NCBI GenBank assembly: GCA_036172245.1
Contig: JAYWIR010000038.1
Location: forward strand, 1,364,001-1,428,000
Direction: 5' to 3'
Length of the DNA: 64,000 nt
Origin: Raillietiella orientalis
Lineage: Eukaryota
The position numbers and the translations under genes are program-made. The notes beneath the pieces were generated by a model that worked only from the letters and a program-made list of their open reading frames with translations, ran no database searches and had not been told where the DNA came from. Of the stretch, positions 1 through 64,000 are shown in pieces (the first letter of the stretch is position 1; every line of letters starts with the position of its first letter).

Positions 1-1189
1 AGGGGGGAACGGACTGGTTTGTCCCCTCTTCCGAAAGACGCTCTCCGCTTCCAGCTCGGCTGCCCCCAGTTCGTCCTTCGGAGAGGGCGCTCCCCTGTCG
101 GACCAGTCGACACCGGTTTTTCGCGCTGACTCGTCCGGTGGGCTGCAGAATTCCCCTCCTCCCACCTCCCCCTCACACCCACACACGGCCATCCCACGGT
201 CGGACCCTGCTTGAACCGCCGGCCGATGGGGAAGGGGGATAATTCCAAAGGTTCTGCTCATCGCGGATGAGTTCCGCCCGCTGCTGATCACACCCTCCCC
301 ACCATCACCCTTCCAGGATCGCCGCACCTGCTTTCGAGAGGCTGGCAGACTACCTCCGGGGCCACAGGCTGGAAGTCGCGTTCGGGAAGGCGACGGTCGC
401 AGACCGGGGAACGCGCGGGAGGCGCGACACCCTCCCCCCTTCACGCACGCGCAGGGCAAGTCACGCGCGGCGACCATCTCGATCTCCTGTGAGTCTCCTG
501 CGTCTCGCGAGAAGGCTGTTGCCCCGAGTCTTGGAGACATCATTCACCAGCAGCAGATTTATTGCCCGGAGATGCCGGCGGACAATTGTCTTCGGTGTAC
601 TTCTGTGCACGACATTCGATCCCTAATTGATGTCCTCCTCGCTGACTCCGAGAGTCTCGAGGGAGAGAGATGGAATGCATCTTGATCCGCCCCCTGGATG
701 TATCAATTTCGAAAGGCGGCCGAGCCTCATTGTAGCCAAGGAGACGATCGCGTCGAAAAAGCTGCTTTCCGGCTTCTGACACCCCTCCCTTCTCTCGCAC
801 CATCTTCCCAGAATCGTCCCTCCGGCAGGTAGGACCCCGACCAACCCGGAAGCGGGTCGGAAGGGGCAGGGGTGCCCTTCCAAGGGGCACAAACACCCCC
901 TTTGACGACGGTCTTGCCCCAGGAATCCCCTCCTAGGAGTGCGCGATTTTCCGGAGAGCATCCGGGAGTGAGCTCCTCTCTGGTCAGGGTCGTATTGGGA
1001 TGAATTCGGCGAGCGAGGGAACCGCCGCCGTACTTGCAGCCGCGGGCCGGAGTTTGCCCTCCAGCCTGCTCGCTTGCGATGCGAGCAGGAAAAGAACCCG
1101 CGGCGACCTACGCTCTGGGTGATCCACTGCCACAGAGAAGCCGTCGGGAACGAGGGAGACCCGAAGGCGCCCGCGTCCCGCGCTGAGGA

Positions 1190-1698
1190 CGGATGGAGCG
1201 GTCGCCGGGATTCGGGGAACGCGCGGCGGATTCCGGTTACGTGAGGAGGGAGGGAGGATAGGAAGGGAATTCTTCCTTTCCCGAGGGAGTGCCGGGACGC
1301 GAAAAGCAAATCGGAAGGACTCCCTGCCAGACCCGCACCCTGGAGGCGCCGGCCCACTGCTGCGGAGGGAGAGGCGCTTCCTTGCGTTCGTCTCCGGGCC
1401 ACCCGACCCAGAGAAGCATCTGCAGGAGTCCGACGGAGGGAATTCCAAGCGTCCTCTCTTCGTGAAGGAAGACCGGGGTGCGAGGTCGAGGAGGCGAGGA
1501 ATCCAGGTGACGCGAGGGATGGACGCCAGCGGACTCCGGGAACAGAAGAGAGCCGGAGGCGCCCGAGTTCCGCGCAGAAGGCGGATGGAGCGATCGCCGG
1601 GATTCAAGGAGGGCGTGGTGGATTCCCGGTTGCATGTGGAGGAAGGGAGGGGAGAGGAAGAGGAATTCTTCCCTTCCGGAGGGAGCGCCGGGACGCGA
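1190..1698. repeat. Diverged ~115-bp direct repeat (1190-1302 and 1582-1698)
   Basis: Both copies read CGGATGGAGCG-TCGCCGGGATTC...GGAATTCTTCC-TTCC-GAGGGAG-GCCGGGACGCGA. Confidence 0.75.
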
Positions 1699-3099
1699 CA
1701 GGAGAATCCTAACGGGGTAGCGCTCCCTCTGGACTGCGGCGACGGGCCGTTGCCTTGCGAGGGCGTGCACCGGGCAGCGCGCACGGTCTTGGGCGGGGAA
1801 TCCGAGTTCCCAAATTGGAGGGAGGGCTGAACACGTCGAAGGAGGCCGGGTCTCCATGGAGGCCGGTCGTCTGACCGCGCGCCCGTGGCGTCCGCGACCG
1901 ACCGAAGGTCGGACCTCGGTTCTTCGTCGTCGCTCACCCGCACGGTGCGCTCCCGGTCACCAGGGAACGGCGAGGGCGTCCCTACGCGTCCACAGCGTCT
2001 CTCCTTCCTTACTTCCCCTCCCCTCTCCCGTCCACCCGCAGTTAACGCCGGAGTGAACTGACGCGTGGTGGACGGAGTGCTGTCCACGTGCGCCGCCGCA
2101 GGTCCGCTAATTGCACGCTGACACCCCCTCCCCTCCTTCGCCTTCCTCCGCGAGGTGAAACAATGGGCTCCTTTCATCCTCTTTTGCAAAGATGAAACTT
2201 TTCGTCCCGGCGCGACCTTTCCCCCTAACGATGGCCCTTTCATACGGGCGCCCAGCGTGGGGGAGCGGCATGCCACCGGTGCTTTCGGCTGCGGCGCTGC
2301 TGCTTCCTCTCTCCCGCCGGCGGGAACGGCTGCTCCTGCCAGTGTTTCAATGGACGCCGGCAGTAATTTCTGCGGCCGCTGAAAAATTCCACAAGGACTG
2401 CGCGTTTTGGAATTCATCTTTCCTGACGATTAGCGTCCATCGCCCCACCCCCGCTCCCCCGTCCGGCGCGCCACAATTGGTCTGTCATTTCCCTTTCAAT
2501 CCTTACAATGTAACTGTTTAAGCCGAGCTGAATGCCTTCCGAAATGGGAGACGAGTCCCCTTTGTTCCAGGCGAACGAGCGAGTGTTTACAAAGTACGGC
2601 GGCCTCCATTCCTATGCGGAGGGACGCACGCCGGAACTCGCCACCCCCGCCTCCGGGACACCCCCAGATGCCCCGAGGTGCTCTCGCCTGGCGTTGGCTT
2701 CGCACGCCGGACATCCTCGACCGCCTCCTCCCCTGCTCTCCTTCCAGGGAAGCCTCTCGCACCCGTTCTTCAGAAGGCAAGGCGAGGAAGGCGGGATTCG
2801 GGTGCGACCAGAGCAGACGGCAGGTCGCTGCGGATTCTTTTCCTGCTCGCATCTCCCGGAGAGGCTGTTGCACCCTCCTTGAGCTGTTTGAGGGTGCGAG
2901 GCGGCGGAGTCGCCTCCGCACCTCACGGTGCCCCGTAAGGACGTCCGACGGCGACTCGCTTCGGGCGGTCCGCCACCCGGAGGACACTGCAGTGGATTCG
3001 CTGTGGCGGTTTCCTCACTCAAGGCAGGCCCACCGCGGGTGCCGTGATCGCCATGCGATGCTGAGCATCCGCGGTGGAGTCGCGCTCGCAACCAAGAGG

Positions 3100-3560
3100 G
3101 GGCCACCTTAACAGAAGCCTCCCTGGTGGAGGCGGCTACAAGGCGGTTTCACCTGCTAGAAGAACAAGTGCGTCAAGGAGAGCTCCAGCATTCGCGTCCG
3201 ATTCCATGAAGTGAGGAGTGGTTCACATCAGAGACCTCTGTCCCTTCCCCCCTTTGTAGCCACATTCCTTCGGATGGACGACGAACAGGAAGGCCGCGTG
3301 GTTCCGAACGGATGGGTTCGAAGACTTGAGTGGCAACAGAATCTGTGGAACGAGGGCAGCGTACGACCGCTGACAGCCCTCTTGCGAACCGAACCTCCCG
3401 GTTTCCGGATGCGCAAAAGGAAGTCTCTGAGGATGGAATGTTTTTGCTGCTAAACAGCTAAAGGACGAACCCTTTCCGGTCGGTCGCCGTCCAAACCCGG
3501 GAGCTCCAGCGCTCTCACGGCAGCCAGAGGGCGTTGGCTAGAATGAGGAAGGGGCGGTCT
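3100..3560 (+). mobile_element. Decayed BEL/Pao LTR retrotransposon relic (integrase C-terminal region)
   Basis: PPWW-like segment near 3115 (cf. APWWGG), then ORF 3211-3453 with QRPLS...TFL...QNLWNEGSVRPLTAL, resembling NSRPL...HFL...FWxRWxxEYLxxL. Heavily mutated. Confidence 0.4.
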
Positions 3561-4149
3561 TGGCCTGGGATTCCCCTTCGGAGGCAACCAGGGAGGGGGC
3601 AGAGAGGACGAGATCAGGGCGAGCTGCAGAACTTCGTGCTATGTGTCCTTCGCGAGCGTCTCACCTGTGCCGCGCCGAGTTTGGGAAGCCCGAACCCGGC
3701 AGGAGAGATCCAAGAAGTCGGCGCCATGGGCGGTGACGAGTCCCGGCCAGGGAGATCGCCAGAAGGCAGCTTCGGCTGTAGAAAGAAAGGAGCACCTGAA
3801 CTGAAAGACCTCCTGTCCCTTATTTTTCACTTTATTCATGTTCTCCTCCCTCCCACTCCAGTCTTCTTCAGAATCCGGCCTGCGAGCTGGCAGTCGTCCC
3901 CAGGGAACTTCTTTTTTTCCTTTGCCCCACTTGCAGTTTCTTTATTTCCCGATGCACGTCCCAGAGTGAGCGGGTGAGAACTTTGAAAGGTCGGGAGCGT
4001 CTTCGCTGGGAGTCTGGAGCTTCGCTCGCTATCCCTCTAGCGCGCCCACTATCTCGCCACTGTAGCCTCCCTTCGGGGAGCTACTTCCGGATCTGCGGCG
4101 CCCTTTCCATCCGGCGAGGAGAACCGGGAACTTCGATTAATTTCAGGAA

Positions 4150-4690
4150 ACCGTTCTCACTTGTGCCAAGAATGAGACCGGAGATGCGGCAGCGACTGCT
4201 GCTGCACTAGGACATCCCGTTCAACGCCTACCGGTCTCATTGGACCCAGGGAGCTATGGACCCCAGCTGTTGCAGCTGCGGAAAACTGGAATCCTTCTTG
4301 TAGACTGCCTTGCCCTCTGGCCCCTATGATTGCGTTATGTAACGGCTCTTGGTGCACCGACGGACAATCCCAGGGATGCCTCTTCGTGCGGGACGCCCTT
4401 TCGCCTGCAGCATATTAAGCAGCTCTTTGCTGCTGCCCACGTGGGATTGTGGCGGCCTAGAGCTACGCGAGAGGAGGATGGCGTGATAGACACACCATCT
4501 GCTTCACCCTGTGCTTCCTGAGGACGGCAGCAAGATGGCCCATTTGGGACAAAATCAGAAGGAACTTGCCGGCATTCTGGAAAGGATGCGGAAGACGCCC
4601 TCCAGCAGACAGCGATCTTTTCCCTAATCCTCCCATTTTTTTTTGTATATAGTCCTTTGTTTTATTTTTATTTCTGTTTGCCCCCTCCCC
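4150..4690 (+). mobile_element. L1/Tx1-like LINE 3' end relic (zinc knuckle plus T-rich 3' region)
   Basis: From 4256 reads MDPSCCSCGKLES...VDCLAL, matching related copies at ~31260-31357 (-) and ~42312 (+). T-rich tail at 4620-4690. Confidence 0.5.
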
Positions 4691-5869
4691 CTCAGCTGCC
4701 GAGGCGAACTTCGCTGGCCTGCGTGCCGGCTACTCGGCGGGTTCGGATCATTTTCGGACAATGTAGGGCCGATGCCCCTACACATGTATGTGGATTTTTT
4801 ATAATAAATGTCCCGGCGTGACTGGGCGATAAACCAACTTCACCTACACCTACCGAGGAGCCCCGCGGCAGGACGCCGGCCAGGTCGCTGACCGACAGGC
4901 GGAGGAAGAAGCCTCGGGCAGGACGCCGGACGTCGGCAACCGGAGCGAGCCGCAGCGACGAAAAGAGCAAGGGTAAGGCGAAGAAGGGAAGAAGTCGCTT
5001 CCCGCCGCAGGTGCAGCAGTCCGCTTTCCGCTTCGGCGGCTCGCGCGTGCGGGGAAGGAAAGAACCTGGAAAGGAGCCAGGTAGGTTCGACTGCGCGCGT
5101 CCCCTGTGCGGAGGGTGGCGACTGCGGGGGCGACCCGAGGCTTCAGCGAGCGTCCCGGCTCGAATGTGCAATCGCTCCCTCGAATAGCTAAATGGCCCGC
5201 GCGGACTCCCCACCTGTGCGACCCCGCACCACCCGAAGCGATCCTGCTCGGACGTCCTTGCAGCTCGTCGTCCATCCACCCGCTTCCTCCTCGGAGCTTC
5301 CCGAGCCAGAGACCCGTCCTGTTCCCCTGGTGCGACAGACAAGGGGAAAGCGCTGTTGGTTGCTGCGCGCGTGCGTTTGCAAGGGGTTGCACTCGTTTCA
5401 TTCTCTTGTTAGCGTGTGCCTTCGTGCTGCGCGCGCACGAAGCGCGACACGTTTACCCTCCCTTTCCCCATCTCCACCTTCCAGCTTCCGGCCGACGCCG
5501 ATTCGCTCACCTGGCGAATCGGCATCGAATCGCGAGGTGCTCAGTGGAGGAAACGCGGGAACAGGAACTTTGAAGAAGCTGGACCAGGAGCGAAGCAACC
5601 TCGCCGCTCCTGCCAGGAACTGAAGAATTCCCTCCAGATTCCTTCCGCTCAAGAACTCACCGCCGCTCGCTCCACGTGGGGTGATGCGAACTACGCTCCG
5701 TCTTCCGCGGGGGCCGGATGCCTCCCGTCGGCCGGGGGTTCCTGTCTTGTGAACAGTCCCGTCGTCTTGGGGCACGCCGCTCGTGCCAGCGGGTAGCCAC
5801 GTCTGGAAAGAGGAAGATTCCCTATTCCCGCACCCGGGGAGGTCACCCGCAGTTACGAGCCAGAGCTCA

Positions 5870-6100
5870 TGGTATCGTGTAGGCGCGTTCGTCTCCAGGG
5901 GAAGAGTGGAGTACGCGGAGCAAACGAAGGTCGCGAGCAATCAGGTGCCTCAGGGATCTCCAAGTTTCACCTCGGCAGGAAGCGCTCATTCATTCTGCCT
6001 GTGCGCTTCCGGGTGCCTCCGTTCATACGAAGGATCTCTCCGGAAGTTGCCATGGAGATCTTTTAGGAACGGGTACCGCCTATTTCTCCCTGGTCCAACG
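5870..6100 (+). mobile_element. Decayed BEL/Pao gag-like relic
   Basis: ISKFHL...SPEVAMEIF*ER resembles the BEL gag (DUF1759) pattern KFxYL...NYxxAxxILxERY. Confidence 0.3.
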
Positions 6101-7033
6101 CACTCATAGAGACAGTTCGTTTAGCGTGAGAGCTCGTGAAGGACCGCTCCCTCACCACAGGTAGGATGCGAGATGCTGGATCTTCTACGTCTGGCACCGC
6201 TGGACCAAAAGCAGATGAGGAAAGCTCCACGTGACACTTCCCTCCTTTTGATCACCGAAAAAGTGCCACAGCATCCACTGGGACGGATGGATGAATCGGT
6301 GGAATAAAACTGTCAATGGAGATGTCATGTTGCCTTATTGATGGAGGCTGCTTTTTCTCCACCACCGTGCGTAAGCAGGTTCTCGTGAATGCTGAAAAAA
6401 GCCATTGTGATGGCTATTCTCAAAGGGACAATCGTCGTCTTGTGGGATGGGCTCCGCACGGACGTGGTCAGCATGCTGGCCAGGAGATCCCCACGGCTGC
6501 GGATCAGCAAGCGAAGAACGCCCTTTTTTTTTTTTGACCTGGCCGCGGAGGCCTGCAGTCGTTTCCGGAAGAGGGACGGCGCTTCCACAGATGCCTGCAG
6601 TGCTGGCGCCATCTTCCCACCTTCCTGGTGTCTAGTCACCGAACTCTGTGGGATGGGAGAACACTCGCCGATACGAAGCCCTAGATGGGGACTGCGCTCT
6701 GAGTAGGTGATGAGAAGAGAGGGGCGGGCGAGACCTCCTTGCAGATGCCGAAACCCTCGTCAAGTGCAGAAGAGACACTCCCCTCGCATAGGCCGGAGCG
6801 ACATCGAGAGAGATGAGAACGCATCCTTTGAGAGCATCTCTTGGGCTCGAGGTTGGACGGAAGTCAGTAGCGCCGTGCCCATCCAACGGTCAGGACAAGG
6901 CGGCGCGTTCTTCGCTGTCGATAAGAGGACAATAAAAGACGTGTCTGAGGGAGAGGTTTAACGTGAAAGACGTTATTCAACTTTTCAAGAGGCCATTTGG
7001 AGAAGGCTAGGGCAGGTGGCATTCCACGGGAAC

Positions 7034-8270
7034 TCAGAGGAGCACGAGAGGGGGAGGAACCTGTGGCATGTTCCTGGGCGAGGGCGCTGCTGCATGCCGT
7101 TCCAACCGCCCGGCAGCTGATCCTTCCCACCAGGGCTTCTGAGTGCTCCCGCGACCCAGTCCTCGCCTGGACGGCGTTCCTCGAGCGCAGCGCGGATAGG
7201 TGCAGTACGAGCGAAGATGGGCACGGCAGGCCCCGTTTCCATTGGCTCCCCCTCTCCGTCCGCAGATGCTCAGTTCGAACGCGCACTCACGATCCAGTAT
7301 ATCACGTGTCGCTGATGACTGGATGTGGCCGGATGCCCATCTCTCATTCCGCATTCGTGCAGCGTAGTGCTTTTTCTTTCTTTCCTTCTCTCTCTTTTCC
7401 TCCTCTTTTTTTTTTGCGCCATCTCGAACTGGAAGAGCAAGATGGTTGCTGCGACTTCCCAGTTCCCTCAGCAAAGGTGTGTATCGGTCACGAGCCAAGC
7501 GGCAAGGCGCCAGTCCGGTAGCCCCCTCCTCTTTCCGCAGCGCGGAAGGGGCAAAAAGCGCTTCGCCGGCAGGGCGGACCCCAGCGCCCTGGCAACCAGC
7601 GAACGTTCTGGAAGCGCCCCTTGATCGCAGGAGGCTCTTGGCATGCTGCTCCTCGCCACAGTGCTCAGATATGCTGTCGAAGGCAGGCAGTGGCGACGAG
7701 CGTCTCCGGACGCAGCGGTTCCTCCGCAGAAAGTCCCGTGCGCCCCTGCTTTTTGGTGCTTGCTGGGGAGGCGAACCGTTTTTCGACTCTTCCACCTTGC
7801 CATCCGCCACTCCCTGAACGCGGGGGAGTAGCCCCCAGAAAACATCCGCAGCTATATCTCCGGCAATGGGGGCACCTGACCTGTCTCTGCTATCTATGCG
7901 GGTCCCGCGCAGCAAGGCTTGCGTGGTCGGCCTTGCTGCGAGGGACCATTTTCACAGCCAGAGGGAAATCCCGAAGGGCTCCTTGATTTCCAGAAGGATC
8001 ACGGAGAGTCCAAGGTCAGCGGAAAACTCGGAATCCACAAGACACTCCCCATCAACCTTTCCCCAGGCAGGACTCGAAGCCGCAACGTTCGGAGCCACGC
8101 ACGAAGGCCGCGGCACGCAGCCAACGCGGGTCTGGTTGCGGGAGCATGCGAATCCCGCGTGTTCAGCCGGACATCCTCATTCTCTCCCACCGCGGCTTCT
8201 GGAGACGTATTTCGTCGCGAGATCACGTTCTCTGCGGCTTTTCTCTGCCGTCTCCGCGGAAACTTGCTCA
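7034..8270 (-). mobile_element. Very decayed non-LTR (L1/Tx1-like) reverse transcriptase relic
   Basis: Minus-strand remnants in the expected order: ...SGFPSG (cf. FGFP after DFxKAFD), then DRSGAPIAG (cf. RQGCPLS). No intact catalytic motif. Confidence 0.3.
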
Positions 8271-8439
8271 AGGCGTCAGCATCCTAGGGGTCCTCTTCGG
8301 TCTCCCGAAGCCTGCGGGCAAGGCATCACGCCGAAGAAGCAGATCTGCTTCTCCGCTTTTTTCTTCGGCTTCCTTTCCTTTTCGGTTCGCTAAGTACCCC
8401 CGGGAACCGTCCGTTCACGCTGGTAGGGGTCGTTCGAAG

Positions 8440-8912
8440 CGGCTCGACGGTGCCTCTACAGGGGGTCACGCGGCTCTTCAAATGAGGTCACGCCACCCGA
8501 GGGTGCGTGCAGCTCCGCCTCGGTGCAAGCCCTGATGGGAAACCAGCCCCTCAGCATGCTCCCCACGAACCGGAGGAAAACCCCGATGACGCGATGCGGG
8601 GCACCCGGAGATGGGGGTCGATGCCATGAGAAATGCTGGAGGGGAGCCCAGAGGTCCGTGACCCCTGGAAACAACCCGGAGGGCGCGCACCCCCAGTTCC
8701 GGCTGGTCAACGGGGGCATCCGGCCTCCAGCGAGCGGTCTTTCCCGAAGTGCCACATTCGAAGTCCGGAGCGTCCTTTTGCAGGGAAAGGGGGGAGGGAG
8801 GGGGGAGGGTCTGGGAACCCACAACGCGTTCCTTTTCGGGGCCGGCCCCTCCCCAGGTGGGAATTGAAGCCTGCGGCGCCAGGTGTAGCCGCAGTCTCAC
8901 AGCCGCGAACGA
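8440..8912 (-). mobile_element. tRNA-headed SINE-like repeat, copy 1
   Basis: The minus strand has a decayed head (GGCTTCAATTCCC, B-box-like), family body and the tail GCACCCTCGGGTGGCGT...GAAGAGC shared with the other copies. Confidence 0.55.
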
Positions 8913-11674
8913 GGGGAAAAAGTCGGTCCCATTTCGAATGTGCCTCTGCTTTTGAGAGCAGAGTGCGCTGGCGCATCTTTTCCCCGAGATACTCGGCTTC
9001 AGCTGCCTTCCCTCGTCCACGCTGGAGCTGCCCTTTGGAGATTCCTTCCGGCGTCGGGATGCGGGAATTGAAAGAGCAGGGACTGGGGTCACGGCGCTTC
9101 GTGGGGAAGATTCCTTCCCAAAGCCTGGAGTTGCTGGCTCTCTCCCAGAGTGCGCCCGATTCAGGATGCGGAGGGGGGTAAGGATGCTGGAGAGGACTTT
9201 CCACGCGGGCTGCCTTTGGGGTCAGGCAAGGAGTCAGGGGACCGCGAACTGCCCTCATGCGAGCGAGGAGCGCATTCTCCCGAGGGCAAGACCTTCGTAC
9301 AGCGTTCCAGGGCAAATTGGTGCTGCTCTCTTCCTCCTCTCGAGAGTCGTTTCTTGGAACGCGTTCTCGCTCCGGCCCGCTCCAGCCTTAAGATCTTCAC
9401 GAGTCCCGAGAGAAGTGGCTTTTCCTAGAATTGGTGGTTCACAAGGAAGAGAAAGGGAGAGTCGGTGAGACGAGCGGTCCAGGAGTGTCTTCGGAGGTGA
9501 GAGCGTTCCTTTACTCGGTGCCGGAGCCAACCTGCGGGCAGGGCATCCGGTTGTGGTTTCCATAGCGGATTCCCATGGAAGCCGCTGGTGCATCTCGCGC
9601 CGCCATCTGTCCTGCTGTCAAGAAAACGGATCCAGGTCGCTTCAAATGAGGTTGCCACGTGAGGGAGATGACGTTGGCCTGGAGGTCTGGTCTGATCCCC
9701 CTGGTCTCGGAGGTCATTTTATAGCCATTTTCTTGACCTTTGCTTGCCTCAGGGACTGCAAAGAGGTCCGCTTGCTCTTCCCCGGGTGGCATCCTTTTCC
9801 AAGGGGCTAAAGACGCGCTGGTTTCGGCAACGCTCGGACGGACCGCTCTCGAAAAAGGGAATAGGCGCCCTTACCCTGGGTGCAACACCTCTGTGGTTGG
9901 TCACTCAGTACCTCTGGGTAGTCCACGGCCCATTTCCGGTGTAGGACGTAAGCTTGGCAACGCTCCCCCGCTCCTTGCAGGGTGTTCTGCGGCCTTCACG
10001 GGGTGTCCTGCCACCGTCCCTATCCCAGTCCCCTACAATCCATCTTGCCTGTCGCTAAGATCCACCAGCCAATCAGAGACTGAGGCGTAGGAGGCTCTCC
10101 AGCCTGCGTCTGCCTGCAAGCAGGACGGCAGCCTGGCGCGGGCCTCCCTGGCGCCGCGCCATCCGGGGACCGAAGCAGCTTCCTTGGGTCTCCAAGCGGA
10201 ATTCCCCTTTACTCGATCCCTCCGTGACTCCTCGGAATCCTGGGCGCGGCTCAGCAGCAGCTCTTTAGGAACACCACTGGAAAAGAGGGAAACGAGGGGG
10301 TCAGGATTCTGCACTTTGGCAAGAAGTCTCCCAGGCGAAGGTGCGCCTGAGAGAGAAAAATGGCTGGGTGGAAGTCTGAAAGGAAAAAGACCAAACAAAC
10401 GAAAGAGGCAGAAGAGCGGGCTTGGTAAGTATTCTTCCCTTCCTCCACCTTTTTTCTTCCTTCTCCCTTCCTCCTCCTGAGAGAGGCGAAATGCAGGATC
10501 GGCAGGTTCACCTCCCTCTCATCCCCTCTTCCTTCTTTCTCTCCCTGGATAATTGGCGTTTCCCTCGAATCAATCTTCGTCCCGCGTGCGCAGAGACGTT
10601 CCGCGAGGTCTCCAAGTGCTCAGACGCGTCAAAACGCTTCAAGCAAACAGAGATGGATGAAGGCGGCGGCGGCGGACGCCGGTGGGGCGGTCGCTGGCAA
10701 AGGGACGGCCTCAGGGGCACCGCCACCGTCTCCTTCGTACGAAAGCAGTCCAGCCCTACCCCACCCTTCTGCGCGCGCGTCACCGCGGAGGCGTGTCTTC
10801 CACCTCCTAGAGTAGCTGTAGGATTCTCTCATCTCACGGCCTACCCTGAGCTCATGTGCAGGGGCGAGAACGGTTCTCCAGCCGCTTCCGTCCTCGCCCC
10901 TCCTTTTCCCCGATCCACCCCTTGCCCCTGGCAGGGGGTGAACCGAGACACGCGCGCCGGGAGGACGGTGGAGGGAGGAGAAGGATGGGGAAGATGCCCC
11001 CCATCTCGCAGTCGAACACGTAGGAGCGCCGCCACCGAAGAGACGCGGCAGGTCCTCCCGCCGGCCCCTCTCCGGGTTCGCCTCCTCTCCCGGGAAACCG
11101 CAAGCCAGCGGAGGGCCCGATGCCAGGTTCGGTGGACCAGTCCTTCTCCGAAGGGAAGGACGGGGCGATTCCGCTGGACAGAGCAGTAGAAAAGAGAGGG
11201 CGGGAGAGGGAGCTTCGCGGCTCCTCATTCCCCTTTCCATGGAGACTCAGCGGGAGCGATTCCGTGACGCGTTGCTGCGGCTGCGCAAACCACGGGAGTT
11301 TTCCCGGCAGTGCACGTGTGGGGTTAGGGGAATGGTGACGCCCCGGGGACTGTATCCCCGTCCTCTGCCCACCGACGGGCCTCCTTCCCCTCTCCCCCGG
11401 GAGATCCCGGCTCGGCGGGGAGACTTCGGCAACGCACGTGTCGGAGGAACGGGAGGAGGCCTTACCGGACAGGGTGCTCCAGCTGGAGGGAACAGTCCTA
11501 CTCCCGCCCCCCGCCGCTTCAGACCTGCCTTCCCCTCTCTCTCTCACTAGCAGGCGGATGGGGTGGCGGCGGAGGGGCGCGCTGCTCCCACCTTTGGGAT
11601 GTTCCCTTCCGGAAGACCTCGACCAAAAAGCGGCAACCCGAGAGGGTTGTTCCCCACCCCACCTCCCTGGGCTC

Positions 11675-14532
11675 TCAGCTGCCGCCCCGACCTCCGCAGG
11701 GATGGCCACGTGCGTTCCGCGGGAGGGAAGGGCAGATAAGGAGGAGCAGGAACGGAGGGGGTGGAGGAACAGCCTCTCCTCCGGAGCAGGTCAGGCCGCC
11801 GTAGGAAGGTGGATAAAGCGAAAACCTGTGGCAGCATCTGCCCGCCATTCCGCAACCATCCCTTTCCCTTCATCTTCCTCCCTCCTTTCCTTCTCTTCCT
11901 CCTCTTTTTTTCCCACCTCCTCCTCCTCTTTGTCCTTTCTTCGCATTTGGTGGGCGGCTGCCCCCTTGGGCATGCCTGCTTGGCGCCCGCATCCTCGGGC
12001 CGTCCACAGCGACAGGGAGGATCGGCTGCTGCCGCCTTCCCGCATCCGCCAGAGGCGCCGCCGAGCAGGTCCGCCAATTTCAGCTGCGCGCCGTCCATTG
12101 CCCCTTCCCTCCTTTCCATGGGAGGCGCGCGAGAGAAGCGACCGGCGGACCGGACCGGAGAAAGAGCGAAGAGACGAGAAGGGGAAGCCGACCGGAGTCT
12201 GCGGGATCATCTTTATCCCTTCTTCATATGCGGTCGTTCGCTCTGCCCCTGGATCGCTTTCGCGGTGGCCACAACGCGCTTCCTTCCATCCCCTGGGCTC
12301 CTCCTAGCCTCTTCATCGGACCGGGTCGCACCCTACTGCGTCCCCTGCCATGATGGGTCTCGAGCAGCCACTTCATGAAAGTGCGGAGGTTTCTCCCGGC
12401 CCAGAAAAGTGCCCGCCTGGTGCCCTGAGAGGTTGGCTCTCTCTTTCGGGTCAGCGGCAGCGAGCGTGCCGCGTTACCAGCGGCTTTGAAGGTCGCCTCG
12501 CAGGGAGGGACCATCGACGAAGGGTGAAACTTGGACCCCCTCCTCCTCCTCCCCCACGGAACGTGCCCGCGCCGGCTTTCCGTCGAAATGTTCCCTCGGA
12601 GCCATCCCATTTTCCTGACTCCCTCTTCCCGCCGATATCTCCGCGTTTAAGATAGAGAGAGAGAGAGAGAGGATGGGGAGGGAGCAAGGAAGAAGAGCGC
12701 TTCTTCCTCCTCTCTCTTACTCTCCCCCTTCCACCTCGCTGCTCTCAACGAGCCGATCCGCCCGCAGATTTTCGCCGCAGCTGCTCTTCCCTCCCGACGT
12801 GTCTTCCCAGCCGCACATGCCGTCGTCAACGGCAACCGTCAACAGCCAATTACCGCGCGCCTTTCGTCTCGAGAAGTTTCGAGGAGACGAGGAAGGCCCC
12901 AGCGCGCGCGAGAGAGACGAGGCGGCTGCGGCTGCGCCTGGGATGGGGGGGGGGGGGAAGAGGCTCGGCCGCTATTTCCCTCCCGCCTTTCGTCTTCAGC
13001 CGCCGCGGCTCCCCGGGCATCCTTGGTGTCGTCTGCCGCGGCCGAGTTTTCGCCGCCGGTGCACGTGCGCGCGCAGCTTCCCTCCTTCCCGCCCACTTGA
13101 ACGCCCGCTCGCGCTGTGCGCGCGTCCCCGCACGTGCCGGCCGCGCGCGTGCGTGCGGAAAGCGAACGCGCTCCTCCGCGAGCTCAGGGTGTGCACTCGA
13201 CGCGTGCTCGCACCTCGAGGATCGCTGAGCGGGCGCGTCGCACGCCCTCCAACGCTGGCGCGCGCGTGCTGCACGAGCCTCCCGGAAGCGGGCAGCACTC
13301 GCGCGGAGAGCTCGCACGTGCGTAGGAGCACGTGTGCAGAGAATGCAAGGAGGAGGGAGCACCACCGCCCGCGGTGACGCGTGCCATACGACAGTGACGA
13401 TGGCGGTGGCGACGACGACGAGCGCGACAGAGGTGCGAGGACGCAAAAAGAAAAAAAAAAGATGCGGCGCTCTCGCGCACACGCGGTCACCTGCTGGCCA
13501 CGGAACGAACGAGTGCCAGGAGCACGAGCACGTCACCCGCACGCACACATTGGCGCGGGCGAGCAGGAGCTGCTCGTGCCCAAGCAGCCGCCAAGAGCAA
13601 GGCCACACTGCCGGCGCGACCCAGGGCGGGAACACGCTCTCGAGACGAGAAGGCTCCCCCGTTCTTCCGAGAGCCGCTCCCCTTTCTGAGGGACTTTTCT
13701 CGAATTGACTCCTTCAAGCTACGAACAGAAGCCCTCGGGAATCCATGCGTCCTTGGAGAGTCCAGGAGACTCAGCCCTGGGTGACTGTCCCGGCAGAGGA
13801 CAAGCGATTTCTAGTTCCCCTTCCTTCCTCCCCCCCTTCCCCTCTCTCCCGCGCGCTGAGCGCCGGCCGCACACCTGGCGGGCCTCTGCAAGATGTATGA
13901 GAGCTGCTCGCTGCGAGCCGAGGACGGCACCGCGCCAGGGAGTTCCCTGCTGCGCCGCTGCACGGGTGTGTCGCCAAGGCAGCCTTCGTCGAGCAGCCAC
14001 GCCGCTCGTCCGAATCAGCTCGCGGGCGCCTCCACACCTTCCCAGGGACTCCTCCTGGAGCTGCGAGAGACACTTTGCGTCTCAGACGTAGGGAACGCAC
14101 CAACCAAGGAGTGCGCTCTCCCGCCCCTTGAGGGAAAAGGAGGCTCCTCTAGCTTCCCCCCCCCCCGCCCCTTGATCTCAGGAACTTCTTCCTCCCCCGC
14201 GGTCCGCCTCGTCTGCAGCATGGAAGAGCAGGAGTTTCGCGGAACGGGAAGCTGGAGATGGCGAGACACGCGAGGATATTCCTGAGTTCTTCCCCGATCA
14301 TCCCCCCCCATTCCTCCCTCCTCCTCTCTTCCAAGGAAGGGAAAAAGGGAGGAGGAAGACGAAGGGAAGATGATGGCGGAATGGCGGGAAAATGCTGTGG
14401 CGACCCGCCCTACTTCGGAGGGGAGGCTGCTCACCTCCTCTGTTCCTGTTCCTCCTTGTCTGCCCTTCCCTTCAGCGGAGTGCACGTGGCCACCCCGGCG
14501 GCGATCGCAGCGAAGGTCGGGGCAGCAGCTGA
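11675..14532. repeat. Pair of ~200-bp inverted repeats (11675-11885 and 14348-14532)
   Basis: The reverse complement of GGCCACGTGCGTTCCGCGGGAGGGAAGGGCAGATAAGGAGGAGCAGGAAC (11704) matches GTTCCTGTTCCTCCTTGTCTGCCCTTCCCTTCAGCGGAGTGCACGTGGCC (14442). CCCGCCATTCCGC pairs with GCGGAATGGCGGG. Confidence 0.75.
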
Positions 14533-15129
14533 AAGTCCGAGGCATTCACGGGGCCGATGACTCCAGCCTGCATCCGCCTTCTTCCCGAGGGGGTTGCAGA
14601 GAACCACCGCTGCTGCCTGCAGTCACATACTAAGAAATCCATGGCGTGCGCTGTGTCGCTTCGTTCAGAGAAGAGCCGGAGTCCCTGAGCACCACCTGGG
14701 CATACTCCGTGGACCCTTCACTGCTTGTCTTCTTCTGGTGCGCTTCCCTGTCTTGCATCCGGCGACCGTCCGCTCCTGGCCGGAGAACGCGATCGCACGG
14801 CAACCACTTTCGCGGTTCTGGGAACGGTGGTCTCCCGAAATCTTGCCTGGACGAGCTTGGAAGGGAAACTCCATGCTCGAAGAGAGCCCCATCATGGAAC
14901 GCAGTCTGGGGGCACGTCGTGTTTCAGGGGGAGCCCCAGATCCAGGAACCAGGGCGGAAGGAAAGCTATCAGGAACGTCTGCTGATGTTGCGCGTCTCTT
15001 CAGGAAGAGCATGAAAGGGAAGGTAAAAAGGGATTTTTTTTCCCGAAGAACTCTTCTCGAAGAGCGATCGTAGCACCTAAGGCTTCCACACGGAACGGGA
15101 ACCGAAAAAGAGGAGCGGATGAATTGACC

Positions 15130-16024
15130 CTCAGCGGTCCGGAGAATGCCGGCAGGTTCTATTGGGTCCTCTACAACCTCGGCCACTTTTCCCTCCTTGT
15201 GGTCTGCGAAGGACCGGAGGGAAGAGTTGCCGGAAGAAAAGAAGCGGTTTACTTCTTCCCTGATCTCCTTCACCCTCATCCCTCTGATCTGACCCCCAGG
15301 TCCTCGTGATCCGGAGTGAGACGATGACTGCATCTGGATGGACCAGAGTGATCCTCCCTCTGGTGACCCCCTGGACCCAGTCTGTCTCCTGACCAGGACG
15401 AGGCACCTTCGCGAACACGTTGAGATTTCGCCGAGCATCCCGTTCCCTACCTCCTGGTTTTCCGAGGTGAACTGCCGCGGGGACCGTCCGGCGGAGGCGA
15501 TTCGCAGAAGTGGCACTCCCCCACGCCCATCTACTCTAATCCATAATCCCCGCCTTGCTTTCTTCCTGGATTAATGGCTTCCAGCTTTCTTCCAAGCTAT
15601 CGGGTTCTGGCGGGACTGTCCACAGGATTAAACGTGATACAGGCGAAACAATGCGGCACAGAATTGCCACCCAGCAAGACAAGAAGCGAAGCGCAGTTTC
15701 CAGCATTGGGACAGCTGATCCCCTTTCACCCTTCATCGTGATGTCGCTCTCCCGTGCTCGCACAGAGAAGGGGCGAAAGTTTCTTCGGGTTTTCGGACCC
15801 ATCCTCACCACTCCTCGGATCCGTTTTCCTGCGGACCTCCGGCTCCCCTTCATGTTTCTCCACTCTTCTACCTCCCGTTTCTCTGGGGTCCTTCCCGGTT
15901 CTTCAGAAAAAGGGCCCTCTCTCCACCTGTTTCTTAGCTTTGGAAACTCTTCGTCACGATTACCTCCCGACAAATCAGCATCTTCTGCGGAAGCACGGTG
16001 GCTCCCGTGCTGAGTCTTCGACAA
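15130..16024 (-). mobile_element. Decayed BEL/Pao pol relic (RNase H and integrase C-terminal remnants)
   Basis: AVPMLETA...LILWT...WKPLIQEE (cf. TIPRLELxA...WTDS...WKxFVxNR) and RGRITLVHPDAVIVSLRITRT (cf. GRIxxVHPGxDGxVRxVxVRT). Confidence 0.5.
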
Positions 16025-18182
16025 CCTCCATGCAAGTCGCAGAGCTTCGATTCTCAGCCAATCTATTCCAGAAAGCGAGCCCTCGATGATGGGGAAAATA
16101 AGTGGCGGTTCCTCCTGGTTTGCCGCCGAGCCTTGGCGAAGGGAGACGCGGAACCAGCCCGTCTATCCCTTGGTCAATCAGGAGACCGTGCTTCTGGCGT
16201 CTTCCCGACCCGTTTCCTCGGTTCTCCCCTTCTCCTCGAGTTCGAATTGAGTGCAAACGAGGACACGATTGCAGCTAGAGGATTGAATAATTACACCAGA
16301 ATTGCACAGCCTTCGAAATGCAAACTGATAAGAACGTTGAATTTCTTTTCTTTCATCCACATGGTCTCCAGGCTTACTACCTCCAGGTTACGCGCTAGCA
16401 CGTTAAATTTAATGCCATCCTTCTTTTACCCTAGATGTTCCTTTGTGCATCCATCAACAGTAAATTGCCGGAACTTTCATTTACCCTCAGGATCACGTCA
16501 TTTCTTTCTTCTTTTTTCCCTTTCAGCTCTGCCATTAAAAAAAATTGTGCAGCAAAGTGGCGTTCAGAAGTGATGGCATATCTAAAAATAAAACTTCGAA
16601 ACTTCGGAATGCTGTAAACAGAGAGGACGAATTCTGCTTCCTTGGAAAGGGAGAACCACTGAGTGGGCATAGGTGGATGTGAGCATACTAACGTGTATGT
16701 AGATTTACGCTTAACAAAGAGCGGAAATGTAGGCAGTGCTGTAGAATGGCCCCCTGTAGCGGCGCCATGCATTCGGGTGCCATGGCTCTCAGGAAGTCGT
16801 TCGAAAATAAAGGACTTTAAGCTGCGTTGGATGCTGCACTTTGTGTCAACATGCAAAATATCTCTGCACTAAGTGTAGACACTCTGCACCCTTCCAATAT
16901 TTGATACACGGATTGCGCAAAATGGCAAATGCTCCTCGGTCATTTTTCCTTTCTCCAAGGAAAAAAAAAAAAAAAAAATGCACTTCCTCCGCGATTTTTT
17001 TTTTTTTTTTTTAACTTCTGTGCAGCATAAACCTGAAACCCCCCCCTCCCCCCAAAGTACTCAAGGGATTCGCTTCCTCGCTCGAGAATGCACGCAATCA
17101 CCAGCAGCACTTAAAATTAAATTAAATTAAATTAGATTAGCTTGAATTAAAAAAAAGAAAAAAGAAAAAAAGAGGAAAAACCATTCTTCCCTGCACTAAT
17201 GACACTTTTCAAGAGAGTTCCGGGGATGAAGTTTCTCGAAATGCTTCGGCTACTGAAGCAACATAATTACCTCCGAGCAGAAGACCCAACACACACAAAA
17301 AAGACAAAAACACACACACACACACAGAGAAAGAAAGAACTTCACAAGCGGAGGGAAAAAACGCACACATTAAAAATTGATCGCTCGGAGAGGCGAGCGG
17401 CAAATTTTCCGCTCGGCTGCATTGTTGAGCAGGGCCTAGGGGACGCGCGCGCGCGCTCCCGCCGGCTCCGCTTTCGGAGTTGCCAGACTCGATTTCCGAA
17501 ACGAGAAATTCGCAAACGTGACACCTCATCTCGGGTTCCCGATGTTACCGGAAGATTTTCCGATAAAGTTTTTTTTAGTCCATTTTTCCCATCGGATTCC
17601 CGGCTGCAGCAGGACGAGAAGAGGAATGCGCTGAAAAAAGGCGAAAAGCTCCGGCTGGAAATATCCTGTTGCTTCTGCCACGCCGTTCAGTTTCCGAAAA
17701 GTGTCCGCAGGAGATGCCTGCGAGATTTCTGGCAAGGTGAATCCTTGCCATATGGAACTTATAAAAAAGCATTGATGAGATAAAGTCATTTGAAGATAAA
17801 ATCGCCCGCATGATGCGAAATTATTATGCTGCCTCTTTGGACGCATCTTTTCCATCTTTTGTCTTTGCTTTCTCTTCATCAGAGTGACGATGCTCTTGCA
17901 GAGTACGAAAATTCGGATTCGAAAGGGTCGAGGAAGGGTAAAAAGGAATCCGGTAATTCCGCAAAAAGTGCGATAGGGTAACATGACCTCTCGATTGCAA
18001 GTTCAAAAGCATTCCTGCGCGTCCGCGGCGCAGGGAGAGAGACGCAGGTACTTTCCTCTCCCCTTTTCTCGCTCTCGGCCAACCGAGGTTCCCCCTGGAC
18101 ACGAAAAGCCGAATCGCCCGTATGGAAAATGGGCTCCTCCACGTATCGGGGAAACACTAGCTCGAGGCATTCGGATGGAAAG

Positions 18183-18292
18183 CGCGTGCTTTGACGACTG
18201 CCAGTATGCGACATGCAGGTGACACGCGAAAAGATAACAGGAGCCGATCGGTGAGCGGTCGCCCCAGGCAGATGTGCCACGCGACCCACCTG
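18183..18292 (+). promoter_or_regulatory. Proximal cluster of proneural E-boxes, Hairy/E(spl) class-C sites and a GATA site
   Basis: CGCGTG 18183, GCAGGTG 18215, CACGCG 18223, AGATAA 18232, CAGATG 18269, GCCACGCGAC 18276, CACCTG 18287. All lie within 110 bp just upstream of the ASH core promoter. Confidence 0.6.
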
Positions 18293-18360
18293 AGGAGGAG
18301 CCACTAAGTATCGTTTGAATCTAAGGAGGAGCTATTTGAAGAGCGAGACCGGCCCTGAAA

Positions 18361-18397
18361 ACATAAACACACGCCGTCTCACCGCCCTCTCTCAGTC
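18361..18397 (+). promoter_or_regulatory. Core promoter: TATA-like CATAAA and initiator TCAGTC (predicted +1 near 18394)
   Basis: CATAAA at 18362-18367 lies ~30 nt upstream of TCAGTC (18392-18397; arthropod Inr TCAKTY). The predicted +1 is 46 nt before the ATG. Confidence 0.6.
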
Positions 18398-18439
18398 TTG
18401 CAGCGGTTTGGAAGCAGTCCGGCTCTCTCTCCTCGGACC

Positions 18440-19090
18440 ATGAGTTATCCGGCGCTCTGCCTCTCCAAGTCGGATGCATGCAAGAACCTTCCACCTGCCC
18501 AGGACTGTCAGAAGCAGCAGAAGAGGCACCCGGATTTCCAGAGGAGCTCCTCGGCGAAGCCCGCCTCCGTCGCGAGGAGGAACGCAAGGGAGAGAAACCG
18601 CGTGAAGCAAGTTAACAACGGGTTCATGGTGCTCAAGCAGCACCTTCCTTCGGGAGCGAGGCACAGGAAGATGAGCAAAGTGGAGACCCTCAGGAAGGCG
18701 GTGGACTACATCAGGACCCTCCAGGACCTGCTGGGCTGCTGCCAGAAGGATCCGTCGCTGGAATGCGAGATCGACACGGAGAGCGACGGCTCCAGCGTTC
18801 TGTCCGAACGATCCGCCTGCGACGACGCGTACTCGTCGCTCCCGGACTACCACCACCACCACCACCACCAGGCGCCCTACTGGCTCGAGCCACCACCGGC
18901 CAGCGACAGATCCCCTTATCCTGCGTACTGCTGCCTGTCGAATCCGGAAGTTTGCCACAGTTACGGCGAATGCCCGAGGCGCGCAGCGGCGTACTTCCCG
19001 GAGTACGGCCAGGACAGTAAGAATTCTTCTGCCTACGGCAGCGCCGACGAGGAACTCCTGGACGCAATCATGTGCTGGCAGCGATCGTGA
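18440..19090 (+). CDS. ash: Achaete-scute family proneural bHLH transcription factor (ASH type), single exon, 216 aa
   Basis: b[31 protein letters not shown]...[22 protein letters not shown] and C-terminal [13 protein letters not shown] (cf. PDDEELLDYISWWQ). First ATG is in ACCATG context at 18440; the track start at 18398 is a TTG. Confidence 0.96.
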
Positions 19091-19853
19091 CCCGCCCCCT
19101 GACCGTGCTGCAAAAATCCTTCCCCGAAGGAACACCGGCGGACTTCCAGGTAAGGAAAGCACTTGTGGACGGGGAATCCCTTGCGTGACTCTCTGGGACG
19201 GGCTCGCGGGGTCCGCAACCCTCTCTTCCCTGGATCCCCTTCCTTCACGTCCCGAACCTGTTGCCTTCCTGCGCGAGGCCGTTTCCCCTCTTTGGGCGGA
19301 ATTTTTCTTGCACTCTGCGTGTCGGTTGCCGACGTCCGGCAGGGCGCGGGGTTGCTGGCGTCAGAGCAGCGCCCCCCGATGAACCTTTGAGATTCCTCAC
19401 CTCCTCCGCTTCTCGAGAGCTTGGTCGCCGCTGATTCGCAGCTCCTCGCGAAGGAAACTCGAAGCCGTCGTTCCTATTTCCCCCCACCCCCCGTGCGACC
19501 GCGACCTGCCTGTTTGAACCTTCCTTTTTTTTTTTTTTCCACCCTTTTCCATCTGGGTGCCGCTTGGGCATCGCGCGTACACCCGGTGCGTGGTGCTTGC
19601 TCCGTCGAGGGTGCACCACCGCTCCGAGGACGAAGTTCGTCTCCGTTTCCACCCTACGTGAGGACCCACTTCTCGCTTCTGAATCCGCCAAGTAGGGGTT
19701 CGGTCTGCCCCCCGTGTAGTAGAAAGAACCCCCGTTCCCCGTGCCTGCGCGGGGCATCCGCGCCTACCCAACCTTCCTTTGCAGTGATTCTGAAAAACCT
19801 CTCTTTTTTAGATCTTATGGATGGATTTCTGTCCAAAAGTCATCCCGAGTGAC

Positions 19854-19921
19854 ATATTTATTTGAAAGAGACATAATTTTTATAGGAAGTGATATACGAA
19901 GAAGCTGTTTCAATGAATAAA
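19854..19921 (+). terminator. Likely 3' end of the ash mRNA: AU-rich element and polyadenylation signal
   Basis: TATTTATTT at ~19855-19863 and AATAAA at 19916-19921, followed by T-rich sequence, at the transition from GC-rich to AT-rich DNA. Confidence 0.5.
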
Positions 19922-22900
19922 GATGCTGTGAACAACTTTATACTTTTTCAAGAAAAATGCCTTTCATTTCAAACTACCAGTTACTCTTGATTCGAGAACC
20001 TGCTTCTTAGTGACAGAGAACTAATGGTCAGTCATACCGGGAACCCATTTATTTCCAGTCTGTGGCACTTAAAAATTCATAAATCATCTGTGCATTTGCG
20101 ATAAAAGTGGAAATCTGCCTAAAATATTACAGTATTTCATAGCAGGCCTTTTTTTTCTAAAAAAAAAAAAAAAACCAAACAGAGAAAACAGTCTTCTATA
20201 TAACCAATATTTCACAACTCGGTGTTACCACTTTTAAACGGGCGAATATTTTAATCAGGTGCGTCACCAAAAGTGAAAGGGCAAAGGCAGCATCCGAGAC
20301 CGAAATTTCGTGCAAGTGCGAATCACACCGATGGAGCCTCGCCGGGCAAGAAGGAGGAGACCCGAATTCTCAGTCTCGTGCAAAAAGGTGTTTGGGGATG
20401 TCTTTTCGGTTTGGCTACCAGGAACTGAAAGTCCCGCTGCTGCCCGCCTGGTCCAGCCAGTGGGTTCAGATGGCGGATAAGGCACGCAGCAGTTTTATGG
20501 GGTAGTTAACTGCTTGCAACAAACTTGCGCAGCATAACATGGGAGACGATGAAAGAGTACAATATGAGCATAACTAACAACTGCGTGTGCGTGTGCGTGT
20601 CGATAGATACACAGATAGACAGGCAGGCGTAACTGACATGGCACAACAGGTCCAGCAGTGAATTCTTTCCAATGCTCCGAAGCACACCTGTCCGTAGCTG
20701 CAGGATGTTAAGGAAGCGAGAAGTCTCCACATTTCATCGAATCAAACCGAAGATCTCCCGTGTTCGTTGTGAAACGTCATCGTCAGAGGCACTCTGGATT
20801 TCAGGACGCGAAAGGAGGGTCGCGTTGGGTTCCCAGAGGTTTTTTTTTTTTTTCTTCTTTCATCCGAAGAAGCGAGCCGTGGCTTTTTGCACGGAGCGTC
20901 CTGCGGATGCTGGGGACGGAATCGAGTTTCCGAGGCTCCGTGCTTCCATCTCTTGGGAGGATTTCCAACCTCGGCAGATTTCCGCGGTAGTTCGCATGCA
21001 CCACCGGTTCGAGATTCGGTTGCATTTCGTCGCCGATACTTTACGAGACTTTTGTCTGCGGTACACCAGAATCCCGCGTTGCGACTGGGAACCTCAGCGA
21101 AAAGCAAATACGTGCCGGAGGCAGGAACCGAAAGCTCAGTTCCATCTTATCCATGCAGTAGGTGCCGTAGAGATGTTGCCGCTTGGTGCACGAGATTGAT
21201 TTATTTAGCCGGATGAACACTCGCACTTACGCGTACACTGTCACCTTGTACACATGAAACACTCGACTTACCAACGATAAGATTTCTTAGGATGAAATCT
21301 TCAAGATAAGATTTCTCCAGCGAACGATAAACTCCAAAAGCTACAATTAGTTCTAGCTGTGCTGAGCTGATGGCAGATGAAGATAAGTTCCATGAACATC
21401 AGCTAAGATGACGCAGAATCTGCGTTTCCCGGAAAAAAAAAAAAAAAAAAGAAAAGAAAGGAAAGAAAGAAATGAAACGACAAAATTGTGCTTCAAGGCC
21501 GCCACGCGTCCGTGGCAGCCGGGAACCCTTGGCCCGGCGGTTTGGTTCGGTTCCCTTTTTCAGCCGCGCTTCGCTAGCGGAAGCTTTCGCTTCCAGAGTC
21601 ACCCGACATTCCCGACTGCACTCCTGTTTCTGCTCCTGACCCTGCGGTTTGTGGTCCTCCCTCTTAGCTTGCGTCCACACCTCCTGTGTTCCTCATTCGA
21701 GTGACTCATGCAATGCACCTGAACCAAATTTTCCGACCTGCATCCCTGAGGATCCAAAGACTGGATGCTGGATCAAGTTCCGCAGTCTCCGAAGGATGAG
21801 CTCACGGCAGCGGCGCGCACGCGCGCGCCCCCTGTCCGGTCGTCTCCTGACTCTTTGCAGCGTTTTCGTGAGGATTTTCCACGGTGGTCCTGACACCTTT
21901 AGTGCGGTTTCAGGCAAGGTGGAGGGCAGCCCTCCCCAATCATCCACAGCAAGACGCCGGAGTGCAGGTGAGGAGGGTTGTTCAATGATCGAGCATGCCG
22001 GCGGCAACCACTTCTGCGGATTTTTTTGTGTTTTTTGTTGTTCTTTTTCCTCCGCTCGTGTGGTTCGAACAGCCTGAAGGGTGCACGTCGAACTTTTCGA
22101 GGACGGATACCTTCTTCGGGATGGAGCTTTAAGTGTCCCTTCAAGTGCCACGGCGGAGAAAGAGCGAGAGGCGGCCCCGCGACCTCGGCTCCCACACTAG
22201 AGAGCCATCGATTTCACTCACCGGACGGTCGCCACCTTCGCTCCGGCCTCCCCGGCTCCCGCCTTGTTCGCCATGAAGCCGCCTCGGGCGTCGTCCCGGC
22301 CAAGTGACGCAGCACCTGCAGGGAGCGCGCGAGCCCTCCGAACAGGCGGCCGCCGAGGGGAAGAAGGGACGCGCGGAAGCCTCTGGACATCGGGTCGGGT
22401 CAACCCCGGGGGGCGCTCCCTACCTTCGTCCTAGTACAAGGTCCCCCGGAGAGGATCGCCGACCATCGATGGCTAGGGAGGCGGCCGTCTTGCAACGAAA
22501 CGGAGCGGAGAAAAGACGGCTGGGTGGAGCGGGAGAAGGAAGAAGAGGAAAAGTCTCCATCTGCCCCAATTATCGTGCGAAAATTTCTTTCTCTGGCCCC
22601 ACCTGCTGACCGAACAATGGCCCGACCAGCTTTCGAAAACACGCGCGGACGGCCCTCGGGACCCCTGGCGGAAACAACCGCCATCCGGCGCCCCCTTGCA
22701 CCCGGAACACCTTGCTTCGTTAGCGGCCGCGCGGGGGCGCGAAAGACTCCTCCATTAGCGCCTAATGAAGCCGTTCCTGCTTTCGCGTGAGCCCGCGGGA
22801 CTCTGGCGGAATTTCTGGAACGGAAAGTTCCCTCGACTGCGCTCTGGGATCCCGTGCGGATCCGAATCGCCATCCCCCAGGGACTTCCAGACGGACCCCG

Positions 22901-25129
22901 GTGTCGGCGCCGCGCCCTTTTCGACTTCGTCTCTCCCGCCTGTCCCCGCACTCGCTCGCTCGGGCTTCGAGGAGGGCTGGGATCGCGGAAGGGCAGTCCT
23001 TTCGGGAAGACGGAGGGAGGCTTTCCCCATGACGACCCCCTTTTCTCTTCCGGCGTCACGCCCTCTCCCCGGATGTTGAGGAAGGGTGCCCGGGGGCGCC
23101 CGCGACCCCGTCGTCGCCTCTCGGTTCGGGGAAAAGACGGTTCACCGTTCTAGAAAACAAGAGTGAGGTCACCTTCGTGAACTCTTCCCGGTGGACTCCT
23201 TGTAGCAGCAGTCGGACGCGTGAAGAGCCGCAGCGAAACTCCCGCGGGGCGTCTTCTCCACGTCGACGCCAGCATCCTCTGGAAGATCGACGAACAGAAC
23301 CTCCGAGAGGACTCTTCAAGGTTGTCTGAAGTGGAAGGCGGAAACGGGATTTTGGCAAGAAGGAGAGACGGCATGAAGCCACCCCGCCAGTGACCATAGG
23401 TTGCCATGGGAACCAATCGCCACCTCCTCCCGTTCAGCTGCTCGAAAGATGAGAGGGACGCGCCGAATGCCAACGTCGGTGGAGCAGGAGGCGGAGGGGG
23501 GGGTCCTGCTCACTGATCCCTTCCTTCTCTGAGCGTCGCCGCTTCCTCGCCAGCGCCCCCGGAAAGCGTCGAGGGTGCCACCACCTCCAGGACGCGGCGT
23601 TGGCGGGAGCTGGAATGACAGGACGAGCCACTGCAGGATGGCGAGATGGGGCTGAAGACCCTCGGAAGTACCCGAACGGAGGAAGCTCTCCCCCCCCTCT
23701 TCCTCTCCTCGCAGCCATGGCAACGATCCGCACCACTCGCGGATCGCTTTATCTCCTGCGTTTTTATCGTCGCCGGTTTATCGGCGGATTCCCTGCGAAG
23801 ACAGCTGAAACCGTCCGAGCCACTCAGCCTCACCGGAGACTCGCCGGGAGCCGCTCCTCCCCGTGATCGCGTTATCGGCGGGGGAGGGAGGACGCGCGCG
23901 CGCCGGCAGCTGCTTCGCCGGGGCTCCCTGTGCCCCGGCGCTCCGGCTTCAGGTGTTGCGTTCCTTCGAGGACCGCATAATTGAGGCCGAGCGCGCCATT
24001 CTCGAGGAGGTGCGACCGACCAGGAAGCGTTCCCGAGACGCGGAGTCTGGGAGCCTCGGAGTAGCCGCGCTTCGACAGCTCCGAGGCGTTCCCAAACGTC
24101 TGCCGCCGCCGCCGCCGGCGAACCAACGCGGGTGTCCTCCTTTTCCTCTCCCTTCACCTTCCCCCAGCCTTTACGGGAAGTCGACGAGGTCTCGAAGGGC
24201 CACCGCCGTTGGAAGTGCCTTCGCGGCATTGTGCGCACGCGCAGGACGGACTCTCTCAGGTGGCTCTTTTCCCGCCGTGGGCAGCTGATGGACCTCCGCG
24301 CTCCCGCAGCTGCTCTTCCCTTGCAACTGAGCGATGTCCGAGCTCCGGCGATCTTCCTATGCTGCCCCTCTCGGGACCGAAGAGTACCTCGGCGTTCCGG
24401 AGAACAACGGGACGGCGGAAAGATGCTCGGAAGGATGCGGAGATCTGCCGCTGGCCCGTCGCCTCCCAGTGTCGGTTTCCAAGGACGACCTGCTGCCAGC
24501 GGGATCGGGTACCTCCCGCCTCTTCCAAACTACCCATCTCCGTCCAGAGACCGCGAGGTACAGGGGGCGAATCGACGGAAGCGGATGGTTGGTGTGTTCT
24601 ATTTTCCAGCAAGAGAGGAGTCCCTGACTCGGTGGAAGATCCCGTCGTGGCACCCCTGCGATCTAGGAACTCAGGAAACGGCATGGCACCGAGCTGGTTT
24701 GAGGTCCTGCGGCACCGGAAGGAACAGATCAGGAAAGAGATGGACCAAGGAAACGACCCAGTGAATGTGTGACGCCGAGCTGGTCCGAGGTCCCACGGCT
24801 CCAGAAGGAACAGGACAGGAAGGAGCTGCTGCCATCCACTTCTTTCACGGCATCTTACCCAGAGCCATGGCCCCTGAGGCATCGGCTGCGATGCCTTTCG
24901 TGGACAGTCGAGGAACGGATGAGAAAGACATGAGGGAAGCAGCGAATCCTTCCCTCCAGCTGACGTGAACCCTTGTTTGCGCAATGCGAGGCAAGAAGCA
25001 CAATGGTCCACGGACGGTAGCAGCCGTCCAAGTTTCGAAAAAAAATTCTCTCCGAAAAAGTCACCTCCACTAATGGTCCTGACCCTCTGGAGCACTTGAA
25101 ACCAGAGAAGGTCCCTCCCGGAAGATGCC

Positions 25130-25500
25130 TGAACAACGCTCTGTTGCCACTCACGCAGCGCAGAGCGCTTCTTGCTCTCTGCAGAGGCAGCCCCGAGGAG
25201 GGTATCGACCAGCCCCACGGGACGCGAGGAAGGGCTCCACTCCAACACCGGAGGGGAACTCCGAAGGGCTCCTGGACGTCCTGGAAGTACCCCGGAGAGT
25301 CGACTTCCGATCCCGGCCAGTCAACGGGATCATCCTATGGCATCCGGCTTCCGTCAGTGCCACCACACATGGGGCCTGCAGGCCAACCAGCATTGTCCTG
25401 CGTGGGGGAATCGAAACACCCTCGACGCACCCATTTCTCTGGGGTCAATTCTTCCTCGGGCGAGATTCGAATCCGCGACTCTCGGTGCCACGCGGCCGTC
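25130..25500 (-). mobile_element. tRNA-headed SINE-like repeat, copy 2
   Basis: Minus strand: CGCGTGGCACCGAG...GGATTCGAATCTC (B box), GAAATGGGTGCGTC, GCTGGTTGGCC, and family body. Confidence 0.7.
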
Positions 25501-26791
25501 AGAGCGGTCACGCTGCTCTGCCGGTGAAAGCCACGGCTGGAGGCGAGCAACCGAGGGTCTTCTCGACAACGCAAGGTCACTGATGCAACTTTGCGTTCGT
25601 CGTCGTCATCACCCTCGTGATTAGGGTGGTTCCTCCATACACACACACTCTGGAAGCGATTCTGGATGGGGAGGGGTAGTGGCGCGAATCGATCCGGGCG
25701 ACGCCAAACCGGCAAGGTTGACGAGCACACGGACCTTGGAGGAGAAAAAAAAGGAGGCCTGCTCGTGGGGAGGAGGGGGAGAACCTTTTGCCACGCGCAG
25801 ACAAGTGGTGGTGCCGACGGCGGCGGTTCGCGCGTTCCCGGTCGTCGCCGCGAACGGTACGGTACACTTTTTGTCTCCGAGAGCGCGGGCAATGCACAGA
25901 GCGCCCGGGAGCAACGGGTCCTTTCGAGCCCTTCCAAATGGACCGCCTGGAGAAGGTTGGCGGTCAATCCCTCCCTCTTCGGCTTCCTGTTTTTGCGCGC
26001 GCCGCCGCCGCGGGGTTCGAAGGACGCCCGATTGTTCGGCACGGGAAGAGGATCCATCCGCCATTCGGAAGCCGCTGTCAGCCCTTCCTGCTTTCCTTGG
26101 GCGCAGCCCGTCCGACTCCGGGGACTTCCCGCTCGGGAACAGCGCGCGCGCGCGCGCCCGAGGGTCGGAACTCGCCGCCGGTGCAATCGCCTGGGGAGCG
26201 CATTGTTCCCGCCCCTCCCGTAATGGATTTTCGGGTTCTTCGCCTCCTTCCAGTCATGAGGGACAAAAACGGATGATCGATCGCCGGAAGTGACCTCTCC
26301 TTTCCGTCCTGCGTCCCGGTAGCGCACTTTCTTTCTCGAGGCCGAAGCCGGAAGGAAGTGGCGGCTTCCCACGCGTCCCTCTGGGCAGCCTTCAGTTGGC
26401 ACGCGCTCACAAGAGGGTCCACGTCAGCCCCTGGGCACGGCTCTCTGCCGCTGGCCACTTCGAAGCATCGGATGCCTCCGGGGAATCGTCATTTAGGATG
26501 GCGGCGTCCACCGCCACTCCACAGGCCACCCCACCCCACCTCGACCCCTTCTGGGGATGCGGTGTCCACCTGCCTTACATGCGATAGCGGCAGGCAGACT
26601 CTTGTCAAGGGTGTTCTGCTGCAGCATCTTCGCATCTCCTCAAGGCTGTCACGAAGGAAGCAGCAAGTTGTTTGCTTCGTGGTCTGTCTGTTCCCCGGGG
26701 GCTTCTTGCATCTCCCTCCAATGAGCCAACCCTTGGTGTGTCCTTCGTGTGACGGTACTTTCTTCCCAGCATCCCATCCTTTCTCGCTCAG

Positions 26792-27899
26792 CGGCACAGC
26801 AGGTAGCTCGACACTACGGGAGGGGTCACTGCTCTGCCCTTGTCGACTTTGCCCTCCGGAGGAACCGATGGCTGGAGGATTGGGCAGGATCGAAAATGAC
26901 CCCGCTCTGTCCCGACCGGTGCCGACGTTCCTCCTCGTCCGCTGCCAACTTGCCAGCCCGGAAGGTGTGAGTGGCGCCGCCTTTCCACCGTCCACCGCCC
27001 TCGAAAGGGGGGGCTGCAGTACGAGACGGAACTCGGGAGTTCGATGCGAAGACGATGCGGGTAGAGGTCTCCACCCCCTCCCCTCGGCACGCTCATCGCC
27101 TACCCCCGTTTTCGCTCTGGGAATCGCTCTGGGCTGCGCTTCCGCTTGCAGCTCCGTCCTTAGCGCAGATCCCTTACTTCGCAGCTCGAGTTCCCTCTGT
27201 CACTCGCTGCCCGTTCGGGGAAGCCGAGCTCCCTCTGCAGGAGAGGCGGCGATGGGCGGAATTGGGTCCCGCGATGCCTCTGTCTGAACCAGCGGCGACA
27301 GGGGGAACTCCAGCCGGATGCCCCAGGACGTTCACAGCAATCAAAGATGCACAGCTCACAAGCATCGCAGGGCACGAGTGTCCACGCGGCGCCAAAAGTC
27401 CTGGAAGGTCGCTGACTCTCTGGTCGACTCCTAACGAGCCCCAAGAGGCGGTGGTGGAGGAGGAAACGAAAGCGAAAACGACGAATTCTCCTTTGACTTT
27501 GGGGAAAGAGGAGAGAGGTCACTGGTCATCTACTCGCCGCCTCTGCACTTCCTCGGAGATGCAGCCATCCTAGTAGAAAGATGGGGGGGGAGTTGAAGTT
27601 TCCCTCAGAGGAATGATGGGCCCTGCATGCTGACCCAACTTCCGAAAAGAGGAGTGTGCACTCCGGAAGAGCATTCTTGGGGTTCACTGGACCTCTGGAT
27701 CTTGCGGCGCCGCGGCGTACAGGGCAGCAGTCCTCCTCAGGAGCTGCTGGTCAAAAGGCAACGGACGCGAAAGTCAAAGGCGGAGAGGCGGCTTCCTGTT
27801 GTCCGGCACAGCAGGTAGCTCGACACTACGGGAGGGGTCACTGCTCTGCCCTTGTCGACTTTGCCCTCCGGAGGAACCGATGGCTGGAGGACTGGGCAG
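26792..27899. repeat. 96-bp near-identical direct repeat (26792-26887 and 27804-27899)
   Basis: CGGCACAGCAGGTAGCTCGAC...GGCTGGAGGA(T/C)TGGGCAG: 95 of 96 identical, offset 1012 bp. Confidence 0.95.
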
Positions 27900-29247
27900 C
27901 AGTGAACGCCCTGTCGTCGTGAGGGAACGATCTTTCTGGTACCCGGAGACTTTGTCATCAATCCCTCCTCCCCTTCCCCATCCCTGCAAGGCAAGATCCC
28001 CTGTCAAAAGTCGGAGGGCAGAAGCTCCTCCTTCCCGAGGCACAGAGAGATTTTCCTTGACGACTTCGGACGCAGCCCTTCGGGCTTCCTTAATCCCTTC
28101 AGATCCCTCTGTCCTGATCGTGAAGATGAGAGAGTCTGGCGGCGCAAGATTTCGCACAGAGCCACTGCCTCTTGCTCGATCCCTTCGTCGCGCATTCTGC
28201 GAACGGGGTCTTCCTCCGATCTACTGGGGGAAGGGGGGGGGGGGAAGAAGGATGTGACGAGCAAATGAAGACTCCGCGATCTTCGTGAAAATCGTAGGGG
28301 CGGATGGTCTCTGGCCGAGAACGAGCATCCTCGGACCTCAGGCTACTTTACTTTCCTTGGTTTTCGAGGGGGCAGCCCCTCGGCTGCAGGGGCCAAAAAT
28401 AAAAAAAAAATGAGGTCGACCAGGGAAGGAGCCAAAGGGGATGCAAGTGCATAGGAAGGATGGATGGGGAAGTATTTCATCGTAGGGCGAGGGTACAACG
28501 GGGAGGATGGAGGAGAAGTGATGGAACATGTGGAAATCAAGTTGATTTGCAAACAAGAAACCCTTTTATTTAATGCACCTTGATGTATTCTATTTAGGTT
28601 ACATTGCTGCTGGTCCTGTTCGTGGGATGTTTTCGATTGATTGTGAACTCGGAGTCGGGTTGACTTCATTTTTCGTTCTTCTGAAAGAAACGCTCCACGC
28701 TTATGGCCGGATTTTCAGACGGCGATATGAAAAGACGATCCCTGGATTCTAATAAATAGCGGTAGCGAGAGTGGATTGGATTGGGGGAAAGCGTGACTTG
28801 CGAGGAGCTGCGTGGATGCTGATGCTGAAAAGGTTTGCAACGGTCGATTTCCATGGTTTCCATTACATCAAACAAATACAGTTAAATTCGATCCCATAAT
28901 AGTGATTGAGTCTCGCTTTGCAACATATACGTGTATTCAATAGTTGTTAATGAATCAGATGTTTTACTGTATACCTTGGAAGTTCTAGAAGAATGAGCTT
29001 CGAAATCTACGAAGCTCCGAATGCTTAGACTGAGAATAAGCAATTAATAACCGTGGTGAGGACGTTCGCATTAAATGAGAAGTTGAGAAGAGGGTCCGGG
29101 CATTAATTAAAGGGGGTGGGGGCAGCCCCCTAAACAGCTTTGCAATTGGTGGTATGTGGAAGTTTGGAAGTGGTTTGGTGAGAGCTCTTTGTTGGCCACA
29201 AGGGGCACAACCGAGTTCTTGAGGAACCGTAAGTTAATTACATAAGC

Positions 29248-29690
29248 CAGAGTTTCCCAAGCCATGTTCTGCGGAACACCAGTGTTCCACGGAGAGTCGA
29301 TAAGTGTTCCGTGAGAAATGATGAAAAATCAGCGTATTTTAAATGCTGCGTCAAGTTGAAACGTTTGAAACTCCTCACTTTGCGTGTCGGTTTTCCAATA
29401 TGGTGCCTCATATCCAAAGAATTGGTGATTCAAAGACCCCCAAAAACATCATCAAGAACGTAATTTTACTACTATATGTACTCTAGTGTATTTTACTAGT
29501 TTCGCGGGCTTTTTTATTATACACAATTAAAATTTGAGAATAAATGTTCGCTTTGTTTTCTCAACTCTTGCAATTACTTGCTTAATTTATTCATTATTAA
29601 TAGCTAACTACCCTATGAAATAACCAAGGTATTCCCTTAAAATTTCAGGATTTGTGAAGTGTTCCGTCAGGAAAAGTTCGGGAAACGCTG
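29248..29690. mobile_element. Non-autonomous hAT (Charlie/Buster-like) MITE
   Basis: TIRs CAGAGTTTCCCAA and TCGGGAAACGCTG; 8-bp TSD ACATAAGC / ACCTAAGC with central TA; subterminal GTGTTCC/GGAACAC repeats; AT-rich interior. Confidence 0.85.
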
Positions 29691-30429
29691 ACCTAAGCTA
29701 ATTGCTAATACGCATTCAATTCAGGATTTAATCATTCTTTAGCCGTAAGCAGCACTTTTCACATACGATTTGCCGTGAGCTTATATAATGGAATGCATGT
29801 AAATTGAGAGGAAAAAAAAAAAAAGCATATGGGTGTGTAGTATTTAATTTTGATGTTATTAATCTGGATTGGTAATTGCGTGCCGCAGTTTCCGCGAAGC
29901 ACTCGGGTCGCGAGAAGTTTTCAGGACCTCACTCGGTTGCTCCGGGGCGTTTATTTTCATTCAAATCAACTCACAAAAGCGATGGCAGGATGCTTGGTCC
30001 TGCCATGTTCATTGCCACCAACTTCGTAGGGTGCCACGTTCGTTGCCCAGAGGAATCTGCCGAGAAGCTGGTGCGCGCACCAGCGAGGTTCACCTCGGCA
30101 GCAGAAGGGAGGGGGACAAAGAAAAAGAAAATAAAACTACATGTGTAAAAAAAAAAAAAACCTCTGGAGGGATTGGGAAGGGATCACATAATGCAGGAGG
30201 GTGTTCTCTGCATCCTCTCCAGGATGCCGGCAAGCTCCCGCTGGGTGGTTCCCAGATAGAGCCATCTTGTTGCGATCCTGAGAAAACGGCCCGCAGAGTC
30301 GACGGCGTTTCTATCGTCCTGACCTCCTCTGGTGGCGCTCCATGCCGCCACGATCCTGCGTGAGCAGCGAATTGCTGCTAGGGATGCGGCTGGCGTTAGG
30401 GCATCACGAACGAAGAGGCGTTTTAGCCC

Positions 30430-31190
30430 GCGTCGGAGGCCGTGTGGCTACGATGGTCTCCGCGCGTGGCACCACCAGGCGTCGTGGGTTCCAATATTCC
30501 GAAGGAATCGATGGGGCAGTGTGTCTTGGGTTCCGAGTTCACCCCACAAGATGACGCTGGTTGGCCGGCATTCTTCCAGGTGCGGCACTGGTAGCGGTTC
30601 AAACCGGATACCTCCGATGAGGGCCGGGACAAATGGTAGTCAACCTCCGGGTCCTTCCAGGAATCACGGAGTGGGAGCTCCCCTCCGGTTGTGAAGGAGC
30701 GGACCTCCATTCCGGGGGACCCTCCGCGTCGTACTGATGGAGAAGGTGCGTCGCCACCACCTCTCCAGAGAGTTCAGGGAAGCGAGCCGCTTCCTTCGGG
30801 GAAACAGCGTCCTTCTGAATTTCGGGAGCGTCCCTTCTGGGTCCTCTTCAGAGGAGTGAACAGGAGCGAAATCCCTTTCAGGGGATCCCTCCGGAGAAGA
30901 AATTCCAGGATTGGATCCTTTCTGGGTTCCCTTCAGAGAAGAAAGAATGGAGCAAACCTCTCCGGGGGTCCTCTGGAGAGAATAAGGAAGGAGAATTCCC
31001 TTTTTGATTCCTCTTCGGAGACAATCAAGGTGGAGGTGGTCTTCATTTCCGGGGATCCCTCTCCAGGCGCGAGGGGAACGGACTCCGAGTCCTTCCTGGA
31101 TTCATAGGGCGGTCCCCTCCTGGGGTACCCCTATCTTGAAGAATTATCCACCCTCGGATGGCGTAGAACCATGTTGAAGAACTGTGAAGA
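30430..31190 (+). mobile_element. tRNA-headed SINE-like repeat, copy 3
   Basis: GCGTCGGAGGCCGTGTGGCT...GTCTCCGCGCGTGGCACC head, GACGCTGGTTGGCC, GGGTCCTTCCAGGAATC body, CTTGAAGA...CACCCTCGG tail. Confidence 0.75.
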
Positions 31191-31199
31191 CAGAAAAGA

Positions 31200-31460
31200 A
31201 GGATTTCCATCATCCAAGGTGTCTCTGAGGTTGCCTTCGGGGATCCGGTGGGTCCCGGCAAAGCGTTCCCAAACGGACCGGAGGGCAACACAATCCGCAA
31301 GCAAGTGCCAAAGGGATTCTCATCGTCTGCACTTGCTGCAGTTCGGGTTCAACTCCCACCTCCCCTCCTACCCTTCCGGGTCCAGTGATGTCGGCGAGCG
31401 TTGCAAGGGCGTCCTCAATGCAACAAGAGCAGCGTCGATTCCTGCCACTTCATGGGGAGG
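31200..31460 (-). mobile_element. L1/Tx1-like LINE C-terminal zinc knuckle relic
   Basis: Minus strand reads ELNPNCSKCRR*ESLWHLLADCVALRSVWER (CxxC...H...C). The relic probably extends further toward ~32400. Confidence 0.6.
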
Positions 31461-32607
31461 GGTGAGTGTTTCGAAGCACTGAGGGCCACTCGAGGTCTTC
31501 TGGTGGACCCCAGCTTACAAGTCCTCTCGGTGCGGCAATTAGAGTCGCAGCGTCTGTTGCCTGAAAGCTTTCGGGAGACCTCAGTCAGTTGCCTCCGGTC
31601 ATCGCTGACCTTGAGGCCACCGACGCCACCAGAGGAGGCCAGAAGCCGGGCTGCCTTGGCAGAAGAGTTCTCTGCGGATGCAGTTCTTTGGTGACTCGAT
31701 TTCTCACAGCGGCACTTCCACGAACGATTCCTTCTCCATCACGGCGACCGTCGGCACCGTTGCTGGCGCCGCTGTCAGGGGTGGCTACCGTGGGAAAACG
31801 CATGCTCTTGGCCCCCTCAGCAGCCCTCTCAGCTCTCTCGGCAGGAGCTCGAAGGATGGTGCCAAATCAGGACTCACACGAGGGGACGGCAGCGTGCGAA
31901 GACGAGGTGCTGTCTTCAAATCACGACCAAACAGTGACAGTGTCTCCATGATGGTGAGTCGAAGGGGAGAAAACGGATGGGAAAGATAGTGAGAATGGCC
32001 TCCTTTCTCAAAGTGAATTCGATCTACAAGGCGCACAAACGAGCTAAAGTGATGCATAAGGATGGAATCTTCCAGAAGTGAGGCAGGCGAACAATGAAAG
32101 TCAGCACGAGAGCACCGGCATAGCGGACAAGATAGCACGAAAGCCCTCGATTCCGATGTCTGTTTGAGTGACCGTGACACGCGTAAGAATCGGACAAGGA
32201 AAGAAGACTCGACGGGAGAATTCTTCCTGGTGTGGATTCATGAAGGTGAGCGCCGAGGTCTCTCCCTGTTTTAGCGTTTCCCGTGCGAACGATAGCTAAC
32301 GGATCACAACGAAAAAAGGGTCCAACGGATTGAATAACAATCTTTCCCTGAGGCAGGATTTTTGATTTTCCATCGTCCACACCACCGGTCACTCAAGTGT
32401 TGAATCGCATACATCTGTGGTTCGGCAGCAGCATCACGTTCCGAAGAATTCAAGTTCCCAACTTCGAAGTGCGAGAGAAGATGGAGGTGGAGACGAAACC
32501 GCAAGCATAAGATGAAAGTCCTTTGTTAGAGGATTCTGCAATCTTAGACACAGAAGTGATGTGTACGAAGTACACGGTAGCAACACCAACTCACTCTAGT
32601 GCCATGA

Positions 32608-32641
32608 GCTTCTCGGCCTTTTGGCCAAGATCAAAGTGCAG
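32608..32641 (+). pseudogene. U2: U2 snRNA 5' fragment (about nt 4-37)
   Basis: GCTTCTCGGCCTTTTGGCCAAGATCAAAGTGCAG versus U2 GCTTCTCGGCCTTTTGGCTAAGATCAAAGTGTAG (2 mismatches in 34). It stops before TATCTG, and no 3' U2 portion was seen. Confidence 0.88.
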
Positions 32642-33378
32642 AGTCTCGGCTAAATCTACTCCCAACTAGAAGCAGAATAATCTCGTTGTCCTCATAATTC
32701 CATCATTCCGTGGGCAGATGCTGCATCACAAAATTGATGTTATTCCGTATGCAGCGCAGCTGATAGTCAAAAGGAACCAAGGGCTCATCTAGAGTGTGGT
32801 AACACGTTCTGCTCCGTGAATCACTGTCCCAAGACTTCCAAGAATTCTTGCAAATCCTCACTCAAACTGATAAAGCACATAATGGCTGCCAGCCACGTTG
32901 ATGGCGAATCCATAGTTGCTGGAAGAAGGAAAGCAGATCGCACATGCTGGTGCTGTAAAATTTGGGAGGAGACGTTGCCTCGCATCGGAAAGCACTGCGT
33001 GAAGCACCCTCATCTGTACACCTCACGACATGATGCTCTGCTGGAAAGAGGGAAGACCTCCGCAGTGACCATAGCGAAATAGAAGTGCTGGTGTCCCACA
33101 ACCAAGAGGCTGCTGATGTGGATTGCACGCTGCGGCCCGATTTGTTGTTGCAGAAGGGCAACTGGTTGGACGTGTGCTATCCGCTCGAAAATGGGGAAGA
33201 AGCGTTCAGCATTGCCAGTAAAGAAAAACTTGACAAGTATGGGGATGTTTCCTGTCAGCTATCGACTGAAGAAGTTCCATGCAGAGCTCATCTTCTCATC
33301 ATCGGACCATTGAGGACAGGGGACCCTATCAATGATGCTGTGATGTGGAAGTTCCTAGAAAGCACTTGGACAAGATGA
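32642..33378 (+). mobile_element. 5'-truncated, decayed Utopia/NeSL-type RLE non-LTR retrotransposon
   Basis: RLNLLPTR at 32647; CCHC region DRTCWCCKIWEETLPRIGKHC...RHDALLER; restriction-like endonuclease LRPDLL...LDVCYPLENGEEAF...KEKLDKY...IIGPLRTGDPIND. Stops and frameshifts present. Confidence 0.82.
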
Positions 33379-33602
33379 AGGATTATATAGGACCTTTTGC
33401 ATCCAGCGCACCAGGGACATCTACTGGAGCCATGTGCTTGGACTTCTCCCAGGCGACGGATGCAGATGCCTATCACCTAAAAAACGATGGAGTTCAATCG
33501 AGGCGACTTCCGAGCGAAAAGGACGACATTCTGATAGCTGAAACAGCGGAACATCCAGGAGAATGAAGTTTATTGGCTTCGGCCTATATAATCCTTCATC
33601 TT
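33372..33602. repeat. Perfect 20-bp inverted repeat bounding a 231-bp segment
   Basis: AAGATGAAGGATTATATAGG (33372-33391) and CCTATATAATCCTTCATCTT (33583-33602). Confidence 0.9.
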
Positions 33603-35599
33603 CGGAACAGATGGGAGGATTTGCAGATATTACAGATCCCCACTGTTGCAGTCATACGTATTGCCCCAAATTTTCTCTACATCAAATCCGTCATGAGCTA
33701 AGACAAAGAGTAAAGAGCAAATAAATTGCATTTCTTAACAAGATGATTTGAGGTCCATCCAATGGAATCGAAAAGAAAAAAGAAAACATTTCGTTACATA
33801 GGTGCCACTCTGAACCTCCCTTCTTACCAGGGGAACACACGAAGATGATTCTTCTCAATGGACATCATCTTTTGGAACGCTGCCCAGTGGCATGACGGAT
33901 TCACATAAAGACACGCTTATGGAGATGTGCTGAATCAGCATAACATTCGTCGGCCTCATTGAAGCACTCTGCTGGTCACCTCTGCCCAAGATTTGGGAGG
34001 CAAGGAAACTCGGGAAGCAACGAGGTGTTCACGGTAGCTGCAAGACTGAATACGGAGCAGCGTTAAGGGAAGTAACCGGTTGTGTGGCGATGGGCACAGC
34101 ACGGATGTCCTGACGCCCAAGGCATAAACAGCTCGGGCCATTTGCTGCTGAAAAGCAAACGCGGAAGAGCTGGCAAAAAAAACAAAACAAAACATAAAAA
34201 AGCAAATCACGAGGGAATTTCGACTCGGTCTCTCCTTCCTCATCAATGTGCACGAGGGAATAGCACGTCAGAAGGAAGGTGTCGCGGTTGGTTTCTATCC
34301 AAATGACCGAATTTTCGGCGAGAGCAGAAGGAGCCAAAGGAATTTTCTCGGCGCTTTTAAGACGTTCGCTTCCTCTCTCGAGCTGCAGAAGCAAAGCTGA
34401 GCTCGACTCTGGTCGGACGAGAAGCATCCTTGTTTTCCAGGTGTTTCGTCATTGTGTCCTTCACGCACGTTGCCACACTTGCAAGATAAAAACGGATTTT
34501 CCCTTATCGGATTCGTGGAGCGAGCGCCGCTGAAGTACTGGCATGCGCCACAGATTTGTCAAACGTGAAAAACGATTCATTCAAGGATCGTTGACCTAAT
34601 CACCGTGACATCACATCTCGGTGTGATGCTGATTAGAGAGGATCTGGGATTTCTTTCTTTTTCTTTTTTTTTTTTTACATGACTTCCCTTCAACAAGTTG
34701 CTTTCGTTCCCTTTCATATCTTGCCGAGGTATTCTGACGTCCGCCTTTTTTTTTTGGGAGGGGGGAGGGAGGAGGGAGGATGATTTCTCTTTGCAGTGCA
34801 TTTCGTTTTCAAGTCCGAAATTAGTCGAAACGCAACGTCATCACATCATCCCTGTTGACATTCAGCAGGCTTGCCATGCTTTGGATGGCACAATGGATGC
34901 CATTCTTTCGTGGCGATCGAACAAGTGTCTCAGTTGCAAGGCAGCAGGCCAATAACGCGGGTTCAAAAATCTTCAATGCAAACTCGCCAAGACTTTTTGT
35001 GCTTGCTGAGGTTGTTTAAGAAAGAATCCGGCTTCGGTGTCGCGCTGACAAATTGCCAACTGGGTTTCACATTGACAAAGTGAAATGAACCGAGTTGAGA
35101 ATTAAATGAAGACAGGTCTGATCCCATTCTTCAGATGGAGTTTCAGAACCCGTGCGGTTCGTCTCGGCGCTCCAGAGACCGAGGCGAATTTTCTGCTGGT
35201 AGTGTTTCTGCAATGTTGCCAAACTCAGCGAGCGCAGGTGAAGAAAGGGAACCAACGCAACACAGATAACTGAGACGTGCCGAAGAGGAATCAACCTCCA
35301 AAATCAGGATACTAGGATTCGACCGAAGGTGAACGAAAGGGAAGCCGAATTTGGGGTATGGAAGAGCCTAGAAGAGAAAGTGAGAATGAACGACCTGGAA
35401 ACGCAGAAAATACACGGAATATTCTTCTTTCGGGAGCTGAAGAAAGCAAGATCGAAGTACCAGAGAAATGGGCCCCACGCTAACTTAAGAAAGGCCCTTC
35501 GGCAGAACGGTCGTAGCGACGCAAAGGCATTATGCAAGTAGCACTTCCAAATTTTCCGGGATGGAAATGACTCGGCATTGGATCTTCGAGCAGCCAATT

Positions 35600-37585
35600 G
35601 CTAAAGAACATCTGGACGCCATCTACAGAATTTCACTTTTCTGATGTTAATGAAACACCGAGGGTTCTCGGTTTGGCTGCGCTGAAATCTACCGATGGAT
35701 CCAACGACTGGCCTGAAAGAAAGGCAGCTGGATGCTCGGTTAGCACGCATGGCAACGATCGGCATCTTAACTACCATTCTCCCTGAAGAAGATGCTGGCT
35801 TCCTGTCCGCGAAACACATAAACAGGAATAGTCAGTGGGACGAAAGGTTGAAAGTGTTTCTGTGAGAATCACGAACTGGAAAAGGTCGGCGCGTCCATCG
35901 GATGCAAAAAGGTGGGTCATTTTTGTGGGAACTCTTCGCGAAAGAACTTCTCATTCATGACACGGCAAAGAATTCATGGAAGTGCGTTTGTGCTGAAAGA
36001 GATCATTCTCCCGGGAATTTGCTCGGGAAACAGATACTGATTAGGAGAATTGATTCCTAAAGATCATGAGGTGTGCATGCAAAAGAATCTCGTCAGCAGG
36101 AGGTCAGTGATTCGAAAGTTTAGAGCTGAAGACCAGATTTTTCGCATGCCATCACATCGGCTATTCCTCTACACGGGAAGAATTATGCATCTCCGGTTCC
36201 AGTTCACTTTCCAAAATGTACCGGTGCTGCGCGTCACTTTCACTCTCAGTCAGATGCATGTATCCCATGATGAGAACATCGTTCGTGCGATTTCGCGCGA
36301 AGCTCACTTGGCAACCGCAAACTTCCGCCCCGTCTGCTGCACTCCAGTCACCAGCAATGATCATGAGCGAGTGAATGACCTCACTCGCTCATGATCAAGT
36401 CCAGAATTTAAGCCTTCCGTGCAGGATCTGAGAGCCCGACAGTCACAAGATTCGATCTCATCATGGAAATTGGTATCAGATCCTGGAAGACCCACATTAG
36501 GGAGTGATGATCGTGGAGGAGGATGTGGTTGTAGACGTCAAAGCCATGGGGCAGGAGGGCTTTGTTTATCTGATTCGGGGGATGAGAAAATTTACATGAG
36601 TGAGCTGAAAGATGAAATAAGAAGGTGCTATTGGTTTTGGTGCACACCTGCTCTGCTGGACGTTTGACATTGTCCCGCTGCTCCCTCCACCCTAGCGGCA
36701 CGCATCTTACTGAAACGCCCAACTTTATCACGAGGGCACTCAGACGGTGTTGAAGTTCCGATGACTTTAAATTGCCGTGTGCGACGACTTCGCCGGGATC
36801 GCCATTTATTATCATATGTTCAAATGCATCCGCACGTTGGTGGTTCTGCCCCACTCTTTTTTCAGCGATCACCATTCAGGGGTTCCGCAGGATGGCAGCC
36901 TCAGCACTGCGCCCTTCGTGATTGGTCCCTTCGTAAGTCTCAGTCGTTGAGAACACCGAAACATCTCGGCGCGCGGTGCCCACCGACGGGATGGTGCCAT
37001 CGCGCGTGCGCAGAACAAGCGGCGCACGGAAAGAACGGAACCCTTTGATCTTAGCCACGAGGCCGAGAAGCGAGAAGCGAACCCTGCAGGCGCCATGCAT
37101 CTCCTGCACACTCTCTACCAGTAGACCGTTCGAGAGTTTGCGTCATTATTTGACACAACTTTTGGGTTGCCCGTCGTCAAGTCGAAGGAACATGCCTTGC
37201 TCTGGAATGGGGAAAATCCCTAGAGGGTTCTCGTTTACAGGATGCTGATCTGAGAGGAAGCAGTGAGGGCGACGGGAGAGAAGAGCAGATCAAGTTAACA
37301 GAGGAAGTTCAGGAAACGGTTTTACAGCTTCAGCTGAGACATGACTACGAGGGAAGAATGACTTCCTCTGCCATCTCACGGGAGGCCGCACAATTATTTC
37401 GATGGCTCCTTTGGGAAACGATAGTTCTCAGAGGGGAAAACCGTTCGCAATGGCATGACGAAACGCCCATGACCTTCATTGATGTCTCGCTCGCAAATCT
37501 TCATAACGTTTCTTGGAGTCAGGAATGTGTGAATTCTTACAAAGTTTTTGTCTACGCTCCCTCCATCTTGGAGTTTCACAAATAA
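35600..37585 (+). mobile_element. Decayed BEL/Pao pol relic
   Basis: Colinear remnants: RVLGL, QWDERL, IPKDHEVC (cf. IPRLELC), HVSHDENIVRAISRE (cf. HVxxxENPADxxSRG), LFRWLLWE...RSQW (cf. FWxRWxxEY...RxKW). Confidence 0.5.
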
Positions 37586-38082
37586 CACTCACTGCACACC
37601 CAAGGGAGCTGCACCAAATGCACTAAAATGTAGGAAGTCCCGTGACAATCGGAGGGACCTAAGGAAAAGCTGCTCGACATCAGGGAGGATGCCCGAACGC
37701 ATGCAGCTGCAAATGTGACGATGAGATTCCCGAAACCCGCAAAGGGGACGCCATGAGTGCTACCGACCTCAAAACTGACCAGCACGAAATGGAAAGCGCA
37801 TGTTTGACTGAACACCCCGGATCAGATCTGTTTCTCAATCCTCTTTGCTCTGCGTAGTTTACGTCTTCACGCGGAGGGCGTTCCTGAAGCCACCCGTCCA
37901 AGCGACACGCTGCAGCCAGCTGGGTAACACCTGCTAAAGAACCATCTGGGCCTCAAAGCTAAATGGGAACAAAAATCTTCATTCTAAGGGTTCTAAGGAT
38001 AGATCGTTTTGCCTCCTTCCAGGCATTCTTCTGAGAATTCCCTATTGGCGTGGTGCCAATAGGGAATTGGTGCCAACGGCCC

Positions 38083-38780
38083 GCGTTGGCAGCCGTGTGG
38101 TTGAAGTCTCCGCACGTGGTACCATACGTGTAGGTTCGAATTCCTGGGACGGGTCGACGCCGAAAAATGGGTGCGTCGTGGGCTCTGAGTCCCCTCCCAC
38201 GGGAGACGGCGCTGGTTGGCCCCGGCTGGCTCCCGGTGTTGCACTAGTGATGGAATTCAGATGCCCCCGTTGAGCGGCAGGGCTGGAAGTTGACCCTCTG
38301 GGGTCCTTCCAAGAATCAAAAGGAGACGGTTCCCCTTCGGTTGTGAAAATGGAGTCTTCTCCCTCGGGGGGCAGGGTGACCCTCCATCACTTACCACGGA
38401 GCTGGTGGATACTTTTCCGGAGTGTGGAAGGAGCGCGCTGCTCCCTTCGGGGAGATCCCTTCAGGGAAATTTGGGAGCATCCCTTCGGGGTTCTCTTCAG
38501 AAGGGTAGGAAATGGGGAGCGGATCCTTTCGGGGTCTTCTCGGGGGAATAACCAATGGAGTGACCCCCTCTGGAGAGAGAATGAGGAAGAGGAGGTTCGG
38601 GGTTCCCTGCCAAGCGTAAGAGAGAAACGGACTCCTCCTCTTCCCACCGGAGCCTTCCCAGATCCCTAGGGTGGGTCCCTCTACTGTCCCCTAACTTAAA
38701 GAGTTACGCGCATCCTCGGACCGCGTGGGCAGCGTTAAAGAAGAGCTTCTTGCGCCCCTCCCTTAGGAGACGGACGGTCC
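38083..38780 (+). mobile_element. tRNA-headed SINE-like repeat, copy 4
   Basis: GCGTTGGCAGCCGTGTGGTTGAAGTCTCCGCACGTGGTACC...GGTTCGAATTCC head, GGTCGACGCCGAAAAATGGGTGCGTC, family body and tail. Confidence 0.8.
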
Positions 38781-40698
38781 TTCAGCAGTCAGCGAACCAA
38801 GCATCCCAAGCTGAAGCATGAAGATGTCCGAACTGTGATGGAAGCGAAAATTATGGTGCTGACACTCAAACCACTGAAAGCCGTTGAAAGCTCCTCGGAC
38901 ACCGGTTACCTTTCAGCGACTTCCGATTGGAAAGGCAGCTTCTACAAATCAAGGATTCCTTTAGAAAGGCTGGTTGCCAGGGTGTTTGCTGGAGTTGCAG
39001 TGGACCGTACGACGGCAATCCGATCCCCTGTCGGAGAAAACCTTCTGTTCACGTTTGCAGCGTCCACGTTGGACGACGGCCGATTCTTCCGCCATCGCCA
39101 ATGTGTCGGTCTCGTCTTCTCTGCAACGCCCTCCCCACGAGGGTGCAGCTTATCGCTATCGACGCTTCCAGCAGGTGCTCCAGGAACGCTGTATGTTCGA
39201 GTGCACCGTTTCTGTCCCGTGGTGGGGCAAGATGACCAGCGAGGAAATAAAGTGATTTTTTTTTTGCTGCCTTCCGTGGATCTTCGGTCCTGTCGTCACT
39301 GCGTCGTGCGGCGGATGAGACGGCAATCGCCCTCGCCGGTACAGACAATCCTCCGAAAGCGAACGATGCAGCCAACTTCCGGCATCCGCCCCCTTTCCTC
39401 TCCTCCCTGACCTATTCTGAAGGCGCAGGTGAAAGGACCGGACTTGGTCTACCTTCCCCTCCCTCAGGAGCACCACGCCCAGTCGGAGCTCGGGGCTGAA
39501 CCCCGCGGATTGGTTGGGTGAAGGCTATCAGCTCCCAGTGTTTCCGGGCAGCATCTTTTACTTCTTTCGTAGGTTCCCGCGACTCGAGGAACTTTACCTA
39601 CGGGTATTCAAGAGATCGGAGGATCCTCCGGTCCTCCCTCTCGACTGGTGAATCCTTTTATCTACGATTTCCTTGACTTCACTTCGAACCTCCAGGGATC
39701 GTCGCACGAGGATTTCTTCCGGGAGTTGTCGTCTGTAAAGAGCGAGGGAGACGAAGCTCAAGGCCAGAAAGCTTTCCTGCATCCCAGCTACAAAGATTTT
39801 GATCGGATACGGGAAGACGGGGAGCGGAAGAGGAGCTCAGAGCGAAGAGGCGGTCTGCGCTCGAGATGCATCTTCCTCTGATCTCCGACGAGTCGGTTTG
39901 AGAGTCGAGAAGAGATGCAAATTCCTGAGGAAGGAGGAGGACCGATGGATCATCTGCTTAGCTCTCGTTTCTTCCAGAGCGGGAGAAGATATCTGCAGAT
40001 AACAGCAGTTCCTCTTTCCTTTCATGTGTGGGCCGTGAAGAAAGCCAGCTGCGGAGGTCATGAGCATCCTAGAAGAAACTTCTTTTACATGAGCAGATCT
40101 TGTCGGCGAACGAAACGGATAATCGCGAAAGCCTTTCCTGGTAGCGCAGAGTGGGATTCTGGGAACTGCAGTACTACGAAAGGAACTCGAGGAAGCTCTC
40201 CGGGAAAGGAAGGGAGGGAAACTCTCCTTTGATGCGATTGCCGCGGCAGACCAGGTCAAACGGCAGGCACACCAGAACGGGGAAAACCAAGAAAAATTGT
40301 GAGGTGCAAAAGAATCTATGAAAATCCCACGAAACGCATCCAGAAAGAGTTGAGCACTCGGGGGCTACCGAACGACAGCCAAAAGTCCGTTCCGTTCCTC
40401 AAGTAAACGGCAACCTCAGGTAAACTCGAGTGAACCCTCCTCATCCTTAACGGAGAAGATTCCACGTCTCGGGATGCTGGCGATCAAGGAATGCACCCTT
40501 CCAACTTCCATCTGCGATTCCCGAGAGCTGCTGACCAGAGAATTTTGTTGGTTCGGCGAAGAAAGCTTGCGGATGGGCAAAGCTTCTTGCTAGCAAAGGA
40601 CCACTTCGCTTCAACCTTCGTGGAAGGCGGTCCCGTGGGACGCTGGGGTTCGGGTCAGAATCTCCAAGATTGAAATCTCGAATGCCGGAACTTCCAAA

Positions 40699-41523
40699 GA
40701 TCATTACAAATAACTATATTTGCTCGGCATGTAATCTGTGTAGATGGATAGATAGATTCGTGTACATTGTTAAGATTACAAAAAAATAAATACATATGCT
40801 TATTATGTAGATTAGCATGCGTGTTCATATGTAGATCGGCATACAAATGTATTTCATTTAGCATATACATATTATTAATGCGATTGATAATATGTATTTA
40901 TGTATATTATTAATACGTTTATACATAAATAGTGTGTGCATTACATATATTACTTTGTATATGGAAATGAGTGTATAAATATGGAATTTGAGAGATCCCG
41001 AAAATCGAATTCGTGATTTCCCGAGGAAGTGCCAATTATTGAATGCTGAAAATGACGGGAAGAGGAAATACAAATTTCTGTTCTGTTTTGGTTGTTCGTT
41101 TGCTTTAGCACTTTCTTCCACTGCTTTTGATGGTCATCATGGTTTTTTTATTTTTTACAATTCAGTATTCATGTATTCATTTCATATAGTTTCGGTATAT
41201 ATGAGTTAATATACATAATACACACAATATTTTACAATCTTCAATGTGTGTGCATATTAATAATTGGAATAAATACATATTATCGATCTTTTTATTCATT
41301 TCTCATACGTTTATTATAAATATAAACATGTATTTATGCATGTAATGAACATGCATACTTATCTTTATGATCTTTGATATATATATTAGTAGTAACAGAT
41401 ACGTACGATATAATCTATGCAGAAATATATATCATTATACATAATAGGCACATATTTGTTTTTATGATTTTAGATGTATATTCCAATAAATATAATAGAC
41501 GTAGGCATTCATTTTTAATGATC
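40699..41523. mobile_element. AT-rich foldback-like element with long modular inverted arms
   Basis: Ends GATCATTACAAAT / ATTTTTAATGATC. Inner arms GATTGATAATATGTATTTAT (40882) and ATAAATACATATTATCGATC (41269) are inverted. Repeated GATCATAAAAAATAAA-like subunits. Confidence 0.6.
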
Positions 41524-42199
41524 GTTCCAGATTCTGTCATTGGGGATTTTGATTGGCACTGGAAATGTTGCTGATCTGCTGCTGCTGGTGAGATGATTCT
41601 TTTCTCTTTGCCTTGTCGACCAAGGAAAGATGCATCTCAATGGGCAAAGACAATCCTGTCTAAAGGATGAAGGATAAATTCACTAAGGAAAAAGCGGTGG
41701 TGACGCAAACGAAGGAGAGTTCATTTGTACACAAATCAGAAAACTTGCCTAATGCCGAGCGGCGGACGGTCGTCAGGGAAACGCAGCACAGCAGGAAGAG
41801 CACGGCGTTTCCTTCCCTGGGAGACGGAATGAAGTTTTCCACTGCCCGCAGTGTCCTGCCCCTTGGCAGTCGAAAGGGAAGCTGGAGAAACAGTCCCCAG
41901 CTCCTCTGCAGTTTGACATCGACTGACTTCCGATAGGTTCGCTCTTTGCTAAGTGAAGCGGGGTTGAAAACTGGGGTGGGGGAGCCATAGGACGACTAGC
42001 CACCCTCGGCGCCCACCCGGAACCCTTCGAGATGGAAAGCCTCCTGCGAAATTGACCCCAGAAGGAAATCAGGTTGGGTACTTGGACAGCGGGCCCGAGG
42101 ACAGGAGCTGCGACCCGGAGTGCCCCACCGAAGGGGCTTCTGCGCTGGGGCGAGCTGTGGGAATCCCCTGTGAAGAAGCTCTCGAGTGACCCCCAGCGC

Positions 42200-42750
42200 T
42201 CCTGAAGAACTGCACCCTCCCCCCAGCCAAGTGTGGAGATTGAGCACTTCTGCGGTTGCACCGGGACCTCCCATGAGACTCTAGCCCGCATCACCCCATC
42301 CGAGGAGGGGGGACAGTGTCGACCCGAACTGCAGCAGGTGCAGGAAACGTGGATCCCTCCCGCACCCACTCATGGACCGCATCGCTCCCTGCGACCGTTG
42401 GTGGAGCAATGTTCTGCAGCGAACGACCCTCTGGACCCCGACCCCAGGGATTCATTGCCCCAGGGATGCATTCTCCCAGGGACGCATTGCCGCCGGCTGC
42501 ATCCCTGGTGTTGGCAGCTCTTTGTTGCCTAGGAGGGATCGCGGCGGACTAGAGCGGCGCCAGAGGAGGCCGCGGCAGGGACGCCATCCACTTCGCTCTA
42601 CCTTTTTTCGTCACGGGCAACGAGATGGCCTCACCTGGGAAACGTGGAGTGGCGGTCCTTCCCGGGTCTCCCCCCTCCCTCCAAATTTTACTTCCCATAT
42701 TTTTATTTTGGTTTTATTTTTCCCTTTCGTTTGTTTCCCTCTCCCCTCCC
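42200..42750 (+). mobile_element. L1/Tx1-like LINE 3' end relic
   Basis: DSVDPNCSRCRKRGSLPHPLMD at 42312 (same family as the 4256 and 31260 copies); T-rich 3' region at 42685-42740. Confidence 0.55.
42442..42489. repeat. Tandem 3 x 16-bp repeat
   Basis: CCCCAGGGATTCATTG CCCCAGGGATGCATTC TCCCAGGGACGCATTG. Confidence 0.85.
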
Positions 42751-43378
42751 TCCGAGGCGAATGCTCGCCTGCCTGCGCACCGGCATTCCACCTCAAGAGT
42801 TGCTGAAATCTCACCCTCTGTGGACGTGGTAGGACCAGGAGGCCCTGCTACTTTGAAATGAGAGTTTCTTTTTTCACGAGCCAACGCCCCGGAGCTCCCG
42901 GGTGAGAGGCCCAGACCCCTTGACGGTCAGGCAGCGGTCAGAGCAGCGGGAAGGGAGCAGTTGCAGAAGACCGCTCGCCCAGCACGAGGTCACGTCGTCC
43001 GCGCTCGTCGCAGAGCGGAGATCGGGAGGCAGGCAGCGGCCCCCACCTGGGTCGCATCTGGCCGTCCCGCGGCATCCGGCTGGAGACACCCCCGACCGGT
43101 TCATCCGCCGCCGGCGTCGTGAAGCAGGACAAGCCCTGAGGGAACTGTAGCCTCGAGACGGCCGGAAAAGTGAAAGAGGAAACCGTGGAGATGCCAGCGA
43201 ATCCACACTCCACCTAAATTTTCCACTTGCAAAATGGGGGGGAAAAAAAGCAGGGAACACCAGTTCGTAGGCGCATTTCATCAGGTGGGGAAAACCTACT
43301 CGGGGAGAAACGCCGTGGGCAACATAGGCGACGATCGCCCATCAAGTCGAATCAGCCTGCTCCCCTGCTCCCAACTTT

Positions 43379-43702
43379 TTGTCTCGAGACGCTCACCTGG
43401 AAGATCCATCAGAAACCCACTCGGAGAAAATAAAAGCCAAGGGGAAAGCAACGGACTCCTCTGGAAGCCACCAGAGCGCTTGGGGGCTGGAAACCTTCCT
43501 GCGAGCAACCGTTTCCATAGCCATCGAGGCAGCATCGGGACCAGGCGCGAAGCATCTCCTCCTCCTTTCCCAGCTCAATCACCTCTACAGAGGCAGAGCT
43601 CTATCAGACTCGATTTCGAAGCTTCCGATCTTCCCGGATGCCTCGTGGTCCACACGCAAGTGCTGCTGCACGAGGATCTTGAGAGTGCATGCGTTTCTCT
43701 GA
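43379..43702 (+). mobile_element. Decayed BEL/Pao gag-like relic
   Basis: LSQLNHLYRGRALSDSISKLPIFPDASW resembles the DUF1759 pattern LxxxLxGxAxxxIxxLPIxxxNY. Confidence 0.4.
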
Positions 43703-44385
43703 TGATCTGGAGGGCTCGAATCATCCAGTGTTTACATCTGCATTTCGCAATTTCGGTTCAGAATTTCCATCTATCGAGATGAGAAGGCAATCCTGCGTCG
43801 CTGGGGCGCAGCGGATAAATGTCCTCCGGCTACTTTGTCAGACGTCCACGCAGCGCGGAGGACGCTCCTGCGTTAGGAGAGATCTCGGGCTGAAGAAAGT
43901 CAGATGAAACCGATCGAAGTCTCGAGGTGGGTCCTCACACCATCTCCACTCTTACAGGCAGCTTATCCAGAGGAATATCACTGCGTCAGGAGTTGCTGAG
44001 TAACCTCCGTATCCTTGGAGACGCTACCTAAGTGAACCAGCAGTGGACCAGTCCTGCGGAGCAAGCAAACTCACGCAAGAGGTTTGAGGTAGTTTGAGTC
44101 GCCGAGGTCTCGCTCAGAAAGGGGGCCTGGTTAGACCCATTCAAAAGGCATCCGGCTCATGGGGTGGGCAGCAGATATCGCCATGGAAGAGGCGATCCGT
44201 TTCGGAATCAGATCGACAAGGGTGGAAGCGTTCACGGGAGGCACCGCCCTGGCGCTCTCGCCAGCACCTTCGCCATGGAGTTTGCTACGAGAAATGGGCC
44301 GCTTTCCTGTCTAGCACGAGTAACCCTCGCCGTCCAAAACCGGGAATCGCTGCAGCCGCCGATTTCTCCAGCAGAAGGGACGCCC

Positions 44386-45510
44386 GCGTTGGCGGCCATC
44401 TGGCTGCGGGGTCTCCGCTCGTGGAGCTAAGCGTTGCGAGTTCAAACCTCCTCCCCCCCACACAGGGAAGTTATCGACGCCTAGAAATGGGTGCGTCCTG
44501 GGTTTGGAGTCTTCTCCCCTCCCCCCCTACCCGCAAGATGACGCTCATCGGCCTTTAAACTTCGAATATGGCACTATTGGAAAGCCGAAAACCGGATGGC
44601 CCCGTTGACTGGCCTCCGGGATTGGAAATTGACCCTCCAGGGTCCTTCCAGGAATTAAGGAGCTCTTCGGGGTTCCCCACCGGTTGTGAAAATGTAGCCG
44701 TCCCCCTCCTTCTTCAGGGAAGGATCCTCCATCGCGTTGCAGAGCTGGTTGACACCTTCCTCGAAAGGATTGCCTATCCAGGGCGTGAAACGCACCGCTC
44801 CCTTCCGAGTGTGCCCTTCAGAGAAATTGGGAAGCGTCCCTTAGGGACTTTCTTTAGGGGAAGGAACAAAGAGGGAATCCTTTCCGGAGATGGTCCCTCC
44901 GGAGAAGAAATGAGGAGTGACCTCCCCTACCGGGATTCCTCCGGGAAGAGGTTCCCTTCGGAGACAACCAAGACGAGAGGGACGCCGTCCAGTTCGCCTT
45001 TCGCTTTCTGAGGATAGCGGCCAGATGGCCCCACCTTTTCGGTCAGATCTAGATGGCATCCTGGAAAGGGTGCAGACTCCCTCCAGCGTACGGTGGTCCC
45101 CTTTTGACCCTCCCAAAGATTTTTCTTTTTCTTTTTTGCTTTCTCCCTCCTCCTCTACCGAGGTCACCTTGCCGGTCTGCGTACCGGAGACCAGGAGGTC
45201 CATGGACAAATAGAGTGTGGTCAGGACACGTGCTCCACCACAATTTATCGAGTTACTTTTAAATTTTAAGAAACCCCCCGGGGTGTCTGGGTGGAAATTG
45301 GGGACAACCAGGGCGAAAAGCTCCCTTCGTGACTCCCCACCAAGCGTAAGAGAGGAACAGACTCCTTCTCCGGAGTCTTCCTGGATTCACAGGGTGCTCC
45401 CGTGCTTCCCCTATCTTGAAGAGTCACACGCACCCCCGGGTGGAGTGGACGGTGTTCAGAAGAGCTCTGTGAGCTTCCCCCCTAAGGAGGCGAGCGGTTC
45501 TTTAGCACTT
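44386..45510 (+). mobile_element. tRNA-headed SINE-like repeat, copy 5 (longer, with extra internal sequence)
   Basis: GCGTTGGCGGCCATCTGGCTGCGGGGTCTCCGCTCGTGG...GAGTTCAAACCTC head, GAAATGGGTGCGTC, family body, tail CTTGAAGAGTCACACGCACCC...GAAGAGCTCTGTGAG. Confidence 0.75.
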
Positions 45511-47077
45511 GACTCGAAAAAAAGATGGCGGCAGCCTAGCAGACTAAACCACCCCAACCTACTGAGCTGCTACCAGCCTTTTCGACCAACAACACGAGAG
45601 CGCCTTTCCTTGATGCGTGGTGCTTGCGCGAGATCATAAAAACCTTCGAGGGCCTCTGTGGAGCCACATTAGTTCTGCTGCCTCTCATCCGCGTTGTCAA
45701 CCTCGATTTCTCCCACAGCTCCTTCCTCATCTGCTCTTGCTAAGAACATCTTTTCCTGCTGTTCCATTATGGGTTTCCAGAATCCCGACGAAGAAATCCC
45801 CATCCTTCCGGGGTCCCGGCGTGCCATGAAAGTGGTGACTCTCTCCTCCGCCCGATGACGTCAGATTTTTCGTCAGGTCGAGGTCCTGGCAGTTTCCCTT
45901 GGCCGCAAAACTCCTAGCCAATCGCCGAAGGAGGGCAAACTGGATTCGGGGAGAAATGGCCGACGTCCCACACAGATGCTTCTTCCGATGTGTTCCTTCT
46001 GAATCCAGGTAGTTTCAAATTCAGTGATGCCCCTCTTAAGCACCATCCCGTTGGCATTTTCGAGCGGCTCACCACGGACGCCTCGTCTGGAAGGCACGGG
46101 TCTGACAGTTTCGATCGCTTCCGGTCGCCTGAGCAACGCTGCGTTCCCCGTGGACTGCATTCCAGGAACCTGCTAATAATCCGCAGTCCAGCACAGCTAC
46201 CTACGCCCAGTATACTCCTGCAAAGACAAGGGAGGACGGCCTGGCGTTTTCTTATGGAAGAATTTTCCGGTTTCCATGCTTGCTCAAGAGGTCCATTTTG
46301 GATTTTCACTTCTCCTTCCGAAGATGCTGCCTCGTAGCACCAGCCGGAGTTATCACGCACGCGCACGACACTCGACTTTTGCGACTTGGCTCAGGCTCCA
46401 GTCCAGATGATGATTCAAAGCTCAGGATTTGGAAACGAGTAAGCGTTGTCGTCCGGTACGCTGCGGGGATCCATCAGGTTGGATCCAAGACCGTCAAAGG
46501 GCCAGCGCAAAGAGAGTTCGGAACGAAAAAGAAAGAATGCCGGCGGTCAGGTGTGAAGAGCACGCCTCATGTTCCACGTGGGGAGTCTGACCCTAACCGA
46601 ATTTCGGACGCTTTCCGGCTCATTAGTTCCACCCGGCATCTCCAGCATCTGCACCCTTTCGACATCGGGAAGTTTGTTCTTGTTCTTGCTGGTTCAGACG
46701 CACTCGGAAGTCATTTGAGATCGCTGGAGCCTCTTTCCTTCTTTCATATTTCTCCACTCTTTCTTCCGTGGGTCCTAAATCTGAATTCGGGTTAGCTGGG
46801 CAGTGAAGAACCTTTGCTTCACCCGGTGCGGGCATCGGGGAGGGTAAACACCGCCTCACGGGGTTCGCAAGGATTTTCCACTGTTCAACTGCCGCGCTTC
46901 TTGAAGCGGGAACGGGGAACAACCCTGAGAAACCACTCTCGATCCCAGCGGGGCATCCGGCCTGGGACACGAGCCCTTCTTGCCAACGCACGCTCGGTAG
47001 CCTGGAGCCATTACAGAGTCATCTCGCGGAGGGACCCGAAAGCCACGACGTGTCCAGCTCGGCATCGATACTTACAA

Positions 47078-47134
47078 GGGTGATTCGAAACCTCGACGCT
47101 TGGTGCCGCGCGCGGACGCCGTGGCCTCACGACC
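47078..47134 (-). mobile_element. Isolated head of the SINE-like family
   Basis: Minus strand: GGTCGTGAGGCCACGGCGTCCGCGCGCGGCACCAAGCGTCGAGGTTTCGAATCACC. Confidence 0.55.
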
Positions 47135-50100
47135 GGGGCAAATTGAATTCTGTATTTCCTACCCCCACCATTCCCTGAGGCACTACTTGGACTTAGCGAA
47201 GGTGGTAAGATTCCTCCGTTCGTTGCATAGTCGGTTTTGCATAGTCGGAGCTCGAGTCAGAGAGGGCATGCTGTTGCACCGGAAAACCCTGGTGGATGGT
47301 GTTCCCTACCGAAAGCGTAGACTGCCCTCAGCCAGGTGGGTTGCCAGTCATCCTAGGAGCATTCGGGACGAATCGAAGACAAAAACTCATCCGCCAAGCT
47401 TACAGTATGCCCTTCAAGACTCTTTGCCACCATCCTCAGTTGCTTCTTCCAAAGACATCACATCCGATTATCTTGGGGATCTCGTGAGTGCCCCTGTGGA
47501 GTTCTCACCAGGAAGGAAGCGAAGGGCACCCGTGGCTGCTTGAAGAAACTCGGGAGTTTCCCCCCCCTACCCCGTTTTCTTGTGCACCTCCAGTGGGGAG
47601 TCTCTTCCGGAGAATGGTAGTTCACCTCGATGTTTCCACAAGTGGTCTCACGTAAAACACGGTCACGTGGCTGCCTCGATGTGGACATCGCTTTCCTGGG
47701 ATTCGGTTTGCGGTCTTCCTCAGTGGAAACCGAGGGGACCAAATAAATGGGGAGACGGAAACGAAGGTGATGGCAGTGTTGATGCACGAAGAGGAAATGC
47801 TGCTCTCCTGCTGAAGGTGAAGAATCCAGCGATCTTTCAGTTCCTTCTTTGTTTTTCGTCATTTTTTTCTTTCCTTCCTCCTTTTCCCAGCAACGGCTCC
47901 TCTGACTCTGCCTTCAGCCTTTGAGTGCTGTGCACGCCTCGATGCGCCCGACGAAAATCCGCTTCGTGGACTGTGGACTCGGACACGCGTTTGGCAGATG
48001 CTTTGACCTTGTTCTGGACCGCCATCGAAACAATGCCATCGAAGAGTTCCTATGCGGCGTGGGAGCTGCAGCCGCAGCCTGGATGTGGCGCAAAGAGATC
48101 GGGATGGTAATGGTGGATTGCTGGAGAAGGATGTGGCCGGAGGAGACGGGAGAGAACGGGCCGCACGGCTGCATGCTTTCGGGGGGCAGCGGCGGCCGTA
48201 CGTCCAACCTCCCAGGCCAGGAACCAGGAAGGACGGCTGCAAGGGCATCCGCAGCCTCCGATGCGGTTCGTAAAGGCAAGCGAGAAGACCGCGTGCAGCA
48301 CGCAAGATACTTCCGTGTGGTTTCAGCGGATGCGAGGCGGATCGGCGTCGTCGGGGCGATAGGAGCTCCCAGCCAGGGGGGAAGGGCGGCCGCTCAGGTC
48401 ATCTCATCACCTTGTACACGCGACATAAGTTGTCACTATCCATGTTTTCTTATCGTACTGCCGAGAAAAACCACTGCCGCTGCCAGGGTGATCACCTCGG
48501 CAACGACAATGAACAAAATTCTATTTATATCGGCTGACCATTCTCGTTTTTTCTCCGTGATGTATAGAATTTGTTAGGCTGTTTTTCGTCTTTGTGATAT
48601 TTTGAAAAATGTGAATGAATTATTGACTTATTCGAACTGTAATTTTTCAATAAATAATATGCGTTTGGGAAAAATGAGAATATTCTAGTCAACTTAATGT
48701 AAATAAACAATTGGAATGGTAACTTTTAATCAGCACTCTATAAGGTCAATCGCATTTGATCAGGTCATCACTTTATAACGTGCGCGAAGGAGCGCCCCGT
48801 CCACAGAGGTCGCCACCACGACTGGCGTGCCGTCAGCACGCAACTTGCAATCTGGTGAGCTCCTCACCCAAAGGGTTAAAAAGGTGGACCGTGGTCGGAC
48901 AGACGGAATTGCATCAAAGGGGGGGGAGTAGGGTCACTTGCTGCTGAAAGCCGCTTGGGTGACAAGAGTGGCGCGAAGACATCGGTGCAGTCGGCACGAA
49001 GCACTCGTAGCCGTTGGAACGTTCTGTCTTCCCGCTGCTGCGCCAACAGGACGCCGAACTCTGCGAAGAGCTGACCCGGAACCTTCCTCTAATCGTGGCA
49101 GCAAGAACTCGATGCGGAGAGCATTCGGCAAAAGGTCAGCGGTGCCGGTGAGGCAGCGCGAGGGAAGCGGGAGGTTGCCAGGAGCGCAAAGCGTAAGCAG
49201 AGCGGAATTCTCTTCTTGCGGACCTCGGATAACTTTGCTGCCGCACCTTCGAAACGCAGGCAAAGAGACTCATGGAGCTCCGGTGCTTCCGCGGGAGCGG
49301 CGAGCGCGTTCGACGGGTTGTCCGGCTTTTTGTGGCAGGCGCGGCAATGGGGGACGGGAGCGTTCGTTCCCGGTCCCCCGGCCTCCCTTCGAGCGTTGCC
49401 CTCAAGAATAAAGGGAACTGCGGAGGATCAGCATCCATCCTCTCGCGCAGCCGCAGGAGAGGGCGAGATCCGGGGTTCACCCACTTCTCCCGATTGCATT
49501 GCTGATGCAGGAACACGAATGGTTGCCATCCTGCAGCCCGCTGCACGGGAAGACTCGGCTGCGGGAATCACTGAGAACGTGGATCCGGGAGGAAGGGACG
49601 ACACTTCCGGAAGCAGCAGCATCAAGCAGACCCCCCTCCACCTAGCGAGGGTGCCAGACGATGTTGGTTTGCCCTCCAGATCTCAGCGCACGCGGTCATC
49701 GAGGGCACTGTGCGCCCATTACTCCATCGTTGGGATAGGGAGGAAGAGGACGCTCCTGCGGCGTGGAAGGTGACTTGCCGTATCTGCGGGGTCGCCAAGC
49801 CCGTGGGCCAGCACAAGGCCATTCGTCCAGCGAACGAGGTCACCACGGAACTTCCAGCTCGGGGTATCTCCGAGGATAGGGCAAATATCCTAAGGTCCCC
49901 TGGGAGGACTTCGAGATCCCTTCCACTCGCGTCGGTCCGAAACGGAAACGGGGAACCCTCATTGGGGATTCTGGAATCCATGAAATCCCCGCGGGGCAGT
50001 CCCGACGGGTGCGTCGATCGTTCGTGGTGAGAATTCATGGCGCTCCAATGCTCCCGCGGAGATGTCAGAGTGGCAGCTGCGTCCAAGTCAGCATCTGCAA

Positions 50101-51062
50101 CTGATTCGCAAGCATGTGGTCGCATCTGGGTGGACGGCATGAGGCGTGGCACGCCGGCACAGATTCAGTCTTGCATCTCTTATAGTTCCATCATCTTCCG
50201 ACAGTCGTTTTCACGCTTCCATTCAATCCGCTGTCGAGTCCCGCGAAGATTACGGTTGATTGGGCAGGAGCTCTGGTCGGCTGGCTGAACAAGTCAACAA
50301 AGAAAGTGGCCCCAATTGTATTTCTGGATATTCTGTAGACCCACACACTCTTTCGATGGTGGTAGTTGCTGTGTCTGCTGACTGTACTGCCTGACAATCA
50401 GCTACCTACATGGCAGAGAATGAGATGCTCCCAGTGCGCCTCCGAGTTGGGGAGGGGTAGTGGGACAAACAAGCGGATGCACCTCAGACACGCTCTTCTC
50501 CTTAACACTCGGTGCCTTCCAGCGCCCAGACGAGAGCGGATCGGAAAGGTAGATAAGCTATTAGAATCTGGAGAGTTTCTTTGGAGATCTGGCGTCTTTT
50601 ATTCCAATGCCTTTTATTCTTTTGTACATTCTCCAATAAATTCCAATTCTAAAGTTTTTTCTATTTCATATCGGGCAGCCGTTAGGCATCAAAGAGCAGG
50701 TGCAAGAGGAGCGTGTTTCCAGCTTAAGAAGTGGCGACTATTGTGAGTTAAAATGCACTGGGAGTTACTCGATTCCTCCTTCCAAACTGAAGATCTTCCA
50801 AACATACCTGGCATCTGTCGAAAACTCGAGGTAACCCAGATTTTCTCCTAGTCTTGTCCTACGATCTCTTCACTCTATTCACAGCATCGAGTGATGGATC
50901 ATAAAAAATAAACATACATGTTTATCACATATATAAATATATAAAAAACACATACATTTGACATCGTGAACATATGTACTTATAATATATGATAATTTAT
51001 CTCTCTATGTAAATGTAAAGGTAAACGTAGGCGTAAATGTATATGTATATGCATAGGAGACC

Positions 51063-51330
51063 GGGACCCGAAAGATGGTGAACTATGCCTGGCAAGGATG
51101 AAGTCAGAGGAAACTGGTGGGGATGCTCAGCGATCCCATCTTGCAAATTGATGGTAGGAGCAGGGACGAAAGATGAAACGAATTTTCCAGAAGCTGCTGG
51201 TTCCCTCCTAAGTTTCCCTCAGGGTCGCTGGTGCTCGTCGAAAATGAAGGAGAACGGAGCCGCATCCGATGAAGGGAATAATCAGAGGTCTTGGAGGCGA
51301 AATGATCCCGAGATTCGTCTCTTTGATCCC
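51063..51330 (+). pseudogene. Decayed 28S rRNA fragment, left part
   Basis: GGGACCCGAAAGATGGTGAACTATGCCTG, GCTGGTTCCCTCCTAAGTTTCCCTCAGG and AGAGGTCTTGG match conserved, colinear LSU core blocks. Confidence 0.92.
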
Positions 51331-51333
51331 CCT

Positions 51334-51578
51334 ATTCTCCTTCATTCATCCTCAATCTTCCTACCCCTAGTCTTTCTTAGAACATTAATTACATTGTCAA
51401 CCAATAATCGACTAATAATCTGATTAAGATTAGAAATCAATACAGTTTCCATATGTCCCATCATCTCAACCCCAACTACTCTATTCTCTGCACATTCTAC
51501 AACAAAATATTTCCTAATCCAAGCAGCTTCATCATCACTTTTTCTATTCACCTGTATTATTTTCAACTCCTTCCCCTG
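51334..51578 (+). pseudogene. nad2: NUMT: mitochondrial NADH dehydrogenase subunit 2 N-terminal fragment
   Basis: In the invertebrate mitochondrial code it reads open: ILLHSSSIFLPLVFLSTLITLSTNNRLMIWLSLEINTVSMCPII...STTKYFLIQAASSSLFLF, with the ND2 motifs WxxLEIN and KYFLxQA. G-poor strand composition. Confidence 0.88.
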
Positions 51579-51905
51579 CCTATTCGCAAACTTCAAATGG
51601 GCAAGAAGCCCAGTGGGAACTTTGCAGTTCGATTTGTCGGATCCAAGAACGGCCAGTGGGTCCATTTCGGTGAGCACATCTGGCGCCACAGGACGAATCA
51701 GATGTTGGGTCATGGCTCCCGATGCGACGCTCACCAGATCCCATGAAAGTTGTTGGCTGGTTGCTATGGAGAGCAGGACGGCGACGCTGGAAGTAGGAAT
51801 CCGCTAAGGGCTCGCCCGACGACTCACCCACCCGGAGTCACGCGCCCTGCGGGAAGTGAACTGCATCCCAGGAGTCCCGCCTGCACCCGGCCGCTGGGGC
51901 AGAGG
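51579..51905 (+). pseudogene. Decayed 28S rRNA fragment, right part
   Basis: CCTATTCGCAAACTTCAAATGGGCAAGAAGCCC, AGCAGGACGG...TGGAAGTAGGAATCCGCTAAGG and ACTCACC continue the LSU sequence from the left part. Confidence 0.9.
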
Positions 51906-53051
51906 CGTTCCTGAATTCCGGCACACCGCCGCTGTGGGATGGCGGGTTCCTTAGGTTCCGATGCACGCAGAAGAGGTTGGGCGCGGGGTTGCTTTGGGCT
52001 GTTTCAGTCCGGTTGATCCCAAGCCCCTGGAGAAATACATATATATATACATAGGGAGAGAGAAAGGGACAACGTATATGTGTAAATATATATTTATGTT
52101 CCGTTTCTCTCTATATATATGTATGAACATGTACATGTACATTTATTTTTATAATCGTTAATATATATATTAATAGGTATCATTACTTATATTAATAACA
52201 TGTATGTTAAAATGAATTTATGTAGCAATGTATGTCTTAATATACATAATAAGCATCTGTATTTATTTCGTACGATGTTTCGAGCTTTCGGCCTGATTAC
52301 CCCCACCTGGTCCATTCCGAGGTCCCGAGCAGAGCGCAGCCCGCGGAGGGTCGATGCCGCAGCGCGCAGCGCGTGGGCGCGGTTTCCGCCTCACCTAAGC
52401 CTTCCCTTTGAACGAAAACAGCAGTTTGCGCTAACGGTGGGAGGTGGCCAAATCCCTTTTGTCTCTTTGGCGCGCGCTTGTTGAGGATGCTCGCTCGATG
52501 AGTGCTTTGGGTGTCTGTCGCCCCTGGGGGCGCGAAAATCCGTCCTCATGGCACAGGGACGGCAGGCCTCTCAGGAGAGGCTGCGTCGTCGTCCATGTGT
52601 GAAGAATTCTGCGTGCGGGGTGTTCGCGAGAAGGCAGGAGAATCTCCCTCGAGGCGACGGGGATCCAGGGATCGGCGATGAGTTCTTCAAAGTTCCATTT
52701 CATATCGGGCCTGGAAATACACCCACGGAAAACCCAGGGGAAGATCCAAATGTCCTTCCGTCTGCAGAGAGCCCTGCTGCCGCTTCCTGGAACTGCGGCA
52801 ATCAGGGTCTTCCACCTTCCAAGGAATTCGTTAGAAAGTCCTTCATGCGGGATGGCAGTAGCGGATGCCGTCTCGTTCTGCTCGCCAGACGGAAAGCTCA
52901 AGTCTGCAATCTCACTTTATTGTGTGTGAGAAGACATCAGCAGTCGTTTGCAAAGGTCGCCGTCGACAGTCCCTGACCCATCAGACAAACACACCGTAGA
53001 ATAACTCCAGAGGCGCTCGGCCACATCTCAGAAGTTCTCTCCACATCCTCA

Positions 53052-54279
53052 TCAGGTCGGTGCAAAAATAATCGCGGTTTTTACGTATCGAGTAATCGAG
53101 ACGCACATATAGGTTAAATATTATAGTTATTAATAAGAATAATGACCATTGGCCTGCACATGTTCCTTCCATCGGGAAACAAGTTTTTTTATTCCTACAA
53201 GATAGAATTCTGGGCTCTTGGAATTAACGAATTCACCGAGAGCGCTTCGAGCTGCTGCCTGATCTTTGATAACCATCTCTCGCAGGAGGAAGTCACTCAA
53301 GTGTTTCAAAAAATGATACTCTGCCAGAGACAGGTCCGGAGAATGAGATGGGTGAGGTGAGGTTTCATCACCCGGTTCGTTTCGTTTTCTGAAAGTCGTT
53401 TGTGAGGAGTGTGGTCGGGCGTTGTCATGAAGAAGAATTAGTCCCCTTCGCCTGACTCATGCTGGCAGTAAACGATGCAGCCTCCCATGCATTTTTTCAA
53501 TTTCCTGACAGTATTCTTCTGCTGTTGCCGTTTCACCAGGATTCAAGAAGTGGTGGTGAATGATGCCACTTGCCGACCGCCAAACAGTGACCGTAATCTC
53601 TTTTTCATGAGACTCCGGTCGAGGAAACTGTTTCGGTGCTTCTCCTCGGTCCAGCCGCTGTGGCGATCAGGAGAGGGATCATTTTTGACATGCAAAAGAA
53701 GCGCAGAGCAGACTGCTTACGGCCGAACTGCTTTATGCTTGTTCCGCTCATGCGGCACCCATTGATCCATTGAGCTTTTTTGTTTTCCCAGTTAGGCTCA
53801 AATGTCGAACAACTGTTGAATGATCAACATTGACTTCTCCTGCCACCTCTGGAGTTGTTTTATACGTAGGTCCCGCTTCAATGGTGGTTCTTAAATCATG
53901 GATGTCTATAGCTCAAGGACCTCCGCGACTATCCTCATTTTCCAGGCTTTCTTTTCCTTCACGGAATTTTCGGAGCCAGCGTTGAGCTGCACTTCACTAC
54001 TAATCGGCTCTTCGCCAAAAACAAATTTGGTATTTCGAGAAGTTTCTGCTGCTCCACGCCCCAATTGAAACTCGTACAACAAAATCACGCGAATTGGCTT
54101 TTTTTCCATGACTAATTTAAGAGGTCAACAGTGCTAAAGAATGAAAGCAACAGACATAAGCTGAAATCAGTGGTGCCAATTTCGGCGTCCACAATATCAC
54201 ATGACTATAGCAATAGATATCGGTAACTAGAAAAATGGAAATGATAAAAAAATCCGCAATTATTTTCGCACCAACTGAA
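53052..54279 (-). mobile_element. Decayed mariner transposon (Hsmar1/cecropia-like)
   Basis: TIRs TCAGGTCGGTGCAAAAATAATCGCGGTTTTT and AAAATCCGCAATTATTTTCGCACCAACTGAA. Transposase remnants MEKKPIRVILLYEFQLGRGAAETSRN (from 54109) and ILLHDNARPH (~53438-53409). Length ~1.23 kb; frameshifted. Confidence 0.92.
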
Positions 54280-54999
54280 TCGCTTGTTCTTTTCTTGTGT
54301 GCTTTTTCACCCGACCACCTCGTGCTAGTTTGCTACTATACCGTCCATCCGATATTCAAACGGGTGGCACAGAGTGAATTTGCTGCAGGGACGTTTGCCA
54401 CGCGGATGCAAAAGCGATCTTTCAAGACTTTCGAGAACACGGTCAGTGTGCAAAATCCAGCTTTGTTTTTTTTCTTTCTCTCTCTCTGGAAGAACGAAAC
54501 ACCTAGGAGACCGGGAAAGGCCGAAGCAGAGCTTGCCGTGCCAGCGTTCAAGTTCCTTCGGAAGAAAGGGAAAGCGGCCGTTCGCTCTTTTTCGTAGGTC
54601 GGCTTGCGATCGGTGATCAAAGCAAAAAGCAGAGCTCAGGAATTGAGGGACGCACCCACAAACAACGAGGGAAGTCAACGGGAATCGTTCTGCTCCTTGA
54701 GAGATCGTAAAAGCACCTTCGTACGATGGAGGAACTAAAAAGCGAGGAACCTGCATCCAGAACGAATTTTATCACTCCGATGCAAAAATCGGCGGCAGGA
54801 AACGTCCACAGGTCTGTCCGCGTCACGCTGCAAAGAGGCGTACGAATGAATCCCGTTTTTCCTCAGGTCCGACAAGTGGTCAAATGTCAACAAATCGCAC
54901 TCATTCGGTCACATTCCATCTGTGGATGACCACAGTCCGCCGTTTTCCACGCACGGCGTCCTTTGGGGTGTCACCATCGGGGTCGTTTCCTTTGAAAAG

Positions 55000-55820
55000 A
55001 GTCACTGGGGACTGGAGGGCAGTTCACTCTCTGCTATATTCTTCAAGATGTAGCGGTACGTCCAGGAGTGTATCCAGCCGCAGTTCCTGATATCTGTCTC
55101 TCTTCCTATCAGTCCCTGTAATATGTTGACGGCGGGGGTTTTAGCCCCCATGTTCCTCATCTTTGTCCTTCTTATCACGGCGCTTGTGTTGAAGAGGGCG
55201 ATGGTGGTCCGAGCCATGCGATTGTACCGCGGAACATTTGCGAATCCATCGAACAGTCCCGCTAAAATCAGCACTCTTGTGGTCGAATCACCGCCTTCAG
55301 CGTCCTCCAGCCCTGGCGCAGCATCGGGCAGGTGAGGACATGGAGCAAGGTTTCCCTGCTGCCATACACCTTGCAGAGCCCGTCTTTGATGTTTCCAGTC
55401 CAATGTCTTATCCTGCTCCCACTCAGAATGCCTTCATGGTAAAGCAGGAGGAGATCGTCCCGAGTGTCTGGTGGTAAGCCGCTCCTGAAGACTGTGCTTC
55501 CAACCGCTTGTAGGTTCACCATCCGAGACCCGTAGCAGTTGGCAGCCCTGGTGAGGAAGTCTTCTTGGTAGTTGTCCTTCATCACTTCGAGGACATTGGC
55601 TTCGGTCACCAGGATCCAGGCGTTGATCCAACATGATGTTTCCAAAGCTCTCGCCTTGCAGGTGGATCTCCCCTCATGTTTTGAGCTTAGCGAAATAGTC
55701 GCATCTTGCGGACGTTGCCACTGGTTGCAAACTTCGCAGTCGCGGATGGTCATTGCTGGCTTCTGGAATATCCATTTCCAGATCCCCCTGGGCACCGGTA
55801 GAAAATACGAGATAACCACG
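55000..55820 (-). mobile_element. L1/Tx1-like LINE ORF2 C-terminal relic
   Basis: LPPDTRDDLLLLYHEGILSG...GLCKVYGSRETLLHVLTCP resembles the zf-RVT region. Confidence 0.6.
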
Positions 55821-57349
55821 GACAGTTCTTCCTTCCACAGTTTCTTTTCTTGGAGGCACTATTTTGAAGCGGCGAGAGACTGGGTATGAGTTCCTTATCA
55901 AAGGGCCCGAATTCTGAATCCTCCATCAGAAAACACATTTACGATTTTTTTTCTTCGTTTCCATAGTGATATAACAGATAGCAAGAAGTATATAGAAAAT
56001 GAAGTTTCAATTGATAACTGAAACTCTCACTACAGAAACACCGATAAAGAATTTTGTAAGGAATTTTCATAGAAGTTCAAGGAATCCTTTTTAATCGATG
56101 ATCTCATGAAAGTTCTTCATTTTTGTAAGTACTGATTGGACTGTCCATCCGAATCTTCCCTATTTCATACTACTTCCCATCTTAATTTTCGAGGGACGCC
56201 AGTAGTGCAGTTCGGGATGAAGAATGCGGCCAAGAAAAACCATGGTCTCATCTGGCGAACTGTTTGAAAAAATAGCAGATTTCCACTCTCATCTCCATTC
56301 TCATTTTTCTTAAACTGCAATCTCCTCCATCAAAAGAATACACTTCCCTTCCATCCTTGGTTGATGACACCATGTTTGACAGGAGCTTTCTCTTTCATCC
56401 TTGATGGGTTGCCAAGAAAACCCAACTTTCTCATTTTTTTCAATTGCATCGTTGCCGATGGCGGCTGACACAGCGCATCTTCCAATTCATGATGCCCGAT
56501 TGGGGGAAACTGAATTCAAATCCAACTGCAGATTCGGTGAGCCCGAAAACTTACTGTCATCAGGCGTCGCAGTTATCCACATTTATCCTTCCACATAACA
56601 GGTAATTTTTCTTCATCCGTCGACCACATCACTTACGTTGCTCTCGTAACTGCATCCAAGTTTTAATTTTCAATTGTGCTGACGCATGAGCCCATGATAC
56701 ACGTACGGAGCGCTTTTCCCACTGACCCTTTCCCTCCGTCCACAGAAAGCTACAGCTCATCTTTCAATGGAACCCAGATCGTGAAGCAAGGTTCAAAGTT
56801 GAGGGAAGTTCCAGGTTCCAAGAGAGGATGGAAAAAGACAGTTGACGTTTTCCAGGAACGAACGATCCTGCAAGAACCTCCAGTAGTTCCATCAAGCGGT
56901 GGGAACATGGGTTCCACAAAGAAGACTGCGGTTGCAATCTGCCACCAGCAGACCTCTGTGTCATCTCGGCTTGGGCTTGAGAAGTGTGGCTGCAGCAGCT
57001 TCAGCTGGGAGCAAAGGTCGAACGCATACTTAATCAAAATGCAATCCAAGAGGTAGCAGGGAGCAATGAGAATCGATATAAACACGTGAAGAGTCCATGT
57101 TTTCTACAAGTAATGAATGATTTTTAGATTGCTGTCATGAAATGACAACAGTTATCATCATGAGTTTTGGAGATTTTGCTTAGACAGAGAAAACCCCTGG
57201 AAACCCTTTTTTTTAATATCTGACTTTATCCATTTAAAAAAAAAACAAAAACAAAAAGGCCAGTAGCGGGACCTAGGATATCGTCACCATTGACCCAGGT
57301 TGGTGGAAATACTTTATGGTTCTTCTGTTTTCGCTGCTTTTCTTTCATT

Positions 57350-57830
57350 TTTTTTTTCTTAGGTGTTCTCTCTTTTTTTGGCTCGCTGAGCTCTGGAGAA
57401 CCACTCGCCTTAGCGAATGCTCACAGAGCTCTTTAAGCACCGCCCACGCCCTCGAGGGTGCGTGCCGACTCTTCAAGTTGGAGGAGTGACCCCGGAGGGA
57501 GCACCCTGTGAATCCAGGAAGGTGCCGGAGGAAGGCATCCCTTCCTTTCTCACTCTTGGGGTGGACGGGGAGGACCCCGAAGGGTACCTCTTTCCAGAGG
57601 AATCCCCCGTAGGAGAGGTTACCTTTCTCCTCTGGAGGGAAACCGAAAAAGATCCGCTCCTTGTTTCCTCCCCTGAAGAGAATCCCACGACATCCTTCGG
57701 AAGAAGGGGAAACTCGAAACCCAAGATGCACCCGTTTCTCGGCGTCGACCTTTCCCCTCGGGTGGGATTCGAACCCGCAGCGCTCGGTACCGCGCGCGCG
57801 GAGACCGCAGCCACACGGCGCTGCCAACGC
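57350..57830 (-). mobile_element. tRNA-headed SINE-like repeat, copy 6 (best-preserved head, A-rich tail)
   Basis: Minus strand: GCGTTGGCAGCGCCGTGTGGCTGCGGTCTCCGCGCGCGCGGTACCGAGCGCTGCGGGTTCGAATCCCACC (clear B box), family body and tail, then A-rich end. Confidence 0.8.
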
Positions 57831-59234
57831 AGAAATACCGTCTTAGATCGGACATGCCGTTATGCCGTACGCGTCATACACAGACTGGTGCTTCACAGTC
57901 AAAAACTGGAACTGGTCCGATGGACCATTATCCATCAAGCAATGGAACAAGAAAACATTGCTCACATGCCATCATCTCCAAAGAAGAAGCAATAACAGGA
58001 ACTTGGCACCTGCAAGCATACCTGCAGATGCATGAACATAGGACTTTGTCTCAACTTAGAAGACAGTCATTCCACAGATCGCACCCTGAGCACGCTAAAG
58101 GGAGCATCCAGTCCAATATCGATTACTTCTCCTAGCAGGATACAGTACCCTGGGCATTTGGGGCACCAGGACTCGAAGAGCAGGACGACACATACGAAAA
58201 AAGGACGGGACATCTTCCGAACGGGCACTCTTTCCAAAAATCTCTCTCAGATCCTCATAATCCTACAATCAGGAAAAGATGAATGCTACACACCAATTTT
58301 TATTCGAAGAACATTACATCCATCAAAGAATGCATTCGTCTACATAGAGCTACCTACCATATTAATTCCGTGTTGAATTTTCAACTCAGAGAGTGGCAGC
58401 TACAGGTTATTAACATTCTCAGACATCCTACCCACTTACGAAACAACATCTGGATCAAGGATGAACGAGGTAGTGGCGGACTCTGTGGCTTTATCTTGAA
58501 ATTAGGCACTTAGAGATCCTTTTGGATATAGGGCGTTTGGAGTGCCACTCTCTGGGTCAGCAACGGAACCTGCTGGTTTCGTTGCTGACTTTTTCTGAAA
58601 CTTCTGTAAAAGATTTCCGGTTAGTCCTGTGTAACCTCTGTGTGGTTCAGTTCAAAATCCCGAAGGTCGTAAACTTGAAAGGTCATGAAAAATAAATATA
58701 CATGCCCATTGTGTATATTAATATGTGCCGGTTCCCCATCCTTGTGGATTGGCCATAGCGTGTACGACCTATCCGTGAGGATCCGAGAGGGTGAGGAGGC
58801 GGTAGGAAGGCAGCCCTAGTCTCCTACTCTTGGATGCCCATTTCAAACTGACGCCGAACGGGCATGGGAAGATTTTGGCAACTCTGCCCTCATCCTGCTC
58901 TTGCCCTCTGGCCCTGGCAGCTTGAGCCGACCATTTCCTTCTCCTGTGTCCCATGTCCACTCCGGAAGCACCTATCGGCAAATTAGAAAGGGCATGGAGA
59001 TGAACAGGATGGTCGTTTCTACACGTTCCACGTGGGCTAGACCGGCACCACCTAGAAATCCTTAGGCACCAGGAACAGGTGGACACGGAGGAACCTGAAA
59101 TCCCACCGGACTACTTTCCTGAGGAATTCTTCTCTCCTCTCCGTAACGGACCACCGGCTGGAATGCACACGTCCCCCCTCGTCCTGCTTCCGCAGCTATT
59201 CGTATGTCTCCCTTCCAAAGCTGGATATCACACT

Positions 59235-59462
59235 CTACAAAGAGAAACTCTGTGAACTCAAGAAGATTCTTCTTGAGACCTTGCTGATTCTTGGAATCTT
59301 GATGCCAGGGCGCAAGGAATTGCAACTCCAGTGCCACAGACTCTCCCTGGAAAGCAAGCGTTGAACACCATATCCCCAGGCGCACGATGACTTCAAGGGC
59401 ACCCCCTGTTCCCTCGTGGAGTCAGGACACTGAGCCTCTGTGGTTTCCCCTTCAGTGGTCAC
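59235..59462 (-). mobile_element. Further decayed copy of the L1/Tx1-like zinc knuckle region
   Basis: ...RESLWHWSCNSLR shares ESLWH with the 31260 copy. Confidence 0.35.
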
Positions 59463-59929
59463 CTTGTTGGAGGGATTACAACTAGATCTCCTGCTGCCCT
59501 ACAACTCTGAACGCGCGGGTACAGAAGACTGCGGAAACATGGAAAGAGGTCACGGAGATTTTCTCTGACTTGCTCCACTCCTTACGACCTTTACTGAAGA
59601 AGACCATCCGATGATCGCACTAGATTTTAGGAAAAGGGCAAGGGTAAATTCCAATCCCCTCTTCCCAGCATAGCCCTCCTATGAATGAAGGTTCCATCCG
59701 ATCACGCTGGGAAGTTTATTTAGAAAAACAAACTACAAGTTAGAGGGGAAACCCTCAACAAGAGGAAATGCTCCCCCCCAAGTTCTTTCGGGTTAACGCC
59801 TGCTCGCAAGCCGGCTTACCAAAAGTAAGGAACGGAGAATGGGGATAATAAATGAATAAAAAAAGATGGGAGGGTGGGGACAGGGGTCTTTGGTGTGAAA
59901 CGTTCCCTCCTTTCTAGAAGCGGCTCTGG

Positions 59930-61100
59930 ATAGAGGCGATCTCCGCGGAGACTTCTGGCGGTTGAGACCATCCTGCTGCTGTCCTCATGAGGGCTGCTGA
60001 CATGCTGGTGACCTCTCTTCGCAGCGAACCTGACTCCAACACATGGCTCGCTGTCACTATGAGCTCATGCAACAGATTATTGCGATCACAGCGCCCTTCT
60101 TCAGCCAGCCTCCGGTGAGGAAGCGTCGTGCCGAAAAGAGTCTCCGCGACAAGTTCTCCAGGACGCTGCAGTCCGACAAAAGGTGCGGGGGCGATTTCCT
60201 TGCGCCGCACCTAAGACAGTTATGGGAAAAGGAGGAGGTGAACCAGGGCAATTGATATCTGGTCGAAGGACAGATATCGCGTTGAAGGATTGGGTTTTGG
60301 TTAGCTATCCAGTCAAAACGTGCTGCTGGGGTGCAGCAGTTCATCAGCCCAAACTCAACACAGAAACTTGCTGATATTCTGCTGTATGGAGATGAAGATG
60401 TTCGGATGAGAGGTGCTGTTTTATCTGCCATTGGATCCATGCTTAGCTGCAGGTATGCAGTGTTCCGCGATCACCTGGATTTCCCAGACATGGTGATGAT
60501 GCTTCAGAAGATCAGCAACCAGTTACATCTCAACAAGCAGTATTCGCACTACATTCCTGCCTACCTGTACTTTGTCATAGTCCCTGATGCTTAGAAGATG
60601 GAGAAATCTCCACCTATTAGGGAAGAATCACAATTTTCCGGCGGCAAGGTGAAGGTTCACCTGAGAAATGGCAAGAACTATCAAACTCCTAGACATCTGC
60701 GCTACAGTCTGCTGATACGGCAACCCCTCGAGTTCACACCCAAAGACTACAACTACTGAGTGGTTTTTCTGGGAATTTCCTCTTGAAATGAAATGATCCA
60801 TTATGCATGGACAACTTGGTGCTCCCTCTGAGGTGGAAATAAACAGCAGCCAATACGGCTCTCGTATTGGACTTTCCTTTGCAGCCTCTTCCTCCAGCAT
60901 TGGACGAAGAGAAGAATCCTACGAGATATGGATGAGATGAATCTTTTCCTCACCTTGGAGTGTAATGGCTATTGTAGCGGTCCTCCTGCACTCGGAGAGC
61001 AATCGAAGAGAGTTGTCAGGCCTACTGTTTGCGCACAATCAATTATCCCTCAGGAATAGCCATCACAGCTCGCATCTTCGGAGTTACAGCAGCGCACATT
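59930..61100 (+). pseudogene. Possible decayed, intronless huntingtin/HEAT-repeat-like fragment
   Basis: CCWGAAVHQP followed (frame shift) by QKLADILLYGDEDVRMRGAVLSAIGSML...LDFPDMVMMLQK recalls huntingtin SCVGAAVALHP...VSDILNYIDHGDPQVRGA...LADCIPLLRK. Comparison from memory only. Confidence 0.25.
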
Positions 61101-64000
61101 CAAATGGAGTACGGACGGCTGTTCAGAGAAGCCATTTCCCTCTCACATCGAGGAGAAAAGCGCTGTAATGGCGCTCCCACTTCCTAATTCATCCTTACAT
61201 GCAGCACTATTTGTGTGTGCGTGCGTGTGTGTGTACCCATCCCGTTGAGAATCCGAGGAAGTGGTTGCGAGCTGGAAAACCCTCCAGAGACTCACTGCTT
61301 CGGGTAAGACGGAGGCATCCTACGTGGTCGAATTCGGTGCAATGTGTGTTCATTGCTCTGAAGTGTCCCGGCGAGGCCACTAGTGGACGAGAAGAAACAC
61401 GGAAGTTCCACACACGCAGCTGGCAGCACATCCCAGCACTCCGACGAGGTCCCTTCTATTCCCCTTCGCCTATCCTGAATTCCCACCATCCTTTTCAGAA
61501 GGGAAAGCACAGATCTCAGGACTGCAGCAGTATCCTACGAAATGAAAAGGGCAAGCTGCTTCAGAAGTTTGTTTAACGTATTGACCATCAGATAGGTAGA
61601 ATGCAAAGATTACAAGAACATACTTCTTTCGTAAGGCGGAATTCGAGAACAAGACAAGAAAAAAAAAAAGGTGCCATGCACTTTAGGACTGCCGTCAGGT
61701 TCACACCATCATGCAGCTTGCTGACAAAATTTACCATCTTTTTCCCAGTCAGAGACCGAGTAACTGTTAACTGCGTGAATTATTGCTCGATCTTTGGTTG
61801 CGATTGCTTTCTGTGGGTGGTTTCGTCGGGTGTCGGTCCAGATGATGCTACTACTAGGTGTCTCTTCGCACTCGGATGTCTTTTGCATACCATCCGCTTG
61901 CATATGTTTGCAAGACATTGGAAGATTCGGTTCCCGAATCGTATTGTGATTCCTCAGGTCCGCCACCCCATTATCAATATAATCAAGGCATCTGCTGTTG
62001 CTTGCTGATCAATGGGCGCAGATTCTGCCATCAGACAACGCATGTACTCCCCTTTTCCCTTAGCAACAAGGACGGGGATTTATAAATGATCAAAAGTCGA
62101 GATAGCGTGAGTACTGACATTGGGTACTGAGCATCGACTAGCGGATCATTCATCTCCCCGGTTTCGGATCTGGGCTGGGAGGCTCCCTTCTGCCACTTTG
62201 CAAAGTCCAATCACGAATACCGCAGCACCAATGCGTGTATAGTCCCTGTTAAATTTAGAATATTCGAGAAATAACGAAGAAATGCTGTAGAAATTAATTG
62301 TGCAAAGTGTCCGTCCTGACTTCTAAACGAATTTACGTCGATCTAGGGCACTGCCAAAATAGGAGTTCCACGAAGTTATAGCGTTTTCCCACACTGTTTA
62401 GTCAAACATGTGATACACATCTGATGGCACGATATCTCTAAGCTTCTTCATAAGTTTTGCCATCTTTGCCGTAATTTTAGTGCAGGCATTGGGAAGCATT
62501 CTTTTGCAGTTTCTCCGTTTGCAATTTTGCTATGTGCTATCTATTATCGGGTGTTACTTTGGTGAAATCCCTGGCCCTAACGTCAAGTTTGGAGATGCTG
62601 ATTGTTTCCATTTCTGAAACTGCCAACAGTTCAATTCCTTCAGAAATGTGCATTCAATCTGAAATCAGGTTCAGCTTATCCCTGTGTTCACATGGTGCAG
62701 AGAATCTCTTAAAACAATGCCTTCACAAATTTTGCCGACCCACCAAATTACAATCTTTGAGAAACCTTTGAACATATAATGATTCTTCACTAAAATAGCA
62801 TGCAGCATCATTGGAAGGAGTTGCTGGACACCAAAAAAAAAAATAAAAAAAGGGTGAAAAACACAATATATTCCCTAATAAGAACTGAGAAGCATAGCAA
62901 GGTTTGAAAAAAAGCCATGTAAAGAAATCAAATTATAAATGCTTGCTCTTCCCAGTCATCTTTGGCAAACTGTTGGGTGAAATTATGGGGCAGGATTTGC
63001 AAGTTATCTGGTCAGCTGAGGAAATCAATACTAAATTCGTTTACAGTTACAACACGAAATAGTTAGGAGTAACTAACAAGTTTGAAGATGCATTGACTTT
63101 AAGCCCAAAGCGCCTTTACAGGCACAAAAAGTTCTCCTGCACAATAGAAACCAACTTTCTCTCTCTATAAGTCTGGTCACTCTTGCCTGTGGAAATGGAA
63201 ATACAAGGTAAAGCATGCAGGGATTTATTGATTTCATGTAATCAACTTTGACTTGCTTGCATAACAATTACTTTTTACATAAGCACCTTTTTCCTGAGAA
63301 AGAAAGCTATGATATTGTGCTCTTGAACATTCTGGATCCTTAGGTAATGCTTCCTGCAATACATGAAACTTTCAACTATACTGAGTGCACTGTCAATCCA
63401 AAGTCATGTTCATAGAACTCCATCTGTTTCCATGATTCTACGGTTTCCACTTTGACATGTTTTCAACATCTGAATGCTTTTTCCCTTTGTATAAAGTTTC
63501 TGGGGAAAATGTGGACAGAAAACTTTATGTAAAAAGCATAATGTGGAAAGGCCAAAAAGTATCAATGTAAGAAATATGAACAAATACAAGCAATAAGTTT
63601 AAAGGCTGGATTCTTCGACTGATGAATGCTTTATTTAAAGAGAATGATACTTGCAAAATAGGATTTGCAAAGTATCAGAAAATAACAAAATTGGAGGCAT
63701 ATAAATTTCATCACCAAGTTCAATACTATATACAATGATCAATTCTGTACATACACCATTACATAATCACTCTATAGTACTTTTTTGAAGAATGACAACA
63801 GGTACAAAATAAAGCATGTACATATCATACATATACTACACATGTTATATCTGATGGATTACACATATTAGGTGCAAATTGAGTAAGACATCTGGAGGGC
63901 AAATCCAGGTGCATGTAAGGGAATTCCATTTCTAAAGAACATTCTTTTGGTTGATGATACACTTCCTGAACTCTAAATAAAATCCAGTTTCCAAACAGCG

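What the first reader, a model, noticed from the sequence alone, without database searches (positions are those of the whole stretch)
32608..33378. U2 snRNA 5' end fused directly to a truncated Utopia-type RLE retrotransposon, with no U2 3' half
Seen: 34 nt of U2 end at GTG(C/T)AG, and 6 nt later the frame reads RLNLLPTR. A CCHC knuckle and a PD...D...PxENG...K..KY endonuclease follow. Established: Utopia (NeSL-related RLE clade) and Keno elements target U2 genes at about this position. Inference: this is a U2-targeting lineage in this genome. I see no downstream U2 remainder (TATCTGTTC...) and no obvious snRNA promoter upstream, so it may be an ectopic chimera, formed by reverse transcriptase jumping onto U2 RNA or by mobilisation of a U2-element junction, and not a simple insertion in a U2 gene.
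Basis: partly seen in the sequence, partly recalled or inferred. Interest (0 to 1): 0.85.

Follow-up and report, generated by a model that had tools for sequence, protein, structure and literature searches.

The report
Dead Utopia retrotransposon stub on U2
This is a decayed tail-end fragment of a U2-gene-targeting "Utopia"-type jumping gene, still joined to the first ~40 bases of a U2 snRNA at the family's usual insertion site; it is an ordinary relic of a known kind of element, although the rest of the U2 gene is missing.

Summary
Window 32604-32643 is a U2 snRNA 5' piece of the arthropod type. It runs straight into RLNLLPTR, a conserved motif of RLE-type non-LTR retrotransposon proteins. 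A degenerate CCHC knuckle, a PD-D-K restriction-like endonuclease and a weak C-terminal motif follow, broken by at least two frameshifts. No reverse transcriptase lies anywhere in the 64 kb.

The closest full-length relatives carry RVT_1 plus CCHC and RLE. They align end to end with a metagenome family whose 3' ends abut U2 at ...ATCAAA|TCTGTTC, the defining Utopia junction.

The U2 piece here stops within 0-3 nt of that same site. This fits site-specific insertion and argues against a random reverse-transcriptase jump onto U2 RNA.

Five searches found no U2 3' half in the window. A candidate 3' junction, ATCAAA|TCCGT at 33681-33691, keeps at most a few U2 bases.

- about 250 nt of unassigned DNA between RLNLLPTR and the knuckle;
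- a second orphan U2 5' piece at 37043-37074 (-);
- a 20-nt perfect inverted repeat in the element's tail.

No genome or sequencing run was available, so in-place insertion cannot be separated from a mobilised U2-element chimera. Verdict: new member of a known kind, low to moderate interest.

The parts
32604..32643 (+). U2 snRNA 5' head, equivalent to fly U2 nt 1-39 with one extra base near the start
   Evidence: Rfam RF00004 27.7 bits. 27-nt core with 1 mismatch, 0 of 100 shuffles gave a hit. Arthropod-type GATCAAAG, compared by eye with the fly U2 line of S1 Fig. About 33 of 39 positions identical, counted by eye.
32644..32671 (+). Element-coded S-RLNLLPTR-S, the start of the 5'-truncated copy
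   Evidence: Direct reading. RLNLLP is identical to the ARLNLLP block that sits 13-15 residues before the knuckle; the block is present in all 7 relatives aligned and exact in 2 of them. My estimate of this hexapeptide arising by chance in 300 nt is about 5e-5.
32672..32920 (+). About 250 nt with no detectable homology, where relatives have about 10 codons
   Evidence: No profile or tblastn match. No second copy in the window. The flanking motifs are in frames that differ by one.
32927..33067 (+). Degenerate CCHC zinc knuckle plus the RHD(N) motif
   Evidence: hmmsearch profile positions 802-848 of 977, E 4.8e-7; E 4.5e-9. BLASTP to P0004 is 34% over 44 aa. The His column reads Arg.
33088..33375 (+). 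Restriction-like endonuclease domain (RPD...LDV...PLENG...EK..KY), in a different frame from the knuckle
   Evidence: Profile positions 853-947, E 5.7e-18. 46% identity to P0004 over 78 aa (77 aa by tblastn), E 3e-17. The invariant P, D, N and K columns are kept. A family profile hits the RLE of solved R2 proteins at E 2.6e-16.
33398..33445 (+). Weak C-terminal motif (..RTRDIYWSHVLG), in yet another frame
   Evidence: Collinear but weak: profile 395-410, i-E 0.28; tblastn E 0.29 and 0.69.
33446..33686 (+). Putative 3' UTR
   Evidence: Inference from the position of the C-terminal motif and the candidate 3' junction. The related L003 family has a 3' UTR of about 148 nt.
33372..33391 (+). Left arm of a perfect 20-nt inverted repeat
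   Evidence: Folds as a 21-bp long-range stem, MFE -87.6 kcal/mol, z -4.9, 0 of 200 shuffles as stable. No counterpart in L002-L004.
33583..33602 (+). Right arm of the inverted repeat
33681..33691 (+). Candidate 3' junction ATCAAA|TCCGT
   Evidence: 10 of 11 identical to the L003 junction ATCAAA|TCTGT. There are 3 hits in the window against 1.13 expected. My estimate for a chance hit in the 400-nt expected zone on this strand is about 0.004. The choice of motif was post hoc.
32603..32610 (+). 8-mer CATGAGCT, repeated at 33692-33699 (candidate target-site duplication, weak)
   Evidence: My estimate of chance is 0.03-0.09.
33692..33699 (+). Second copy of CATGAGCT
32533..32541 (+). PSEA-like near-match ATTCTGCAA, 63-71 nt upstream of the U2 head
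   Evidence: 18 matches in the window against 20.75 expected, so only its position is of note. Drosophila's invariant core is ATTC-CAA, centred about 50-55 nt upstream.
37043..37074 (-). Second orphan U2 5' piece (about nt 3-32, with a 7-nt duplication at its start)
   Evidence: Its flanks are unrelated to those of the first head.

Best explanation
This is a dead, heavily 5'-truncated copy of a Utopia-type non-LTR retrotransposon. Utopia is the NeSL/R2-related lineage that carries a C-terminal restriction-like endonuclease and nicks U2 snRNA sequence after ...GTAGTA.

Only the last ~18% of the ORF and the 3' UTR were copied, or survive. Target-primed reverse transcription started at the nick. 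The cDNA stopped early, inside the conserved F-A-D-W-R-F-I-H-x-A-R-L-N-L-L-P block. It was then joined to the upstream target, which leaves U2 nt 1-39 directly in front of RLNLLPTR.

The target was a U2-derived sequence in place: either a gene copy or a short U2 pseudogene fragment. The U2 3' part was either never there or was lost later.

Shown: the U2 head, the RLE/CCHC homology, the junction position, and the absence of RT and of a U2 3' half. Inferred: the insertion mechanism, the 3' end near 33686, and the nature of the target.
For: 1. The U2 head is real and of arthropod type.
2. The fragment is homologous to the C-terminal part of RT-RLE proteins. 29 of 1.84 billion representatives scored E<=1e-3. 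7 of the 11 I scanned carry RVT_1. The window matches only profile positions 802-947 of 977.
3. P0004, the closest full-length relative, aligns over residues 197-1019 with locus L003 (214+175 bits), against 203 bits to the best solved R2 protein.
4. In that metagenome family, 4 of 5 loci show ...ATCAA(A)|TCTGTTCTTATCAG followed by U2. The fifth contig ends before the junction could appear.
5. The head here ends at the equivalent of fly U2 nt 39, which is the site where Kojima & Jurka report a precise boundary and no target-site duplication in arthropods. A random break in a ~190-nt U2 lands within +-3 nt of that site about 4% of the time (my estimate).
6. A candidate 3' junction, ATCAAA|TCCGT, lies 240 nt after the last coding motif.
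7. S1 Fig of PMC4640811 shows aphid Utopia copies followed by only ~21 nt of U2 and then unrelated DNA. A missing U2 3' half therefore has precedent.
Against: - No RT survives, so clade placement by RT phylogeny is impossible.
- The window's RLE is only 33% identical over 40 aa to the U2-linked L003 protein (E 0.005). The link runs through intermediates.
- The five U2-linked loci are one near-identical family, so they are a single data point.
- No U2 3' half was found, although the 5' head is still about 85% conserved. A simple in-gene insertion therefore needs an extra event.
- The 3' junction was chosen post hoc and keeps only 5 U2-like bases.
- About 250 nt between RLNLLPTR and the knuckle are unexplained.
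- The exact Drosophila PSEA core is absent; only a near-match at the wrong spacing is present.
Confidence: 0.55

Rival explanations
1. Mobile chimera. A truncated Utopia copy sitting in a real U2 gene was transcribed from the U2 promoter, starting at U2 nt 1. It read through a few bases into the downstream U2. A Utopia enzyme acting in trans then retrotransposed this RNA to an unrelated site. The whole unit (U2 head, element tail, short U2 tag) is then one insert, a SINEU-like non-autonomous element.
For: - The head starts at or near U2 nt 1.
- There is no U2 3' half in 64 kb.
- The 8-mer CATGAGCT sits at the head's 5' edge and again 5 nt after the candidate 3' junction, as a target-site duplication around the whole unit would.
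- Short U2 3' tags followed by unrelated DNA are seen after aphid Utopia copies.
- Crocodilian SINEU show that U2-headed retroelements can arise.
- A second orphan U2 head lies 4.4 kb away.
Against: - The 8-mer repeat is weak (my estimate is p 0.03-0.09).
- Only one copy can be seen, so no family is shown.
- The second U2 head is followed by unrelated DNA.
- A PSEA-like near-match upstream fits a gene context better.
- Utopia in wasps is strictly U2-specific.
Confidence: 0.25
2. Template-switch chimera. During reverse transcription of the element's RNA, the enzyme jumped onto a free U2 snRNA and copied it to its 5' end, as in L1-U6 chimeras.
For: - snRNA-LINE chimeras made this way are documented in human, including two U2 cases (passage in PMC4494074).
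- There is no U2 3' half and no exact promoter core upstream.
Against: - A jump would normally land at or near the snRNA 3' end or at an arbitrary position. Here the U2 part stops within 0-3 nt of the family's own cleavage site, which this model leaves as a coincidence of about 4%.
- The candidate 3' junction with TCCGT is not predicted.
Confidence: 0.07
3. Not Utopia. A fragment of another RLE lineage (R2-like, NeSL or unclassified) came to lie next to a U2 pseudogene fragment by rearrangement or by chance.
For: - The RLE profile also matches solved R2 proteins at E 2.6e-16.
- Recent work separates Utopia from R2 largely by the absence of a Myb domain, which cannot be seen here.
- The window holds another orphan U2 piece, so such pieces are not rare locally.
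Against: - The join is base-precise between the canonical U2 site and an in-frame conserved ORF motif.
- The single-sequence search found no R2 structure at E<=10, while P0004-type relatives score 3e-17.
- P0004 is closer to the U2-linked family than to R2.
Confidence: 0.08

Closest known systems
Utopia (U2 snRNA gene-targeting NeSL-clade non-LTR retrotransposons; Kojima & Jurka 2015, PMC4640811)
   Same: C-terminal zinc knuckle plus PD-(D/E)xK endonuclease. U2 on the 5' side ending at the canonical site. Arthropod-like host. No target-site duplication of U2 sequence at the junction. Some published arthropod copies also lack most of the U2 3' part (S1 Fig).
   Different: No RT, N-terminal fingers or 5' UTR survive. 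There is no recognisable U2 after the 3' end beyond about 5 bases. An extra ~250 nt sits inside the ORF remnant. The 3' UTR shares none of the six 10-11-mer strings I tried against the 3' termini printed in S1 Fig.
R2 (28S rDNA-specific RLE retrotransposons; solved structures 9nl2, 9nl3, 9dou, 8gh6)
   Same: Homologous RLE domain (profile E 2.6e-16) and RT in the full-length relatives. Insertion by target-primed reverse transcription with frequent 5' truncation is recalled for R2, not taken from a call.
   Different: The target here is U2, not 28S. A single-sequence search finds no R2 structure. The Myb domain that defines R2 cannot be assessed.
SINEU (crocodilian SINEs with U1/U2-derived heads; Kojima 2015, PMC4494074)
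   Same: A short U2 5' sequence at the head of a retroelement body, with no U2 gene around it.
   Different: SINEU bodies have no known LINE partner sequence and are tied to Tx1-type elements and a Mariner target. Here the body is an RLE ORF remnant, the host is arthropod-like, and no family of copies is shown.
Keno (Tx1-clade, APE-type, U2-specific)
   Same: Same 3' flanking U2 position, according to PMC4640811.
   Different: Keno encodes an apurinic/apyrimidinic-like endonuclease. This fragment encodes a restriction-like one.
L1-mediated snRNA chimeras and tailless snRNA retropseudogenes (cited in PMC4494074)
   Same: snRNA 5' parts found away from genes. This is a possible origin of the second orphan U2 piece and of the target.
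   Different: Those have arbitrary snRNA end points. Here the end point is the Utopia cleavage site.

Membership tests
Utopia | Restriction-like (PD-(D/E)xK) endonuclease at the C-terminus of the ORF | tested here: met
   Profile match E 5.7e-18. Invariant P, D, N, K columns kept. Homology to the RLE of solved R2 proteins through the family profile.
Utopia | Zinc finger (CCHC) just upstream of the RLE | tested here: met
   Matches at E 4.5e-9. It is degenerate: the His column reads Arg.
Utopia | 5' side flanked by the U2 5' part ending at the specific site (no TSD in arthropods) | tested here: met
   The head 32604-32643 ends at the equivalent of fly U2 nt 39.
Utopia | 3' end followed by U2 from ...TCTGTTCTTATCAG | tested here: not met
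   No U2 3' part by Rfam, Smith-Waterman or nhmmer. There is only a candidate ATCAAA|TCCGT. In print, 20 of 65 families have no copy flanked by U2 at all and 21 of 65 lack a U2 3' flank, so this feature is not universal.
Utopia | RT groups within the NeSL clade with other Utopia | not testable with these tools
   No RT in the window. Proxy only: the closest full-length relative aligns end to end with a U2-flanked family.
Utopia | Other copies of the family in the same genome associate with U2 | not testable with these tools
   No genome held, no runs listed, no other copy in the window.
R2 | Insertion in the conserved 28S rDNA site | tested here: not met
   The flank is U2. The only 28S-like stretch is 18 kb away, at 51057-51962.
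R2 | N-terminal Myb domain | not testable with these tools
   The N-terminus is absent from this copy.
SINEU-like U2-headed non-autonomous element | Many copies share the same head-body junction at unrelated sites | not testable with these tools
   Only one copy is visible. The second U2 head has an unrelated body.
Functional U2 snRNA gene | Full-length U2 reaching the Rfam gathering score, with a PSEA centred about 50-55 nt upstream | tested here: not met
   27.7 bits against a cut-off of 46. Only a near-match, ATTCTGCAA, lies at -71..-63.

The most novel reading that the evidence does not exclude
The unit from 32603 to 33699 is one retrotransposed insert. It would be a U2-promoter-driven read-through RNA (U2 nt 1-39, a truncated Utopia tail, and a few bases of downstream U2), copied in trans to a U2-like but non-U2 site and flanked by an 8-bp duplication. 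That would make it an arthropod counterpart of crocodilian SINEU, but with an identifiable LINE partner. The second orphan U2 head nearby would be another product of the same process.
Probability: 0.2. Interest if true: 0.55.

Novelty: new member of a known kind. Interest (0 to 1): 0.27.

Why it matters
This adds one more decayed Utopia copy in an arthropod-like genome, a group where the lineage is already described. Its use is mainly for annotation: it explains an orphan U2 fragment and an ORF remnant.

It would matter more if a genome census showed many U2-headed copies with this same junction. That would document how a site-specific element inside an snRNA gene can borrow the gene's promoter and give rise to a SINE-like family. 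For crocodilian SINEU, that step is only inferred.

Tried and rejected
- Own genome: not held. Earlier findings of the scan: nothing. Sequencing runs: none was listed, so no reads were laid.
- Related loci for the closest relatives: the first query, alignment A1, was too diverse. The genome contigs and viral-contig scans gave nothing.
- Word-indexed protein search for longer relatives: none at E<=1e-5.
- Pfam on the window's own pieces: nothing relevant.
- By-eye resemblances to a U2 3' half at about 33728, 33846-33980 and on the minus strand at 33603-33645: rejected. The Smith-Waterman score was 25.5, and 90 of 300 shuffles reached it. The reverse strand scored 30.5, within the shuffle range. 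No Rfam hit at E<=10. Best nhmmer E was 2.9, elsewhere in the window.
- The U2 nt 40-58 19-mer gave no site with 3 or fewer edits. The one site with 4 edits is 36120-36137 (-), about 905 nt downstream of the second U2 head and preceded by AAAAA. Its position is suggestive (my estimate is p about 0.03), but one such site is expected by chance.
- A U2-like TTATCAGTTT on the minus strand at 32862-32881 matches the vertebrate-type, not the arthropod-type, U2. I treat it as chance.
- Similarity between the flanks or bodies of the two U2 heads: none.
- Identity of the DNA after the second head: no Pfam family for 6 ORFs and no Atlas lead.
- A 10-mer, GGAGATGCAT, flanks the second head's region but not at its edges.
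- A long-range stem like the window's 20-nt inverted repeat is absent from L002-L004.
- Six strings from the window's 3' UTR are absent from S1 Fig of PMC4640811.
- Rows dropped from the protein hit list: P0002 (phage-type DUF551 repeats, matched by a short stretch 23 times), and P0001, P0012 and P0016, which have no RVT_1.

Full report
**What is there**

Reading 32000-34500 shows ATGAGCTTCTCGGCCTTTTGGCCAAGATCAAAGTGCAGAG at 32604-32643. Rfam's U2 model aligns its first ~40 positions here at 27.7 bits. This is below the gathering score of 46, with E 0.004 in a 2-kb search and 0.13 over the whole window.

A 27-nt U2 5' core with up to 3 mismatches hits only twice in the window, and none of 100 shuffles gave any hit. 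The hits are 32608-32634 (+, 1 mismatch) and 37045-37071 (-, 2 mismatches). Both pieces carry GATCAAAG with the extra A. S1 Fig of Kojima & Jurka prints this A for fruit-fly U2 but not for human U2 (compared by eye).

An achaete-scute-type bHLH gene at 18440-19087 has its best full-length matches in arthropods, at about 40% identity. The host is therefore arthropod-like. No closer identification was sought.

**The protein remnant**

TCT CGG CTA AAT CTA CTC CCA ACT AGA follows directly after the head and reads S-RLNLLPTR. A search of 1.84 billion representative proteins with the frame 33034-33378 gave 29 hits at E<=1e-3. The best identity was 46%.

I scanned 11 of those hits against Pfam, and 7 carry RVT_1. 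The other four were set aside: P0002 is a phage-type repeat protein, and P0001, P0012 and P0016 have no RVT_1.

I built a profile from seven full-length relatives and ran it against all six frames of the whole window. It matched only two stretches:
- 32927-33067, profile positions 802-848 of 977: the zinc knuckle and the RH(N/D) motif.
- 33088-33369, profile positions 853-947: the endonuclease.

A weak, collinear C-terminal motif follows at 33398-33445 in a third frame. No reverse transcriptase is present anywhere in the 64 kb.

The endonuclease keeps the invariant P, D, N and K columns of the family. A family profile that includes the window's piece hits the RLE domain of solved R2 proteins at E 2.6e-16. 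The knuckle's His column reads Arg.

The copy is dead. It has at least two frame changes and a 3-residue gap in the RLE.

In all 7 relatives aligned, the A-R-L-N-L-L-P block lies 13-15 residues before the first Cys of the knuckle. Here the two are about 250 nt apart (32672-32920) and in frames that differ by one.

That stretch matches nothing in the protein profile and has no other copy in the window. An insertion of 3n+1 bases would account for it. I could not identify it.

**Is it Utopia?**

Utopia is defined by U2 association at one site and by RT phylogeny within the NeSL clade (PMC4640811; sections read).

A scan of metagenome contigs with an RLE alignment gave five loci. Four of the five (L002, L003, L004, L005) show the element's 3' end ...AACAAAATCAA(A) followed by TCTGTTCTTATCAG and the rest of U2. 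Rfam scores this U2 at up to 113.6 bits with the first ~38 positions unmatched. L001's contig ends before the junction could appear. These loci are one near-identical family, so they count as one data point.

P0004 is the window's closest full-length relative (46% over 78 aa, E 3e-17). It aligns with L003 over residues 197-1019 at 214+175 bits. Its score against the best solved R2 protein is 203 bits.

The window's own RLE matches L003 only weakly (33% over 40 aa, E 0.005). It finds no R2 structure as a single sequence at E<=10.

So the fragment belongs to an RT-RLE group whose kin include a demonstrably U2-inserted family. Placement in a clade remains indirect.

**The junctions**

Kojima & Jurka report a precise 3' boundary before TCTGTTC and no target-site duplication in arthropods. 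The head here ends at the equivalent of fly nt 39, within 0-3 nt of that site. I estimate that a random break point in a ~190-nt U2 would fall that close about 4% of the time.

Downstream, no U2 3' half was found by any of five searches:
- Rfam at E<=10 on 33680-33980.
- Rfam at E<=5 on the whole window.
- Smith-Waterman with a real U2 3' part from L003: score 25.5, reached by 90 of 300 shuffles.
- The same comparison in tiles over both strands of the window.
- An nhmmer profile: best E 2.9, elsewhere in the window.

The L003 junction 11-mer, with up to 1 mismatch, hits at 33681-33691 as ATCAAA|TCCGT. This lies 240 nt after the last coding motif and on the element's strand. There were 3 hits in the window against 1.13 expected. 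I estimate about 0.004 for a chance hit in that zone. The motif was chosen after the fact.

S1 Fig also shows aphid copies followed by only ~21 nt of U2 and then unrelated DNA. A missing 3' half therefore has precedent.

**In place or ectopic?**

Evidence on both sides is weak.
- For a gene context: ATTCTGCAA lies 63-71 nt upstream of the head. The core that is invariant in 23 Drosophila PSEAs is ATTC-CAA, centred about 50-55 nt upstream. The match here has one base too many and sits about 10 nt too far upstream.
- For a single mobile unit: CATGAGCT occurs at the head's 5' edge (32603) and again 5 nt after the candidate 3' junction (33692). My estimate for chance is 0.03-0.09.
- A second orphan U2 head at 37043-37074 (-) has unrelated flanks and an unrelated body. 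No family was found for that body.
- The best U2 nt 40-58-like site in the whole window (4 edits) lies about 905 nt downstream of that second head, on its strand. One such site is expected by chance.

No genome, no sequencing runs and no earlier notes of the scan were available, so copies could not be tabulated.

**Verdict**

I commit to site-specific insertion into a U2-derived sequence, with 5' truncation and later decay, at 0.55. The alternatives are a retro-mobilised U2-Utopia chimera at 0.25, a template switch onto free U2 RNA at 0.07 and a non-Utopia fragment at 0.08.

Arthropod Utopia with 5' U2 flanks is already in print: U2 flanks the 5' side in 11 of 65 families. This is a new member of a known kind.

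The supplements of PMC4640811 other than S1 Fig were not read. Its Fig 1C, which shows the 5' junctions, is a figure and could not be seen. It may bear on the exact arthropod 5' boundary.

Noticed in passing
window 37043-37074 (-), with 36120-36137 (-): A second orphan U2 5' piece (about nt 3-32, with a 7-nt CGCTTCT duplication at its start) and no adjacent RLE homology. About 905 nt downstream on the same strand lies the window's best match to U2 nt 40-58 (TCTGGTCTTCAGCTCTAA, 4 edits), preceded by AAAAA. This may be another interrupted U2 fragment. The intervening DNA matches no family.
   Followed up: partly
window 33372-33391 and 33583-33602: A perfect 20-nt inverted repeat pairs the end of the ORF remnant with the 3' UTR. 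The predicted long-range stem has z -4.9. Perfect arms are unexpected in a copy this decayed. The related metagenome family has no counterpart.
   Followed up: partly
window 32672-32920: About 250 nt of unassigned DNA interrupt the ORF remnant between the RLNLLPTR motif and the zinc knuckle. It may be a secondary insertion.
   Followed up: partly
window 57677-58132 (+): An open frame with a Pfam Viral_Rep match (PF02407, E 8e-8, above the family cut-off). It looks like an endogenous fragment of a circovirus-like (CRESS-DNA) replication protein.
   Followed up: no
window 51057-51962 (+): A partial, diverged eukaryotic 28S rRNA match (Rfam LSU, 99.7 bits, model positions 671-1449 of 3401) far from any rDNA context. 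It looks like an rRNA pseudogene fragment.
   Followed up: no
window 18440-19087 (+): An intronless achaete-scute-type bHLH gene (216 aa). Its best full-length matches are arthropod ASC proteins at about 40% identity. It is the only clear cellular gene seen in the window.
   Followed up: partly
L002 1773-1819 and 2915-3106; L003 4323-4478: The metagenome contigs carry a Utopia family in a U2 and tRNA gene cluster. L002 holds two element 3' ends, each followed by U2 from nt ~38. The second has no ORF in front of it.
   Followed up: partly
protein P0001 (turtle, 1107 aa): A predicted turtle protein contains four tandem, nearly identical copies of an RLE domain (30% identical to the window's). 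It looks like a gene model built over tandem element fragments.
   Followed up: no
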